Positions 1 to 64,000 of a stretch of DNA of 64,000 nucleotides are shown piece after piece. The notes beneath the pieces were generated by a model. That model was given only the letters and a program-made list of their open reading frames with translations. It was not told the DNA's origin and searched no databases. The DNA is from a virus, in IMG/VR virus record IMGVR_UViG_3300015263_000597, positions 13,688 through 77,687 of that record, one strand, 5' to 3'. A program made the translations under genes and the position numbers. How positions within the stretch are numbered: position 1 is the stretch's first letter; the number at the start of each line of letters is the position of its first letter.

Positions 1-575
1 CATGTACGTAGCTGTACCCACTTGGAGAGCCGCAGGTAGATGACTTGATTACTTGAAGCTCATAGACCTAGAGGACGTATTGCCTAAGTACGATGAGACT
101 CAGCAGCAGTGGTTAATCAGAATGGCAGCTGAAGGGTTGCTAAAATCAGACAAGGACATCTCTTTATGAACACATCGGCATGTCAGCTACCAGGCGTAAG
201 TAGCAGTACGAGACTTTGAGATCTTAAATACCGATAGAGAAAGCAGAGTTGAAGATGTACTTATCAACAACGGTGAGCGAGATTGCTGCTGGGTGTCTGG
301 TGACATGTGTCTCAGCTGTCAGATATACCGTTGGCATACCGGGCTCAATAGACGAACTAGTAAACCGACTTATCTTTCAAGTCCTTGGCTACCCGACGGT
401 TATCTACCCGCACTCTCGTAATCTATCTACCTCACCTAGGTACCACCCACCCGCGTGTGTTTCTTATTCTTATAGATGCACCGTACTGACGTACTGAGAT
501 GTGGGAGAGGGCACGGCGTATTACCGCTATGTTACGGCGTAGTACCGCCTAGGAAAAATTTTTTGCAATTGCAGC

Positions 576-604
576 TTGACAACGGGACGTAAGTGGAGTA
601 GGGT
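576..604 (+). promoter_or_regulatory. sigma70-type promoter
   Basis: TTGACA(576-581)-N17-TAGGGT(599-604), preceded by an A/T tract (UP-like) and followed by a rightward operon. Confidence 0.7.
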
Positions 605-744
605 TAGAGATGTCAGAGGGCTTAGCAAGCTTGCCGCTGTTTTTCTCGATAGTGTAGCTAACTGAAGAGGATCACAGATAGAGCCCTCTGGCAGCTCGGA
701 TTCTACCTGGAAGCTCAAGACTGGCTGAACAGAGGAGTAATGGA

Positions 745-2656
745 ATGGTACAATGCGCAAACTGCAAACAGGAACGCTGCCAATGTGAGCGGATCATCGT
801 AGACTGGTCTGAAGACGGCTATAACTGTCGAAGCGGACTTGTGCCATTTTATGCTGAAACAAGAGATGAGCTTGAAAGCAAAGTACGTTCAGCAGTTGGG
901 AACAAAGTACGTTTTAACTACCCGGACAAGATGATCCCTAAACACCCAAATGTAGACGTGCTAAATGCCGCCGTAGATGAATTTGTTCGTCGTAACCCTA
1001 GGACAACGCAATGAGCATGCTCAACTGCGACCGCTGCGGCAACTCCTGCCACATATCACATAAGTGGACATACTGCCCAAAGTGCGGCGGGCCTATGAAG
1101 CACGAGAGTGAGTCTAGTAGCAATAGACAACAGCAGGCTGAATATCGTGAGTACCTGAGACTCAAAGGCAAATTCGATAAAGGGCGCACGTGGTGAACTA
1201 CCCAACTGATGAGCAAAGGAGGCATCGTCATGCAAGAACACACCGAAGAACTGAACGAATCGACTGCCTACGCCGACTGGCAATCTAGTATAGAGGAACC
1301 AAGCACACCAGTTACCCCAGAGGAACTAGATGCCGCATGGGAAGAATTCAGCCGACGACGCAAGACACTGGATTACACGCCGTGCGACTGACTAGACTAC
1401 AGCGGAAAGCCATTGCGTACCTTGCTAGTCGAAGCGAAGGAGGCACCGCGTACGGTCTGTATAGTTCTGAGTTTAGTTTCAGCACTGTAGGTGTGGCAAA
1501 GAGAACGCTCTCGACGCTTGAGCGTAAAGGGTTGATAGACGCCGTGGGCACTAGGTACTACGCGAAGAAAGGGAACGTGTGCCAGCAAGCGGACGCAGCA
1601 GGCTCTCTAGAAGAAGCAGAGGCTGACTCACACGATAACACCCCAACGGGCATTTAGCTCAGTGGTCAGAGCATCCGGCTCATAACCGGTAGGTCGACGG
1701 TTCGATCCCGTCAAGGCCCACCACAGCACTCTACACAAGAAAGGCGCACATGACTATGATAGATGTAAGAGAACACATAGCGAGTCTGTTCATAGACATT
1801 CAGAAACACGACACCGCAGGGAGCTTCGTAGGACTAGTGTTAACAGACATCGGGCTAGAGCTTTGTCTGGGATACAAAGGAAGTGACGGACAAAACTACC
1901 TGCAAAACACAGCAGACTGTAAAAGAATAAAACAGTTCTTAGCCTGGCTGCCTGTACCATCCCTTAGCCATTTCAAAAAAGCGCTTCCACAGTACGCAGA
2001 TGTTTTACCAGAAGACGCACCAGAGGACACAAGATGAAAGCAACAGCACAACGCGCAGTTACTATCACAATAGAGCTAAATGAGACAGAAGCTTGCTGGC
2101 TTATTGCAAACATGCAGAACCCACTACACGGCGTGCAACCTGATCATGAAATAGATAATGACAGGGCGTGCAGGATAGAGCTATTTACTGCGCTATCACA
2201 AGTGCTTGCAGCACAGGACGGAGAAAACTAGCGCCAGCTTTAACCGCGCAGTCCAGACAAGGAACACACATGGAAAGAGTCAACATAAAGTACCTAAAGA
2301 TGGCAGAAGAAGCGAAAGCGCACTTCTCTAATAACCTTCATCATCTCACGTACACAGACGGAGAAATTGAAGACGGGGATCTACTCGCTGTCTACTGGAA
2401 CCCGTACTCAATTATCGTGCTAGGTGTTGATGAGCCCATGCGTGTTGAACTAGACGACGCAATGCCTGGGCGAGTGCTTATCGAAGATAGAGCGGCTAGT
2501 GTTGACAACCAGTGCCTGCTGCAACTAACTGTCAGTGAGGCAGCGTGGTTACGAGATGCTGTAGAATGCACTGATACTAAGCCCGGTGCAGACAATGTAG
2601 TCAAACTTGACATAATGGGCGCACTTACTAGGTTCCTTGACGGAGAAGATGAATGA
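745..2656 (+). other. Cluster of small hypothetical CDSs (745-1014, 1011-1196 Zn-ribbon, 1230-1391, 1750-2037, 2034-2231, 2270-2656)
   Basis: Tightly packed ORFs with ATGA overlaps and GGAG/AGG RBSs; CxxC motifs in the first two. Confidence 0.7.
1648..1723 (+). tRNA. tRNA with CAT anticodon, most likely tRNA-Ile2 (lysidine)
   Basis: 76-nt cloverleaf GGGCATT-TAGCTCAGTGGTCAGAGC-ATCCGG-CTCATAA-CCGGT-AGGTC-GACGG-TTCGATC-CCGTC-AAGGCCC-ACCA. G1-C72 (not initiator), C4-G69, A73 and encoded CCA; resembles bacterial Ile2. Confidence 0.9.
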
Positions 2657-3237
2657 GAACCTTCGCCGAACTTCAGCAGGAGATTGCCACTATCAATCGC
2701 GCCAATGGCTGGTCGGATACTCCGCGCACTACCACGCAATCACGTCTGCTCATCGATAGCGAACTGTCCGAGCTATTCGAATGGCATCGTAACGGTAACG
2801 GCGTGTCTGATCATATACCGCCGTACTCAGGCGTAGAAGAAGAACTAGCAGACGTGCTTATCCGTTTGCTTGATACATGTGAACGGCACGGCATAGTCAT
2901 ACATGACGTAGCCACTGCGGCGATAAACAGCACATATGTAGGCTCCGTAGAGTGGTGCGAAGAAAACAACATGAAAACGTTTAGACAGATGCGTGACTTC
3001 CTGCTTACACCCTCTAAATACTACGATCGGGAGCATGCGCTATGTGTTGCAAAAACAGTGCTATGGGCACCAAGCACTCTAGACTCAGATCGTGCACTGT
3101 ATAACACAGTATGGCGTCTGCTAGACTGGGTTATTAAAGTCGCATATTCAGAATGCATTTATCTGCCATCCGTTGTCGACGACAAGCTTGATTTCAACCG
3201 CACACGTCCACACCGCCATGGCGGCAAGACAGTGTGA
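2653..3237 (+). CDS. MazG-like nucleotide pyrophosphohydrolase
   Basis: SELSELFE...EEELADVLIRLLD motif and C-terminal KLDFNRTRPHRHGGK typical of phage MazG-like proteins. Confidence 0.8.
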   Translation: MRTFAELQQEIATINRANGWSDTPRTTTQSRLLIDSELSELFEWHRNGNGVSDHIPPYSGVEEELADVLIRLLDTCERHGIVIHDVATAAINSTYVGSVEWCEENNMKTFRQMRDFLLTPSKYYDREHALCVAKTVLWAPSTLDSDRALYNTVWRLLDWVIKVAYSECIYLPSVVDDKLDFNRTRPHRHGGKTV

Positions 3238-3923
3238 GCAAAGGAGACAGAGCCATGAGCACAAAGCCATCAAGGGACTACTTTAGCAATGACGTACTAG
3301 CGCAACCTGTGCTAGTGCCGTTCGGCGAACTGCTAGACTTGCGTGACAGGCTGAACGCGCTAGAAACAGGCCAGGGTGGTAACGCTGAGCCACCGCCTGT
3401 AGACCCACCAGTTGATCCACCAGTTGACGTAATCCCCCCTATAGTTGGCGACAGGGAGGCACGATCCCTGCTGTACGTCTACGCCGAAGATGACAAGGAT
3501 AAGGGTCTAGACGTCAGCTTAGACCTTGCGCTAGTGCGCAAACCGAATGAGTGGCTAGTAGTGGCCAAGACGTACGAGGGCGGCACGTGGAGTAAGCCAC
3601 TAGACAAGGCATCATGGAAGCTATCAAAGGGACAAGATATTGTCATCGTAGAAGGAACTGTTGTAGACGACGTACTGCAATTATTCGACGGATCAAAAAC
3701 ACACCATCTACAGCTACCGTCCGGCGGATTTCGCGGAACTGCCAAGTCCAACCAGCAAGGATCTCTGCCTGAACATCCATCATTCTGGCCAGACGCACAT
3801 ATCACGATTACGATGGACGGAACGCCACTTAGCAAGTCACTTCTCGAAACAACTGGCGTTACTCTCCTCCTTGGACACGAGTCTTTCTCGGTAACTCTTG
3901 ACTTTGGTCAGCCAATAGGATAA
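3234..3923 (+). CDS. Hypothetical protein with Pro-rich (PPVD)n linker
   Basis: 229-aa ORF, PPPVDPPVDPPVDVIPP; RBS suggests a start near 3255. Confidence 0.7.
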   Translation: MSKGDRAMSTKPSRDYFSNDVLAQPVLVPFGELLDLRDRLNALETGQGGNAEPPPVDPPVDPPVDVIPPIVGDREARSLLYVYAEDDKDKGLDVSLDLALVRKPNEWLVVAKTYEGGTWSKPLDKASWKLSKGQDIVIVEGTVVDDVLQLFDGSKTHHLQLPSGGFRGTAKSNQQGSLPEHPSFWPDAHITITMDGTPLSKSLLETTGVTLLLGHESFSVTLDFGQPIG

Positions 3924-3996
3924 GATCACTCTGTGCCAGCTACCTAACACACAAGAAGCGTCGTGCTCGCTACATGACCAGCTGGCATAGCCCACA

Positions 3997-4029
3997 CCCT
4001 GAGGGGACGCATCCCCTCAGGGCCTTTTT
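3997..4029 (+). terminator. Intrinsic terminator
   Basis: CCCTGAGGGGA-CGCA-TCCCCTCAGGG followed by CCTTTTT. Confidence 0.8.
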
Positions 4030-4052
4030 ACACCAGTAAAGGAGATACCAAG

Positions 4053-4784
4053 ATGCGAAAATCCACGATCGTGCTCGTTGCACTACTCACCTCTACTATG
4101 TGCTACGCCCAAAGAGACTCATCACGAGTGTCTGTCAACTTCGTGTTCAACGACACTGATGCAGTCGGTGAGATGTGTGAAGCGTTGTGCGGCAAGCAGG
4201 AATGCACATCTGTTACGGCTGACGACACCGCAGACTTTGAATCCTTTGTACAGACTGTAGGTACTGAGCAAAAGGCCGTTTCTAAAAGTGTATCTGGTGG
4301 CGTATCGGTAGACTGCACGAACTACAAACGATACGGACAGCGGTTCCTCGATATTGCGCAAGCGTACCGCACTGGTGCGGCATGTCCTATGCAGGTACCT
4401 TGCGCACGGGCCGCATGGTCGGAGAAGTGGTGGGTGACTGTTAGCAAGAATATGCGGGCGTGTAGAATGGACGCACCGTTCAGTGATACCGAGATCACCG
4501 AATACTTTGGCGCCAGCGAGCTACCCGCAATAATGTGGCGACAGGACTACGTACCGAAGAATCCAGCAACGGTAGCCATAGTGTCCAAAGTACAGCGAGT
4601 AAACGTTGTTCAGTACTTACACAAAGCTACTGAATGGATCGACGAGAACAAGCCAGAGGTGCGATATCGTAACGAGGACCTTTATCAGCTAGCGGTCAGT
4701 ATTGCACTGCGTGAAATGGACGTCATGGAAGAGGAAGGTAGGCTGGAAGGATTCTGGCTATACAGGGTAGTTAGTAGGCAGTAA
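4053..4784 (+). CDS. Secreted Cys-rich hypothetical protein
   Basis: AAGGAG RBS; N-terminal signal peptide MRKSTIVLVALLTSTMCYA. Confidence 0.7.
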   Translation: MRKSTIVLVALLTSTMCYAQRDSSRVSVNFVFNDTDAVGEMCEALCGKQECTSVTADDTADFESFVQTVGTEQKAVSKSVSGGVSVDCTNYKRYGQRFLDIAQAYRTGAACPMQVPCARAAWSEKWWVTVSKNMRACRMDAPFSDTEITEYFGASELPAIMWRQDYVPKNPATVAIVSKVQRVNVVQYLHKATEWIDENKPEVRYRNEDLYQLAVSIALREMDVMEEEGRLEGFWLYRVVSRQ

Positions 4785-4787
4785 CTG

Positions 4788-5841
4788 TCATGAGTTCTCG
4801 TCGAGCCACTTTAAAACGGATGATCTATCACCTTTTGAAGCAGCACGTATTAGCTCCTTGTACTCAGGGATCATCAAGCACGATTCGCACGTACGGAGTT
4901 CTGCAACTCTGTCTTGCAGTTTGCCTATCTCTCTAAGCAGTTTCTGTTCCGTGCCGGTACTCATGTCGGCCTCTCACACGCACTAGTACGCCACACAGTA
5001 CCTGTTACCCTCGATACGCGGCTCAACGTAACGTGCAAACAAAGAGCCAGCAGAATACCCGATGTGCAGGTCAATGTACTTGGCACCAATGACAAGTACC
5101 AGCCTGCGACTAGCAGTGGACGTGTCAGGAGTTTCCAGGTCTGCCCAGAGGTAAGCGCTTTTGATCATTTTTATGAACATACTAACCATCGTGCTATCAC
5201 CCTACGTTGCATCTACAACAGGCGAACGGAACCATACGTAGGCTTCCCACCCCCATTGCGCGTCTTCGTCTTGCTGAACTTTGATCTCCACTGTGTGACA
5301 TTCATAGGCTTGCTCCAGTGTGTAAGACAAATTAGCGGCACGGGATTCAGCTTGAGTCTTGGTACGTCCGTCAACACGGACCGCGAAGTGTCGGTCAGAC
5401 ATGCCAGGACACGGGTAGAATTCCAGTTCAGCAGTAGAGAAGTCAAAACAATTGCGAGCGGCTTGTGCGTTGAGGCGAGCAACAATAGCGCAGATCTTTT
5501 GGGTCGCAGTGTTCATGGTGTCTCTCCCGGTTTAGGTGGCGGCCAGTGTTTAGAGTTTAAGCGAAGAAGGACATGATGCGAGAATCAATGACGGTCCTAG
5601 GGGCGGGAGTTTCAAAAGTAGAAGAGAGGACAGCATTCCCAGAGGAATCAAAAACCCGCGCTTTGCCATACCGATCAGCGCTAGAAACAACGTTAAAGAC
5701 CTCTTTGGAGCTGACAGACTCACTACGGATGCTGACGTACGCAATAGTCTGGGTGTAAGCTATGACACTGACTTGACGGCTGTTAATCCCAGCGTCACGA
5801 AGGGCTCGGCGAATGGTCTTGGCGTTGGTGTTCTTGGTCAT
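4788..5841 (-). other. Leftward operon of small hypothetical CDSs (5557-5841, 5202-5516, 4983-5189, 4788-4964)
   Basis: Co-oriented ORFs with GGAG RBSs downstream of the sigma54 promoter at 5897-5912. Confidence 0.7.
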
Positions 5842-5896
5842 TGTCTTGCTCCTAGTCTAAGTTGTGCAGGCTACCCCGCGTTATGCCAGTCTATGT

Positions 5897-5912
5897 AGCA
5901 AGAGCTGTGCCA
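5897..5912 (-). promoter_or_regulatory. sigma54 (-24/-12) promoter
   Basis: Minus strand TGGCACAGCTCTTGCT (GG-N10-GC), 55 nt upstream of the 5841 start. Confidence 0.85.
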
Positions 5913-5999
5913 AATGGTCTCATAGCGTAGAATACGCCTAGGCACTTGGCTACACGGGCTCTAGACCACTAACTGCACCGTACCCGTAGCATAGAATCA

Positions 6000-6045
6000 T
6001 CCAATGATTTGGACTTATTCAAATTTCTGGATACGGATTTTTGGA
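6000..6045. promoter_or_regulatory. Triple-palindrome enhancer-like array A
   Basis: TCCAATGATTTGGA / TTCAAATTTCTGGA / TACGGATTTTTGGA. Confidence 0.75.
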
Positions 6046-6242
6046 TTCCACCTGGCTATCTAGCTCGTCTGCGAATCTCTCCAGAGCTAGCAGTATGATC
6101 TCTGTCATGAAGGCCGGGCGGTCGGTCGCTCCAGGCTTCCGCCAATCTCGTTTAACCGGTATCCGTATCTGTTCACGAATGGCGTTTAGTCGCGCCCATA
6201 GGTCGGGGGGTATGTTACGTAGATGGTAGTTATGGGCCATTG

Positions 6243-6249
<7 letters not shown>
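6019..6249 (-). CDS. Putative ribbon-helix-helix DNA-binding protein
   Basis: NYHLRNIPPDLWARL...MTEIILLALERFA follows the Arc/FitA-like pattern. Confidence 0.55.
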
Positions 6250-6587
<338 letters not shown>

Positions 6588-6614
6588 GGTATGTCTCCTG
6601 ATCTGTGGTTGGTT

Positions 6615-6668
6615 GGCTCATCAGTGACTAGGTACCACCTAGCCAGACGGGGCGTACCCCGTTTCGCC
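6615..6668 (-). ncRNA. Hammerhead ribozyme, type II
   Basis: Minus strand GGC-GAAA-CGGGG-TACG-CCCCG-TC^-TGGCTAGG-TGGTA-CCTAGTCA-CTGATGA-GCC: complete core and three stems. Confidence 0.92.
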
Positions 6669-6896
6669 TTAAACTGAGGCAGTCATTAGCTGCACAGACG
6701 CACTGAGGAGAGAGTCTGCCTGAGCAATGCCTGCCTTCATCCACTCTCCAAACCGAGGGTGGCGCTTCTCAGATTCGGTGAAGATCGTCCAGTCAGGAAC
6801 GGTGTTGTCTAGACGGGCAAGAGCGAAGGCACGAATGGCCTTTTCTTCGAGGGCGGACTCTTCGTCGAGCATGTTGCTGGTGTAGATGGCGGTCAT
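6669..6896 (-). CDS. Hypothetical protein
   Basis: AGGAG RBS before ATG at 6896; stop codon abuts the hammerhead. Confidence 0.7.
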   Translation of the reverse strand: MTAIYTSNMLDEESALEEKAIRAFALARLDNTVPDWTIFTESEKRHPRFGEWMKAGIAQADSLLSASVQLMTASV

Positions 6897-6952
6897 GGTC
6901 TTGCTCCTAGTCGGTGTTGGTCTCTGGGGCGCGTCCCCCGTTCGATGAATAC

Positions 6953-6995
6953 AGTGTAGGACAGGGCTCTGCAAAAGTCAACCCTCTTTTGCAGA
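6953..6995 (-). promoter_or_regulatory. sigma70 promoter with overlapping inverted-repeat operator
   Basis: Minus strand TTGACT-N17-TACACT; perfect IR TCTGCAAAAG-N8-CTTTTGCAGA (6968-6995) straddles the -35. Confidence 0.75.
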
Positions 6996-7268
6996 AAAAT
7001 TTCGTGGCCTAGCAGGTCCTCTCAGTAGTCTGGTTCTTAGGCACCCTCTATTGAGGACATCAGGGGCTTAAACTCGCTTATGCCCGCCTACCGCAGCGAT
7101 AGAGGACAAAGGGATCCAGAAGTCTTGTTAGCTACTGTTGACCTCTTGATGAACTGGTCGGCTAGTGCTGAGGGCAAGGAAGACCCGAGCTGCCCTGTAC
7201 GCTTGTTGACATCGTCATGAACATACGCACTGCATTTACCAGCTGGCAGCAAAACGGGCATGTGCTAG

Positions 7269-8196
7269 TCACTTGCCTGCCTTTCTTCCACGACCTGCTT
7301 TCTCGAAAGCTTCTGCCAGTGTGCACAAAGTGATCTTCGGTCCAGTACGCCCTCTGTTCACTTCCGTGATCTCCTGCGCTGGATCATAAAAAGCATATGC
7401 GTGCTCTCGCCACTGCTCGTCTGACAACTGCTCGTCTACTTCCCGGACTTCGATATCATCATCGTTCATATTCATACCTTTAGCTTCTTATAAAGAGCGT
7501 CTAACAAGTCCTGCCGTGTAGACGCATATAGTTCCACTGTGCCGCCTTGGGTGACGAGCACAGCAGTGTGTCTGTCGCCGTCTGCGCTAATACGCAGAGT
7601 AAAGCCTAGCTTAGCGGCACGATGCTTCAGCGTTGTTTCACGATCACTCATCGTATTCCTGCTTGTGTAGATGTGCCAAGTATGCGTTAGTTTCTTCTTC
7701 CCAAGTTTGTACCGAGTACACTACGTAGCCGAACCCTATTGCTACATAAGATCCCCTGTAGATACCCATGTAATTCATGTACATCTCGCGATCTTCTGCC
7801 GTGGCGAATCTGTACTCACCTGCACAGTCGCGAGAATGGTCAACGCCTTCCCGCCAGCCCCAGTAGGTCATGCAGTACTTGCCATCTGACGTCAGTAAGT
7901 TCCGGCACTTGTCGCGTCTGTCAGTGCTCATCTGCACGGCCCCTAGAACAGTCCTCTTCAATAAGGTAAAAGCCAGTGCTAGATAGGTTAAAACGACCCC
8001 ACAGACGTTCGATGATCTGCATCTTACCGTACGCTATGGCCGCTTTGACCTTTCTGTCGTGTTCTAGACTTTCATCAATTTGCGCCCACCCGACACTGGA
8101 TCGGTGGTTATTCCCGGTCATGGCGTAAAAGTCGTGCTGACTAGACGTATCGCAGTCTGCCAGGTACTCTGCTAGAGCGTGCTTACTAAATCGCAT
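7269..8196 (-). other. Small hypothetical CDSs (7921-8196, 7644-~7931, 7269-7475 and a short ORF between)
   Basis: Overlapping start/stop codons; AAAGGAGG RBS before 8196. Confidence 0.65.
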
Positions 8197-8224
8197 GTCT
8201 GTCCTCCTTTACCGGGCGTTAGCT

Positions 8225-8281
8225 GGCATCATCAGACCCTAGGCGCAACCCTAGGGTGACGGGGGCGTACCCCGTTTCGCC
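8225..8281 (-). ncRNA. Hammerhead ribozyme, type II (extra U after CUGAUGA)
   Basis: Minus strand GGC-GAAA-CGGGG-TACGC-CCCCG-TC^-ACCCTAGG-GTTGCG-CCTAGGGT-CTGATGA-T-GCC. Confidence 0.9.
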
Positions 8282-8890
8282 TCAAGCTCGGATAATATGG
8301 CAGACTGCGGCTTCCATTTTCTGGATAGCCCTTGTGTAATCATGAACAAACGTGCCGTCCATGCCGCCCCAATTCGCCGTCTCGTCCGTTTGCTTGAACG
8401 TACAATCCTGATCAGCGACGTCAAAGAACCTCTCGGCCATCGCACAAGCCGTAACTAGCACTTTGTGGGAAAACCCGTGGAAGTATGCGTAGCATCCAAG
8501 GCTAGCCCAGCTTTCGGCTGTGTCTACACAGTGCCCGTCGAAAAGCTCGGCCTCAAACTGGCGAAATTCCTGCTCAGTGACCGGCTTGTACTCTGGACCA
8601 CGGAACTTGATGGGGTGGAGCACAGGAGAGGCAGTGTGCTTTGCGACTGCGAGATCTACCATGCGGTCAACAGCGTTAGTCCGGCACTGCCTGTATACCT
8701 TGCGAAGGGTGGCGGTATCGGTACCCACCGTATGGAACGCCATGGCGAAGATGTAACCCACCGTGCTACGGGAAAGCTGGACGCTGTTGATGTTGTCGTC
8801 AGTGTCCTCAATCGCTTGCTCAGAGATGCCCAGCAGCTGGCCGACTTTGAAGATATCTTCCTTACCGCGAGTGGTGTGTGTGTCGCTCAT
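8282..8890 (-). CDS. Hypothetical protein, first gene of a sigma54 operon
   Basis: 202-aa ORF with GAAGGA RBS. Confidence 0.75.
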   Translation of the reverse strand: MSDTHTTRGKEDIFKVGQLLGISEQAIEDTDDNINSVQLSRSTVGYIFAMAFHTVGTDTATLRKVYRQCRTNAVDRMVDLAVAKHTASPVLHPIKFRGPEYKPVTEQEFRQFEAELFDGHCVDTAESWASLGCYAYFHGFSHKVLVTACAMAERFFDVADQDCTFKQTDETANWGGMDGTFVHDYTRAIQKMEAAVCHIIRA

Positions 8891-8950
8891 GGGGTTACTT
8901 TCCTTCGGTCTGTGTCGTAGCGGTCCATTCCGCTGTATGCCAGACTATAT

Positions 8951-8966
8951 AGCAAGAGCTGTGCCA
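8951..8966 (-). promoter_or_regulatory. sigma54 promoter
   Basis: Minus strand TGGCACAGCTCTTGCT. Confidence 0.85.
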
Positions 8967-9055
8967 GATGTGCCAGGTAGCATAGAATCAACCCGAAGTG
9001 TTGAGTAGCCGGGCTTTTCTGGTACCTGACCACTGTGGCCCGTAGCATGTAAACA

Positions 9056-9101
9056 TCCAACGTATTGGACAAATCCAATTCCTTGGATTCAAAGTTTTGG
9101 A
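9056..9101. promoter_or_regulatory. Triple-palindrome enhancer-like array B
   Basis: TCCAACGTATTGGA / TCCAATTCCTTGGA / TTCAAAGTTTTGGA. Confidence 0.8.
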
Positions 9102-9538
9102 TCTATCTTCGCCAGCGCGGCGGGGGAATAGTCTACGGTGTAGCGACCGGTAGGCTCCGTCTCTCCCTGGCGCCTAAGGTCCACTACGTCTTGGAGCGTC
9201 AGGGTCTTATGACCAGCAGCACGTAACACAGCACACACGTGCTTTACAGCAGACCTCCTATCGATCCCGACAGCATAGACACTGTACCCCGTGCTGTACT
9301 TCTGAATGTACACTGGACAAGTCATTCGAATCGGAGGTTTGATATACCTCAGTCTGTGAAGTTCCTGGCTTGCAGACTTACAAGCCATCCCCCATGCCCA
9401 GCGCTCTCCTTCCCAGTCGTCACGTCCGTCGTATCCGTAAGCGTCTACCATCTTGCCATCTACATACACAGCGTAGCATTCGTTACGGGCGGTACGCCGC
9501 ACGTTCGTTATCTGTATCCGGTTTGTGCCGTAGTTCAT
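9089..9538 (-). CDS. Hypothetical protein
   Basis: 149-aa ORF, AAGGA RBS. Confidence 0.65.
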   Translation of the reverse strand: MNYGTNRIQITNVRRTARNECYAVYVDGKMVDAYGYDGRDDWEGERWAWGMACKSASQELHRLRYIKPPIRMTCPVYIQKYSTGYSVYAVGIDRRSAVKHVCAVLRAAGHKTLTLQDVVDLRRQGETEPTGRYTVDYSPAALAKIDPKL

Positions 9539-9556
9539 AGCTTGTCCTTTTGTGCA

Positions 9557-9982
9557 CTAGACTTGGAACATCCCATAGTCTAGCTTCGTTATCTGTTCGT
9601 CTGTCCAACCGAACGCCCCGTAGTGGGCAGGATTTTTCCAAAGCAGCAGACCTCGGTAAGCCACGTGCACCTCTGGTCGGCCTAACCATTTGGGCATTAC
9701 CACCCTGCCAGGAAATACGTCTGTAAACGACTTGATCACACCCCGCTGTGAGTCCTTGTATCCCCGTGCTAGCCATTCGTCGCAGATTGCTATCCCGTAG
9801 AAAATCAGTGCCCCCTCGTATCCTTTCCAGGCCAGCGTAACGGGGTGATTCGCATAACCCTTAGTCTGACCAGCTAACGCACGGAGCATTTGCACTACTT
9901 CGAGACGTTGCTTGCCTAGTCGCTGCTGATCCAAGTGCTTCGCAGTGCGAGGGAAGGATGGGTAGGGTAGAAATGTTTGCAT
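9557..9982 (-). CDS. Pyrimidine-dimer DNA glycosylase / endonuclease V-like (MSMEG_6728 family)
   Basis: MQTFLPY...LD..RLGKQRLE..Q...GY.NHP....W.GYE.AL..YG.AICDEW..RGYKD signature. Confidence 0.88.
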   Translation of the reverse strand: MQTFLPYPSFPRTAKHLDQQRLGKQRLEVVQMLRALAGQTKGYANHPVTLAWKGYEGALIFYGIAICDEWLARGYKDSQRGVIKSFTDVFPGRVVMPKWLGRPEVHVAYRGLLLWKNPAHYGAFGWTDEQITKLDYGMFQV

Positions 9983-9988
9983 CTCGCT

Positions 9989-10780
9989 TCACCGTCCGTT
10001 TTTCCAGAACTCGTGCATTAAGGTTAGTAAGTCGACATCACCCCACCCCACCCATACGGCAAACCCAGGCGACAATCTAGGGGGCCTTCCAGAGTGACAG
10101 TCAACAAACCCCGCAGTGATAAGGTGACAGGGGATATCACAAGCTTTCGCCATGCCATCGATTACGCGTCGAATGGCCCGACAATCATTACTGTCGAATG
10201 GCGCTTCTTCAGTTCGTAACATCTACCTATCCCCTAGCAATTGTCCGACATCTGGTGTGTACACTGTGAACGTGTCTCGCTCGTTAACTGGTGACATCGA
10301 AGGCGGGGCATTGCTCAGTGTTTGCACTCCAGCACATTCTCCGTCTGCCGTATACTTGAACACAGCCCAGAAATACGCAGGCTCAACAGCCTCATCCCTA
10401 GAGACGTGAAGAAACGGAGTAGGCTCCGCACTGTACACATACCCGTCTTCGAGTCCGTTAAGCTCTCTAGCAGCATCCAAAGCTCCTCGCCAGAAATCAA
10501 GGGCCTGATCTGGGATGCTGGCGTAGTCACGAATGAGACAGGCCCCCGACATGTCCTCAATCCACGTAGCCACTTCCTCACTCCAACGGTAGGAAAGAAC
10601 ACCAGGGCTAGACCAGCAATTGCAGTGGCCAGCACGTGGGCAACATCCGATACCTACGCGGAAGGCCGCAGTACTGGAGGTAGCACTAGCAGCACGAGTT
10701 GACGCCGTGCGGGTGCTTTTCTTTGCACGAGTGAAATCGAAGGTGTTGTCAGAGCGAACGGGCACAGTGTAGTAGTTCAT
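9989..10780 (-). other. Two hypothetical CDSs (10223-10780, 9989-10222)
   Basis: Abutting ORFs downstream of the sigma54 promoter at 10832-10847. Confidence 0.65.
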
Positions 10781-10831
10781 GTCTGCTTTTCCAGTCAGTT
10801 AGTGCCGTTTCCGGCGTGTACCAGTCTCTAT

Positions 10832-10847
10832 AGCAAACAGCGTGCCA
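10832..10847 (-). promoter_or_regulatory. sigma54 promoter (divergent pair, left)
   Basis: Minus strand TGGCACGCTGTTTGCT followed by ATAGAGACTGG, as in the sister promoters. Confidence 0.85.
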
Positions 10848-10942
10848 GGTGGTAGTTACGTCTTGTTTACGCCTAATGGTCGTCTGTAGAGGACGGTATG
10901 GGCCGTATGACGCCCTGTTTACGCCCTGTCCATGACTACGGA

Positions 10943-10987
10943 TCCAAAATACTGAATCCAAGAATCTGGATTCTCCAAGATTCTGAA
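10943..10987. promoter_or_regulatory. Triple-palindrome enhancer-like array C (between divergent promoters)
   Basis: TCCAAAATACTGAA / TCCAAGAATCTGGA / TCCAAGATTCTGAA. Confidence 0.8.
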
Positions 10988-11065
10988 TACTGCACATGCT
11001 ACTGATGTCAGCTCACACCAGCGAGGATTCAACGTCTGCGGGCAGTTTGATGCTACTCGTCCATG

Positions 11066-11081
11066 TGGCACGCGTCTTGCT
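11066..11081 (+). promoter_or_regulatory. sigma54 promoter (divergent pair, right)
   Basis: TGGCACGCGTCTTGCT. Confidence 0.85.
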
Positions 11082-11133
11082 AAGTAGTATGGTGGACGCG
11101 ACAAACAACCTTCAAAAGGAAAGTAGCCGACTC

Positions 11134-11733
11134 ATGACCACCACCGAACAGCAAACCGCCCGTCTCTGGTTTCTCAATAACGCCCGCGCCTACGTGGATG
11201 ACTGTGGAGAGGTCGACATCACGACCCTGTGCGAAGACTGGGCGGATCAAGCACGCGTCCGTATGGGCCGCAACGGGCTTGACAATGACCACCCTGCGCA
11301 TACCATCGCCATACAGGCTTGCGAGGACTTGGGGCTGGACACGCCATGACCAGAATCACCAGAATGGCGCAAGGGCTTGGTACGAGCGGCAGACGGGACG
11401 GGAGCCGGGACAATGACTACCCCTATTGCTAAAGAGCCTTGGATCTCTATCACGTACAGCGAAGAAGCTCAGGCTGACTTTGGGCGCCCATGGAGTACAG
11501 GCCGCCGTATGAACGTGCACCACGCGTTCGCTATTGGCGCACTGACAGAGACGCCCGAAGGAACCGTGTTCGCCGAAGCGTACGAGAGCAACGTTAAACC
11601 TGAGTACTTTGGCAAGGAATACCCACTGAGCACTATGAAGCGAGTGTTGATTACTACAGGCCGGGATACAGAGCCCACCGATGCAACAGGACAGAAATCG
11701 ATCTTAGACCTCGTTAAGGAGGGGACCCGATGA
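11134..11733 (+). other. Two hypothetical CDSs (11134-11349, ~11413-11733)
   Basis: ORFs with RBSs downstream of the sigma54 promoter. Confidence 0.65.
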
Positions 11734-11808
11734 GCCAGAAACCCCCTACTCGTAAAGGCGCTGCTGGGCAGTTCAGCTCCTTGAATCCAAGTTCCTGAAC
11801 TCTCCAAC

Positions 11809-12252
11809 ATGTACCACGTGGAGATGTTGATGGCAATGCTAACAGAATCAACGTGGATACGGGAAAACGTTAACGCCCCTTTAGGTGCGTGCAAAGAATC
11901 AAGTCACGCATTTGTAGAGGCGTTCCCGGACTACGAGGTAAGGTGCGGGTTTTTCCACTCGACACTTTGGGGTGCTAGACAGCATTGGTGGTGTCGACAC
12001 AAGATGACGGGAAAGATCGTTGATCCTACGGGTGAGCAGTTTCCAGACGGCGCCTTGTTTCCCTTGTCGGATGCCTACTATGAGGATCTCACGGACTTGT
12101 CAGAAGAGGAGCTACACAGCAAGGTCCCTACAGGAGTGTGTGCAGAATGCGGGGGGCCTGTCTTTAACCTAGACACGTTTTGCACAGCTAAATGCGCCGA
12201 GTTGTGCATCGGGGAGCTGAACCAGAGGTTAGCGTGCGATTCGGATTCTTGA
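11809..12252 (+). CDS. Transglutaminase/papain-like Cys-His-Asp protein with C-terminal Zn ribbon
   Basis: GAC...HWWC...IVDPTGEQF and CAECGG...FCTAKC. Confidence 0.5.
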   Translation: MYHVEMLMAMLTESTWIRENVNAPLGACKESSHAFVEAFPDYEVRCGFFHSTLWGARQHWWCRHKMTGKIVDPTGEQFPDGALFPLSDAYYEDLTDLSEEELHSKVPTGVCAECGGPVFNLDTFCTAKCAELCIGELNQRLACDSDS

Positions 12253-12284
12253 ATCCAAATTCCTGGATTCTCCAAGATTTTGAA
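12240..12284. promoter_or_regulatory. Triple-palindrome enhancer-like array D
   Basis: TTCGGATTCTTGAA / TCCAAATTCCTGGA / TCCAAGATTTTGAA. Confidence 0.8.
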
Positions 12285-12361
12285 GCTGTCTATGCTTCTC
12301 AATAGGCCCTGAACCAACAAGGAATCAACGTATAGGGCCTATCCTAGGCTACTCCCACATC

Positions 12362-12377
12362 TGGCACGGACCTTGCT
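12362..12377 (+). promoter_or_regulatory. sigma54 promoter
   Basis: TGGCACGGACCTTGCT followed by ATGTAGACTGG. Confidence 0.88.
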
Positions 12378-12427
12378 ATGTAGACTGGTGTACGCGACAA
12401 ACACCAACGCACACAGGAAAGACTACC

Positions 12428-13045
12428 ATGACCATCGAAACCGCCAGCACCTACACCCTCGACGCCGCTAACCTCCTGCACGACGCTGCCGGACGCTTCG
12501 CCAGCCGCGCTACCCGTCAGGACTGGGACGCTACCTTGGTTCAGGCCGCTCAAGCCCTCAATAGCTGGATCGTGGTCTGTGGCTGCAAGCTTGGGCTCGC
12601 TTGGGCGCAGATGGAAGCCTGCAAGACTTTGGCTCTCACCACGACGGTCCCTCTTCACACGACGCTGACCAACCCCGAGACAGGGGAGTCTGAGAGCGTT
12701 CCGGTCGGTGAGGTCTCCACCTTCGTCCCCTGGCTGCCCTCCTCCTGGGTTGGCGCGATCACCTGGGAATCGACTGACCTCTACCCCGAGATCGGCACCG
12801 TCACGGTCTACGGCAAGGCTGGTAATCAGATCTACCGGCGGGAAGGTCAGACACTGGCCACGCTCCTGTCCATCCTTCGCGCCGATGTCACCGCCAAGTC
12901 GACCAGCAAACGCAGCATCGGTGCCACGGTCCTCCACTACTTTGGTCGGAAGGCCCAACCGAAGAAGTCTAGCGCTGTCGCCGCTTACGACCCCTTCGTC
13001 CGCAACGTGGTCGTCAACGGTCAGATGCTGACTGCCAGCCTCTAG
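12428..13045 (+). CDS. Hypothetical early protein
   Basis: 205 aa, AGGA RBS, strongly C/G-ending codons. Confidence 0.8.
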   Translation: MTIETASTYTLDAANLLHDAAGRFASRATRQDWDATLVQAAQALNSWIVVCGCKLGLAWAQMEACKTLALTTTVPLHTTLTNPETGESESVPVGEVSTFVPWLPSSWVGAITWESTDLYPEIGTVTVYGKAGNQIYRREGQTLATLLSILRADVTAKSTSKRSIGATVLHYFGRKAQPKKSSAVAAYDPFVRNVVVNGQMLTASL

Positions 13046-13074
13046 GCTGGTAGAGCGCTCACGAGGATACAGCA

Positions 13075-14751
13075 ATGAAGATCAAACGCATGTGGGAAGC
13101 AGTCTACGCCAACGATCGTCGTAAGCACCGCCACCGCTGCCGTATCTGTGAGAAGATCTGCAAGGTTGGCGACCTCGTCATTATGTGGCGTTCGGGACGG
13201 TCGACCTACGCAGCACACACAGAATGTGTCGCCAGTCCCCATCCGGACTCAACAGAACAAGAGCCCTGGACATGGACAGACTCTATCCGTAGCTGGTCTC
13301 ACACAACCTAGTGACCATCGTCAAACCTACAAAGGAGAGAACCATGACGTCTGCATCTCCCAGCCGCTTCCTGCCTCTTGCCCCGCATAAGACCTCTGTA
13401 TATCGTGACAGAGCTGCGGTCTTCGTCGTTGAATACCACAATGGAGAGAGCTTCGTATTTGGCATCTTTGACAAAGATGGAGTCGCCACGTACGACGACG
13501 GACGGAATGATGGTACCGTTATCGGCTACTCCGTGATGCCCTCGTTGGCTAGCGTTGTCAACGCACTGCAAAATGAGGGGGGATAAAGCAGAGCACGCAC
13601 ATACACCTCAAAAAGAAAGCATCCCAGTGCACCACCAACCCATAACACAGCGCCTCCACACTTTGAACACCCCAGTCCTATCCTTACCCGCTGTTGATTT
13701 CATCACGCGGACCGCCGCAACCTCACAGACCTCAACAGCGGGGATTTTCGCTGCCGGATTTCTTGCAGGGCGAGAATTTGGCCTGGTCACTCCGTATGAA
13801 GTTTCGATAATGTACCCCTGTTTGGAACCTGGACAAGTCGACGTCTTCTGTAACGGTGCGAACGACGGAAACGAAGGAGACCTATTCCGGCTCAGATAGC
13901 AATTGCAGCTGCCAGCCTCTAATCCCGCACTGAACAGGAGATAGACCATGACTCGCTTAGATACGATTGTCATAACAACTTGCGAGAGCCCGAAAGACTT
14001 CGTCCAGCAGTACCACACCCACGTTGGAAACTCTTTCGACCTCCAAGCGATGATTCCGTCATACCAGGAGGACTTTGAACGGTTCGGTATCTGCTGGATG
14101 GACCCGCACGGTTCAAGACTTCGCCGCTTCATGGTGTGGTGTCCAAAGGGCCGAGACTTTGCGGAAAAGCTCATCCAGGACTCAATCGATAGATTTGGCT
14201 ATCTTCTCCCTTTGGAAGGGTAAAGAGGGGAATACCACTCATGCTGCGTAGACCAGGAGTTACCCGATGAACACACCCTTGTTTGAGGAAAGGGAGTCCC
14301 ATGAATAAACAGATGTGGTTACTAATAGCTAACCGAGTTGAACTTGCACATAGGGAAATTGCGGAGAACATGCACAAAGACCCCCGGGGGCTGGCTAACG
14401 AGGCCCATCTGTTGCTAATGACTGACATTGCTATTAGCTGCCGTGAGATACTTAAGGAGCTACGCAATGTAAATACCACTATCAACAGGAAGAGCGTGAA
14501 TGAATACCCCTGACACTCGTGCATACTTCTCGTATACAACGCCAGGTAACGGTGATACATTGCACATCGATGGACACCACGATCACTTTCATCTGGTATT
14601 GTCAGTTCACACGAACGATACGGAAGGGCTAGAGCCCGGCTTTGCTAACATTTGCTTTAACCTCAAGACTGTCATAGAGATCCATAAAGTACTTGGTGAG
14701 CACATCGCATGTGCTGCGCTGACGATGCAGGAGCTACAGACAGAATCGTAG
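13075..14751 (+). other. Small hypothetical CDSs (13075-13311 Zn-finger-like, 13344-13586, 13948-14223, 14301-14513, 14500-14751)
   Basis: Co-oriented ORFs with GGAG RBSs. Confidence 0.65.
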
Positions 14752-14895
14752 GTCAGTCGCAGGCATTTTGTGTACTGACGAAGTAAGCAACCTGCGGCAA
14801 GCGCGCAATACTGCAAAGCAGTATTCATCTCAAGGCGATATGTGGTCTGCTGTGCTTTCTCTCCCTTGTAACAACGTCGTTAGTCACTACAGCCA

Positions 14896-14911
14896 TGGCA
14901 AGCTTGTTGCA
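14896..14911 (+). promoter_or_regulatory. sigma54 promoter without the triple array
   Basis: TGGCAAGCTTGTTGCA (GG-N10-GC) 23 nt before ORF 14935-15171; a different IR (AATACTGC-AAA-GCAGTATT) lies upstream. Confidence 0.6.
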
Positions 14912-15232
14912 ACCCAACACACTAAGGAAAACCAATGACAGCCTATAGCACACAACACCATTCACCCGCTGGTACTCGTTTCGATTTCCACCTACCTGTC
15001 ATCATCACCCCGGTAGCAGAGATCCCACTGGCCGCTACTTACCAACGCCGCGCGCGGCAAGAGCGGGTTAAGCGTGTCCGGCAAGGCATGCTAGATCAGC
15101 TGCACGAAAGCTGCGTTCACAGTCGCAGCGTGTACCTGATCAACAGCGGAGAGCAGGGACATCGCATATAGTCCTGCGAAATGCTCTAAACGGGCTTGCA
15201 GAGAGCACAGAGCAGCAAAAGCGAAAGATCCC

Positions 15233-15261
15233 TTGACATCCGCTGTTGACACACGTATACT
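15233..15261 (+). promoter_or_regulatory. sigma70 promoter
   Basis: TTGACA-N17-TATACT upstream of a 59-aa ORF (15286-15465) with AAAGGAG RBS. Confidence 0.85.
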
Positions 15262-15778
15262 ACAAATCGAACAAAGGAGCACAGTATGTACGAGACCCCC
15301 TACGGCATCTACATCCATGGCTCATTGTGGCATAAGTTTCTAGTACCACACGACAGGCTTGAACATCCTGGCAAGGTCAACTCCCGTGCTGCACAGATAG
15401 CTGCTCGGATCGTAGGTGACCACGGGCCAAGCAAGTACAAAGTGTGCCGTATACCTCAAGCGTAGGCAAGCACAGCTGTCACAATACAAAGGAGGCATCA
15501 TGCCACCGGGTTAGCGTAAGACCGTGCAAGCTTGATAGGAAGCTGACCGTACCTACGACAACGGTCCTAGCTTGACGGGTAGAAGGGTACATCTTAGCAC
15601 CGAGATGGATTGCCCACAGTGTGAAATGGATATCATCCAATGGTGTAGTGCCTACGATCTGCTAGACATGTGGTTAACTAGCAGGGAGGATAACTGGGAG
15701 TCAGGTACTAATGGAACGTCCTGGCTAAGCTAGCAAGCGGCGGGAAGGCTAGCGTGTAATCTACATAAGGAGAGCACC

Positions 15779-15985
15779 ATGTCTCGCACATATCGCCCTG
15801 GTAAACGGATCGTCACTGTCAAGTTCCCGTTGGCGCAAGCGTTACTGCCTGGTGATCGCCAGTTTACCGACTCGTTCCCTGTAGGATGGTTCCGTGGCAC
15901 CACGGAAGAAAAACGCGTATGGCGCAAGCAACGTAACGTGCGTTCTCGGCGCATGGCGAAGAAAGAAGCACAGTACGCTGAGTAG
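15779..15985 (+). CDS. Small basic hypothetical protein
   Basis: AAGGAG RBS; MSRTYR...Arg/Lys-rich. Confidence 0.7.
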   Translation: MSRTYRPGKRIVTVKFPLAQALLPGDRQFTDSFPVGWFRGTTEEKRVWRKQRNVRSRRMAKKEAQYAE

Positions 15986-16386
15986 CTTGTAGCCTTAAGG
16001 AAGTAGCGCTCAACACGAACCAAGATAGCGTTAAATGCCCTCAAACAGCTTACACACGTGTAGACTTTCCTAGCGGGTTGCTTCACTCGACAGACACACA
16101 CACAAGGCTTTACACGTGTGAGGAGTCATTGCGCTGTATGTGTGTCATGAGCCGGCTGGCCCCCGAGATAGGGCCGTTTAGCGCGTTACATGCTTAGGAG
16201 ATAGCGATGACAGAAAAAGAACTTTCGGCCGTTACCGAGTCTGAACTGAGCAGCGGAGACGTGCAGCTGTCGTTGCATCTCCGTGCGCATGGGATCAAAG
16301 TGCCAATAACTGTACTTCTGTCATACTTGGAAAAGAACAACATACGGCATATAAAGTAACGAATACTTAGTAAAGGAGTAATCGCC

Positions 16387-17241
16387 GTGATAACCGACCT
16401 AACCAGCTGGGACTCTAGCACCCTGTCTATATCGGCCTTACACCACTGTGCAAAGCATGCAGCTGGTGTGTATGACCCAACCGCGTACATCAAACTAGCC
16501 ATATCACTAGGCTACAACGACGCCACGGTACTCAAGGACACTAACGCGCAAGCCGCCCTAGCTTGGTCAGATCGCATCATCACAGTGTCCATATGTGGCT
16601 CAAATGACATCCGCGACTGGACGGGTAATCTGCTATCCTGGGTAAAGGTACGCTGGAAAGCAAACAGCTCGACGACTGCTTACTACACTGGACTAGGTGG
16701 CAAGATAGGTTACGGGTTCCGTAATAACGCTAACCGCATATGCCCACATGTGCTATCGCATGTTCGTGCGCTACTCACTGAATACCCAGAGGCTGCCGTA
16801 TACATCACAGGTCATTCGCTCGGGGCAAGTATAGCCCCACTAGTCGCTTTGTATCTCCGTGACTACAGTGTTACCATACCAGTAACTGTCGTGATGATAG
16901 AAGCCCCCAGGGTAGGTAATGAAGCCTTCGCTCAGCACTACGCGATGTCCAACATACCTACCTGGTCTGTGGTCAACGCTACCAACGGCGTGCCTGACAT
17001 CGTCACCCGAGTGCCAAAACGCTCCTGGGGGTTTAGACACGTTGGCCGCCGTGTGATACTCGATAACGGTACAGTATTCGCTAGCGAACAATGCTGGCAG
17101 CAGTACCGAGCGGCTAATCCATACAGTAGTACCCTGGCCACATGGCGACTAGTGAGCCGTGTGATAGAACGCGTACGGCAGTCCGTACAGGCTCATTACG
17201 CAAAGCTGGTACTGGAAGCTTTTGAAAGGATTGACCAATGA
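16387..17241 (+). CDS. Class 3 lipase / alpha-beta hydrolase
   Basis: VYITGHSLGASIA nucleophile elbow, PRVGN, DIVTRVP, GFRHVG. Confidence 0.9.
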   Translation: MITDLTSWDSSTLSISALHHCAKHAAGVYDPTAYIKLAISLGYNDATVLKDTNAQAALAWSDRIITVSICGSNDIRDWTGNLLSWVKVRWKANSSTTAYYTGLGGKIGYGFRNNANRICPHVLSHVRALLTEYPEAAVYITGHSLGASIAPLVALYLRDYSVTIPVTVVMIEAPRVGNEAFAQHYAMSNIPTWSVVNATNGVPDIVTRVPKRSWGFRHVGRRVILDNGTVFASEQCWQQYRAANPYSSTLATWRLVSRVIERVRQSVQAHYAKLVLEAFERIDQ

Positions 17242-17648
17242 GCACGTTGCAAGCAACACTTGCCCGTCAAGAATGGCTGCCAGACGGCACCTTTGGCCTA
17301 CTTTACTGGAATGGTCAAGCTAGCCCCGTGTTCACTGTCGAACGTGAGTGGAGGGAAAATAGGCTAAACGAATCTTGCATACCACCAGGCGAATACATAT
17401 GCATACCACGTCAGTACTACGCCGGTAACTACCCAGCTACAGAAGTCACTGGCGTACCCGGACGCAGTAACATCCTGTTCCATCGTGCCAACTGGCCGTG
17501 GGAACTAAACGGGTGCATTGCAATAGGTACATATCCTGCGTACCACCCGGAAAATAGCAGGCGCGGTGTTCTACACAGTCTTCTTGCATGGCAAAGGTTT
17601 GCGCAAGCTGGCTTTATAGGCAGTGAATGGGTGCTGACTATTACGTAG
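17238..17648 (+). CDS. DUF5675-family protein (L,D-transpeptidase-like, possible lysin)
   Basis: TFG.L...FTVE..W..N....SCIPPGEY...VPGRSNILFH.AN...L.GCIAIG. Confidence 0.8.
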   Translation: MSTLQATLARQEWLPDGTFGLLYWNGQASPVFTVEREWRENRLNESCIPPGEYICIPRQYYAGNYPATEVTGVPGRSNILFHRANWPWELNGCIAIGTYPAYHPENSRRGVLHSLLAWQRFAQAGFIGSEWVLTIT

Positions 17649-17680
17649 TGCTGCTAGCTGGAGCACGGTATAGCACACAT

Positions 17681-18847
17681 CTATTTGTCTAGCTGAAGCG
17701 GCGAGTCTGCCGGTTCCGTCACCCATGTCTTCGGCAGTACACGCATCCCGCGGACGTCCTGCGTGCCGTCGTCCCGCACGGCAGACTTCTCGAAGACGAG
17801 GACTGAGTCCTTGCTGAAGTGAACCGTCACGTGGCTCACATCCGCATGCGTCTCCAGCCGGACGGTTCCGACGTTCTCCACCGTGCCCCCGTCCAGGTCC
17901 GGCCTGAGCTTCGTCATCGTCCATTGCGCCTGATCCGACGCTAGCCGCCGCAAGAGGTAGAGAGGGCCGTCATTGGCGTCAGCGTAGAGGCCATAGGGCA
18001 TGGACTGACCTTCAGCTTCAATCGTATTGAACACCGCGAAACGTTGACGACCAAGGTCAATCACCGGCAGGCTTACATCGTCCCCAGGGAGGCCATTAAG
18101 GTATTGCGGCCGACCGCGTTTCTGCATATCGTAAACGAATAGCGCTGGGAACCCTGCCCCCATGTCTAGATAGTAGACCTGCTGTCTCATTGCTGCAACG
18201 TAGGGTAGTCCAAGGAGATAGTAGTCAAATTTCTCCGACGTCTCGACGATATCACCTTTCATGGTTCTGGCAAAGGTATTGCCGGGTGCATGGAGCTGGA
18301 AGGTAAAAAATCCGAACTCGAATGTGTCGGAGTCATTGCTGATGTTACGTCTGCTGCGGTTAATGGCACCGTACGCGAATACATAGTCTCCGGCGACGAC
18401 CCAGTTGTAAAGAACCAGCACCCGATCCTCAATCGGATCGGTGTTCTCCGGCGCAATGAAGCGCGCTGTGCCGCGATACTCCAGGTTGGAACCAAACCAG
18501 TTGACTCGTTGAGGCAGGCCGGACGCGCGATGGACGGCGACCTGTACATAGCCTGTGCTCGCTAGCTTCACTTCCAAGAGCGGAGTTAGTCCAGTTGGAT
18601 CCAATTCCCTAAACGGCAGTCTCTTAGCTGAGATAGCTCGATCAGCAGAAGGACGCTCAAACATGACGATACGTGCACTGATGCTATCGATGACGATGAG
18701 GTCCGAACCCATTTCAATAACAGATTTGACGGACTTCAGACCCAAGTGGTCGAGAGGAACCCATGCGCCCTGTTCAGGAGCTGTCCAAGCAGGAGGCACC
18801 ACAAGCAGCGCCATTAGCAGACAGAGATTGATTCGTGTTGCTATCAT
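17681..18847 (-). CDS. Secreted, host-like beta-rich protein (moron)
   Basis: Signal peptide MIATRINLCLLMALLVVPPAWTA; AGGAAGG RBS; codon usage looks bacterial rather than like its neighbours. Confidence 0.7.
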   Translation of the reverse strand: MIATRINLCLLMALLVVPPAWTAPEQGAWVPLDHLGLKSVKSVIEMGSDLIVIDSISARIVMFERPSADRAISAKRLPFRELDPTGLTPLLEVKLASTGYVQVAVHRASGLPQRVNWFGSNLEYRGTARFIAPENTDPIEDRVLVLYNWVVAGDYVFAYGAINRSRRNISNDSDTFEFGFFTFQLHAPGNTFARTMKGDIVETSEKFDYYLLGLPYVAAMRQQVYYLDMGAGFPALFVYDMQKRGRPQYLNGLPGDDVSLPVIDLGRQRFAVFNTIEAEGQSMPYGLYADANDGPLYLLRRLASDQAQWTMTKLRPDLDGGTVENVGTVRLETHADVSHVTVHFSKDSVLVFEKSAVRDDGTQDVRGMRVLPKTWVTEPADSPLQLDK

Positions 18848-18971
18848 CTGTGGGATTTCCTTCCTGTTACTCAATAACCGCGATGCTGCTAGCCAGCTCG
18901 TGGTTAATGATTCGCCACGTTTGGCAGGTTATTGCCTGTATTACTAGCCAGCAGCATGGCTAGTAATACTA

Positions 18972-19583
18972 TTAGAACGGCAAGCCGTCAAGAAAGATAT
19001 CCGGTGTGCTGCTGCGAATCGTTGCCCCAGTGCACAGTACTTCCTCCCGCTTCCTCCACACACCGTCTACATACTCCCACTGGTCAGTCACTGTCCCGTT
19101 ACACACTGGACAATTAGTACCCTCGCACCGCCTACACTCTGGACCATGTAACTCATCTATACTCTTATGCGAGATGATCGCCTTGTACCTGGTACCCCTA
19201 ATAACCGGCGGGTGATCTGTGTCGTATTCTACGAATCGTCCATCCGGCCCACGGCAGCCGGCTAGTGTTTGCAAGTAAGCGTGCTCGCGTCCGTGGTGCG
19301 ATGCGTGTACTACGGTTAGGTTAGGCAACACGTCGTGGTATACTACCAGGTCCTCATGATGTACATGCTCACCGGTAAGCAATCTGCGTCCTAGAGTGTA
19401 ATTTACCGTGAGTATATAACGGTACTGCCAGCCTCCAGTGTTAGCGTACTCGTGAGACGTGCCTAGGGTTACTCTAACCCTACCGCGTCTGTCTGCCCTT
19501 TCTACACCGAACGACTGCGATGTGGGGTGTTCACGTAGCCAGGGACGGTTGGTACATCCAGGTACCAAGTACTCGTCAGTCAC
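18972..19583 (-). CDS. HNH endonuclease-like protein
   Basis: H.YAN..G.QY.Y......LGR.L..GEHVHH.D....D...NL.V....H...H. Confidence 0.7.
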   Translation of the reverse strand: MTDEYLVPGCTNRPWLREHPTSQSFGVERADRRGRVRVTLGTSHEYANTGGWQYRYILTVNYTLGRRLLTGEHVHHEDLVVYHDVLPNLTVVHASHHGREHAYLQTLAGCRGPDGRFVEYDTDHPPVIRGTRYKAIISHKSIDELHGPECRRCEGTNCPVCNGTVTDQWEYVDGVWRKREEVLCTGATIRSSTPDIFLDGLPF

Positions 19584-20128
19584 TACTTCGCCCTTGAGTC
19601 AAGTTCCTTCTGTCTAGTCTTTGCTAGCAAACTAGCTTGCCAAATGTGCACACCAACGGCTTTTTCTATCTCTCTAAACGAAAACCCACGCTGACGCATA
19701 CGCAGAATCGTGTGGCTTTTCGCACGCCGTCTTAGTGAGCATCTATTGAACTTTACATTACGCCGTTCCAGCCAGTCTTTGGAGTACCATTTCACAGATC
19801 TCCCTATCAGCGCCTTGTACTCGCGTAGAGAAAGAAGCTCCACTACCCAGCGTTCTTCATCGGCAAGAATGGTCTTGTTGAACGGCCCTCTCCAACGACC
19901 TCTACGTAACCCCAGGGCCTTTTCTACTTGTTGTACGTACTGTCTTGATGTGACCAGCCTATCTGCTACTTCCTGTAGTGTGGGCCGTGGGTGATGATAA
20001 AACTGCTCCAAGATGTATTGCCTACGTACTGCACTTGCGTGCCTGTTGTACGGGGCGTACACTGTACAGTTTTCTTTCAATGTGTCGCTCATATGCGCGC
20101 CTTTATCATGCCGTCCTAGTCGTTCCAC
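19583..20128 (-). CDS. HTH DNA-binding protein
   Basis: PTLQEVADRLVTSRQYVQQVEK and RQRGFSFREIEKAVGV; true start may be ~20092. Confidence 0.6.
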   Translation of the reverse strand: MERLGRHDKGAHMSDTLKENCTVYAPYNRHASAVRRQYILEQFYHHPRPTLQEVADRLVTSRQYVQQVEKALGLRRGRWRGPFNKTILADEERWVVELLSLREYKALIGRSVKWYSKDWLERRNVKFNRCSLRRRAKSHTILRMRQRGFSFREIEKAVGVHIWQASLLAKTRQKELDSRAK

Positions 20129-20827
20129 AGCCTTTTACACCCATTCTTCATGCACCTTAGTTCTTCAGGAACCTTACTTGCGCTCATCTCTGATTCCTCA
20201 ATATAGAACGAAACACTTCCCCCGCCTGGTAACGTCCTATGTATACCGCACTTTGTACGTGATCCATCATTGTCCCAGAAATGCCACCGACGCCCACAGC
20301 TACGACTAGCTGTCCAGCTAGAATCCACTCTGTACACCTTACGCATTTGCGTCTGTTACACCCGTGCAACGTCTGTTAGCCGCTATTGCAAGAAGCTCAT
20401 AAAGGCCCGCAAGCCTGCCAAGGACAAATTCGGGAGAATTCTCTCCAGATGTACTCATGGTCTTTGCTAGCATAACTGTATAGGCCCTTCTTATTTCTAT
20501 TTTTGCCTTGTACAAGTATTCCCGATCTCCTGACATGAGGGCGTCTGCTATATCGGAAGACACGAGTTCTAGTGGTCCTTCTGTCTCCTTTGTCAAGTTT
20601 TCATCACAGTGTCCGACTGTCTCCAGTAAGCTGCCCAGTGGGTCTAGTGCTTCTTTCATGGTGTCTCTCCTTCCTCTAGCTCCAGTTTCCACGCTGCAAA
20701 GTGGGCAATAAGCGCTTCTAACTCACTTACCAAGTACTCCCCTTGACCACTTTCTAGCGATAGTTCAAGGTCACCTAGCAGATCAATGGCTCTGTCGTAC
20801 TTCGCCTGATCGTCCCTGTACACTGCC

Positions 20828-21178
20828 TTACTCCTTTGCACCTTGCACATCTACCACTGACCAGTGATCTAGTGTTCCGCTGTCAAAATCATCGCCAAAT
20901 ACCCACCCGTCTAGTTGGTTAGTAGTAACATCTAGCTCAACAGTTCCGCAGTCTACGTAGCTGCCAGCTAGGTCGTAGCATCCTACTTGACGTACACACT
21001 CCCAACGCATGCTATACACCTTCTTCAATTGACCACTCTGTGTACATGTAACCGCAGTGTATTCTGGGCATAGCTCGGTAAAGCACACGGATACAGTGGC
21101 AGCTGGTATCCATGTAGCCACGAGTTCTATAGCGCCGTAGTTAAGTACTGCGGACAGAGCTATTATTGTTATTGACAT
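20828..21178 (-). CDS. Small Cys-rich exported protein with C-terminal VFGDDFDSGTLDHWS motif
   Basis: Hydrophobic N-terminus; C-terminal motif resembles IFxDGFESGDxSxWS tails. Confidence 0.6.
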   Translation of the reverse strand: MSITIIALSAVLNYGAIELVATWIPAATVSVCFTELCPEYTAVTCTQSGQLKKVYSMRWECVRQVGCYDLAGSYVDCGTVELDVTTNQLDGWVFGDDFDSGTLDHWSVVDVQGAKE

Positions 21179-21353
21179 TATGCAACCTCTCGTCGTACCG
21201 TTCTTCAAGCTCTATCAATAGCCCAAAGGTATCATCGCAGATCTTGGTACCCCAGGGCGTGTTTACTCTGGCGGTAGGATCACCGCAACAGTCACATGGT
21301 CCTGGCTTGCAACGTGCTAAGTACTCTTTCTTATCGTCACGCATGTTATGTGC

Positions 21354-21677
21354 CTACGTTAGCGCTACTACCCTAACCCCTAGCTTACGAGCTAGCCTAG
21401 CACATGACTCACAAGGCTCAATAGGCAACGGGTTACCGGACTTGCCAAAGCGTGCGATATACACGGTACGTACTGACTTAGGCGCACGGCGTAGTACTCG
21501 CACTTCGGCATGAATACCCCCACCGCGCTTAAACAACCTTGGCGCATTGGTGGTAATGTGCATAAGTGTCCCGTTGGCATTCTCGCACGCTGCAACTACG
21601 GTGTGGGTAGTTGCGGTGTGTTTAGTTGCCCGCGACTGCATACGGGTGTAGAGGGTAGAGTGAGTAGCGCGCATCAC
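21354..21677 (-). CDS. Cytidine/deoxycytidylate deaminase-like protein
   Basis: IHAE...EPCESC zinc-binding motifs. Confidence 0.8.
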   Translation of the reverse strand: MMRATHSTLYTRMQSRATKHTATTHTVVAACENANGTLMHITTNAPRLFKRGGGIHAEVRVLRRAPKSVRTVYIARFGKSGNPLPIEPCESCARLARKLGVRVVALT

Positions 21678-24600
21678 TCAACAATACGGCGAAACATTGT
21701 CATAGCATCCATGGCAGCACTCTCTGGAGTACTACCATCAACTTCGCAGTAGATAATTGTCGCAGCCCTCATCAGCGTATCTAGATTCTCATCGCGCCTG
21801 AGCCTCTCTGTATCCATCGTCGACATGTTCAGCTCAGCAATAACGGACTCCGCTACAGCTTTTGCGCTCTTCATGGTCTCCCCGTAGATTACGGCGAATG
21901 ATCCATCTTGCCCGTCTTGCCCATTTTCCCAGATCTTGACGCATTTCATGCTGTGGTCTTCTGACTTGATGTAGTAGCTCATTAAGATCTCCTTTGTGCC
22001 TCTGATTCGAGTATAGCCACCCGCTGCTGCAACTCTGCTACCCTTCGAGCGAGAACGATAACTGCGCCGTGTAGACCGCTAGTATCGACTGGCTGAATCT
22101 CTTCACCGCTTAGCAACTCTGCAATCTCCTCAAGGGTACAGTTTTCCCATCCTGTTACGCACATCCGTTACTCCTTTACGGTGGAACTCCAGTGTCCCAC
22201 TCGTACGTATCTGGACCATCATTGCCATTGCAGTATTCTGCTACCCACTTGTCATAGTCGACAGCTAAAATGCGTACTATCTGATCCAGCACCCACTGTT
22301 TATGTTGAGCACCGTCGATACCACCGTATCTCTCGATAAGAGATAGTACTTCTGAACATGCGGACTTGTTGATCACGGCCTTTTCCATAGGTGCCTCCAG
22401 TTCACGGGTGTGCATAGCTACAAATGAATCAACTGCCTTTGCTATCCTGCCAGCTATGTGTGTAGACGTCTCACAAGAAAGGATAAGTAACGTCTTTGCT
22501 AGTTCCAGATCATTGCAGCACTCTGGCCACTCTACACCGGTTGCGTGCACGGCGCACATCGTGCCGGACTTCGCAAAGTATTCACAGTTGTGTGTTTCTC
22601 TCAACATGCCCACGGGTTACTATCCTGTTACGACCAGTATACAGTTTCTCCATTCGCTGCTGCACTGTGGAACCCAATAGCAATAGCGTCAGTGACTTCT
22701 ACAATCGTCTTTTGCGACTTACCGCGCTCGCCTAGTAGTGAACACATGTACAGTCTATCGCTACTAAGCAGTGGCCATACCTGACGAAGCTCTTTAACTA
22801 GCTGCCCTGCCTGTTCTGGGCTTGTCTCGCCAGAGCAGTCTGAGTGGCTAAAAAAGTGCTCCATACCTGGCCAATCGCCAAGTGGTCCAAGAACATCGCT
22901 CCAGTGCCACGTATTATCCCCACGTTCCTCTGGCCACTTGCCGTCTAGACAGTGAAGTAAGTCACCCCGATAGAGATCGAATACGATATACGATCCGTGA
23001 TATATGTTACCTAAGTGCAGTCCCACGGGTTACCCTCCTCTCAAGGTTACTCTGCGGTTTCTCTGTTCGCCGCCGCACTATGCTGGAGCTGCCCCGTGCT
23101 CGACATCTGCCATCTTCCTCTTTTCTCCGTCCAATACCAGCGCATGTAGTCGTTCTCTGTCTGCAACAGGTACTCTACTTCCGACACATCCTTGCTGCTG
23201 CACGGAGCAATACTGCCGTTAGACAGGGTGACTACCAGGATATCTGCTGGATGTTCCGACGGATCAATACGGGCCACAGCGACAGGATCAAACGTGGTCG
23301 AATCTATCAGTGTTCCGTCCTTCTTTACGAATTTGATTGTCAGTATCACTGCCATTTCCAATTCTCCCTTTAGTACAGCCCGTGTTCCTCAGCTACTTGC
23401 CGCCAGCATTCCATCATGTCGTGCGCAATGTCTTTGTCAGCATCAGGCACCTTGTACCCACTCCAGCCCTCGGTGCCCTCTATATACTGCACACAGTACT
23501 CACGTTGCGCCAGAGTAAACTCTGCCAGCCCTTGCTCTACGGCACGGACAACTCCTTCTATATTTGAACAAACGCACACTTCCACGTCGAAGTACTTTGT
23601 ACACGGGCAACCATCGTACTTCCACTCTATGTCCTGCGGTACGTAACCGTATGGGAACTGGAAGTCTCCTTTACGGTAGTACCGTAGCGCGTAGCGTTCA
23701 TACATTACAGCCTCTGACACATTGCCTGCCAGCAAGCTCCCGTTTGCTAGCTCCAAACAGGTCTTGTATGAGCTAAAAGGCCAATTAAGCGGGCTGTGAC
23801 TGGTCCTCATTGCTTGATATCCTCTGTGCCTGTTAGAGACTGTACTGGTGTTGGTTTATTCACGGAACTAATGTCCTTTCAGTTCATATAGCTTAGCCCG
23901 ACACTCCTCTATGCTCTTCTGTATAGAGAACTTTTGTGACGGATCTGATACAATTGCTGCCTGCTCCATAAGAAACGCAAGCTTTCTTTCCCATTGGGTA
24001 ATAGCTGCGTTGTACGGATCTCTAGTGCCGGTTCGTGTACTCGTGTTTAACACACTGCCTACTGGCTGTCGCTGAACACTATACCCGCCAGTGTCAATCC
24101 ACGTCTCAGCCTCTGCTCGCTGAACTGCCGTTGCACTGGTAAGCAAAGCGGCACACCTGTCCCAGAACCGCGACCCTGTGGGCATCTTGCCTATAGCCAG
24201 AATCTCCTCAATACGGTCTGCCTGATCATCTATTGTAGCGCCCATGCGACCAGCGGCTACGAGAATGCGGATATCTACTAGCAAGTCACGTGGCACAGCA
24301 CTGTAGTCCAACCCTAGGTCTACGTTAACGCCATCAAGCAAGATACTGCCATCCGCCGGACAATGAGTACGCTTTGCCCACACCTCGACTGGAGTCTTAC
24401 CCCGTCCTGGTGGTAGCTGTTGCCCACCATGAGTAAGGTACGCACGTGCAGCGGACAGCGAAATGTTCTTATTGAACCCCTTACTCGCTGGCATGATTAC
24501 GCGTGCGTTAGCCAGCGGGCCTTGGATTACCAGCGACTGTGCGTCCTTATCGCCGTCTAGTGCGGCCTGTAACTGCATCTCGGGGGTTTCTTCACGCCAC

Positions 24601-25268
24601 GTGGCAGGCTTGCTACTCATTTATCGCTCTCCTTGTTCTCTAGTTCTATGCTTCGCGCACGGGCCGTAAACTCGTCTGCGAGGTCATACCAGCCATGCGC
24701 CTTCATGTACGCAGCCTGCTCGCGACACATGTCTGCAAGACCTTGCAAGTCGAGGGGTGCTTGCTCCCCTACTCTGGGGACCCATCGTACCGCCATACCC
24801 ATGCCCTCTCTAGTAGTACTCCGTGCACAACTTCGCCTTATGCCTATCCTGCCTCTTGAGATACCGACGCGCCTGACGCTTGCTAACCTTCTTGCGAAAG
24901 TAGTCCTTACCGCCAATAGCGGTCTTGCGCCCTTCGGACTGAATATCCGCAACGTCGGGATATTCCTCGAGCTTGATGTACTGATACGGCCTCATGTCCC
25001 TTCCTTTCAGTCAGCGCTGCTACTATCCAAAGGTTAGCGCGGCTTTCCCGATACGCTCGAAGTCCCCCGTTATTGCCCGATTGTAGGCGAGCGCGACGTC
25101 ATTCTCTGCGTTTGATTGCGGCATCGCCAGGTAAGCCTTTACCCCCCACGGTCTGACTTCATCAACGGTTAGAAAGCAGCCTCTCCATGGATGGTCTGCT
25201 TTAGTTATTTGGATAACATCGCCTTCCCCTAGTGGGGTATCGTGCTTGTTTTCCGTCATGGCCGCCAT
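21674..25268 (-). other. Leftward array of hypothetical CDSs (25023-25268, 24810-24995, 23868-24620, 23370-23810, 23047-23361, 22628-23026, 22176-22613, 21982-22164, 21674-21982)
   Basis: Head-to-tail ORFs with GGAG RBSs. Confidence 0.7.
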
Positions 25269-25330
25269 GGGATCTCCTTAGTATTAGCGTCCTACCCGCC
25301 TTCAGTGCCCCGCTGCACTCAACTGTCTAC

Positions 25331-25359
25331 ACCGTACACGGCCCGATCCGCCCTGTCAA
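25331..25359 (-). promoter_or_regulatory. sigma70 promoter (leftward)
   Basis: Minus strand TTGACA-N17-TACGGT with TTTTGAAAAA UP-like tract. Confidence 0.7.
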
Positions 25360-25899
25360 GAAGTTTTTCAAAATCGCCCTCAGATCCCTTCTTCATGACC
25401 TTGTCAACTGGCAAATCGGCTAGGCGAATTTAAGACCCTTTTGTCCCAATTACTCGCCTATACACATCTGAGCGTCCAAATCAAGCCAGACCTTTTACTG
25501 AAAAGCATCGTGTATACAGCAAACCATACGCGTATGCGTAAGGCATACCCTCTCCCAGGGCCCTAGGCCCGTAATATCTCAGTACGTCAGTACGGTGCAT
25601 TATAGAAATAAGAAAAGAGCTAGAAGGAGACTTGTGGATATACATGTCAACAATAGGGCACATGGGCGGCCTGTAGAGCCCATGCAACTAGTGCCCTCAG
25701 GCCAGGTGCGTAAAACGCCCGTATTTGCCCTCAGATCGACGAACGGCACCTACCAGCTGGGTAGGTAGCCGGGACCTTGAGTTCGTTCAACACAGGGCAA
25801 CCTCGCAAGCGAGAGAGGGTGTCTAGGGTGCCACCGTGACCCCTAGCAGGTGGGTAGCTGGCAGCTAGGGGGTCCTGGTGAAGTTTTTTGAAAAAGTAC

Positions 25900-25928
25900 T
25901 TGACAACGCCCCCGTGCTGCCGTACTGT
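25900..25928 (+). promoter_or_regulatory. sigma70 promoter (rightward)
   Basis: TTGACA-N17-TACTGT with TTTTTTGAAAAA UP-like tract. Confidence 0.8.
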
Positions 25929-25932
25929 CTAC

Positions 25933-26130
25933 CCGTGAGCGGCGGTCATCAGCTGCTATCGGCTCCTGATAACGTCCCTCACGGCGTGAACGTCTGGCTC
26001 CATGTCCTTGCAGGTGGAGCACGCCGTTCACACAGTGCCTACCAGTAGCAATCCTGCGAACGTAGGCGCAGGGACAGACCAGTTTCCACGGCACCCCCCA
26101 GTTCCCCTAGCTGGTCTGTCCCTGTTTCTT
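25933..26130 (+). ncRNA. Candidate four-hairpin small RNA / leader
   Basis: Starts just after the -10; four abutting stems, the last of 13 bp with a C-rich loop and a U-rich tail. Confidence 0.65.
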
Positions 26131-26452
26131 GACTGACTTGCGTGAAAGGAAGTACTCGTGGGTTACAAAGGCGGCAGCAATGGATGACACTGAAGGCAAC
26201 TGTCCTGCTTGCGGCAAGGCCCTTGTCGATTGTATTAACTGTGGTATTGTCGACGAGTCTGTTTTGAATAAACACGTAGATACCATGTACGGAATACAGA
26301 CGCAACATTCTGGACCCACTGACAAATGGGTAGGCTATGGCTGTCAGTACAGTGAGGCTGAATTTGCACAGGCGGCGGCAGAGAGACTTAGCGCTGGCTA
26401 CTATGCTGTACGTGTTGTAAAGTACGAGATATACGTAGTGGACTAATCCACC

Positions 26453-26785
26453 ATGCACCTAGGCACCACAATATCCACCCTACGCCGTCTAGCCGGTCTT
26501 AATCAAACTGAGCTAGCGAGACGATGCACGTACACCTACCCGAACGGTTATAGGTCATATTCGTTCAGTCACATCAGTCTAGTAGAAGCCGGCAAGCGGA
26601 AAGTCACTACCAAGTTTCTTACCGCACTAGAGAGTGGACTACGCTTACAACCTGGTGATGTTACCTTTGCACATGAGTATATCAGTGGCACAGTGCACGA
26701 TACTAACCGTTGGGACGCTATACGCAACAAACTAACGGCACAGATAAGCGACTTGGCCGGAGTACCACGGGTTGCTAGGAGCTAG
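26453..26785 (+). CDS. XRE-family HTH regulator
   Basis: LGTTISTLRRLAGLNQTELARR...SHISLVEAGKRK...L.ALE.GL. Confidence 0.85.
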   Translation: MHLGTTISTLRRLAGLNQTELARRCTYTYPNGYRSYSFSHISLVEAGKRKVTTKFLTALESGLRLQPGDVTFAHEYISGTVHDTNRWDAIRNKLTAQISDLAGVPRVARS

Positions 26786-27878
26786 CACAATGACCAATAA
26801 AGACGAACTATCCGACCTTGCCTTTCTGTCCACAGACCCTGACGAGGGCATAGGCGTCTACATAGACCAATCCATTGCCGACGAGGACTTTGAGGGCGTT
26901 ATACCTTGGGACATTTCAATCGGAGACCTAACAGGCATGCCGTCCGAAATGGCTAGCCGATACGTCCCTCTCGTTGAAGACTTGTTGAAAAGGCTAAAAG
27001 ACATAGCAGCTCGCGGGGAGTAAACTAACGGCACAGATAAGCGACTTTGTCTAGAGTGCCGCATACACTCGTCAGCCGGAGAGTGAAGCATGACCCATAC
27101 AAACCTTCCAACACCGCCATCTGATTCACTCGGGGAGTAGCTCATCGGGCACATTGACAGATACCTAATCACAGATTCAAAGGAATTGACACAATGACCA
27201 ACAAAGACATCTGTCCTGAACTCTGGGCCATCGTGGATAGTCGCGGCCGTATCGTCAAATCTCGCGGTGGCTCAAGTACAGCTCGCCGCCTCATGGTATA
27301 TCCGTCCTCCCGTCTTGCACAACTTGCGCTCAAAAATAGCTGGACACAGCAATACTACGGAGGTCGGGAACTGTACGTAAAACTGGTTTACAGGGCAGAG
27401 GAGACAAATAACGAGTAGATTGGGATAAAAAGACCGATACGAACTAGTTGACCTCACCTTTCTGTCCACAGACCATGACTAGGAAACCACCACGGCAATG
27501 CGTACCAAATACTACGACGCTTACTTCCGCTGGCGTCCACATCTAACCACCCGCCAGCTGCGCAGTCTCCGCAGTACCCTTCGGCACACAGTGCTAGAGA
27601 TAGAACGTGTCGGCGTAGACGGGCTGGAAGGGCAGATCCGTTGGCCTGAAGACGAGGACGATGTCACCAACGTGCTAGCTGCTGTAGAGCATGTAGTCAA
27701 GAAGGGCCTCATAGGCGCCATTGTGCCGCGTGGGTACGGAGACGACGGGCACGACGATACCATGTGTGACTGCGCTATACTCACACAACGTAACGACGTG
27801 AACACGATGGCATGTGTGACAGTGCGTGCGTATACATCAATGCCGCCGCTGGCGGTAATAGACACAGAGGACTAAGCA

Positions 27879-28139
27879 ATGACTGACTTCTTCGGCGTTC
27901 CCATAATTGTAGTACCAGAGCCAGTATCTTGCCAAGTTCGGTTCCCACGATCCAAAAAACGGCGTATACGGAAAAAGTGGGCGCGGAACGAAGACAACTG
28001 AAGAGCTACGGCACTCCTTGACATAGGTGACATAATGCAAACACCGCACGGGCCGTACATGCGCGCTGCCACTGCGAACAGATTAGCACAGGAAATGAGG
28101 TCTCAGGGTACTTCCGGCCAAAGCATTACAAGATGGTAA
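27879..28139 (+). pseudogene. Small phage gene interrupted by an in-frame TGA (27999-28001)
   Basis: GAGG RBS; ...QVRFPRSKKRRIRKKWARNEDN*RATALL... frame stays open to TAA at 28139. Confidence 0.55.
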
Positions 28140-28221
28140 GTGGTGCCTGATTCGAGACACTAGTGTCATGGGACGTCACTGGTGTTAATAGACACAGGGC
28201 AGAAATCGCAGATGAAGAAGA

Positions 28222-29823
28222 GTGCGTATAATGGACATACCTACCACAGCTCTAATCCCCCACGATCTAGTCACCCAAGTCTGCGCTGATCGCAATACGG
28301 CACTGACTGCATTTGACACATACTTCACTACAGTAGGCGCTGCCCGTAGCGCACTACACACCGCACTTAAACACTACGCCCGCGCCACTGGCGGTTCTGC
28401 CCGCTGGCCTGACACATCAGGCGAATCACAGGAGTTCTTTGACCTGATCAAGCAACCCGACCTGTCAGCTATTGAGCACACCACCCAACGCATCGTAGAC
28501 ACTGGCATTTGGCAATACCTCGTTTCTACTAGCGGCCTAGCTACCATGATGGACGCGACCGCAAAGGCTGAACTAGACGCACAACTGTCCTACGTACCAC
28601 CTAACGCCGCGCACTCCCGTAATCAATCCTCACTAGCTACCAGTGAGCAACTCTCACCAACTACCCTTCCGCCCATCACCGTAGAGAACATCGAAGCTAC
28701 TCTAGAAGCCTTTCGCGCCCAAGCGCCTTCAATAGTAGCCCGCGGTATAGCCGAAGCATTCAGCGCCCTCGACAATCGGTTCAAAACCCACAACGGGTTC
28801 AAAGTCGGCTACTGCGGCCCGTCGTCAAAAACCGCAGGGCGTATCATACTCAACTACGCGGTGGGCGACACTACATGGTGTAGTACAGACTGGCACGATG
28901 AGTACAAACCAACATCAGCGTACAATCGCCTACTTGACGTAGAACGCTGTTTCCGTGCCCTCGACGGAAAGTCAGTAGCCGGCAACTGGCTAGAGGACAG
29001 TGCGGTAAAGACCGTAATGCGGGAACGAAAGGCCAATAAACCCACTGATATAATGTCTCGTCGTACACGCACATGGCCATCTACACATGACACCGAGTAC
29101 TTCATTATACGTATCTTCGCTAAAGGCACCTGTCACGTATGGTTCAAACGCGCCGACCTGGTCCGGCGTGTCAATGACATCCTTGCCAAGTACTACGGAG
29201 CTACACTAGGTTGGGGTGTGTATGGCGAGAAAAGTACAGAAGACCCGTTACGCGATGCCGAACATAGACCACTGGCGCCGCGTCTAGGCGAGTACTTCAC
29301 ACCGGCTACCGTTGTGGACTTTGTACGCGCACGTACTCATTACGAGCGGCTAACTAAAGAATCGCTGTGCTTAGAGCCGTCCGCAGGCAGTGGGAACTTA
29401 GCGTCTGTACTAACAGACCTAGGGCTCAGAACCGACTGCGTGGAAATACAGCCCGCCTTAGCCCGCGTGCTGCAAAACTCCGGCATGTATAACCACGTCT
29501 ACTTCGAAAACTTCCTTCATCTCCCAGTGCAGCCGAAGTACTCAGGCGTACTTATGAACCCGCCATTTAACTATGAAGGTGGTATAGACCACGCTAACCG
29601 CGCGTTACAATTCCTAGACACCAGCAGTCCATTCGAGTTCGCCGCTATCCTAGGCGCCAGTGCACGCTATAGCGCCACTAGCAAAGCTACTGCTTTCCGT
29701 GCTAAGATCGACAGGCTAGCTAGCGAATGGGACGCCATGGTAACTTGGTACGATCTGCCCCCAAGATCCTTCGTGCCTGCTGGTACCAATGTAAACACCG
29801 TACTACTAACCATAAGGAAGTAA
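28222..29823 (+). CDS. DUF4942-like domain fused to an amino (N6-A/N4-C) DNA methyltransferase
   Basis: N-terminal part ITVENIEATL...F..L...FKTHNGFKVG...RII...YF.IR.F.KGT.H.WFKR.DLV..VN; C-terminal part EYFTP, LEPSAGSG, MNPPF, F..AGTNV.T. Confidence 0.85.
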   Translation: MRIMDIPTTALIPHDLVTQVCADRNTALTAFDTYFTTVGAARSALHTALKHYARATGGSARWPDTSGESQEFFDLIKQPDLSAIEHTTQRIVDTGIWQYLVSTSGLATMMDATAKAELDAQLSYVPPNAAHSRNQSSLATSEQLSPTTLPPITVENIEATLEAFRAQAPSIVARGIAEAFSALDNRFKTHNGFKVGYCGPSSKTAGRIILNYAVGDTTWCSTDWHDEYKPTSAYNRLLDVERCFRALDGKSVAGNWLEDSAVKTVMRERKANKPTDIMSRRTRTWPSTHDTEYFIIRIFAKGTCHVWFKRADLVRRVNDILAKYYGATLGWGVYGEKSTEDPLRDAEHRPLAPRLGEYFTPATVVDFVRARTHYERLTKESLCLEPSAGSGNLASVLTDLGLRTDCVEIQPALARVLQNSGMYNHVYFENFLHLPVQPKYSGVLMNPPFNYEGGIDHANRALQFLDTSSPFEFAAILGASARYSATSKATAFRAKIDRLASEWDAMVTWYDLPPRSFVPAGTNVNTVLLTIRK

Positions 29824-31092
29824 CACATGTTCAAATGGACCACTGAACCGCTTAGAACCTACAGCAAGTTCAAGCGAATACTGCACATATACAATGGACG
29901 GGAGGTACACTATCCTATATGGCGTAAGGCTTGGCTGGCTGCGACAGAAGCTGCACTACTTACAGATGAGATGCTAGATACCCGGGAGTACATAGAGTCC
30001 TGCCAAGAAGAACTCTATGTAGCCTTTGTAGACTAGGTGTAAGATAAGAGACTAAGTAATGAGATACCGTCAAGCTAAAAAGATCTTCTGTACATCTGCG
30101 TTTAGTAGCTCACTACCGTGCTGGAAGAAGTACCGTGGACGTAACACATTTGCACGCAAAATAACTCGTATACAAAGACGTGTCATGAAGCGGTTTATAC
30201 GCCAAATAGAGCAGCTAGAGGAGCGATTTGCGGAAGCTACACAAGCTGTCAAAGAGCTATCCAGTACCATGAACTCCCTGTCCCGCAGCACTGTATTACA
30301 CCACTAACACACCGGGAACCCGCGATGAAACTCTACCCCAAGGAACTTACCCTCCTACGCGTCATTGACCACGAGCACATCAGTGCTACGTCGGACAGCA
30401 TCGCCTTTGCGCCGTCCTGCACTCAAGCGCACATAGACCGCGCGGATGCCGAACTGCCCACTCTATCCGGCGAACTGTTCCGTGAGGAAGTATTCGGTAT
30501 CAACGCTCGAAACAAGCTACAACACGAATGGAGTAAACTAGGCCGCAGGACGAATACTGCCCGTATAGCTCACCTACAGGAACTTATCCTACTCAACGGT
30601 GGTACATGCAACACGTATCGAACCGTCCAGGAAGCCGAAGCGCACTTGACTGAGCGGTACCGACTTAGCATACGCTGTACCATGGGCGGTGGCGACTTCC
30701 TTAGTTATGTGGCCCGTACAGTAGAAGCGGACTGGAGTAATCTAGATCCCGACTGCCTTGACGAACTGACGTACTATAACGAAACTGACTTAATCTGCTA
30801 CAAACGCGCTGTGTGTCTCCGTCTCCGTGAGCTTGCCAGACTACCGGTACTAAACGATGAAAGAGATGATCTGCCATGAGCAACACTGTCCTTTGCCATC
30901 ACACAAGTGACGAAACGTGTGACTTCTGCATCCCATGGAACGAGCGTCCGGAACTCCTAGAGCGCGTAACGAATGTTAATGACAAAGTAGAAGTGCAGCC
31001 GGTATACATGACACGAGCGGAGCTGGCCGCACTGCCGGAGTCATACCACTGTATTACACTACTAACACACTGATAGCCGTCAAATAGTTACT

Positions 31093-31737
31093 ATGTCAAC
31101 TTTCATCCTAGATCGCGCTACGATGGATAACCCTCAAGGGCGCGTACCGATACTTGAAACCATGTACCACCGTGGTCCATCTGACGGTGGTTGGGATTTC
31201 GACACGTTGCGCGCGGACTACGAGTCTTACCGTACACGCGTCACGCCATTACCCAAAAAGGTAGCGTTGGCTAGGGCGTTACGTATCAACAAGCGCCAAG
31301 TCGAAACCGCTCTTAGCTTTCACTTTAAGGGCATAGACATCAAAGGCACCCCGTTGTCGGCTAATAGGATAGAGTTTTATGACCGCATAGCGGCAGTTAT
31401 AGATGATGTGGATAATGGCGAAAAGTTACTTGAACATTGGGACGGGTTGGGGCATAAGCTAGCTAATCAGAACGCGTTTAAGTATGCAGCGCTGGTGCAT
31501 CCCGATTTCATTGAACCGATGAAAAGTGAGCGCGAGCGTACTGTGGTAATGAAGGGCATAGAGCAAGGGCTGATACGTGCGCAGCAGATGTTGAGTGGGG
31601 TAGCGGATGCTACGGCATTGGACACGGCGGTAGCGGTGACAAGGGCAGTAAATGCTGGCAATACGCCAGAGGCTAGGGAGATCCTTGTGGCATTTGTGGC
31701 AGAAACGTTCCAGGCGGCATTGGTAGATAGATCCTAG
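31093..31737 (+). CDS. Hypothetical protein, possible terminase small subunit
   Basis: 214-aa helical protein upstream of TerL with an HTH-like segment; assignment is positional. Confidence 0.35.
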   Translation: MSTFILDRATMDNPQGRVPILETMYHRGPSDGGWDFDTLRADYESYRTRVTPLPKKVALARALRINKRQVETALSFHFKGIDIKGTPLSANRIEFYDRIAAVIDDVDNGEKLLEHWDGLGHKLANQNAFKYAALVHPDFIEPMKSERERTVVMKGIEQGLIRAQQMLSGVADATALDTAVAVTRAVNAGNTPEAREILVAFVAETFQAALVDRS

Positions 31738-32533
31738 TGTGAACACAAGAAAGGCGAGTGATGAGCAAGACGGTAGATTGTTTCATTGACAGAGATAACA
31801 GCGGGCACTGGTACCTAGTCGAAGAGGAACACATATCAAGGAGTGGTGAACGATGTGCAAAGCTAGCAAGTACCGTTTGCTAAAGGAGGGTGAGACAGTC
31901 CGTCCGCTTGATGAGTTCTACGATGACGACGCGAAGAAGTGGAAACATGTGATGAATTCCGTTGGTAAGCCGGCACCTAACCCGTGTTACACGTCACATC
32001 GGCTGTTTCGACGTAGGCTTAAAGACGTTTAGTCACTGGAGGGATGTATGAGGCAATGGCCAGTACAGTTCACCGTAGACCAAGTTGCCTTAGAGCAATT
32101 TGCCAGAGAAGTACGGCAGGTTGTAGAAGACCGCTTGCCAGACGTGGGAGAACACGAGAAGTGCACAATACAGCCTCTAGAGCTGGGTAACTGCGAAATA
32201 CATATCCGTGGTCACAGTATACGAGTATACGACGGTGAGCACTGGAGAGAGGTAAGCAGCGTGAGTGACGCAGTAGCTATCATAGTGGGTGAGCGAGCTA
32301 GAGAACGACACACTGGTATGAAAGCGCACATTCTCGAAACAGCAGACAAGGACGTTAGGTAACTGATGGGCAAAGCATACCAGTTGTATATGTTCGACAT
32401 GGGTAGCCAGGGCACAGGGATGCTTATCATGCTGAATGAAAAGCCTGCGCACATCGACTCTCTACCTCTAGATGACCAGGAGGACATAAGGAAGTCTGTA
32501 CACCAGTGGGAGATAGACAGAATGAAAGGCCCC

Positions 32534-32562
32534 TTGACAAACGCTGCTGGCTAGTGTAGGAT
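32534..32562 (+). promoter_or_regulatory. sigma70 promoter
   Basis: TTGACA-N17-TAGGAT followed by a hairpin leader. Confidence 0.8.
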
Positions 32563-34002
32563 GCGTATAGTACTGGTCGCATGACGTAGGCGCGAGGCAG
32601 AAAACACGCTGCGGCGCATGTTGTCAGCGACTAGGCGGGCAGAGCGATAAAGGAAGCTAAAGGAGACCAACGTGCTTAAGTGGGAAGAGTACTCGCAGGT
32701 CAACACTGTCTGGGAAAACACAGCAGACGATGAGCCCGTATTCATCATCTGTGGACGTGATGAGCTCGCCGCAGTGCCTATTGTTGCCTGGATCGAAGCA
32801 GCCCGCGCAGCGGGTGTAGCGCATGAAAAGATCAAAGACGCTGAAGAGCTTCTACAGAGCTTTCGCGATTACGAACATAAGAAACTGCCTGACTAAGTAG
32901 AAAGGACTACGACCATGAACACACCAGACATCTACCGTGAAGCCGCCGCAGAGTGCATTACCGCACAGAACGAAGCGATACGTAAAGCGCGTGCTATCGC
33001 ATCTACGAAACTTTTCGACGCGGACCGCCGTAGAGCATTCAAAGCAGCTAGTTCCGCTGGTGACGGGTACGGTGAGTGCGCGGCGCTGTACTGTACGTTG
33101 GCGAGTAATGCAGTAGCTAAGAGAGCTCGATTGGATGTCAGCACCTGAAGATAGTTTCCGCGATCTACTAGAGATACTACGTGACGTACCTGCGTTCACG
33201 TTCTCTATTAACTGTGTGTCTGGTCTAGTAGGCTGCGATGTATGCCAGTGCTGGCGATGTACTGGCGTAGAGCCAAAAGACGAGAATCCTGGCTGGCGCA
33301 GAGCGGCGCAGTTGATAACCGAAGGACACAGAGCTGAATTGTCCAGATGGCTACAGGAGAACAAGAATGGAACCTAAAAAGACCCTCTACACTGTTATCG
33401 TCCCCATGTCTGGTGCAGCCGTGCTCCAGTTCGTCGGTGATTCTGACCTAACTGACAACGACGCGGTGTGTATTGCTATCCAGGGCGTAGAGGACGCGTC
33501 ACTGAAAGTCATCAATGGCGGATCATTGTGCGATATTAAAGAATGGGAGTTGCACGAGGGGTCAGTAGATCGTGGTAACGTCTGCTACTTTTCTCACACC
33601 TCGCCTGACGTGTACAGAGAGGACTATGAGTGATAATGAATAGCACAGTGACTCCGCTACTTAGTGACTTACGCACATCTCCACCAGACTGCGACGAGAT
33701 TTGTGATGGAACCGACTTTGCTATGAGTAGGCACGAGCTATATAAAAGCACCTACTGAGTACCCATGAACCACATACATATCAGGATACAGTGCGATGTC
33801 TCAGACGAAGACGCGCTAAAGACGCGATAGAGATGGTCAGTGCTGTTATAGATGACGGCCGTGTTTCCGTGTCTCGCTTTGGTCCGTCTTACTGTTCGGT
33901 GACACGGTTCGAGTCTTCTAGTGATGGCACGAGCTGCACAGTGATTGCGCATAGGACGAAGAAAAGCGACGTATTCGTAGTACGAAAGTGATACGGTAGT
34001 TT

Positions 34003-35757
34003 GTGAGCTTCTACGACGACTTACTAACTGGCTACGACGAACTGGTATCCACTCCAGAGGGGCTACCTGCGTCCGTAATAAACCGCCTCCAAGTACACCA
34101 ATCTCGTATGTCCACGCGGTCTCGTACTTGCCAGTCATGGCTGTACGAAAAACTCCCCGGCGTATTCAGTGATCCACCAGCGCGGTTTCACACTGACTTC
34201 TTTCATCATGTGGATACGCTGCGTCTCGGTGAGAAATCCCGTCCATACTTAGCCTGTCTACCTCGTGCAGCTGGCAAGTCTACCGTTGGCATGGGCGCTG
34301 CTGCGTTCCTCTCCGCCATGGGGCAAACTCGCTACGCCCTAGTATTATCTGAACATCTACCTAACGCACAAGACAGGCTGAAGTCACTGAGACTACTATT
34401 CGACGAACCCTCGTTTCGCCGCTCTTACCCATTGATAGCCAAGCCTGCCATGACTGCGGAAGGGCGGTTGTTAGGTTGGAGCAATCGTATTCTCTTTACA
34501 AAATCCGGCCACATATTCCAGGCCACTAGTCTAGAAGCTGGCAAGCGCGGTGCCAATCAAGCCAGTGTAGAACAGCCTGATCCAGATATGCCGGACGAAG
34601 CACGTGAGCTACTGAAAGCTGTTCGGCCTGATCTACTCATCATAGATGATATCGACAACCAGCTTGACACAGCGCGCGCAACGGCGCGTAAAGAGTCCAT
34701 CCTGTCTACCGAAGTGGTACCCATGGGCAGCCGACAGTACCCGTTACGTGTTCTTATACTCCAAAACAGGATCATACACAGCGGTGTGATAGGTCGTATC
34801 ATTGAACGCAAAAGCTCGTGTTTTAACGACGCAATAGTCAGTGGTCCATGGAAGGCCATAGTAGACCTGAAGACTAAACCAGTGATGCGCAAGGTCAAGG
34901 CTACTGGGGCAGAGAGCATGAGTGAAGCAGAGCTAGATGAGTACGTTCGTCAGCAACATGACGCAAGTCACCAGCAAGAGAGCGCACTTGAGCAATACGT
35001 AGAATACCCAGCACATGACATCGTGGGCGGTATCCCTAGCTGGCCGGAGGGGATGAGTATAGCCAAGTGTCAGCAGCTAATCGACGACATGGGTATAGGG
35101 GCGTTTCGCGTAGAAATGAACCACGAGACTACGAATCGCGAAGGGGCGTTGCTGGACGATTCGTACTTTCAACAAGTACCAGATGAGTTTGACTTAAAAA
35201 CGATCCGTGAACGTATTGTATCCGTTGACCCTGGCGGCGGTGCTACAGAGTCTGGCATTACTGTAATAGGCCGCTCTATAGGTGAGAAGGCTGGTACCCG
35301 ATGCATGATGTACTACGTCATGGAGGACTTGACTACGGGGCCGCGCGAAGGTTGGGAGGTCGTTGCTGTCATGGCGGCTCATCGGCACAAATGTGACATA
35401 CTGGTAGAGGACAACTACGGCGGCAAGAATCTAATCCGTGCAGTAGAAACAGTGCGCGATGACCTGCGACGACGTGGTAAGATACCTGGTCGACTACCTC
35501 AAGTCCACCCCGTACACGCTAGCAACAACAAACATGACCGCGCTGTACCGTTCTCTATGGTGTACAAAGAAGGCCGAGTGTGGCACGTAGGTGACCAATC
35601 GCGGTTGGAAAAACAGTGGACTAGTGCTATACTGGAGCAGAAGGGCGTAGAGAGCCCGGATACACTGGATAGTGCGGTCCATGGGTATAACTACCTGGAT
35701 AGTAAGCCGCAAGGTATCGTGGTTGCTGTTGGCGCTGGTACAGATAGCTTTGTGTAA
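34003..35757 (+). CDS. terL: Terminase large subunit
   Basis: Walker A PRAAGKST, Walker B LLIIDDID, RNase H-like VSVDPGG...SPDTLDS. Confidence 0.92.
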   Translation: MSFYDDLLTGYDELVSTPEGLPASVINRLQVHQSRMSTRSRTCQSWLYEKLPGVFSDPPARFHTDFFHHVDTLRLGEKSRPYLACLPRAAGKSTVGMGAAAFLSAMGQTRYALVLSEHLPNAQDRLKSLRLLFDEPSFRRSYPLIAKPAMTAEGRLLGWSNRILFTKSGHIFQATSLEAGKRGANQASVEQPDPDMPDEARELLKAVRPDLLIIDDIDNQLDTARATARKESILSTEVVPMGSRQYPLRVLILQNRIIHSGVIGRIIERKSSCFNDAIVSGPWKAIVDLKTKPVMRKVKATGAESMSEAELDEYVRQQHDASHQQESALEQYVEYPAHDIVGGIPSWPEGMSIAKCQQLIDDMGIGAFRVEMNHETTNREGALLDDSYFQQVPDEFDLKTIRERIVSVDPGGGATESGITVIGRSIGEKAGTRCMMYYVMEDLTTGPREGWEVVAVMAAHRHKCDILVEDNYGGKNLIRAVETVRDDLRRRGKIPGRLPQVHPVHASNNKHDRAVPFSMVYKEGRVWHVGDQSRLEKQWTSAILEQKGVESPDTLDSAVHGYNYLDSKPQGIVVAVGAGTDSFV

Positions 35758-37090
35758 GTAAGGGAGATCCACTTGGCACATACAGAAACAATCAAGCAAG
35801 CGCACGCCAGAATTGCTGCTGCCCTTGACATGGAAATGGACAAGTCTGGAATCACTGCTATGTACCCGGGGTGTGCAAGCTCGCATGGACTTGCGTATAT
35901 AGTGCTCGACGTGGTACGCACTGGGCAAGACATTGAACAGTGGACGATACGTGCGGATGTCAATGTGCCCGCTGGTAACCATGGGCCTGCCATGTTAGCT
36001 AAGAGGCTTGGCGAGCTAGCACAACTATCTCATGTTCAAGCGTGTGCGATGGCTATGGTAGGAGGTAGAACTTGGAACATGATAGAGTAGGTAGTATACA
36101 CAACGGTGCTTATCCAAGGAGAGCAGAAAATGTCCATCAAGATGCGCAAGATAATCTACAGAACACTAACTAGGATTGCCTGTTGGTTAGGCTCTCATGA
36201 TGTGTACGTACTACACGACGGACTAGGGAGTAGCTCTTTACCTGCGTGTCGTAGATGTGGCAAGCTGTTTCAGCGCAGATAGCTTTGTGTAGGAGAACGA
36301 AAAATGGCACTTCCTATTTACGAGCACAGACAAGTCGGCGACCACGAAACTCTACGTAAAGCTCTTACGGAAGAGGGGGCGTCTGTATCACAGATGTATG
36401 TAGACGACAGCGACACTGCCTGGGTTAACTGGGATGCAACAGTCCCGTCTAAAAACGTGTCCCTAGTTATTCGTGCGTATGGCAATAAAAGCAGAACACC
36501 TACTTTGGAAGTCGGTTTAATTATAGGCGATATCGAACTACCGCTATCTGGTAGCTTATCTCCAGAGCATAGAGCAGCAGATGAGGAACCTGATCAATGA
36601 CACACATAGCTTTGTGAGAATAAAGGAGTGCGTAATGGGACTTTTTGACTTTGTAGAAGACGCCTTGACTACAGTCGTGGAAACGCCGCGCAAAGTAGTC
36701 AACATGTCTGGTGACGTGGTAGCAAAAGTCGCTAAGGAAGCAGTACAAGCGCCAGACGTTATAGCTGATAACGTTGATAAGGTGCTTAGTTCATTGCTAG
36801 ACAGTGACTAGCTAGAGGGCAGCTATGGATAACAAAGACACCGCAGTTAAGCAAGAACGTCAGATACGTGCTGATCTAGAGTCAACAAATGCGTGTGGCA
36901 GTGAAAGTATAGGACTAGCAAATCTCGCAAGACACATGTCTAACGTAGCCCTGTCGAAACGCCAGGAATCTGGCATGGGTCAAAGGGACGCACTACGCCT
37001 AGAGTCTATAGCGACCAAAGCCGACGAGCTTGCAGAGTTGCTGGACGCGTGGATGCCTACAGACAGTCTTCAGATCTACTGGAGACACTG

Positions 37091-37507
37091 ATGGAACTAA
37101 CAGAGCTACAGCAACTGCTCGCAGACATTGGCACACGTATGCAACGTGCTATGTCGCTCGGTCTCTGGGATATTCAGTTCGTTGCTGCAAAGTCATCAGA
37201 CGCCGATGATGGAAGAATCGGTCTGTGCAGTCCGTTAGTATCGTATGAAACAGCTGTAGTCACTCTGTACTCTGATCGCGTACACACACGTGTAGATGTG
37301 CTAAGATCAGTTCGACATGAACTTATACACATTATGCTGAGTGATGTAGATATGATAGTAGAGTGTGCACGTACAGCCATCGGCGACAACACAGAGATAT
37401 TCGAGATTGCAAGACGTCATGCAGAAGAACGACAAGTGCTGGCTACTGAACGCTTACTTGACAGCGTGAGTCTAACAGCTGAGAAGTTACTGGAGATGGG
37501 TCAATGA
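37091..37507 (+). CDS. HExxH metallopeptidase-like protein
   Basis: LGLWDI...VRHELIHIML. Confidence 0.55.
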   Translation: MELTELQQLLADIGTRMQRAMSLGLWDIQFVAAKSSDADDGRIGLCSPLVSYETAVVTLYSDRVHTRVDVLRSVRHELIHIMLSDVDMIVECARTAIGDNTEIFEIARRHAEERQVLATERLLDSVSLTAEKLLEMGQ

Positions 37508-39006
37508 CACACATAGCCAATCGCATACACCCGTCCTACTTCCCAATGGCCGCCGCACGGGAACTATCACAAGCCTACATGATAGGCGCAGACGCGTTCC
37601 GTTTTGACGGCGCCAATGATCAAAAGTGGGTACGGCCTACGGCGAGCGAGTACGCATCGGCTAGTGATCCGCTGTACATACGTGGCTACCCGGTGTTTGA
37701 GGACCGCCTACGTCGATGGACTACTACCAACGTCTACGGTGACTCTATAGCCGTTAGTGCCTCACAGCCGATTAATGCCAACGTTGACCTCAGCGAATGG
37801 CCGGATATTCTAGCAGATCGCTGCGTGGGTAAGTATGGTGGCCTTACTGGCGCAGGGCAAGGCTTGATGCAGATGATGGAGATAACGCTAGAGAGTGTGT
37901 TTTTCTCAGGCATGGATTTCATACGGCTATTCGAGAAAGGCAATCGCGCGTTCTGGGTACGTGAACCGGCCGATAACTTCCTGTACTGGGAGTATGGCTA
38001 CAGCGAGAACGGCCTAGTGTTATTGGACGCCGTACTGGAAGGGTCTATAGATGGTACATTGGTACGTCGCGTATACACGGTAACTAGCGAAGGCGTAGAG
38101 TGGCGGGTATACCGCGCTAAAGAGAAAGATTCGTATAAGCGTCGCGTATACGCGCTAACTGACAAGGATGTCGAGCTGTCCTTGGAGCCTGAAAACAAGC
38201 CGTGGAAAAGCGGCTTGTATAGAGGTTTAACGTCAGTACCTGTTGAAGCATTCGCAGCAACATGGGATGAGCCGTACGTTTCTATGCCGCCGTTTAAGGA
38301 TGCAGCTGAGATACAGCTTAAGGTAGATCGCGGTGACTCGCACTTAGAGGACTTCAGGCTACGCGTAGCTACAGCAGCTGTGTTTGTAATAGCGGCGGAC
38401 TTAACAGTAGATGAGAATGGACAGACTGTTATGCCTAAAGCAGGCGCAGCTAGGCTACTTGCTCTACCTGAAGGCAGTAGTGGTGACTGGAAATCCTTAG
38501 ACAGCTCATTTATACCACAAGAGATAGAAGTACTGGAGGACCTGAAGAACGAGGTACGCCGTAAGTGCCTAGATCCGTTAGACGCCCAGTACAAAGGCGA
38601 CGTCAAGGCTACACAGATTGCAGTAGCAGACGCGCGGTCTATGTCTTATCTAGACCTTGCGTTTCTCGCAATGGCGCCAGGGGCTAAGCGACTACTGCGC
38701 GCTACGGCCCAGATGGAAGGAATACCAGTAACTAACGAACCGCAGCTTACCTTTAGTCGCCGCAGGCCAAAGGCGGAGAGTGATAGAAGTTTAGACCGCG
38801 TACTCGAGCTTTATGACAAGGGCGTTGTGCTTAACCGGCAAACTGTGCTCGCTGTTGCTCAAAGTGTAGACGACAGCATAAGCGCGGATGTGTGGGCGAA
38901 GATATTAGAAATGGAAGGATCTGGTAGTGAAGGTGAGGAGGGGAGCTTAGATAGCGAGCAGGACAGCGAACAGGATGACAGTGTCGAAGAGGAAGAGGCA
39001 CAATGA
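37504..39006 (+). CDS. Portal protein
   Basis: 500 aa between TerL and scaffold; PPF.D.AE.QL, KATQ motifs as in DUF4055-type portals; acidic tail. Confidence 0.75.
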   Translation: MTHIANRIHPSYFPMAAARELSQAYMIGADAFRFDGANDQKWVRPTASEYASASDPLYIRGYPVFEDRLRRWTTTNVYGDSIAVSASQPINANVDLSEWPDILADRCVGKYGGLTGAGQGLMQMMEITLESVFFSGMDFIRLFEKGNRAFWVREPADNFLYWEYGYSENGLVLLDAVLEGSIDGTLVRRVYTVTSEGVEWRVYRAKEKDSYKRRVYALTDKDVELSLEPENKPWKSGLYRGLTSVPVEAFAATWDEPYVSMPPFKDAAEIQLKVDRGDSHLEDFRLRVATAAVFVIAADLTVDENGQTVMPKAGAARLLALPEGSSGDWKSLDSSFIPQEIEVLEDLKNEVRRKCLDPLDAQYKGDVKATQIAVADARSMSYLDLAFLAMAPGAKRLLRATAQMEGIPVTNEPQLTFSRRRPKAESDRSLDRVLELYDKGVVLNRQTVLAVAQSVDDSISADVWAKILEMEGSGSEGEEGSLDSEQDSEQDDSVEEEEAQ

Positions 39007-39578
39007 GTCTACACGCTGTTAGCCGCTGGTACCAAGGCACAGATGGCGTAGTTTTTGAGCACTGCCGTAAAGCACGTAAAGAGCATGTGTGCGATGTTTG
39101 CCGTAATCATATTGAGCCAGGGGAAGACTATCGCGCGGTATGGTCACCTGAGTGCTTTACGGCTGCTTTGCATACCAGCTGTGCAGACCTTATAGATCAA
39201 CTACACGTGGAGATGGATTTGCGAGACGATGAGGGTATCTCGTATAACGAGGCTGCTGATCTGGCCAAACAGTGCGGATATACGTTCGACTTGACTATCC
39301 TGACCTGGGAGAAAGGGGTGGTCCCGTCATGACCGATCTTACAGCGCTGCTCGATGAAACAACGGGCACCAATACGTGGCAGCACGGTTGCTGTGCTGAT
39401 CATAAATGCGATACGACAACGTGCATGAGATTACCCCAAGGGGCCACTTGTGGTGGCTGTAAGCACGTTGAAAAATGCCTCTCCCTCGGGTTCACGTCGT
39501 CCGAATCGAATACCTGGTGTGATTTTTTTCCTAGACGGTTCCTGTCTAGCAAAGTCATTGCGTGACTCAGCCAGATCG

Positions 39579-39607
39579 TTGACATACGTATCTACACAGG
39601 CTACACT
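39579..39607 (+). promoter_or_regulatory. sigma70 promoter of the double-elbow RNA
   Basis: TTGACA(39579-84)-N17-TACACT(39602-07). Confidence 0.85.
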
Positions 39608-39614
39608 ACGTACT

Positions 39615-39729
39615 GGCTGTAGCTCAGTCTGGTAGAGCAAGCGTAGCCGCAGGTTCGAATCCTGCCTCTGTGCGCAGAGTAGCTCAGTCTGGTAGAGTGA
39701 CGCTGTCAGCGGTTCAAATCCGCTCAGCC
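39615..39729 (+). ncRNA. Anticodon-less double-elbow tRNA-mimic RNA
   Basis: Two D arms, two T arms, two acceptor-like stems and one shared 5-bp helix AGCGT/ACGCT. Confidence 0.85.
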
Positions 39730-39732
39730 CTT

Positions 39733-39760
39733 GAGAGCCCGGATATACCGGGCTTTCTTG
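39733..39760 (+). terminator. Intrinsic terminator
   Basis: GAGAGCCCGG-ATATA-CCGGGCTTTC-TT. Confidence 0.8.
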
Positions 39761-39763
39761 CTA

Positions 39764-39803
39764 TTGACAAGTGCAGCCGAGTAGTCTAGACTGTACAGTC
39801 TAG
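39764..39803 (+). promoter_or_regulatory. sigma70 promoter with an 18-bp palindrome over -10/+1
   Basis: TTGACA-N17-TAGACT; CTAGACTGTACAGTCTAG at 39786-39803. Confidence 0.8.
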
Positions 39804-39948
39804 TCCCGCCCTGCACCCGGTGACAACGAATGAAGGGCGGACTGTTAGAGGGTAGACTACCTGTCTACAAGGTTGAGGCACGGTTAAACGCGGTGCCAAC
39901 TTGGCCCACACTCCAGATCCTTAGGCGGGAAGTGAGTGTGGGCCTTTT
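39799..39948 (+). ncRNA. Candidate four-hairpin small RNA
   Basis: Own promoter, four stems, the last GGCCCACACTC/GAGTGTGGGCC followed by TTTT. Confidence 0.65.
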
Positions 39949-40009
39949 ACTGTCTACCCGTGCCTGAGTTTCATGTAGACGCCGTCTTATTTACCACAGG
40001 GGTGTTTAG

Positions 40010-40318
40010 CTAATCTGTCGGCTCCTGCTCTATCGGTTTCTTCGGCGCATTGCGTAAGCTAGCGGCGTGGGACACTATCATCCCATCGCCTACGTGCTCT
40101 CTGATTACTACAAAGTCATCGCCGCTGTCTGCTGATACGGATATGACGATAGTGCTGTGGTCTTGCCCTTCGCTCTCTACGTATAGATCTGTCCATATCC
40201 TTCCTTCTACTAGTGCAGTAAGTGCATAGTCTGTCTCTGCCGCCAAACTGCGTCGGGTTTTCCTACAATGATCGGATAGTGCTCTGTGCATTTTGTCTGT
40301 AATGCGGACGCTTTTCAT
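40010..40318 (-). CDS. Putative ribbon-helix-helix regulator
   Basis: MKSVRITDKMHRALSDHCRKTRRSLAAETDYAL; antisense to the structural operon with its own TTGACT-N17-TACTGT promoter. Confidence 0.6.
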   Translation of the reverse strand: MKSVRITDKMHRALSDHCRKTRRSLAAETDYALTALVEGRIWTDLYVESEGQDHSTIVISVSADSGDDFVVIREHVGDGMIVSHAASLRNAPKKPIEQEPTD

Positions 40319-40416
40319 TAGGTGTACCCTGTGTACAGATGTCACAACATGTAAACATCTGTCACACACAGTACACCAGTGTGCCAGCTCAGTCAAGTAC
40401 TTTTTTCCCCTTATTC

Positions 40417-40445
40417 TTGACTTTCTGATCCGAATATCCTAGACT
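40417..40445 (+). promoter_or_regulatory. sigma70 promoter of the head/tail operon
   Basis: TTGACT-N17-TAGACT, back-to-back with the leftward promoter at ~40368-40396. Confidence 0.8.
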
Positions 40446-40531
40446 AGTTACCCAGAGCTGCCCAAAGCTCACCCATCGCGGTTGTCATACCGCAACACCT
40501 ACCGTCGGTACTCAAACCGGAGGACACTGTT

Positions 40532-41335
40532 ATGCCTATAACGAGCGAAGAAATCACAGATGCCCTTGGACTGTCCGAGCTGTCAGACGAGCAACAGACT
40601 TACATCAGCGCACTTGTGGCCAAGTACACAGAGGCTGAACAAGGCATCGACAAGGTAAAGGAAGCTGCGGCCAAAAAAGCTCGCTTACAAGCTAACCGCA
40701 CTAAGGAACTGCTAGAGAAGCTACTTAATGCAGATAGTCCAGATGAGCTAGATCTTGGCGATTCTGCGCCGGACGAGAAAGATCCGCTGGCAGGAATAGC
40801 CGCCTTACTCAAGCAGCACAAAGAGTCCGAGCTGTCTGGTAAGTCCGAACTCCAGCAGCGCCTTGAGGAACTACAGGCATACAACGCAGAGCAAGAAAAG
40901 AAGCTTAAGGCTCACGAGACCAAAACGGCCGAAATGCTCAAGAAGATGCAAGACGCCGAAACGGCCCGTGCTGAGAAAGAGCTTTACGACTTTGCGGTCA
41001 GCAAGTACATGGACAAGGTCAACGAGGACATGCGCCCAATAGTGTGGGAAAAGACGCGACCAATGGTCAGCCAGGTCAATGGCGCGCTAATTGTCAAAGA
41101 TGCTGATGGCACTCCGCGTATGCTCGGCGACAAGGTTGCAGATTACAGCGCGCTACTTGGCGACATGCGCACCGGTGGCAAAGAGTTCGGCCTGAACCTA
41201 GCATCCGCTTTCACACCCGTAGACAAGGACACAGAACCTGGTAACACCCGCTCACCGCTTCACCCGAACGCTGGGCAAACAACAGAAGAGCCTGACAAGC
41301 TCTTCCAACGGCTCTACGGAGGCAAAGGTCTGTAG
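40532..41335 (+). CDS. Capsid scaffolding protein
   Basis: Charged coiled coil directly before the MCP; GGAGG RBS. Confidence 0.8.
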   Translation: MPITSEEITDALGLSELSDEQQTYISALVAKYTEAEQGIDKVKEAAAKKARLQANRTKELLEKLLNADSPDELDLGDSAPDEKDPLAGIAALLKQHKESELSGKSELQQRLEELQAYNAEQEKKLKAHETKTAEMLKKMQDAETARAEKELYDFAVSKYMDKVNEDMRPIVWEKTRPMVSQVNGALIVKDADGTPRMLGDKVADYSALLGDMRTGGKEFGLNLASAFTPVDKDTEPGNTRSPLHPNAGQTTEEPDKLFQRLYGGKGL

Positions 41336-41360
41336 GGCGCAAACTTGAGGAGCCTGAACC

Positions 41361-42587
41361 GTGGCTAACAACATCCAAACGTACTCGACTTTCAGCACAA
41401 GCGCATTTCGCTTTAACCCACAGGACTCGGTGGCTGCCGCGTCCATGATGGCTATGCATACCAGTAATGCATACCGTCTCACTGCGACAGAGGCGCTTGT
41501 TGGCACATGGCCAGCGGCACCAGCCAAGGGGTTGACTATCAATGTCACATACCCCGCCGAGCCTGAAGTCGGCGACTATGCAAATGGCTCGTTTGCTGCG
41601 TCTGACATCAACACGCCGCAGGTTCCTCTTACTATCAACCACGAGCTTGGCGTGCATTACACGCTTACTGGCCGTGAGCAGGATTTTCAGCTGGAAGACT
41701 TCCAGAAATACGTGATTGATCCTGCGATCATTGCGTTGTCAAAGCAGGTCGAGTTGCAAGTCATGGCACAGGCTGGATCAGTGTACAACGCGTCAGTGGT
41801 CGGTGCTAACGCGTACTTGACTACACGTGCGCAGATTGAGCCGCACATGACCAACCTTGACAATAATGGCGCACTTTTCCCACGTTACAGTCTGTTGTCA
41901 TACGCAGACTACAACCGTGCGGCTATGGCTGCTGACTTCAGCCACGCTAACATCACTGGTGACAGCACGGGCAGTGTGTTCCAGACTGGCAAGCTGCTAA
42001 ACGCCGGTGACTTCGAGATGTACAAGACGTTCGGCGTGAGCGGTAGCAAGGCGCCATTGTCGCCAAATCTAGTTACCACGAACAAGTTCACGGCTGGTGA
42101 TTACGACAACACTACCGTTCTTGTTAACGGCGCAGTCCTTGCTGGTGCTACCACGATGAACACTGACGGTGGCACGATTAACGGCACTCTGAAGGCGGGG
42201 GACCTGTTCACAGTCGCTGGCGTGGATGGAACGTTCTTGGTCACTGCGGACAACGTTGCTGACGGTGCCGGTGCCGCAACTGGCATCACGTTCACGCCAG
42301 CTGCGCCGACCGGCGGATTCCCTGATGACGCAGCAGTCACGTTCAGTGGCAATCACGCCAAGAGCCTGTTCTTCTCGCGTGGCTGCATTGTATCGCTGAC
42401 CCTCCCACCGATGATTCCTGAAGGTCAGTCCGGTGCACAAGTCCGCAACCCTGACGGGTTCTCGTTTACTTGGTTTGCGCACAATCGTGGCCAGAACGAC
42501 GGTAAGCACGGATACAGCTTTGTAACCTACCTGGCTACCAAGTGCATCCGCCCAGAGTGGGGTTCTCTGCATCTGTCAGACGGGTAA
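41361..42587 (+). CDS. Major capsid protein (P22 coat-like, with insertion domain)
   Basis: KG.TINV..P, F...IDPA..AL, VLVNGA...GTLKAGDLFTVAGV, RPEW C-terminus. Confidence 0.88.
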   Translation: MANNIQTYSTFSTSAFRFNPQDSVAAASMMAMHTSNAYRLTATEALVGTWPAAPAKGLTINVTYPAEPEVGDYANGSFAASDINTPQVPLTINHELGVHYTLTGREQDFQLEDFQKYVIDPAIIALSKQVELQVMAQAGSVYNASVVGANAYLTTRAQIEPHMTNLDNNGALFPRYSLLSYADYNRAAMAADFSHANITGDSTGSVFQTGKLLNAGDFEMYKTFGVSGSKAPLSPNLVTTNKFTAGDYDNTTVLVNGAVLAGATTMNTDGGTINGTLKAGDLFTVAGVDGTFLVTADNVADGAGAATGITFTPAAPTGGFPDDAAVTFSGNHAKSLFFSRGCIVSLTLPPMIPEGQSGAQVRNPDGFSFTWFAHNRGQNDGKHGYSFVTYLATKCIRPEWGSLHLSDG

Positions 42588-42596
42588 TGCGCACCT

Positions 42597-43130
42597 ATGG
42601 CCCTTGAGATCGAAGACGGCACTGGGGTAACGGGTGCCAACGCGTATCAGGATGTGGCTGCCGCAGAGGCGCTGCTGGCGATCTATGGATATACCTCACT
42701 TGCGTCTATTACAGACACCGCAGTGAAGGAATCCATCCTGGTACGCGGTACCTTGAGTATCGACGCGTCACGGCACAGCGCGGCAACATACATACTCAAG
42801 GTAAACCGTACTCAAGGGCTGTTTTACCCGCAGTACAGCTGTGTAGATCACATCACGGTGTTAGGCATACCGAGTGACATCATACTTGCATCAGCGCTAA
42901 GAGCTGAACACATTGCACTTACTGAGTTTGTGTCCGGACCATCTAAAACAGCAGCTGACATAGATCCGATGATAACTCAGATCAAAGTGGCCGAAGAGGT
43001 TGCGGTTAGTCGCAAAGCTGGCACATCAGACACCGTGCAGTCTAGAAGGCTGGATAACTTCGTACGTGCCGTGCTAGGCAGGTTAATACGTACAGAATCA
43101 GAAGGCGTTGCAGTAGCCGCATGGTGTTGA
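42597..43130 (+). CDS. Head-tail adaptor
   Basis: MAL.IEDGTG..GANAY, Q.L.YP, IP.DI..A motifs; position after the MCP. Confidence 0.8.
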   Translation: MALEIEDGTGVTGANAYQDVAAAEALLAIYGYTSLASITDTAVKESILVRGTLSIDASRHSAATYILKVNRTQGLFYPQYSCVDHITVLGIPSDIILASALRAEHIALTEFVSGPSKTAADIDPMITQIKVAEEVAVSRKAGTSDTVQSRRLDNFVRAVLGRLIRTESEGVAVAAWC

Positions 43131-43131
43131 T

Positions 43132-43731
43132 ATGTCATTGGTTGCGTATGTACAAAGTCAAGTGGCTGTAGGCAGTGCGCTACTGGCCGACTATACCCTT
43201 GTGCTCAAGTCGCCGCCTGGGCAGACGAATACGTTGCGCATGGAGGACGGAAGCGCACTGGCTGTTGTGTTGGCAGCGCCTGTGAGTGTGTCAGATGGTC
43301 AAATTACACTGGAAGGCGCGGGCAGTATTGGGCTAAGTGGTACACTACGCGCTGAGACATTGTTAACTATAGGCACTGATACAGTAGCAGTAGTAGGTGA
43401 GACATCTACGCGGTTCGGTAAACTTACTGCAAGCGTCACACCGGCTATAGGTAATGCGTACACAGCTGGTGAGTCAGTGTCGTTCTCACAGTCCGTAATA
43501 TCGGACATACCAGCTAACACGATATCTACTGACAAGGCGCCGCAGAACGTATACACGTCCAAGCTGCCAGAGTTCGGCTTCGTTATAGCAAAGTCCGTAT
43601 TGCCCATTCGCCCACGCGACGGCTGGACAGTTACGGCAACCAACACTATAAGCAATGAAGTACTGAGCGGCACTATAGGTAATGTGACTGGCGGTGCCGC
43701 CAACGTATTCATATGGGTAGGGAGCCCGTAG
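43132..43731 (+). CDS. Head closure / neck protein
   Basis: Synteny; P.DG motif near the C-terminus. Confidence 0.5.
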   Translation: MSLVAYVQSQVAVGSALLADYTLVLKSPPGQTNTLRMEDGSALAVVLAAPVSVSDGQITLEGAGSIGLSGTLRAETLLTIGTDTVAVVGETSTRFGKLTASVTPAIGNAYTAGESVSFSQSVISDIPANTISTDKAPQNVYTSKLPEFGFVIAKSVLPIRPRDGWTVTATNTISNEVLSGTIGNVTGGAANVFIWVGSP

Positions 43732-43733
43732 CA

Positions 43734-44147
43734 ATGGATCCACTAGAGCAACTGCTTCGTAATCGACACAGTGCCCTTGCCCACGCCCAAGTAGAGCAGT
43801 TTCTAACCGGCGGTGTGCAAGCTGCGGTGAGTGTTGCTCCTGGTCCGGAGAAGACGTCCACGAGTACGGGCCGCACACGCGCATCCATACACCCGGCTGT
43901 AAATGAGCCAAACGAATCAGACCCTGGTGTGCGCACAACTTACCCGATACCTGACCAAAAGGACGTTGATATAGAAGTAGCCAAATGGCGAGCGTACCAG
44001 TCGGCATATGTGTCCGTGTTCACTGAGTACTATAAGTACATACAGGACAGATACCCAGTGGGTCCTACTGCTGTGATAGGTAGCCGCGCAGCACTGCGCG
44101 CTGGTCACCAGCAAGCTACAAAGAAGGCACAGAATGTCAGAGCTTAG
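43734..44147 (+). CDS. Tail completion / neck protein (HK97 gp10-like)
   Basis: TGRTRAS motif; synteny. Confidence 0.6.
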   Translation: MDPLEQLLRNRHSALAHAQVEQFLTGGVQAAVSVAPGPEKTSTSTGRTRASIHPAVNEPNESDPGVRTTYPIPDQKDVDIEVAKWRAYQSAYVSVFTEYYKYIQDRYPVGPTAVIGSRAALRAGHQQATKKAQNVRA

Positions 44148-44601
44148 CTGGGATATCGACGACTTGCGGGTTATACAAACTGCGTTACGTAATGCAGCTG
44201 CCATAGCTACGTTCCCTGACATAGACTTTCTAGATTGGGTGCTAGATAGTGACGGGTATGTGCCACCAACCGGTCAATCACCAACAGGCTTTCCGTACGT
44301 ATGGGGCTCTGTAGGTTTCCTAGACGCACAGACGTACGCAAAGAACCAGTGTGGGGCGCCGTCCCGCAGTCCAGACACAGCGCTAGAGATCAACTCGCAA
44401 GGACCACTACAGCTTGACGCAAGACAAGCGATAATGACGGCAGTAGAGACAGGACTACATGCTTTACCTGCTGGCTACTGGCCTAACTTTCACTCGTACC
44501 ACCCGCCGACAGGCCAGCCCGTGGCTAATCAAACTCATCCTGGTTATTACGCAATTCTGGCGCGTATACGCATACACGCCAGCCCTCAAACCGGACCGTA
44601 A
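44134..44601 (+). CDS. Tail terminator-like protein
   Basis: Synteny before the tail tube; PYV motif. Confidence 0.55.
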   Translation: MSELSWDIDDLRVIQTALRNAAAIATFPDIDFLDWVLDSDGYVPPTGQSPTGFPYVWGSVGFLDAQTYAKNQCGAPSRSPDTALEINSQGPLQLDARQAIMTAVETGLHALPAGYWPNFHSYHPPTGQPVANQTHPGYYAILARIRIHASPQTGP

Positions 44602-44613
44602 GGAGAAACGAAG

Positions 44614-45471
44614 ATGTCATCTTGTACACCAGACGCAGGAACGATTGCGAATATCGGCATACGGCTAGCCGATACTATACTTGGCAAAGCCGGCACAGGG
44701 TTGCCGGATATCCGGCCACAGAGTGCCACGCTTACACTGCCGCCCATCATGGAACAGACGCGAGTCAGTGGCCTAGGTGGCGAAGTCCAGCACAAACGCG
44801 GCGTTGCTGGCGGCACCTTTGTTTTCGACACCTACATCAACTACGGCAACCCTCAGGCTGGTATCGACGCGCTTAAGGCGTTTGAAAGCTCAATACTGCC
44901 AGTTATTTTCACGCTGGAGACAGCTACGCCGCTGCCGGGTACACCGAACACCAGCCCGGTAAATGCGTTCTGGGTTGCTATGCACGGGCTGCCTGAGGGC
45001 GGCACGTTGAACCAAGGGTACAACTTCCAGGTTAGCTCCATGGTCAACGGCTGCGTCGAGAAACTGTCGGCGCTTCCTGCCGCTGCTGGCGCTGTCACGC
45101 CTACTCCTACGTCACTAGCCGTTAACCTGGACTGGCCAGCTGACACTGAGCTGCTTGTCGAAAACGTCGTGTCTAATCCCAACGATACGCCGTATCGAGT
45201 TGTCGGTTACAAAGTCGAATGGAAGCTAGCGGCAGATACCGACTACCAGGTAGCACCGGCCGACTTTGACATCAGCGGCGCTACTACTCCGCTCGTGCTT
45301 GACTGGAAGGACCTTGCTGGTACCCTTCACGTGCTGAATCCCGGCACCGGTACTATCAGCATCGACTTTGTCACGCTTGCCGACACCTACGACTTCCGCA
45401 TCACGCCTATCGATCACTGGTTGCTCGAAGGCACTCCGGCGGAAGCTCTCGGCGTTGTCGTTCCGGCCTAG
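44614..45471 (+). CDS. Major tail (tube) protein with C-terminal FN3-like domain
   Basis: Synteny; VVGYKVEWK...TYDFRITPID. Confidence 0.7.
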   Translation: MSSCTPDAGTIANIGIRLADTILGKAGTGLPDIRPQSATLTLPPIMEQTRVSGLGGEVQHKRGVAGGTFVFDTYINYGNPQAGIDALKAFESSILPVIFTLETATPLPGTPNTSPVNAFWVAMHGLPEGGTLNQGYNFQVSSMVNGCVEKLSALPAAAGAVTPTPTSLAVNLDWPADTELLVENVVSNPNDTPYRVVGYKVEWKLAADTDYQVAPADFDISGATTPLVLDWKDLAGTLHVLNPGTGTISIDFVTLADTYDFRITPIDHWLLEGTPAEALGVVVPA

Positions 45472-45564
45472 TTAGCGTCATTCTGGACTAACAGACGGGA
45501 TTTAAAGCGCAGTCTAGACGCCATAGCCCCGCGCACATCCCAGGGGCTTGGTACGTGGTGCACG

Positions 45565-46647
45565 ATGAAACGAAAGACTAAAAAGCATGCAAGTGTAGTG
45601 GCTTCCTATGAGACTCTTACTAAGCCTGATCCGCTTGGCATCGGTGTTACCATTACTGCGATACGTAAAGGGCACAAGTCGTTGCGTAAAAGCACGCCAC
45701 ATTTTGCCAAAGTTGAAGCAGATCTAAAGCGTCAAGAAGCAGAATTGATAGAGGAAGCCAAAAAGCGCGAAGGCAACGAAGAGCTTCTAGCAGCAAAGGA
45801 AGCGCAATGGAAAGCCGACCAGGAGGGTGAGCAAGTCAGCAACCCGTTACGTCGGTTCGGTAATGCGCGTAAGCAGACCAAGGTAGAGCGAGACCACAAT
45901 ACGCTGTACACCGTGGATTCCCGGTACTGCGAGGACTACGATAACTTGCAGATACAGTTCCTTGAGAAGATGCAAAAAGCTGACCAGCTGGACGCTTGCA
46001 TGCGGGTACGCTCATGGAGCGGTGAAGCTATCACAGACGAGGAACAGTGCACGGGTAAAGAGACGCTAGAGCAGAAGCGTGAGGTGCTATTTGGCGACTG
46101 GGAGGACGGTGACATGTCAGTACCGCCGTACCTTGATGCTGAGTTAATGCCGCTGGAAGAAGGTGGCGCAGAGCATGAGGCGTTGAAAGTCGCAGAAGGT
46201 GTCAGGGATACGGCACTAGATGGCGTTGAACAGGATAAACAGGTACTCACACAACGGCTAGCAATAGAACACGAGAAGTCTGCGGAGATAGGCACAGATC
46301 CTAACTCCTGTGTGGCCGTTGCGTGCCGTGTGCTCGGCGGTGATCCTACCGTCGTACCATTTGGTAAATTCCGTAAGCAGTGTCTAAGCGGTGTGCCACC
46401 AGCGGCAACTGCGTACGTCGTTGACGTCGCTAGCGAGGTTTACAGTGCGTACGAAGCTTTCAAGGAACAGACGTCCGCAGCAGAAGACGCGTTCTCTGCG
46501 TCACTTGAACAACTTGGCATCCACTCTACCGGTAAGTACGCTGGCATGCAATACAAAGTAGCATTCGCGCTCTGGCTATATGACCTCTCCATAGAGGCCG
46601 AAGAGGAGTTCCAAAAAAAAAGCGCATGGCGTACGAAGACGCCATAG
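45565..46647 (+). CDS. Tail assembly chaperone (G)
   Basis: Between tube and tape measure; ends in an A9 slippery run. Confidence 0.65.
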   Translation: MKRKTKKHASVVASYETLTKPDPLGIGVTITAIRKGHKSLRKSTPHFAKVEADLKRQEAELIEEAKKREGNEELLAAKEAQWKADQEGEQVSNPLRRFGNARKQTKVERDHNTLYTVDSRYCEDYDNLQIQFLEKMQKADQLDACMRVRSWSGEAITDEEQCTGKETLEQKREVLFGDWEDGDMSVPPYLDAELMPLEEGGAEHEALKVAEGVRDTALDGVEQDKQVLTQRLAIEHEKSAEIGTDPNSCVAVACRVLGGDPTVVPFGKFRKQCLSGVPPAATAYVVDVASEVYSAYEAFKEQTSAAEDAFSASLEQLGIHSTGKYAGMQYKVAFALWLYDLSIEAEEEFQKKSAWRTKTP

Positions 46648-47129
46648 AGCTACAATACTTTGTGACCTACGCGCATATGTCTGGTCATGGGAGCATGCTG
46701 AAGCAGTTCCAGTATGAACAGGATAACGGAATTGTTTTTTGTACCTCAGCACAGTGCAGTAGAGAGAATACGAGGGGGCACTGTGTGCACTGCGGACACG
46801 TGACGGACTTTCGTAAGCCGCGTGTAGGAAACGGACCGCAGGTGCTGCCAGCTTTTTTCACCCACGAGGGCGGAGAGCTAGCAGTGCCGTGGTCCACAGC
46901 GCTAAGCATAGTCGGCTCCTTGGACGTTACTGACGGTGGTGGCAAAGCGTACTGTTTGCGCGAACGCAAAGAAGCACGGCGGCTACTAAAGAGCAGCAAG
47001 ATGCACAAGGGTGCTAGGTCGGTTACGCGTTCAATAATTGAGGGTCTCTTGGTAGGAAATATCAAAGGTGCTAAGGATGGCACCAAGTACGCGATGGACA
47101 ACCCCCGTAAACCGATTAACGCAAAGTAG
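46626..47129 (+). CDS. Tail assembly chaperone extension (T), reached by -1 frameshift
   Basis: -1 frame relative to G and open across the A9 run at 46613-46621. Confidence 0.65.
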   Translation: MAYEDAIELQYFVTYAHMSGHGSMLKQFQYEQDNGIVFCTSAQCSRENTRGHCVHCGHVTDFRKPRVGNGPQVLPAFFTHEGGELAVPWSTALSIVGSLDVTDGGGKAYCLRERKEARRLLKSSKMHKGARSVTRSIIEGLLVGNIKGAKDGTKYAMDNPRKPINAK

Positions 47130-47135
47130 ACGCAC

Positions 47136-50100
47136 GTGGCTGATATCATCACTACATCGGCGCTAAAGTTTGAGGGGTTCACGGAAGCTGAGCGCCAGAT
47201 AAAGCAGCTTATTGCGTTAAAGAAGGATTTTGAGAAACCGTCGACTAGTAGGTTGCGGGTAAGCGGCGGGAGAGGCGGCTTAAGCCCATCTGGCACTCCA
47301 GATGTGCCAGATACTAGAAAGCTTTCTCTATTTGGTAGAGTACTGAAGGATCTGTCTGGTAACACACTACAGAGATTCTCGGCGCGTGCTGGAGTTAGTG
47401 TTAGCGCGCTGGAAGGTATATCCTCTGCTGCTGGCGTCTCGGCGGGCGCATTAACTTCTGTTGCAGCTGTTGTAGGCCCGCTAGTACTGGTGCTTAGCGG
47501 CCTAGCAGCTGCTGTTACTGCAACGGCCGCTGCTTACACATTCGCGGCATCTAAAGCCATAGAGTACCAAGTAGCTACTCAAAGTGTAGCAAAGACTACA
47601 GACCTTGTCGGCAATGCGTTCGAGTCCACGCGACAGAAGCTCATCGACATGTCTACAGATCCGCAGTTAGGTAGAACTGCGGCAGAGTTAGCAGGGATTA
47701 CAGAAGTCGCTGGCACGCTGGGTATACGGGGCGTTGACAATCTAACGATATTTACTGAGGCGATTGCCCGTCTTAATGCTACATCCGATGTAACGGGTAA
47801 AGAAGGCACCCAGCAGTTTGGTAAGTTTCTGGCTATTACTCAGCGGGCGCCCGCTGAAGCTCTGTCACTTTCATCGGCTATTACGGTCCTTGCCGCCAAG
47901 TACGCAACTACAGAATCAGCCATTCTGCGCACTTCCCAAGAAGTAGCTAAAGGCGGTATCTCTTTTAACCTTGCTGCGGAAGACGCGCTAGCACTGGCGG
48001 CGACCTATGATGAGTATGGCATCCAGTCGGAACTTGCAAGGTCGGCAACACTGCGCCTTGGCCAGACTATACAAAGTGCAGTTATTGCCGGTGGCAAAGA
48101 TCTAGAAAAGCTTGCGAGTATTGCGGGCGTGTCGGCTGGAGAGATGTCCGATACGTTTCGCAGAGACGCCGGTGACGCCCTCCTGCTGTTGTTAAAGGGT
48201 TTCGACAGACTTGGTAAGCAGGGCCAAGACGTATCTGCGGTGCTTGATGACCTTGGTTTGAGTGGCGTTCGCCTAGGCGCTGTTATACCTACACTAGCCT
48301 CACACACAGACCGCCTTGCTGATGCAATGGCACTTGCTGCTAATGAGAGCAATAACCCGTCGCGGATATTTGCCGAGTCTGCCAACATGGCAGATACTAC
48401 ACAGCGTAGATTCGAGACACTACGTAACGAAGTAGTTGCATTAGCTATTCGCGTTGGTGATGATTTACTGCCTGCGCTAGATAGCATGATTCTTACTTCG
48501 TCACAGATACTGTCTGTGATTGAGTCTATGAAGGGCGTGTTCGGTGCGCTTGGCGACACAATACTGACGGCTCTAGCTCAGAAGTTTGCGATTGTCGCCA
48601 ACGAGATACAACTAGTCGCTGACGTATTTCAGCACGGATTATTCGACGCGCTCGCTGGTGCTGGTGACCTGGACCGCACAGCCCAGCAATTCTCGTCCTT
48701 TGCTAACGAATTAGCAAAAATAGACGAAGCTGCAAAGAGCGGCAATCTAGAGAAGATGATGGAGGTCAATGCCGGTCTCCAGTCAACTATAGGTGAAGCG
48801 GCTGCCAGCGCCAAACGGTATAAGTTTCGTCTGGACGAGCTGTTAAAAGCGACAAACAACGGTGCAGATGCGACGAAGGTACAAAAGGCGCAGATAGACG
48901 GACTGCGTAGAGCTTACCAGTCTGCTAATGCAGACGCTACTAAGTACGAGCGCGCTAGCCTTGGATTACGTGAGGAGATAGCGCGGCTAACAAACGCAAA
49001 AAAAGACGAAGAGTACCAGGCTTCTATTACTGCTGCGCAGGCAGAGAAAGAACGGCAGGCCCGGGAGGAAGCGCGCAAAGAAGCTGAAAAGTACAACAAA
49101 GAGCTTGAGAAACTAGGTAAGTCTATAACGGATAGTTTGCGCACGCCAGCTGAGAAGGCCGCTGATGAGATAGCCAAACTAGACGAGCTGCTTGCTGCCG
49201 GACTCATTACCCTAGATACTTGGCAACGCGGCGTAGACAGGGCAAAAGAGCCACTAAACAAGCTTACCAAAGAAGTCGAAGCGTACAATAAGGCCATAGC
49301 AGACATAGCCCAAGTGCACCAAGTTACAGAGGTTATACAGACCTTTGGTGTGGATACTGCTACGGCTACAGAGGCCGTAAAGCTCTCCACGGACGCGAAC
49401 ATCGCGCTGGCTGACGCGCTTGATATCGTCAACCGGAAACGACTAGAGCTAGAAGCACAGGAGTTTGCGGCTTCTGGCGGGTTCCTTGGTATACCGTCGG
49501 ACCAGGAAATAGAGCGCATGTCCAAAGGCATGGATCTTTGGGACATTGGCACCACTCGTATACAGGCGTATAGAAAAGAAGTAGATAAGCTTAACGAGCA
49601 GCTAGACAACGAGGAAATAACTCAACAGCAGTACGACAATGCGATGGCATCGCTAGATGGCCAAATGGAAGGCTGGGAGAAGCTAGGCGCACGTATTGCA
49701 GAGATCGCGGAAAACACAGGGGGCGTGTGGGGCCGAGTACTCAAAGGAATATCTGAGAATCTGGATAAAGTAGGTGGTGCACTCGGCGACCTGTCTAGCA
49801 TTGCATCGCAGCGCGGCGACATGGGCAACGCCCAGTGGATAGGCGCAGCACAGCAAGCTGTACAAGGCAACTGGGGGGGAGCTATAGCGGGTGCTGTGCA
49901 AGCTACTGGACTAGGCCAACAGTCAGTTTCGCAGTTCGGCGGCCTAACTAGTGGCAACTTCATGGCAGAGGGTGCCGCACTAGGCGCGAAGTACGGCGGT
50001 GCGATGGGTGCAGTGCTTGGCGCAGCTATTGGCGCGTTCGCCAAAAAAGGCGCAGACGACTTGCATTCTCACACTGTAGAGATGCAGGGCAAAGCGGATC

Positions 50101-53100
50101 TCATAGTCACACAAGCCGAAGGCGGGTTAGCGGACATAGCTGGTGAGATAGAAACAGCTGTTGAGGGCTATTTAAACGGCTTGCAAGACGCGCTGTTCGC
50201 AGATCTTGACCTTACTGGCGTAGAGGTACACATACGCGAAGACCGTGTCAGGGTTATATCGAATGGCGTAGAGAAGGTATTCCATAGCCTGGACGAGGCG
50301 TTTGATTTCATTGTGCGCGGCGTTATGCAAGCCAATGCTGGTGTTGAGGGACTAGGTGAGGCTACCAGGGCGCTGTTTGAAAACGCTTCACAGTTTGCTA
50401 AAGGTGCCGGTGACCCGGAACGTCTGATGCAAGCGTTTGGGTTGGCACAACGTATAGACTTCGAAGATACAGGTGTTAGTCAGCAAGTACTTAAAGCCCG
50501 CCAGGACGAAATGAGTCTTGCTGTAGATTTCGGGCTACCGTTGGCTAAGCTCGTCGAGCTGCGGCAGAAAGAAGTCCGTGCGGCTAAGGACGCTCTACAG
50601 TTCTCGGCGGCCAGTATCGTCGGTATATCTGACGTTGCGTCTAGCTTACGTGGTCTTGCCGAACAGAGCAGAGTGTTTAATAACACCCAGCTAAAGGCTG
50701 CTGAAGTAGATCAAAAGCGTATAGAGGAACTAAAGGCCCTTATAGCCGCGCAGCAGGAATACTCTGGTAGTCTGTTCGATTCTGCTGAAGGAGCTGATCA
50801 GCGCCGTGGTCAGCTGGTACAGGGGCTCAAAGAAGGCCGAGATTCTTTAGAAGGTTATACACATTCGCAAGAACTTGCTAACCGCGAAATATGGCAAGGA
50901 GCGAGAGACCTTGATTCGCTAACTAAGGAGCTTGAAGCGCTAGAAAGCGCGGCTGGCGCAGACCTAGTGGACCTAGATTTCATCGCAGAGATGATCAACG
51001 CTGGTGCCGCACAAGCTGGCGTCCAGATGGGCGAAATGATTCTAGGGTTCGCCGAACAGGGCCTACTAGACCTAAGCGAGGGCGAAAAACTAGAGCTACG
51101 CAAGCAGCTATTCGAGCTTGAGAAAATAATCGCTATAGCACAGATGCACGCTGCTCGTATGCAGTTAGAGTCGTTAATAGCACTCGGGCAAGTAGGCGCA
51201 GATGTTATTGAATTCTTTAACGGCTTTGTGAACAGTATACCTGATCTTATCGGGATGATCACGGGCGCGCAGTTTGACCCTGGCAAGATGGCCAGCGGTG
51301 GCAACCGTAACAGGCAAGCCAAAGAAGAACGCCGTCAGGAAGAAGAGAAGCGGGTACAGACTTTAAAGGACTTCGCGGCGGTACTTGATACCCTGCGGCT
51401 AAATGCGTCCACTGCAACTGGTACCCTTGGCGACCTCGCCAACCGGATAGCGGATATTACAAGCAGCGCACAGGAAGCACTTGAAGCAGGCGCGTCCGTG
51501 AGCGACGTTAGAGAGTCGCAAAGGCTACAACTACGCGATGTACGACGTCAGATTACTGACCCATTTACATCGTTTGGTCGCGACAGTTTCCGTGATCAGG
51601 CAGTAGATATCGAGCAGCGACGCAGGGCTGCTATAGAGGAAGCCAGGTTGGTTGCTCAAGCCATGGCCGATTCACTGGGCGTTCCCTTTGAAGTCGTTTT
51701 CGACGCCATGCAGCAGGATATTAACGATGGCGCCGCGCGGATGAAACGAGCGCTTGGGCTGGCCGTTATAGATGCGTTTGACCTACCCATAGAGCAACAG
51801 AGACGCGCTAACCAGGAGCTACATAAGCAGCTCAAAGACCTTGAGCAAGCGCGTAACGATGGCACTATTACGCAGCGGCGATACTTACAGCTCATAGACC
51901 AGATCAGCGCGGCACAAGAGGCTGCCATAAGCAGTGATGTGCTAGGTCTGATGGATACTTACTATGGAGAAATAGAAGGCAAAGAAGAATTACGCCGGCA
52001 GATGGAGATAGCTAACTTTGACCTTCAGTTAGCGCTAGCCAGAATGCGCTATGATCAGCTAGTAACCGAAGGGTTACTTAGTCAAGCTGCTATGGATCGC
52101 GTTGGCGGTTTTCTGGACTTTATGGAGAACAATCCGCCTGACTGGGAGAAGTTCTTTGCTCCTCCTGAAACGACTCTTGGTGGTAGCAGCGGCTCTATGC
52201 GCGGTATGTCAAGCGCTATCTCTTCAGTGAGCAACGGGCTGGACTCACTGCTGACGTCCATAAACAACTTCATCGACGGATTCGAGACCGCTGACATGGG
52301 CAGATTCGAACTAATGGCCCATGATTACATCTCGTCGGTAGAGGGATTCCATGAGTCACTAGAGAATGAACTAGATAATATGCTGGATACCGGCTACCGA
52401 CTAGGAGGACATGCACAGAAAGCCGCTACTGATTACCTACGACAAGTGACCGGGGATTACTCGCTGGTTATAGGTGATCTGAACCAGTTGACTAGAGATC
52501 AGCTTGAGTTACTAGCTGGTGCGGATTTGTCGAACATAGCTGGTTTCCAAGAAGGCGTGGAAGAAGTCTTTGATGTGCTACTAGCCATCCAGAACGCAGA
52601 GGCACTTAAACCGGAAGCTATCAAGAACGTACTTAAGGAGTATAAGAAAGTTCCAGAAGCTACCAGTCAGTTGCAGAGTGAGTTTGATACCATCATGACA
52701 GATTTCGAAGACGTCATGACGGCGCTACAGATGCTTGGTGCAACAGAGGCTGACATTTCGCAAGCACGCATGGAACACGCTAGCCAGTTGCTAGAGTTTG
52801 AAAAAACCGCCCTTGAGGATATACGGTCGGTTGGCAAAGATATTGCAGGCGGGCAGGTGTTCGGTAATGCAACCGCGCGACAGAGGGTTCAGCTTGCTGA
52901 ACAGAATCTTGCGGAACTGCGCGCGCGCGCTGTCACTGGAGATCTCCAGGCAGTAGAGCACCTGGGTGCAGCTATGCGAGAAGTGATAGAATCACGCAAG
53001 GAGCTTACTGGCGGTGCTGGGCCAGAGTTCACATTGGCCCTAGAGCGCATTAGATTGCTGTCCGAAAACTTTAAGTTGAACATAGCTGATGTACAAACAG

Positions 53101-53429
53101 CAGAAGAGCTGGCGCAGTCTACCGCAGAGAGTCAGCTAGCGGCTATCGAAGACAACACCCAGCAGGTCACGTCGTCAATTGCGTGGAACGCAGATCAGAC
53201 CACAGCAGCTATACAGGGGTTTGGTGCGGATGTGCGGCTGGCCACAGAGGGATCCTATGAAGCCTTGCGAATGGAAATGGAAATGCAACGCACAGTAATG
53301 CAACAGCAGATTACTCTATCAACGGCCGCTAATCAGTTCTTAGAGTCCATTGACACTCGCTTGTTAGACATGGTATTGTTACAACGCGGATCTGGAGCAG
53401 GGTTTACCTACACTGATAGGAGAGGATAG
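47136..53429 (+). CDS. Tape measure protein (TP901-like)
   Basis: 2097 aa, Ala-rich helical; TAAELAGI...AG.LGI.G..NL..FTE core. Confidence 0.93.
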   Translation: MADIITTSALKFEGFTEAERQIKQLIALKKDFEKPSTSRLRVSGGRGGLSPSGTPDVPDTRKLSLFGRVLKDLSGNTLQRFSARAGVSVSALEGISSAAGVSAGALTSVAAVVGPLVLVLSGLAAAVTATAAAYTFAASKAIEYQVATQSVAKTTDLVGNAFESTRQKLIDMSTDPQLGRTAAELAGITEVAGTLGIRGVDNLTIFTEAIARLNATSDVTGKEGTQQFGKFLAITQRAPAEALSLSSAITVLAAKYATTESAILRTSQEVAKGGISFNLAAEDALALAATYDEYGIQSELARSATLRLGQTIQSAVIAGGKDLEKLASIAGVSAGEMSDTFRRDAGDALLLLLKGFDRLGKQGQDVSAVLDDLGLSGVRLGAVIPTLASHTDRLADAMALAANESNNPSRIFAESANMADTTQRRFETLRNEVVALAIRVGDDLLPALDSMILTSSQILSVIESMKGVFGALGDTILTALAQKFAIVANEIQLVADVFQHGLFDALAGAGDLDRTAQQFSSFANELAKIDEAAKSGNLEKMMEVNAGLQSTIGEAAASAKRYKFRLDELLKATNNGADATKVQKAQIDGLRRAYQSANADATKYERASLGLREEIARLTNAKKDEEYQASITAAQAEKERQAREEARKEAEKYNKELEKLGKSITDSLRTPAEKAADEIAKLDELLAAGLITLDTWQRGVDRAKEPLNKLTKEVEAYNKAIADIAQVHQVTEVIQTFGVDTATATEAVKLSTDANIALADALDIVNRKRLELEAQEFAASGGFLGIPSDQEIERMSKGMDLWDIGTTRIQAYRKEVDKLNEQLDNEEITQQQYDNAMASLDGQMEGWEKLGARIAEIAENTGGVWGRVLKGISENLDKVGGALGDLSSIASQRGDMGNAQWIGAAQQAVQGNWGGAIAGAVQATGLGQQSVSQFGGLTSGNFMAEGAALGAKYGGAMGAVLGAAIGAFAKKGADDLHSHTVEMQGKADLIVTQAEGGLADIAGEIETAVEGYLNGLQDALFADLDLTGVEVHIREDRVRVISNGVEKVFHSLDEAFDFIVRGVMQANAGVEGLGEATRALFENASQFAKGAGDPERLMQAFGLAQRIDFEDTGVSQQVLKARQDEMSLAVDFGLPLAKLVELRQKEVRAAKDALQFSAASIVGISDVASSLRGLAEQSRVFNNTQLKAAEVDQKRIEELKALIAAQQEYSGSLFDSAEGADQRRGQLVQGLKEGRDSLEGYTHSQELANREIWQGARDLDSLTKELEALESAAGADLVDLDFIAEMINAGAAQAGVQMGEMILGFAEQGLLDLSEGEKLELRKQLFELEKIIAIAQMHAARMQLESLIALGQVGADVIEFFNGFVNSIPDLIGMITGAQFDPGKMASGGNRNRQAKEERRQEEEKRVQTLKDFAAVLDTLRLNASTATGTLGDLANRIADITSSAQEALEAGASVSDVRESQRLQLRDVRRQITDPFTSFGRDSFRDQAVDIEQRRRAAIEEARLVAQAMADSLGVPFEVVFDAMQQDINDGAARMKRALGLAVIDAFDLPIEQQRRANQELHKQLKDLEQARNDGTITQRRYLQLIDQISAAQEAAISSDVLGLMDTYYGEIEGKEELRRQMEIANFDLQLALARMRYDQLVTEGLLSQAAMDRVGGFLDFMENNPPDWEKFFAPPETTLGGSSGSMRGMSSAISSVSNGLDSLLTSINNFIDGFETADMGRFELMAHDYISSVEGFHESLENELDNMLDTGYRLGGHAQKAATDYLRQVTGDYSLVIGDLNQLTRDQLELLAGADLSNIAGFQEGVEEVFDVLLAIQNAEALKPEAIKNVLKEYKKVPEATSQLQSEFDTIMTDFEDVMTALQMLGATEADISQARMEHASQLLEFEKTALEDIRSVGKDIAGGQVFGNATARQRVQLAEQNLAELRARAVTGDLQAVEHLGAAMREVIESRKELTGGAGPEFTLALERIRLLSENFKLNIADVQTAEELAQSTAESQLAAIEDNTQQVTSSIAWNADQTTAAIQGFGADVRLATEGSYEALRMEMEMQRTVMQQQITLSTAANQFLESIDTRLLDMVLLQRGSGAGFTYTDRRG

Positions 53430-53432
53430 CAG

Positions 53433-55988
53433 ATGCCAATCTATTCGCTTTGGGTTTTTGAGACAGTAACGCCTGGTGGGGCCGGCACGTTACTAGTCTC
53501 TAACCACGCGTATCGCCCTACGTCAGGTCCGTACGCCTCACAGCCATTCATTCCACTATGGGAGATAAACTCCGCGATGGACTGGAGTACTCAGCTACAA
53601 GGCATGGCGGCGGGTAACGATGGCGTTGTGTTTACGTCCGGTATTGCTGACCGTGTGCCGCGTACTGTGACGTTGATTAATCCAGTTCTACATGAGGAAA
53701 CTACAGAGCGTGCGCTGGAGTACCTATTCCAGCCGGGGTATGGGATCAGCGGTAAAGCTACCCACTATATGGCGGAAGTAGAGGACTTCGACCCGCCGCC
53801 AGTGTGGGCGGATTTTGACATTGTATTCTCTGGCCGTGTTACAAAGCAACCTACGCCGGGCGTTACTGTTGAAATATTCGTAAGCTCATCGGGCAGTGCT
53901 ACGGACACGCCGTTACTTGACAAACGATACACTGGTGGTGGTACTGCGATACTGTTCGCTCCACAGAATTTAGCAATGCCCAGTCCTCCTGGTATCTGTG
54001 GCGGAGACTGGACTGTGCAGTTTGAAGGCGTGTCAGAAGGGCCGTCGAGATTGCGCATAGAGGACGCAGGTGGCAATGCGCTGTTGCATATCTATCGCAC
54101 GTTTGTCCCCAACACGTACAAGCTTGATATATACACCGGAGCTGGCACAGACACGTATGATATGAACACGTCGCCACCTGGCACTATATATGAAACGCAG
54201 CAGTCTACGATATCCTGGGACCAGACGGGCGGTAAAGTGCGCGTATGGAACGGCAAAGAGCTAGTGGTTGACACTGCGATAGTTAACCCTATGTCACTAA
54301 ATGCAGAGAGTGTGGCATATATAAACTGGACAGCGTTTCCTGACACTTTCCCGGAGGCATCGTATACACTACTGCGTATGTGGTCATCGGCTAAGTTTAC
54401 AGACGGAGTCGTCGATTACGACTTGCCTACTTATACTGATGTAGACATGGCCGTCGCGTACGAATTCGAAGACATCGACGGTTCTGAGGTTATTGCAGAC
54501 TCTACGCCAAACGGTTTGCATATCGATCTGACATCTTACAGTAATTACATCTGGCACGGAAGCCCTAATGCGTATGTTGGTGACTATGCTATATTTGAGG
54601 AGATATTGCCTGTAGTGTTCGGGGACGCTTGGCATGTACCTACTGTGATGATCAATGGCGACTTCAACGAGCGTGGGTTAGGCGCAGTCGTAACCGACGT
54701 GGTCGCAATGTATGCGAATGGCGCTCAGCTAGTACAGCCGGCTTCCCTGCTTGCTCGCAATCATGCAGGGTATGATAACACCGTTATTATCAACGCTGAC
54801 AATGGGCTAATAAGTCAGGATCCTAACAGTGCGCTTATAACCAAAGACCCCCATAGGGCGTTCTGTGTTAACCAACGTGTCGCTATATCTGGCGTAGGGA
54901 GCACATTTGCTGGTCAAACTCCTCGGACACGGCGAATCACACCAGATCCTACACACACGTTCAAACGCACAGGTGACGAAGACGACGTCTATTCAATTCG
55001 TGTAGAAGGGCTGTCTCCGAACACAGGGACATTTACGGAACTCACGCACATAGAGACGCCATTCGGAGATCAGGATTTCACATCGCGTAGTTCGGGGGTT
55101 CTAGATAACGTATACGGAGGAGACGGCGTAAGTGCCGTATTTCGTTTCTCGTACCCTGTACCGGAGCCAGTTACCGCAAACATGCAAGGTGATCCGACGA
55201 TACTTGCGGCATCTCCGCCTGTTGCCGAGTATGTATCTCCGTCGGTGGCCAGTAACGTAGTCACTCAGATGCTAACGCTGTATGGTCCTCGTCTGACTGG
55301 CTCAGAGTTCACTACGCCAGATTACAACTTCCTGCCGTATTACGTAGGGTACTATGTGCCAGATGACAGGACAACGGCACGTAAAGCAACCGATGACATA
55401 CTTTCGTCATGTCTGGCATGGCTAGAAGAAGACACTGATGGCGTGTTAGTTGCACGCAAGTACACGGCTCCGAATAACACCCCAGTGTTCACGTTCGACC
55501 AGGACACGGTGGTGTCCGTCACCAGGCTACAAAAGTTCGGTGCGCAGCGCGAAGAGGACAAGCCTACGGCACTGACCGTTGGCTTCCGCCGCTCTTACAC
55601 CAGTGTAGATAGCGCGTCACTTCCTGATATTGCCAGCTTTGCAGCTAGACAGTACTTGACGCAGGAGTATCGGACGCGTCCGGTAGGGACGCCTACGCCA
55701 GGAGTTGTATCTCCGCAGTTCAACACTCAGCTAAATTCCGCTGGTCAGGCGGTATCTATCGGTAAACAGGTGCTTGATCTAACGCGCGGAGAGGTTGTAG
55801 AGATAGTTATCAGGTATGGAGCAAAAGCCATGTTTACTGACTTCTACCTCGGTATGGAAGTCGCTGGCAGCCTTCCAGCTTTTGGTTACCCAACGCTGGG
55901 CAATAAGGGTGGAATAGTAGGTGGATACGAGCCTATCCCTTACCAAGGAATCGTCAAAGTAATCGTAGCCATCCCGGAGGTTTCGTAA
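53433..55988 (+). CDS. Tail tip / hub protein with LamG-like insertion
   Basis: After TMP; LPVVFG...VP, LRMWS...Y.FE..GS.VIADS motifs. Confidence 0.7.
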   Translation: MPIYSLWVFETVTPGGAGTLLVSNHAYRPTSGPYASQPFIPLWEINSAMDWSTQLQGMAAGNDGVVFTSGIADRVPRTVTLINPVLHEETTERALEYLFQPGYGISGKATHYMAEVEDFDPPPVWADFDIVFSGRVTKQPTPGVTVEIFVSSSGSATDTPLLDKRYTGGGTAILFAPQNLAMPSPPGICGGDWTVQFEGVSEGPSRLRIEDAGGNALLHIYRTFVPNTYKLDIYTGAGTDTYDMNTSPPGTIYETQQSTISWDQTGGKVRVWNGKELVVDTAIVNPMSLNAESVAYINWTAFPDTFPEASYTLLRMWSSAKFTDGVVDYDLPTYTDVDMAVAYEFEDIDGSEVIADSTPNGLHIDLTSYSNYIWHGSPNAYVGDYAIFEEILPVVFGDAWHVPTVMINGDFNERGLGAVVTDVVAMYANGAQLVQPASLLARNHAGYDNTVIINADNGLISQDPNSALITKDPHRAFCVNQRVAISGVGSTFAGQTPRTRRITPDPTHTFKRTGDEDDVYSIRVEGLSPNTGTFTELTHIETPFGDQDFTSRSSGVLDNVYGGDGVSAVFRFSYPVPEPVTANMQGDPTILAASPPVAEYVSPSVASNVVTQMLTLYGPRLTGSEFTTPDYNFLPYYVGYYVPDDRTTARKATDDILSSCLAWLEEDTDGVLVARKYTAPNNTPVFTFDQDTVVSVTRLQKFGAQREEDKPTALTVGFRRSYTSVDSASLPDIASFAARQYLTQEYRTRPVGTPTPGVVSPQFNTQLNSAGQAVSIGKQVLDLTRGEVVEIVIRYGAKAMFTDFYLGMEVAGSLPAFGYPTLGNKGGIVGGYEPIPYQGIVKVIVAIPEVS

Positions 55989-56860
55989 TGTTTGCAGCAG
56001 GCAAAAACTACATCTTGTCGTCGTCAGTTAGCTCTGCTCAAAGCTCTGACATAGCCAACGTAAAGAACAATCTGACAGGTAAGACGGCCCTGATTACACC
56101 TGTTTTTGGGGTACGTTGGGCGGCGACTATAGACATTGTATTACCTGAGCCTTTGCCTATATCTTGCATATCTGTGCACATGCACACAGCTCAGGAATAC
56201 GTTTCCCCTCCAGGAATAATTCGCTTTCGCAGGTTCTCTGATGCGGCTCTCAGTGTCCAGATAGACGCACTGGACGTACCCGCCGTCCCTATATACGGCG
56301 GTGAGAGCTTGATAGTGGATGAGCAAGAACGACACGAAACTCTAGGGATGTTCTTTGCGCCAAGTGCGCAGGTCGCGCCAAGTACAGAGCTTGTAGAGTC
56401 CATGCGCATCTCTATACTCGATCACCCAGACCCGTTAGAAGTCGGCATGATTGGACTGTACTCGCCTACAAACATCGTCGAAGGCCACATCGATGGCTCA
56501 ATAAATGCCATTAACATTCAGTCCCAGAATACAGCAAGGACAGAGATGTCCCATGACGGCGGAGTAGCATCGGTTCAGATGCAAGTCATACCTGATTTCA
56601 GTTGCAACGTCGTCGACCTTACGCCGTCTGAGGCTGCTACTCTGTTAGCTATCTCTGACGCTAAGAACCAGACGGCCCCGTTTTTTTGGGCGCCGTTACC
56701 CGACAAGTTTTCAAGAGGCGAAGTTTACAACAACCCCGAAGAAGCTGGCGGCATCGTGCGGTTGACGTCACCTGTCAAAGCCACACTAGCCACCGTCCAC
56801 AACGCAACGACTGATGACGTATACCATTGCAAGCCCTTCAACCTCCGGAGGTGGATATAA
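55988..56860 (+). CDS. Tail protein (distal-tail-like)
   Basis: Synteny; PFFWAP. Confidence 0.55.
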   Translation: MFAAGKNYILSSSVSSAQSSDIANVKNNLTGKTALITPVFGVRWAATIDIVLPEPLPISCISVHMHTAQEYVSPPGIIRFRRFSDAALSVQIDALDVPAVPIYGGESLIVDEQERHETLGMFFAPSAQVAPSTELVESMRISILDHPDPLEVGMIGLYSPTNIVEGHIDGSINAINIQSQNTARTEMSHDGGVASVQMQVIPDFSCNVVDLTPSEAATLLAISDAKNQTAPFFWAPLPDKFSRGEVYNNPEEAGGIVRLTSPVKATLATVHNATTDDVYHCKPFNLRRWI

Positions 56861-57894
56861 TGGCTAGCGAAAACTTAGGGAGCCTTATCAGCCTAACGTC
56901 GGGAGCTATCGAAGGCGCGTTTCTCGACGTCGCCGGACAACGCATTGTGCTTCTTACCGCAGATGGCAGCACGTTTGCTATGGCTGTACAGGTCACGCAG
57001 CTGGACTCTACAGGCGATATCAACGCTGCGGGCACGGTTACTGCTGATGTTCGTGTAGACAGTCCGTCGCATTTTGCAGAGGTCGGCGGGGTGTCACAAG
57101 AGTTCACGGAAAGTCAGCAACTGGCTGTCAGTGCTGACGCTACGTGGCGAGAGGCGCAACAAGACGGAGTAGGTAGGAGGAATGATTATCTAAACTCAAC
57201 TGTAGGAGCGAGCCCGACGTTTACCACCACCGAGGACGCACTGCGTTTCAGATACCATTTTAGCGATTACACACTGTACTGGGCTGATAACACTACAGCT
57301 ACGATAGGGGCCGCTGTTACCTGGCAGCCTGTCATGGATTTCGACTTCAGTTCTGCGGGACATTCGGTCGCATTCAACGCCGATATGTCTGTGGATAACT
57401 TAGCAGCAGCGGACATCACGTGTACTACGGTAGACGCTACTACGTCAGTTACTACTAACACGCTGCAACAGAATGCTTCTGGTACTCTCACGGATCACAA
57501 CAGCGACGGGGCACAGACTGTAGCCGGGTCTAGTATCGCTCGTCGAATATACCAAAACTTCAGCGTCACTACTGGAGCTATATACCACATCCGTGGTACC
57601 AACAGCAATGACGGCTACTTCAGATTCGACACTACAGATAGCGGCGGAACATTGCGATCTGGTACGCTTACGGTGGGTACAGGAACTAATAACTATGTAG
57701 GACTGCGTACCGGCGCGCCTACTTACCCCGTGCACGCAAACGGAGACACACGTATCACCGGGCACCTGCTTATAGACACTGTCGCGGTGGCATCTGCGCC
57801 CGATAACACCATCTTCAGGAACTCCGCAGACGGGAAGTTTTACATCAAGGCTGGCGGTGTAGCTAAGCTAATCGTCACGTCACCGGTACAGTAA
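56860..57894 (+). CDS. Tail fibre / receptor-binding protein
   Basis: Thr/Ser-rich beta repeats, YVGLRTGAPTYPVHANGD. Confidence 0.6.
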   Translation: MASENLGSLISLTSGAIEGAFLDVAGQRIVLLTADGSTFAMAVQVTQLDSTGDINAAGTVTADVRVDSPSHFAEVGGVSQEFTESQQLAVSADATWREAQQDGVGRRNDYLNSTVGASPTFTTTEDALRFRYHFSDYTLYWADNTTATIGAAVTWQPVMDFDFSSAGHSVAFNADMSVDNLAAADITCTTVDATTSVTTNTLQQNASGTLTDHNSDGAQTVAGSSIARRIYQNFSVTTGAIYHIRGTNSNDGYFRFDTTDSGGTLRSGTLTVGTGTNNYVGLRTGAPTYPVHANGDTRITGHLLIDTVAVASAPDNTIFRNSADGKFYIKAGGVAKLIVTSPVQ

Positions 57895-58192
57895 GGGAGA
57901 TAGCTAAATGCCTGCACAGTTCAAGGTAATTCTGGGTGCTGGGAACCCCACTCACACCCTTAACATCGGCACAGACGAAGAGGCGCTAGCGGCGATGCGT
58001 GACTACCTCGCGGGGGATCCAGCGTCGTACTTCAAGGCGGGAGCTGTGCTCAACACTGACGAAGCGCCACAAGCTACTGACTGGCTCACGGCACCTGACG
58101 CCTTAGTTGTCCAAGTGTTCACTGAGCGTCTGTTTGAGACAACCACTGCTCTGCGTAAACGTGGCTCAGGGCGACTGTAGAAGGAGAAAGAC

Positions 58193-59186
58193 ATGCGGAC
58201 AAGCACATGGGTGATGATTGCGGTATTCGCTGTTCTAGCAATTGCCGCATCGCCGAAAGGTAATAAGGCTAACTTCGTAGAGGAAGGGATAACGAGCGCA
58301 GTGCCAGTGGGTAACTACGTCGAGCTAGACGGACACTACAACTGCCTAGTCGGTGGCAGTTTTGACACCGCGTCGGTATCCGTCGAAGCCCTCGTGAATA
58401 CGCGTATAGGCACCCAAGTCGTCGCAGTTCCTGAGCTAGATGGTATAACCGAGCCGTCTGGGTGGGTGTATGTTAGGTATGCTCACGGGTATAAGTACAG
58501 GCTAGTAGCGTCTGGCGGAGCAGGTAACGTAAACGTGTGGTGGACATGTGGTAGGATAGGAGCCTGATATGATTACGAAAAGAAATATCGCGGCAACCTT
58601 GGTTCTCTCGTGCGCCATCGTTGTGCCGATCATCATCGCCCAGACAGGAGAGCCGAACTTTATCACTAAAGAAGAGGCGGCGGCTACGTACCTGGTGCCA
58701 AATGATCTGATTGTTCCCGGTGCCGATATCGGATCATACTCCCCTACCTGTGCGCCAATGATTGCGATAGACGCAGATCCAGGCATCGTTACGCATGTTA
58801 CAGGTCTTACAGACAATGTGAACCCTATTATCATCGGCACAAATCCGAGCGACCCGATAGGCAGTTCGGTCCTTGTAAACGATTCGTCACTGACCCCTGG
58901 TGCGAGGATTGAAATATCTGCCTCAGCTGTCGTGATTACAAACGTCAGCACTACAGCAGAGTTTCTGGTTACCATAGACGGCAAGGTGTCTAGCGCCACG
59001 TTTAGCCAGATGGTAAGTCCGTTCAGTGGCACAGCTGGACTTCGTAGATCTATCACGGTTACGAGCGCTATACGCAACGTCGCTAATGGGGCCGTTCTGC
59101 GAATTGCGTTCAGATCTACAGGCACGGCAGCCACGTTGCAGTTATGTAAAGCATCACTTGAGGTCAGCGTACAGCACGCGCAATAG
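58193..59186 (+). other. Two signal-peptide-bearing beta-sandwich-like CDSs (58193-58567, 58569-59186)
   Basis: MRTSTWVMIAVFAVLAIAAS and MITKRNIAATLVLSCAIVVPIIIA N-termini. Confidence 0.65.
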
Positions 59187-59215
59187 ACCCGTTGGATAGA
59201 TAGAGAGGAAGAGAG

Positions 59216-59740
59216 ATGGCTAATGGGGACAACAGCGAAAAAGTGTTCAGCGCTAGTGAGTTTCGAGTACTCAGGAAGATGCTGGACAAAGGAGAACCCG
59301 CCATGCCTACGTGTAACCACAACGATGAGACGAGTGTAACTATGCAGAGTAGCGGAACAGCGATAACGGCAATGGCGCAACGTCCGGGTTGGTGGGGGGT
59401 AGTAGGTATAGTTGTTCTCATTGTCATGCAAGCGGTTAATCCTAAGCTAGAGGCTATCGGAGATGGGGTTGACGATGTCAAAGCTGCGGTTACTACTCTG
59501 CAAGCTAGTGTGTCTTCTATTCAGGGTACGGTGAATAGACTGGAAGGCACGACGAACATGCATAGCTCAGCGCTTAATTCGCAGGCTGCGGATATAGAAA
59601 AGCTGAGTAAGGAGCTGGCATTTCAAGGTAGACTGCTAAGTAATGTGCGCGTGAACGTAGACACCTTGGAAGGTGTTATGGAGAATGTCTACGGGCAGAG
59701 GATAACACTCAAGCCAGAGCCGGTAAGAGAGGGTAACTGA
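59216..59740 (+). CDS. Single-TM coiled-coil protein (holin/spanin-like)
   Basis: WWGVVGIVVLIVM helix then heptad repeats; last gene of the late operon. Confidence 0.5.
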   Translation: MANGDNSEKVFSASEFRVLRKMLDKGEPAMPTCNHNDETSVTMQSSGTAITAMAQRPGWWGVVGIVVLIVMQAVNPKLEAIGDGVDDVKAAVTTLQASVSSIQGTVNRLEGTTNMHSSALNSQAADIEKLSKELAFQGRLLSNVRVNVDTLEGVMENVYGQRITLKPEPVREGN

Positions 59741-59842
59741 CCGTAACGAAAGGAGGACGGGATGCGACGCGAAGATGATGACGACGAAGCTGCTGTTGAT
59801 CCGAAACCAGGGCCGTAGGGTGGCCGGGTAGGATTGACGCTT

Positions 59843-59877
59843 GGCGCCGTTGGGGAAACCCAGCGGCGTTTTCATTT
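59843..59877 (+). terminator. Intrinsic terminator
   Basis: GGCGCCGTTGGG-GAAA-CCCAGCGGCGTT-TTCATTT. Confidence 0.8.
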
Positions 59878-59927
59878 GTGTGATTGTTGATAAAAGGATC
59901 TAGAGGTCTTAATGTCTTGATGTGCTG

Positions 59928-59973
59928 TTCAGATTTTTGGATCCAAGGGATTGGATTTGTTCAAATAGTTGGA
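59928..59973. promoter_or_regulatory. Triple-palindrome enhancer-like array E
   Basis: TTCAGATTTTTGGA / TCCAAGGGATTGGA / TTCAAATAGTTGGA. Confidence 0.8.
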
Positions 59974-60035
59974 TGGGGGAGTTCTGTATAAGGGAGATTT
60001 TTGCAGATTGGTGAGGAATGTGGTGGGGTTAGGGC

Positions 60036-60051
60036 TGGCACGCAGATTGCT
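60036..60051 (+). promoter_or_regulatory. sigma54 promoter
   Basis: TGGCACGCAGATTGCT upstream of ORF 60105-60284. Confidence 0.85.
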
Positions 60052-60104
60052 AAGTAGGGGAGCAGCTGGCAGGAATGAACCTGCGGCACAGCGGAGGTAA
60101 TCAC

Positions 60105-62622
60105 ATGTACGGCTGGATACTCGTAATAGACCACGGAGAGGTCAAAAGCGTTGCAGAAGCCGATTCTCCAGAACACCTGCGGGAGATGTTCGCGCAAGAA
60201 TGCAGAAACTATGGTCTTAGCGCCACTTTCCCTGTGGCAGCGGACGGCCAATGTTTCTGCATTCTTGCTCAACACTGCGATTAAGGAAAGGAGTGAAGCT
60301 GTGAAACATCTGCTCACTGAAACCATCGCATATCTACTTTGTCTGGCGCTGATCTGCGCAGTGCTCACTTGGCCTGTGCTACTGCTCGTCAACAAGGTGT
60401 TCTCGACTGAGTACCTGTTCTTCGTTTTTAGCGCCACACAGCTGGGATTCTGGCACATGTTCGCGCTGCTGATCTTAGCGTCGTTGGTAACATCAATGAC
60501 GTTCTGGCTGTTTGTTGTGTTCAAAAGCTAGAGTAGGGAGAGTACAGAATGAACCTCATACTCCCCGTCCTTACCTACGACGAAGTCAAGCAGCTAGACA
60601 CCGTTGGCCTACTTACCGGACTAGCCAGCGGCACTATTGATCGTAGCACCGCTGCTGGGTGGCTGGCAGAGAGACGGCTAAAGGAAGCTGGTATAGATCC
60701 GAATGAGCCAGTAGTTGATGGTGAGGATGACGAATGTCCGTTTTGAAAGGAGTGCTCATGACAGACCCTATACGCCCTTCGTGGCCTTACGTTCCGCTTC
60801 AACCACTACACGCTTTACACATCGGGGATAGTGCGTACACTGCACTGGTGCAAGCTGCTGACAATATCGAGTACCTTACTGCTACATCCGGTAAGCCCAG
60901 AGTAGAGGAACTAATCAACGCGTTAGGCGAGTATCTAGCAGATGAGCAGATTGAAGATAATAATAGCGCAATGACTACCGCGCTACGACAAATCGTGCGG
61001 GAGATGAAGAGATGAGTGCGAGTGTGAATGATGTACTTGAGGCTGTTCGTTTAGGGCTTGGGCCGCTTGGCAACGAGAGCAGAGCTAAGCATCTTGCGAT
61101 GCATCTGCGTCAGGTAGGTATCGAGTTCCCTGTGCCGATAGAGGAGGAAGACGAAATTATCCATATATCCGTTAGGCAGCGAGACGGCAGACCTGTCTAT
61201 GTCCGTATTGAGATGGACACTGGACGGAGCTGGGCCACAGCACTGCCTAGCCAAGAAGCGGCTGTAAATATCGCAGCACAGCTGCTCGTCGCGATACTTA
61301 GCGTAGAGGAGGCTAAAGATGAGTGAAACAAAGGTCATAATCACCACTGACGCCTGGACTGGTTGGCAGCGAGTAGCGCAGGACTTGAACATCAGCACGG
61401 ATCAACTGCTAACAATGCTCGGCAGGTGCCTAGATCTCGTCCATGAGGACAACGTTGTAGAAAGCGTTATCAAGGATTATGCAACCTTGGCGCTTGATGT
61501 TCTACGTGATGGGGCCAATAATGCGTAGACATGGGGAAGTGTACAATAGTCCAGACCCGTCTGAGCACCCTAGCTACACGGCTACTGTCTATGTAGGAAG
61601 CGCCAAACATACACAAGCGGTATCCAGGCTACAGCAGAGCGGCACACCGTTTGCTACTATTCCTACTGAGACAGGCAACTGCATCACGTTAGTAGTGTGG
61701 CTGCCGCCAGATACCCAGGTGATGTAGTGGGCATTGTAAAGGAGTGGCAATGAACCAAGAGGTGTTAGCCCTGCTAAAGGCTACAAACGACAGGTTTCCT
61801 GGGTGTGTGTACAACCTGTGGATGTATAACGTCATACATCCGGAGCATGCGATTTTTAAGTACGTGCCCACTGGGCACAATGTGATGATGGCAGACGTTG
61901 CTTCTGTGATGCTGAAACTACAGAAGGCAGGAATAGTGCGACCTGTAAAGTTCCAGCCATCGCACAGTAGAGCGGCTTTCCTTGGACTGGAATGCGAAGG
62001 AAGAAGTTTGTACATGAAAAAACAATACCGAGAGAAACCAGATGCGGGCTCGGCGGCCGACTGGACTTGGGAAGTGATCATGGACACTGACAAGTACGTT
62101 GCACACATGCAACGAGAAGGGATGATGTAAGGTGAGATACATACACGATGTTAAGGAACTCCCTATTACCCCTATGTACTGTGCAAGCCGTATCAAGAGA
62201 GTCAGCTCGGGCTCTACTAGATGGGCAGCGTTTAACCAAGACCTTGTAGGTGGATGTCAGTGCTCGTGGTCGTTTGATGTGCCACTTGGACATATCGCGA
62301 GCTGGAACGTGAGAACAGAGCGCGGTCTTATGCGTGTCAAAGACATAACTGGTAGAGAAAGCTCCGCCATGATCATGGAGCGCGGAGCAGTGTTCACCGA
62401 CGAAGAGATAACACAATGGAAGGAGAGCGCAAAGTGAGAAACCTTCAGATCGAAGACATCGTTTGTGAAGGGCGGCACCAAGCGGTAACCCCTAGCGAGT
62501 GGGACTTTGACTTCTACGACGAGTCCTATACACCGCGCGCTGAGGTGTTCAACGAAGACTTCGATGTGGCTGACAACTGGCCAACGGCTAGAAAGCGTGG
62601 TCAGCCATCACCCCAGCATTGA
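60105..62622 (+). other. Rightward array of small hypothetical CDSs
   Basis: Head-to-tail ORFs with GGAG RBSs, including a membrane protein at ~60301-60531. Confidence 0.65.
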
Positions 62623-62676
62623 CAATCTGCAACAGACCTGCTAGTATCCCCAGTGAGTGGCCGCTCAGAGGATACT

Positions 62677-62919
62677 ATGCAGAACGAAAACTTACGTACA
62701 TACGTGCAAGACTTGCTACACGACAGCGGGTTGTCACTAGCGCAGCTTGCACAGCTGACAGGGTTAGACAAAGGATGGTTGTGCAGAGCGATGAAGGGTA
62801 CAGGTAGCGTGAACATGAGCGCGCAGACGTTGGCGAAGTTGGCGGTAGTGGGGCTAGACCCGGCTGTAGCTATAGAGCACGCTGCGGCGGATAGTGATGA
62901 AAAGGAGAATGGGAAATGA
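62677..62919 (+). CDS. XRE-family HTH regulator
   Basis: SGLSLAQLAQLTGLDKGWL.R...G...MS.QTLAKLA. Confidence 0.8.
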   Translation: MQNENLRTYVQDLLHDSGLSLAQLAQLTGLDKGWLCRAMKGTGSVNMSAQTLAKLAVVGLDPAVAIEHAAADSDEKENGK

Positions 62920-63968
62920 TACCTCCGTGGCCAGAGCGGAATCCGTGTTACATATACCCAGGGGAGCAAGTGCGCGAGCTGCCTCTGTCTTTGTGGGAAG
63001 AAGTACGCGACCTAGTAGGCAGCGGCGACGCGATGAGCTACCGCGCAGATAAATGCCAAGAAAGAAAGAAAGCGAGGGAACTGATTGATAGTTTGCGCTC
63101 GTTGCATGAGGAAATTAGACCAGTAGCTGATGGACCGCTGGCCTATCGACTAGATGCTGTCCTCGGTGATCAGTGCCAAATGACGCCAGACCTGCTCGAT
63201 GTCGATCACATCGGCGGGCTGCCTGATCTCAGGAACGGAGAAGGCTCTATTCACCCTTGGCCAGTATGTTCTCATTGTCACGACAAACAAGCGTTCTTAG
63301 GTCAGTTCACGATTGGACACTACGCACAGGCATTACATGAAACGACATGGCGGGAATACCCAGGCGTAGAGCGCATAGTCAGTGCCTTTGGCTACATATC
63401 AGATAAGAACGATCCTTATACGCCACTGTGGCGGTCATCAAAGTGGCAAGCACTAGTGTTCTTCTGCGCTAATGGGTGCGCTCTATATAACCCATTTACG
63501 GCAGTTACTGTGCTCGGTAACTACAGAAGCGACTCTCCAACAGACAAGCAGTTAGGTGCGGCTGAAGGACTGAAAGCAATTTCTGGCATTGCGCCCAACA
63601 TAAGTCAGATGGACTCTCGGGCAGATGTTGCTTGCCGCACTGTAGACAAGTATGTAGCAGGTTGGGATGTTACTCTGCGAGAGGGCTTTGACAACTACGC
63701 TACGTGGGAACGCTACAGACACACGAGCGTGTCATTCTTTGGTGAGGGAAGATCACGGCAAGAACCGTGCGCTTTTTGGGACTGCTACGGCTTGTGGCCA
63801 GATTGGGAGCCTGTCCACCCTGTCCGCATGACTCCCTTTGTATCGTGGGACTGTGATGCTGTTACTACAGATCGCAAGGACGATTTCAGTTATCAAGTGT
63901 ACGCACGTTTGCGTAACGATCAGATTTACAGCAGTGTGCTAGCGGCGATTGATGGAAGCTGTACCTAA
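62916..63968 (+). CDS. Hypothetical protein
   Basis: 350-aa ORF; HIGG.P....WPVCSHC...FLGQF segment. Confidence 0.7.
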   Translation: MIPPWPERNPCYIYPGEQVRELPLSLWEEVRDLVGSGDAMSYRADKCQERKKARELIDSLRSLHEEIRPVADGPLAYRLDAVLGDQCQMTPDLLDVDHIGGLPDLRNGEGSIHPWPVCSHCHDKQAFLGQFTIGHYAQALHETTWREYPGVERIVSAFGYISDKNDPYTPLWRSSKWQALVFFCANGCALYNPFTAVTVLGNYRSDSPTDKQLGAAEGLKAISGIAPNISQMDSRADVACRTVDKYVAGWDVTLREGFDNYATWERYRHTSVSFFGEGRSRQEPCAFWDCYGLWPDWEPVHPVRMTPFVSWDCDAVTTDRKDDFSYQVYARLRNDQIYSSVLAAIDGSCT

Positions 63969-64000
63969 GTAAAGGATACACGAAATGATAAAAACTCTGT

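Follow-up and report, generated by a model that had tools for sequence, protein, structure and literature searches.

A type II hammerhead ribozyme spans the interval from a stop codon to the next ribosome-binding site in a complete tailed-phage genome

Introduction

Type II hammerhead ribozymes (Rfam RF02276) have been known since 2011, when clusters of them were described in prophages and phages (Perreault 2011, PMC3088659). The copies in these clusters lie on the sense strand, flank single genes or short phage gene blocks and have been proposed to process long transcripts; they share one family model, a permutation in which stem II is open, a short stem II and a pseudoknot between loop I and the 3' tail. 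All of these traits recur in HH-A, the ribozyme analysed here. Self-cleavage of clustered prophage hammerheads has been demonstrated in vitro and, within E. coli, in vivo (PMC3088659). Active type II hammerheads with a stem II of only 1–2 bp are known and a pseudoknot of at least 4 bp is the norm; it is required for fast cleavage, and shortening it costs 20- to over 100-fold in activity (PMC3088659). A role in mRNA processing is the published hypothesis for phage and prophage hammerheads (Perreault 2011, PMC3088659; Weinberg 2019), and reviews have proposed that cleavage gives cistrons separate lifetimes and translation, although no phage hammerhead has a proven benefit (PMC6765202). In Desulfovibrio vulgaris, in vivo activity has been demonstrated for three type II hammerheads (cyPhyRNA-seq, PMC8782182); like HH-A they lie beside hypothetical or phage-like genes and yield 2',3'-cyclic-phosphate and 5'-OH ends. 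Those ribozymes were verified by RNA-end sequencing, whereas HH-A is predicted from sequence.

Two more distant systems produce similar message ends by other means. Between the early genes of phage T7, host RNase III cuts the polycistronic early mRNA, which gives hairpin-capped ends and uncouples the cistrons; unlike HH-A, this processing uses a protein enzyme at a double-stranded site and belongs to a different family. The RiboJ insulator places a hammerhead and a hairpin upstream of a ribosome-binding site (RBS), so that the leader has a defined 5'-OH end independent of the upstream sequence, but it is engineered and derives from a satellite-RNA hammerhead of another permutation.

Results

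The window analysed here is a 64,000-nt stretch, bases 13688–77687 of the 77,687-bp IMG/VR record IMGVR_UViG_3300015263_000597, which CheckV grades as complete. Genes for a terminase large subunit, a portal and a major head protein mark this uncultivated virus as a tailed phage. A sequence-only reading of the window had proposed a type II hammerhead on the sense strand, here the minus strand, between two cistrons, and had suggested the Rfam hammerhead models as a check. The features of this ribozyme, HH-A, and of its flanks are as follows, in window coordinates.

6669–6896, minus strand: upstream gene of HH-A, a 75-aa ORFan (open reading frame and RBS); its TAA ends on ribozyme nucleotide 1
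6605–6669, minus strand: HH-A, type II hammerhead (RF02276) including the 3' pseudoknot tail; Rfam span 6607–6669
6666–6668 with 6615–6617, minus strand: stem II, 3 bp (G6668-C6615, G6667-C6616 and C6666-G6617, the last being C11.1-G10.1)
6662–6665, minus strand: core GAAA (G12, A13, A14, A15.1), with G12–A14 at 6665–6663
6647–6662, minus strand: stem III hairpin, 6 bp with a UACG tetraloop (6662–6657 with 6652–6647; A6662-U6647 to G6657-C6652)
6648–6646, minus strand: GUC, with the predicted scissile bond from C17 (C6646) to U6645, by model alignment and direct reading
6625–6645, minus strand: stem I hairpin, 8–9 bp, with a UGGU-containing loop (6645–6638 with 6632–6625)
6618–6624, minus strand: core CUGAUGA (C3–A9)
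6614–6605, minus strand: 3' tail of A and C only, AACCAACCAC
6605–6613, minus strand: part of the tail that is the partner of loop I in the pseudoknot, ACCAACCAC
6598–6594, minus strand: AGGAG RBS of the next gene
6243–6598, minus strand: downstream gene of HH-A, a 114-aa ORFan, including the AGGAG RBS at 6594–6598; ATG at 6587–6585

The Rfam check confirms HH-A as a genuine type II hammerhead ribozyme. With cmscan it matches Hammerhead_II (RF02276) over model positions 1–66 at 40.6 bits (E 7.9e-5), which is just 3.6 bits over the gathering cut-off of 37 bits. The order GAAA, stem III, cut site, stem I, CUGAUGA, with stems I and III looped and stem II open, is that of the type II permutation, and the core is complete (C3 U4 G5 A6 N7 G8 A9, G12 A13 A14, A15.1-U16.1 as A6662-U6647, and H17 as C6646), in columns that are invariant across an alignment of 20 hammerheads described below. 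Both the model alignment and direct reading place the GUC where the sequence-only reading had put it, with the cut between 6646 and 6645.

The ribozyme fills the gap between its neighbours, from the last base of one stop codon to just before the AGGAG RBS of the next gene. Its start at the TAA of the 75-aa gene, as proposed, is exact: the stop codon occupies 6671–6669 and A6669 is model position 1. The limits first given, 6615–6668, cover the stems and stop short of the pseudoknot tail, which reaches approximately 6605. The spacing to the next RBS, put at about 20 nt, needs revision to 16 nt counted from 6615 or approximately 6 nt from the end of the tail. The core order alone, searched as CGAAAC-N8-24-GTC-N14-40-CTGATGA, occurs at two places in the window, HH-A and a second copy, HH-B, and at none in 100 dinucleotide-preserving shuffles. 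A permissive Rfam scan of the window (E up to 5) found no further ribozyme of any class, and a search of the complete 77.7-kb phage genome with RF02276 found only HH-A and HH-B.

HH-B sits 1.6 kb upstream of HH-A on the same strand, in the following setting.

8282–8890, minus strand: gene upstream of HH-B, a 202-aa ORFan; its TGA ends on ribozyme nucleotide 1
8214–8282, minus strand: HH-B, type II hammerhead (RF02276); Rfam span 8217–8282
7921–8207, minus strand: gene downstream of HH-B, 91 aa, with a GGAGG RBS (open reading frame, RBS and codon-position composition)

HH-B scores higher than HH-A (49.5 bits, E 3.6e-7) and has the same layout, with TGA at 8284–8282, A8282 as position 1, GGAGG at 8207–8203 and ATG at 8196. 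Its GUC lies at 8260–8258, with the predicted cut between C8258 and A8257. It carries one extra U (U8228) between A9 and G10.1, an insertion that recurs in 5 of the 124 phage hammerheads surveyed below. The two copies are identical in 53 of 69 aligned columns and have stem III, the core and the five inner stem I pairs in common, whereas the three outer pairs of stem I are changed on both sides (U-A/A-U, G-C/C-G and G-U/C-G, HH-A/HH-B).

The minimum free energy (MFE) fold of HH-A alone is exactly the three-way junction. MFE z-scores are modest, at −1.7 and −1.1. Stem III keeps a pair probability of 0.91–0.98 in every flank context tested, and the partition function with native flanks retains stems III and I, mostly at 0.6–0.98. 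The 3-bp stem II behaves differently: its probability ranges from 0.0 to 0.9 once flanks are added, in nearest-neighbour partition functions that ignore the pseudoknot. Such a swing is expected, since stem II relies on a tertiary contact that the model leaves out, and with stem II marginal in context the activity of HH-A would therefore depend on the pseudoknot. Covariation was assessed in an alignment of HH-A, HH-B and 18 Rfam-confirmed phage type II hammerheads (n = 20). Imposed on these sequences, the HH-A structure gives standard pairs in 86.5% of cells, against 32–46% when the partners are slid by 1–3 columns. Fifteen of the 21 HH-A pairs are changed on both sides, and the observed values were reached by none of 500 shuffles.

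Loop I can pair with the tail as first suggested, UGGU 6637–6634 with ACCA 6613–6610, the family's consensus position, or with 6609–6606; an alternative pairing of GUGGU with ACCAC has 5 bp at −7.6 kcal/mol. At just 4–5 bp, the HH-A pseudoknot has the length usual in the family, 4 bp or more (Perreault 2011). Across the 20 hammerheads the pseudoknot columns pair in 70% of cells, mainly through conserved central G-C pairs and with little covariation. Comparing duplex energies with a null of tails taken from other ribozymes gave a weak signal at the family level (−4.72 versus −4.0 kcal/mol, p = 0.047). The HH-A tail is equalled or beaten by 14.5% of the other ribozymes' tails, which is not significant alone; for HH-B, whose pseudoknot has 4 bp with a wobble, the figure is 50%. 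The HH-A pseudoknot is therefore consistent with the family without adding evidence of its own, and the HH-B pseudoknot is uncertain. A switch by pairing of the CUGAUGA core with the RBS region was considered and rejected: a 5-bp complement is present in both copies but not above shuffles (0.11 and 0.125), and the survey showed no enrichment (3.65 versus 3.56).

HH-A lies in a leftward (minus-strand) block of small ORFans, whose role in the phage is probably early or accessory, and the claim that it separates two cistrons holds, with the stop of the 75-aa gene upstream and the RBS of the 114-aa gene downstream. The open reading frames flanking both ribozymes match the phage's terminase, portal and capsid genes in codon-position composition and are preceded by AGGAG-type ribosome-binding sites. 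Pfam and PHROG searches of ten small open reading frames around the ribozymes returned no matches. The 114-aa ORFan (6246–6587, minus strand) contains an uninterrupted run of approximately 17 glycines near its 3' end (about 6265–6320), and the strand opposite this run reads poly-proline. The translation-initiation regions of the 75-aa gene (start 6896) and of a 94-aa gene (start 5841) are near-identical, GACTAGGAGCAAGAC(C/A)ATGACC at 6897–6915 and 5842–5860 (both minus strand), and that of the 114-aa gene is similar; this suggests that they are duplicated leader modules.

The locus stands alone among the sequences searched. A comparison with 50,697 phage records gave no similar DNA, the stem III core of HH-A had no exact match in IMG/VR, and a stem III-specific hammerhead pattern had none in GTDB genomes or in metagenomes. 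Protein searches with the 202-aa flank protein returned only itself, and those with the 114-aa flank protein, the capsid and the terminase found no relatives; two other contigs are on record for the cluster of the 202-aa protein and were outside this comparison. The phage has no protein in common with 119 surveyed hammerhead loci.

Given a locus without relatives, we turned to the family at large. Scanning IMG/VR by pattern with the 5' flank unconstrained gave these 119 loci, from which a hairpin filter retained 124 non-identical type II hammerheads; in a 17-locus subset, Rfam confirmed 40 of 46. An open reading frame of at least 50 codons ends at most 40 nt upstream of 114 of 122 phage type II hammerheads (93%). 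In 53% the last base of the stop codon lies 1–4 nt before the G of GCGAAAC, a spacing found at 2.1% of positions drawn at random from these loci; another 9% have it on that G itself. An offset of −1 is the most frequent (29 cases), followed by −2 (24 cases), which is that of both HH-A and HH-B. The next start codon follows CUGAUGA at a median distance of 26 nt (IQR 19–35), with 30 nt for HH-A and 32 nt for HH-B. Matches defined by Rfam (71) agree, with an open reading frame ending nearby in 65 of 70 and a stop no more than 2 nt to either side of model position 1 in 30 of 70. On these roughly 120 copies, the layout of stop codon, ribozyme and RBS is an ordinary habit of phage type II hammerheads. 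The explanation that the conserved A at model position 1 is a mere by-product of stop codons was rejected as the sole cause, as A is found there in 65% of the hammerheads that have no stop codon ending at that position.

Copy number varies, and some surveyed phages carry 11–12 hammerheads in one locus. In the loci L018 (IMGVR_UViG_3300017605_000570), L115, L099, L027, L084 and L068 of other uncultivated phages, 6–12 Rfam-confirmed type II hammerheads are arranged with roughly one per intergenic gap.

The transcription of the block was approached through promoter-like and terminator-like sites, of which two lie close to the ribozymes.

8951–8966, minus strand: exact sigma54-type −24/−12 element, just 5' of the 202-aa gene, the neighbour upstream of HH-B
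6953–6981, minus strand: sigma70-like match TTGACT-17-TACACT, upstream of the 75-aa gene (weak evidence)

Exact TGGCAC-N5-TTGCW elements occur six times in the window, where chance predicts 0.05; sigma70-like matches in the region (7 found, 6.3 expected) are not above chance. A simple scan found no terminator-like sites on the minus strand between 8950 and approximately 5115. The transcription unit is deduced from the presence of a promoter-like site and the absence of predicted terminators: the site at 8951–8966 is likely the start of a transcript crossing HH-B, and possibly HH-A too, so that one transcript may run across both. Each ribozyme follows the first gene after a promoter-like site, which with n = 2 is a description only. 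The 372 nt at 6897–7268 (minus strand), between a 68-aa gene and the 75-aa gene, are without a convincing gene and hold one weak sigma70-like match and no predicted terminators.

Discussion

HH-A belongs to a family known since 2011 and is found in the typical place; it is a clean but ordinary example. Both copies lie on the sense strand between co-oriented open reading frames of a complete tailed-phage genome, which is the arrangement of Fig. 3 in Perreault 2011. The locus departs from those described there in having two copies, where up to 12 per locus occur elsewhere, and in its ORFan flanks and sigma54-type promoters, none of which is a difference in kind.

In the reading that we consider probable, HH-A is an active type II hammerhead that cuts an mRNA shared by the 75-aa and 114-aa genes, through which the cistrons would gain independent stability and translation. 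Once approximately 65 nt past the upstream stop had been transcribed, stems III and I would fold as local hairpins; the 3-bp stem II, aided by the pairing of loop I UGGU with tail ACCA, would then close the junction, and the RNA would cut itself 3' of C6646. The products should separate at once, because only stem II joins them. The upstream message would finish 23 nt beyond its stop, with the stem III hairpin (6 bp, UACG) and a GUC bearing a 2',3'-cyclic phosphate at its 3' end, and the downstream message would begin with a 5'-OH directly on the 8–9-bp stem I hairpin, with 30 nt of leader between CUGAUGA and the start codon and the RBS left free. In bacterial mRNA decay a 3' hairpin hinders 3' exonucleases, and 5'-end-dependent RNase E or RNase J is impeded in its attack by a 5' hairpin and by a 5'-OH end. 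Separate lifetimes and translation of the flanking cistrons would be the likely effect, and HH-B would act alike. The sequence-only reading had likewise proposed self-processing of the mRNA into a 5'-OH downstream message and an upstream message with a 2',3'-cyclic phosphate, a proposal that is supported in that it fits hammerhead chemistry and the published reading. What the sequence shows is a complete motif in a position typical of the family; that it cleaves in vivo, how far its transcript extends and what it does to expression are inferred.

An active ribozyme could also be mainly a neutral or selfish cassette that duplication or recombination has carried into intergenic gaps of phages, where the units are tolerated because cleavage there is harmless and not kept for the control of expression. 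HH-A and HH-B are identical in stem III, core and inner stem I (53/69 columns) and yet flanked by unrelated ORFans, other phages carry 7–12 copies per locus beside varied genes, and the identity of hammerhead-flanked genes is not constant (Perreault 2011, PMC3088659), all of which suits such a cassette. The regular placement of 93% of copies, on the sense strand between stop codon and RBS, and the compensatory changes in the stems point instead to selection within mRNAs and make us regard the cassette as unlikely, even though one that needs to stay harmless would show much of that regularity too. Still less probable is that HH-A does not cleave, or cleaves too slowly, and serves as a structured intercistronic spacer that insulates translation or slows exonucleases. 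A score near the cut-off, a 3-bp stem II that is marginal in context, a short pseudoknot and, in HH-B, a weak or ambiguous pseudoknot and an extra U in the core region are what one might expect of such a spacer; however, no core position deviates, the U insertion recurs in nature, two intact copies in the genome argue against decay, and a stem II of 1–3 bp is normal in active type II hammerheads (PMC3088659).

The two ribozymes might, at the far end of the scale, act jointly and release a 1,612-nt RNA (8257 to 6646) that a host RtcB-type ligase would circularise into a stable circular mRNA or RNA. RtcB takes substrates with 5'-OH and 2',3'-cyclic-phosphate ends, which the hammerhead products would fit, and the two copies lie on the same strand with no predicted terminator between them. 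We nevertheless hold this to be highly improbable: the phage is without an RtcB gene, the 372-nt gap with a promoter-like site between the ribozymes suggests two transcription units, and spliced or circular products of clustered hammerheads have been sought and none found (Perreault 2011, PMC3088659).

Cleavage of a shared mRNA, the reading that we prefer, leaves room for a further function of the fusion with the stop codon. Beyond genome economy, the fusion might be a functional coupling in which translation of the upstream gene sets when the ribozyme folds and cuts, though we would give this little credence. A ribosome terminating at UAA 6671–6669 would mask the GAAA core together with the 5' strand of stem II and one half of stem III, and translation of the upstream gene would also help product release. 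If this were so, the ratio of joined to separated message would follow the translation of the upstream gene.

HH-A adds one clean predicted example to a class whose chemistry is understood and whose benefit to phages is unproven. With two ribozymes in a complete genome, each after the first gene following a promoter-like site, the locus is a small test case. The survey puts numbers on a general rule, in which stop codon, ribozyme and RBS follow one another with almost no spare nucleotides, and this may aid gene callers and RNA annotators.

Other features of the genome

The sigma54-type sites lie at 5897–5912, 8951–8966 and 10832–10847 on the minus strand and at 11066–11081, 12362–12377 and 60036–60051 on the plus strand, a set that is unusual for a phage. 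A search of the phage genome for the Sigma54_activat domain (PF00158) found none, so these promoters would depend on a host activator. As a still more remote extension of the stop-codon coupling considered above, the 2',3'-cyclic-phosphate ends might feed a host RtcR-type sigma54 activator and through it the phage's sigma54-type promoters. Ro60/TROVE and RtcB domains were also searched for across the phage genome and none were found; a link to phage-encoded RNA-repair or sigma54 machinery was discarded, as the genome is without Sigma54_activat, RtcB and TROVE domains.

The phage encodes a tRNA-Met with anticodon CAT at 1648–1723 (plus strand). A tRNA-like RNA lies at 39615–39729 (plus strand), with a 61-nt insert replacing the anticodon region; it scores 29.2 bits with the Rfam tRNA model against a threshold of 29, ARAGORN makes no tRNA call, and its inner part gives a weak match to YrlA (Y RNA-like) at 37 bits against a threshold of 69.

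Follow-up and report, generated by a model that had tools for sequence, protein, structure and literature searches.

Whether a short structured RNA between two genes of an uncultured phage is a working self-cleaving ribozyme, and what its cleavage would do to the messages on either side, is the question raised by a locus in IMG/VR record IMGVR_UViG_3300015263_000597. This record comprises 77,687 bases with a completeness rating of 100%, and the whole stretch of DNA analysed here (the window) covers 64,000 nucleotides of it, from position 13,688 to 77,687. As a large terminase, a portal and a major head protein are encoded, the record represents a tailed phage, whose complete genome has no close relatives. 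An earlier sequence-only reading had proposed a hammerhead ribozyme (ribozyme 2) at 8225-8281 of the window, placed like a second copy (ribozyme 1) after the first gene of a sigma54 operon. The features of the ribozyme 2 locus are as follows:

8952-8966, minus strand: sigma54-type -24/-12 element TGGCAC-N5-TTGC, exact consensus, before the 202-aa ORF
8282-8890, minus strand: upstream ORF of 202 aa (ATG 8890, TGA 8284-8282)
8217-8282, minus strand: type II hammerhead ribozyme 2, entire motif including the 3' tail (Rfam RF02276, minimum-energy fold)
8259-8275, minus strand: stem III hairpin (sequence reading, fold, covariation in 98 distinct phage hammerheads)
8258/8257, minus strand: predicted scissile bond (Rfam alignment position, inferred from the hammerhead consensus)
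8236-8257, minus strand: stem I hairpin (perfect 8-nt inverted repeat, fold)
8228-8235, minus strand: core CUGAUGA (8235-8229) plus inserted U8228 (Rfam alignment)
8218-8223, minus strand: 3' tail, predicted pseudoknot partner of loop I (complementarity, imperfect in ribozyme 2)
8203-8210, minus strand: Shine-Dalgarno sequence AAAGGAGG, 6 nt before ATG 8196 (sequence reading)
7921-8196, minus strand: downstream ORF of 91 aa (ATG 8196)

Comparison of the window with all 4227 Rfam families by cmscan, with E-values computed for the whole window, revealed four matches at the curated thresholds: two tRNA-like matches and two Hammerhead_II matches (RF02276), the latter both on the minus strand. A looser Rfam scan of the window detected no additional ribozyme. 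Hammerhead_II had only these two matches in the whole 77.7-kb genome, and the identical search found none in 14 control genomes. Ribozyme 2 (8282-8217) aligned with the full length of the model (1-66 of 66) at 49.5 bits (gathering cut-off 37, E 3.6e-7), and its minimum-energy fold agreed with the hammerhead claimed by the sequence-only reading, whose span of 8225-8281 is exactly that set by the outer stem II pair, G8281-C8225. Without any constraint, the minimum-energy fold of the 66 nt was the hammerhead three-way junction (-27.6 kcal/mol, z -2.0), in which loops cap stems I and III and stem II is left open.

Stem II of ribozyme 2 has three base pairs (G8281-C8225, G8280-C8226, and C8279-G8227) and is followed by GAA at 8278-8276, the core nucleotides G12, A13, and A14. 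Stem III contains six pairs including A15.1-U16.1 (A8275-U8259 to G8270-C8264, loop UACGC) and one bulged or unpaired C, while stem I forms eight pairs (8257-8250 with 8243-8236) around the loop GUUGCG (8249-8244). CUGANGA and GAAA, as conserved features of the core, are present, and the cleavage-site nucleotide is not G. The core is complete, with 11 of 11 invariant positions, the G10.1-C11.1 and A15.1-U16.1 pairs, and the GUC triplet, and its sole deviation is the extra U after CUGAUGA that had been noticed previously, which appears in the Rfam alignment as an insert (U8228) between A9 and G10.1. The same alignment places the GUC at 8260-8258, so that the predicted cut falls between C8258 and A8257, the very position proposed before.

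The motif occupies the gap between two genes whose 202-aa and 91-aa proteins had no PHROG or Pfam match. As had been described, ribozyme 2 starts on the last base of the upstream stop codon, the final A of the TGA (8282) being position 1 of the Hammerhead_II model, and precedes the AAAGGAGG-ATG of the next gene. The sigma54 promoter claimed before the first gene is also real at the consensus level: the exact TGGCAC-N5-TTGC element at 8966-8952 lies ~60 nt upstream of the ATG (8890) of the 202-aa ORF. Seven exact matches to this motif were found in the window (5898-5912, 8952-8966, 10833-10847, 11066-11080, 12362-12376, 34541-34555, and 60036-60050) compared with 0.24 expected from shuffles, indicating that the sigma54-type motif class is real in this phage. 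Neither the Sigma54_activat nor the Sigma54_DBD domain is present in the phage genome, implying that any activator is host-encoded or unconventional. A general link between hammerhead-bearing phages and sigma54 promoters was rejected, since ~120 other loci hold only four exact consensus matches, approximately the chance level. On the minus strand, no terminator was predicted from 9300 to 5400. In the same region, a 13-codon mini-ORF (8887-8928, minus strand) lies downstream of the predicted sigma54 start site and runs up to the 202-aa gene, its TGA overlapping the ATG of the latter (ATGA), and may be either a coupled leader or a chance occurrence. In addition, a 141-aa ORF (9557-9982, minus strand) matches pyrimidine dimer DNA glycosylase (Pyr_excise, E 5.5e-23) and is the sole small gene nearby with a family match.

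The second copy is found 1.6 kb away on the same strand, which is the coding strand:

6607-6669, minus strand: type II hammerhead ribozyme 1 (Rfam RF02276, 40.6 bits; fold)

Its minimum-energy fold is likewise the hammerhead junction; it begins on the final A of a TAA stop codon, and AGGAG and then ATG follow downstream. The 'same placement' attributed to both copies therefore stands as regards the gap between stop codon and RBS, but not as regards the promoter: the gene upstream of ribozyme 1 lacks a sigma54 element of its own; what it has instead is a sigma70-like TTGACT-17-TACACT, a type of motif whose count is not above chance. The flanking proteins at both ribozymes have no known relatives. 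Two further observations concern the neighborhood of ribozyme 1. The 114-aa ORF directly downstream (6243-6587, minus strand) encodes 17 consecutive glycines near its C-terminus, and 20 nt of the ribozyme 1 region from stem III to the cleavage site (6643-6662) are 75% complementary to the coding region of the next gene (6464-6483), a pairing that could be an alternative competing with the ribozyme 1 fold.

Over 21 nt, the 5' halves of the two ribozymes are identical, and a single additional C is all that distinguishes their stems III, in agreement with the near-identity noted earlier. Stem I had been described as divergent yet fully paired, which was also borne out. Its five distal pairs are identical, whereas the basal three read A-U, C-G, and C-G in ribozyme 2 and U-A, G-C, and G-U in ribozyme 1; thus, three of the eight pairs have changed on both sides while all 8 bp of pairing were retained in each copy. 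Loop I and the tail change jointly as well (UGGU/ACCA in ribozyme 1, GUUG/UAAC or GUUGC/GC(U)AAC in ribozyme 2). For the previous argument that compensatory change reflects selection on function, two paralogues with three compensated pairs provide modest evidence on their own, pointing in the same direction as the Rfam score; the stronger evidence comes from that score and from covariation over ~100 phage relatives of the motif.

Relatives of the locus itself were searched for in several ways. No match was found when 5.5 kb were compared with phage records by megablast, when the 202-aa protein or the 20-nt ribozyme half shared by both copies was compared with viral contigs, or when the capsid protein was compared with bacterial genomes. 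Among 5.8 billion protein clusters, the 202-aa protein retrieved only itself (three contigs are said to carry the sequence). The sole metagenome contig matching the 20-nt ribozyme half (L122) contains no hammerhead and was dismissed as a chance match. A terminase search yielded one 4.7-kb fragment, whose terminase is 89% identical and in which a hammerhead is absent. Because no relatives of the locus were found, ribozyme 2 was placed within the wider hammerhead family.

A core-only pattern (GGCGAAAC, GTC, and CUGAUGA with free spacers) matched more than 118 viral contigs, several of which hold 3-6 hammerhead copies each. Both hairpins were present in 104 of the 160 pattern matches listed, far above the expectation for free spacers; 100 of these 104 two-hairpin matches were non-redundant, and 98 distinct sequences entered the alignment statistics. 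The named structure was paired in 89.4% of cases compared with 63.6% in shuffles and 33-44% in slid controls, with stem III columns (helix 2) at 97.6% and stem I (helix 3) at 90.8%; these percentages are inflated by the pre-filtering of the set for four pairs per hairpin, which leaves the many double changes unaffected. Double changes occurred at all eight of the eight stem I pairs, and the covariation score of the 98 sequences was 0.597 versus 0.160 in shuffles, none of 500 shuffles being as high.

The genomic setting of these relatives is similarly consistent. Among the 100 phage hammerheads listed, the stop codon of a long ORF lies no more than 6 nt upstream in 70% (5.9% of random same-strand positions), and a Shine-Dalgarno sequence with a start codon lies within 90 nt downstream (median 28 nt) in 82% (30% of random positions). 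A search of relatives for the gene-ribozyme-gene layout had been suggested by the sequence-only reading; it could not draw on relatives of the locus, none having been found, but the layout with both elements is present in 57% of the 100 family members listed compared with 2.2% of random same-strand positions. Ribozyme 2 follows this family-wide stop-ribozyme-RBS rule, and its arrangement with the stop codon abutting GGC is shared by 18 of the 100 listed. In 78 of the 100, the base preceding stem II is A. An extended stem II with a bulged stop codon is conceivable in both ribozymes (AGCU/AGCU and GUU/AAC), but was rejected as chance, as pairing between the near upstream flank and the tail across the 100 phage hammerheads is no better than that of permuted partners (3.40 vs 3.42). 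At loci L022, L044, L108, L110, L040, L053, and L113, which belong to other uncultured phages, 4-6 type II hammerheads occur within a few kb, and the tails in these arrays are often near-identical (GCCAGCCUGCUC...) and followed by GGAG, suggesting that the ribozyme together with the RBS behaves as a repeated intercistronic module.

These data bear on the simplest alternative, namely that ribozyme 2 resembles the hammerhead consensus by chance and has no function at the RNA level. The E-value of 3.6e-7, the second copy in a similar gap, the compensated stems, and a placement that is a family-wide rule all argue against it, and the probability left to this explanation is negligible: it is effectively refuted by the Rfam match, the family covariation, and the family layout.

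A different possibility is that the motif is a genuine hammerhead that has decayed or been strongly attenuated, serving only as a structured spacer in which two GC-rich hairpins insulate or stabilize the flanking cistrons. The inserted U8228, the bulged C of stem III, and the imperfect pseudoknot are consistent with such decay, and slow or absent cleavage has been reported for some naturally occurring core variants (Perreault et al., PMC3088659). The pseudoknot between loop I and the tail is critical for fast cleavage in type II hammerheads (Perreault et al. 2011, PMC3088659), and across the family this pairing reaches 3.99 bp compared with 3.39 +/- 0.08 bp for permuted partners. In ribozyme 2, only two of the four columns pair in the consensus register. 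Two other registers can be formed, either GC(U)AAC with GUUGC (five Watson-Crick pairs, U8221 bulged) or UAAC with GUUG (four contiguous pairs including one G-U, at a tail offset of 3 versus the usual 0-1). Stem II is also weak in a long context: within 201 nt, it had a probability of 0.01 and the native fold was 3.6 kcal/mol above the minimum, in an ensemble of nested structures that excludes the pseudoknot and tertiary contacts.

The inserted nucleotide recurs within the family. CUGAUGA is directly followed by GCC in 89 of the 100 phage type II hammerheads listed, whereas an insertion after A9 is U in seven (including ribozyme 2), A in one, and C or G in none; of the remaining ones listed, two retain no more than GC from stem II, and another is irregular. 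In a viroid hammerhead, according to the part of PMC3705267 that relates the work of De la Pena and Flores (2001), an extra A was tolerated, U gave a 3-4 fold higher rate, and C or G was harmful, and in Penelope-element hammerheads a nucleotide is conserved at the A9/G10.1 insertion site (PMC4209133). The insertion position in the plus-strand CChMVd hammerhead (De la Pena and Flores 2001, as given in that part of PMC3705267) and in the Penelope hammerheads (PMC4209133) is the same as in ribozyme 2, but those are viroid and retroelement ribozymes of type III or type I, whereas ribozyme 2 is a phage type II ribozyme. Because U recurs in the family and parallels the viroid kinetics, U8228 was regarded as a recurrent variant and not as a sign of decay; by analogy, it is probably a harmless, tolerated variant of the core. 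Decay is further opposed by the 11 of 11 invariant core positions, the intact G10.1-C11.1 pair and GUC triplet, the higher score of ribozyme 2 than of the insertion-free ribozyme 1 (49.5 vs 40.6 bits), and the recurrence of the U insertion in several otherwise intact phage hammerheads, U being the one inserted base described as activity-enhancing in the portion of PMC3705267 cited above. Altogether, a decayed or attenuated spacer seems unlikely.

Another element of the locus is a long helix whose arms lie within the flanking genes:

8298-8309, minus strand: 5' arm of a 12-bp helix, codons -9 to -5 of the 202-aa ORF (perfect inverted repeat)
8151-8162, minus strand: 3' arm of the 12-bp helix, approximately codons 12-15 of the 91-aa ORF (perfect inverted repeat)

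The arms are 100% complementary, 135 nt apart, and bracket ribozyme 2, the RBS, and the AUG of the 91-aa ORF. In the 201-nt ensemble, the helix has a pairing probability of ~1.0; stems I and III persist, and the 3-bp stem II is out-competed in this nested model. The motif is unique within the window and, compared across 98 phage hammerhead loci, is the longest pairing of flanks; with permuted flanks, 12 nt were reached in only one of 2919 trials. In the genome as a whole, perfect inverted repeats that reach 12 nt or more and whose arms are no further than 300 nt apart number only six, versus ~1.2 seeds expected by chance. Ribozyme 1 has no counterpart of this helix. Long-range flank pairing was rejected as a family trait, as the excess was slight (6.80 vs 6.44), the arms had no common position, and the difference may be an effect of base composition. 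The helix may tether the cleavage products or couple processing to translation. A specific form of this idea, in which the helix gates the ribozyme by tethering the products and enclosing the start of the 91-aa gene until ribosomes completing translation of the 202-aa gene melt the 5' arm, is considered quite improbable; if it were true, cistron separation or the balance between cleavage and ligation would depend on translation of the 202-aa gene.

Taken together, ribozyme 2 is probably a functional type II hammerhead within a polycistronic phage mRNA, whose predicted self-cleavage would uncouple the cistrons. Its motif, fold, placement, and family-wide covariation are directly supported; from these, we infer cleavage in vivo and an effect on expression. 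Transcription would probably start at the sigma54-type promoter (8966-8952), and the RNA would fold co-transcriptionally into the three-way junction, with hairpin stems III and I, the 3-bp stem II, and loop I touching the 3' tail. Self-cleavage after C8258 would then leave the 202-aa message with its stop codon and a 3' end at which stem III forms a hairpin bearing a 2',3'-cyclic phosphate, while the 91-aa message would carry a 5'-OH on the stem I hairpin at its start, ahead of a strong AAAGGAGG RBS of its own, and the two cistrons would become independent in stability and translation. Hairpin ends carrying a cyclic phosphate or a 5'-OH alter the stability of bacterial mRNAs, and those of ribozyme 2 may act likewise. 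In engineered RiboJ-type insulators placed between cistrons, self-cleavage fixes the 5'-OH end of the downstream cistron, which then begins with a hairpin; the products predicted for ribozyme 2 are similar in this respect, but it is a natural element built on another ribozyme scaffold.

The presence of two copies also allows a joint action to be envisaged, in which the RNA from 8257 to 6646 is released as a unit that bears 5'-OH and cyclic-phosphate ends and could be ligated to a circle or handled as a cassette, or the shared 21-nt half is a module for DNA recombination. Both ribozymes lie on one strand with an identical 5' half, no minus-strand terminator was predicted between them, and circular or spliced products were proposed by Perreault et al. 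(PMC3088659). However, such products were not detected in that study (PMC3088659), no RtcB ligase gene was found in the phage genome, ribozymes 2 and 1 are separated by a sigma70-like promoter, and each ribozyme of the family occupies a stop-to-RBS gap, which is consistent with simple cistron separation. Paired action is thus very improbable, and cistron separation by each ribozyme remains the preferred reading. A further, weaker suggestion involves a tRNA-like match:

39615-39729, plus strand: tRNA-like match with a 61-nt insert (Rfam, 29.2 bits)

Within it, a sub-threshold match to YrlA (Y-RNA-like) was observed at 39644-39699 (37 bits, cut-off 69); RtcB and Ro60/TROVE genes were searched for in the phage genome and none was found. 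Recognition of RNA ends of the 2',3'-cyclic-phosphate type is reported for RtcR (PMC7790460, PMC10159003), and the predicted cyclic-phosphate ends made by the ribozymes might, in combination with the Y-RNA-like tRNA mimic and the promoters of sigma54 type, link the phage to an RtcR-type sigma54 activator of the host.

Among known systems, the closest is the RF02276 type itself (PMC3088659), with which ribozyme 2 shares the core, the permuted topology, the open 3-bp stem II, the conserved A preceding stem II, and the tail/loop I complementarity, and from which it differs in the U between A9 and G10.1, the bulged or shifted register of the predicted pseudoknot, and the unpaired C of stem III. 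The crystallized pseudoknot hammerhead (PMC11300833) was set aside as a comparator: in place of helix II it has a pseudoknot plus an additional stem-loop, an architecture so different that the comparison would be wrong. Regarding the genomic setting, same-strand hammerheads between small phage genes, as observed here, are known from the prophage clusters in Figure 3 of Perreault et al. 2011 (Agrobacterium ardA, Clostridium scindens, and Azorhizobium; PMC3088659), whereas the present case has only two copies, a free metagenomic phage, a sigma54-type promoter, and flanking genes without known relatives. Such prophage clusters flanking genes cleave in vitro and in E. coli and were proposed to cut a long transcript into gene-length messages (PMC3088659), which is the best-supported reading for ribozyme 2 as well. 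In Desulfovibrio vulgaris, cleavage inside the cell is known for three type II hammerheads that neighbor phage-like genes (PMC8782182), a further point in favor of this reading.

Hammerhead clusters between phage genes have been known since 2011; ribozyme 2 is therefore a further example and leaves knowledge of the class unchanged. The purpose of bacterial and phage hammerheads is still called undefined in reviews (PMC6765202), and because their biological role is unproven, each clean and well-placed example becomes a candidate test system. This phage offers a natural pair of ribozymes with and without the inserted U inside one genome, which, combined with the stop-to-RBS placement, the sigma54-type promoter, and the flanking helix, could make the locus usable as a test of whether cleavage sets the relative expression of neighboring phage genes.
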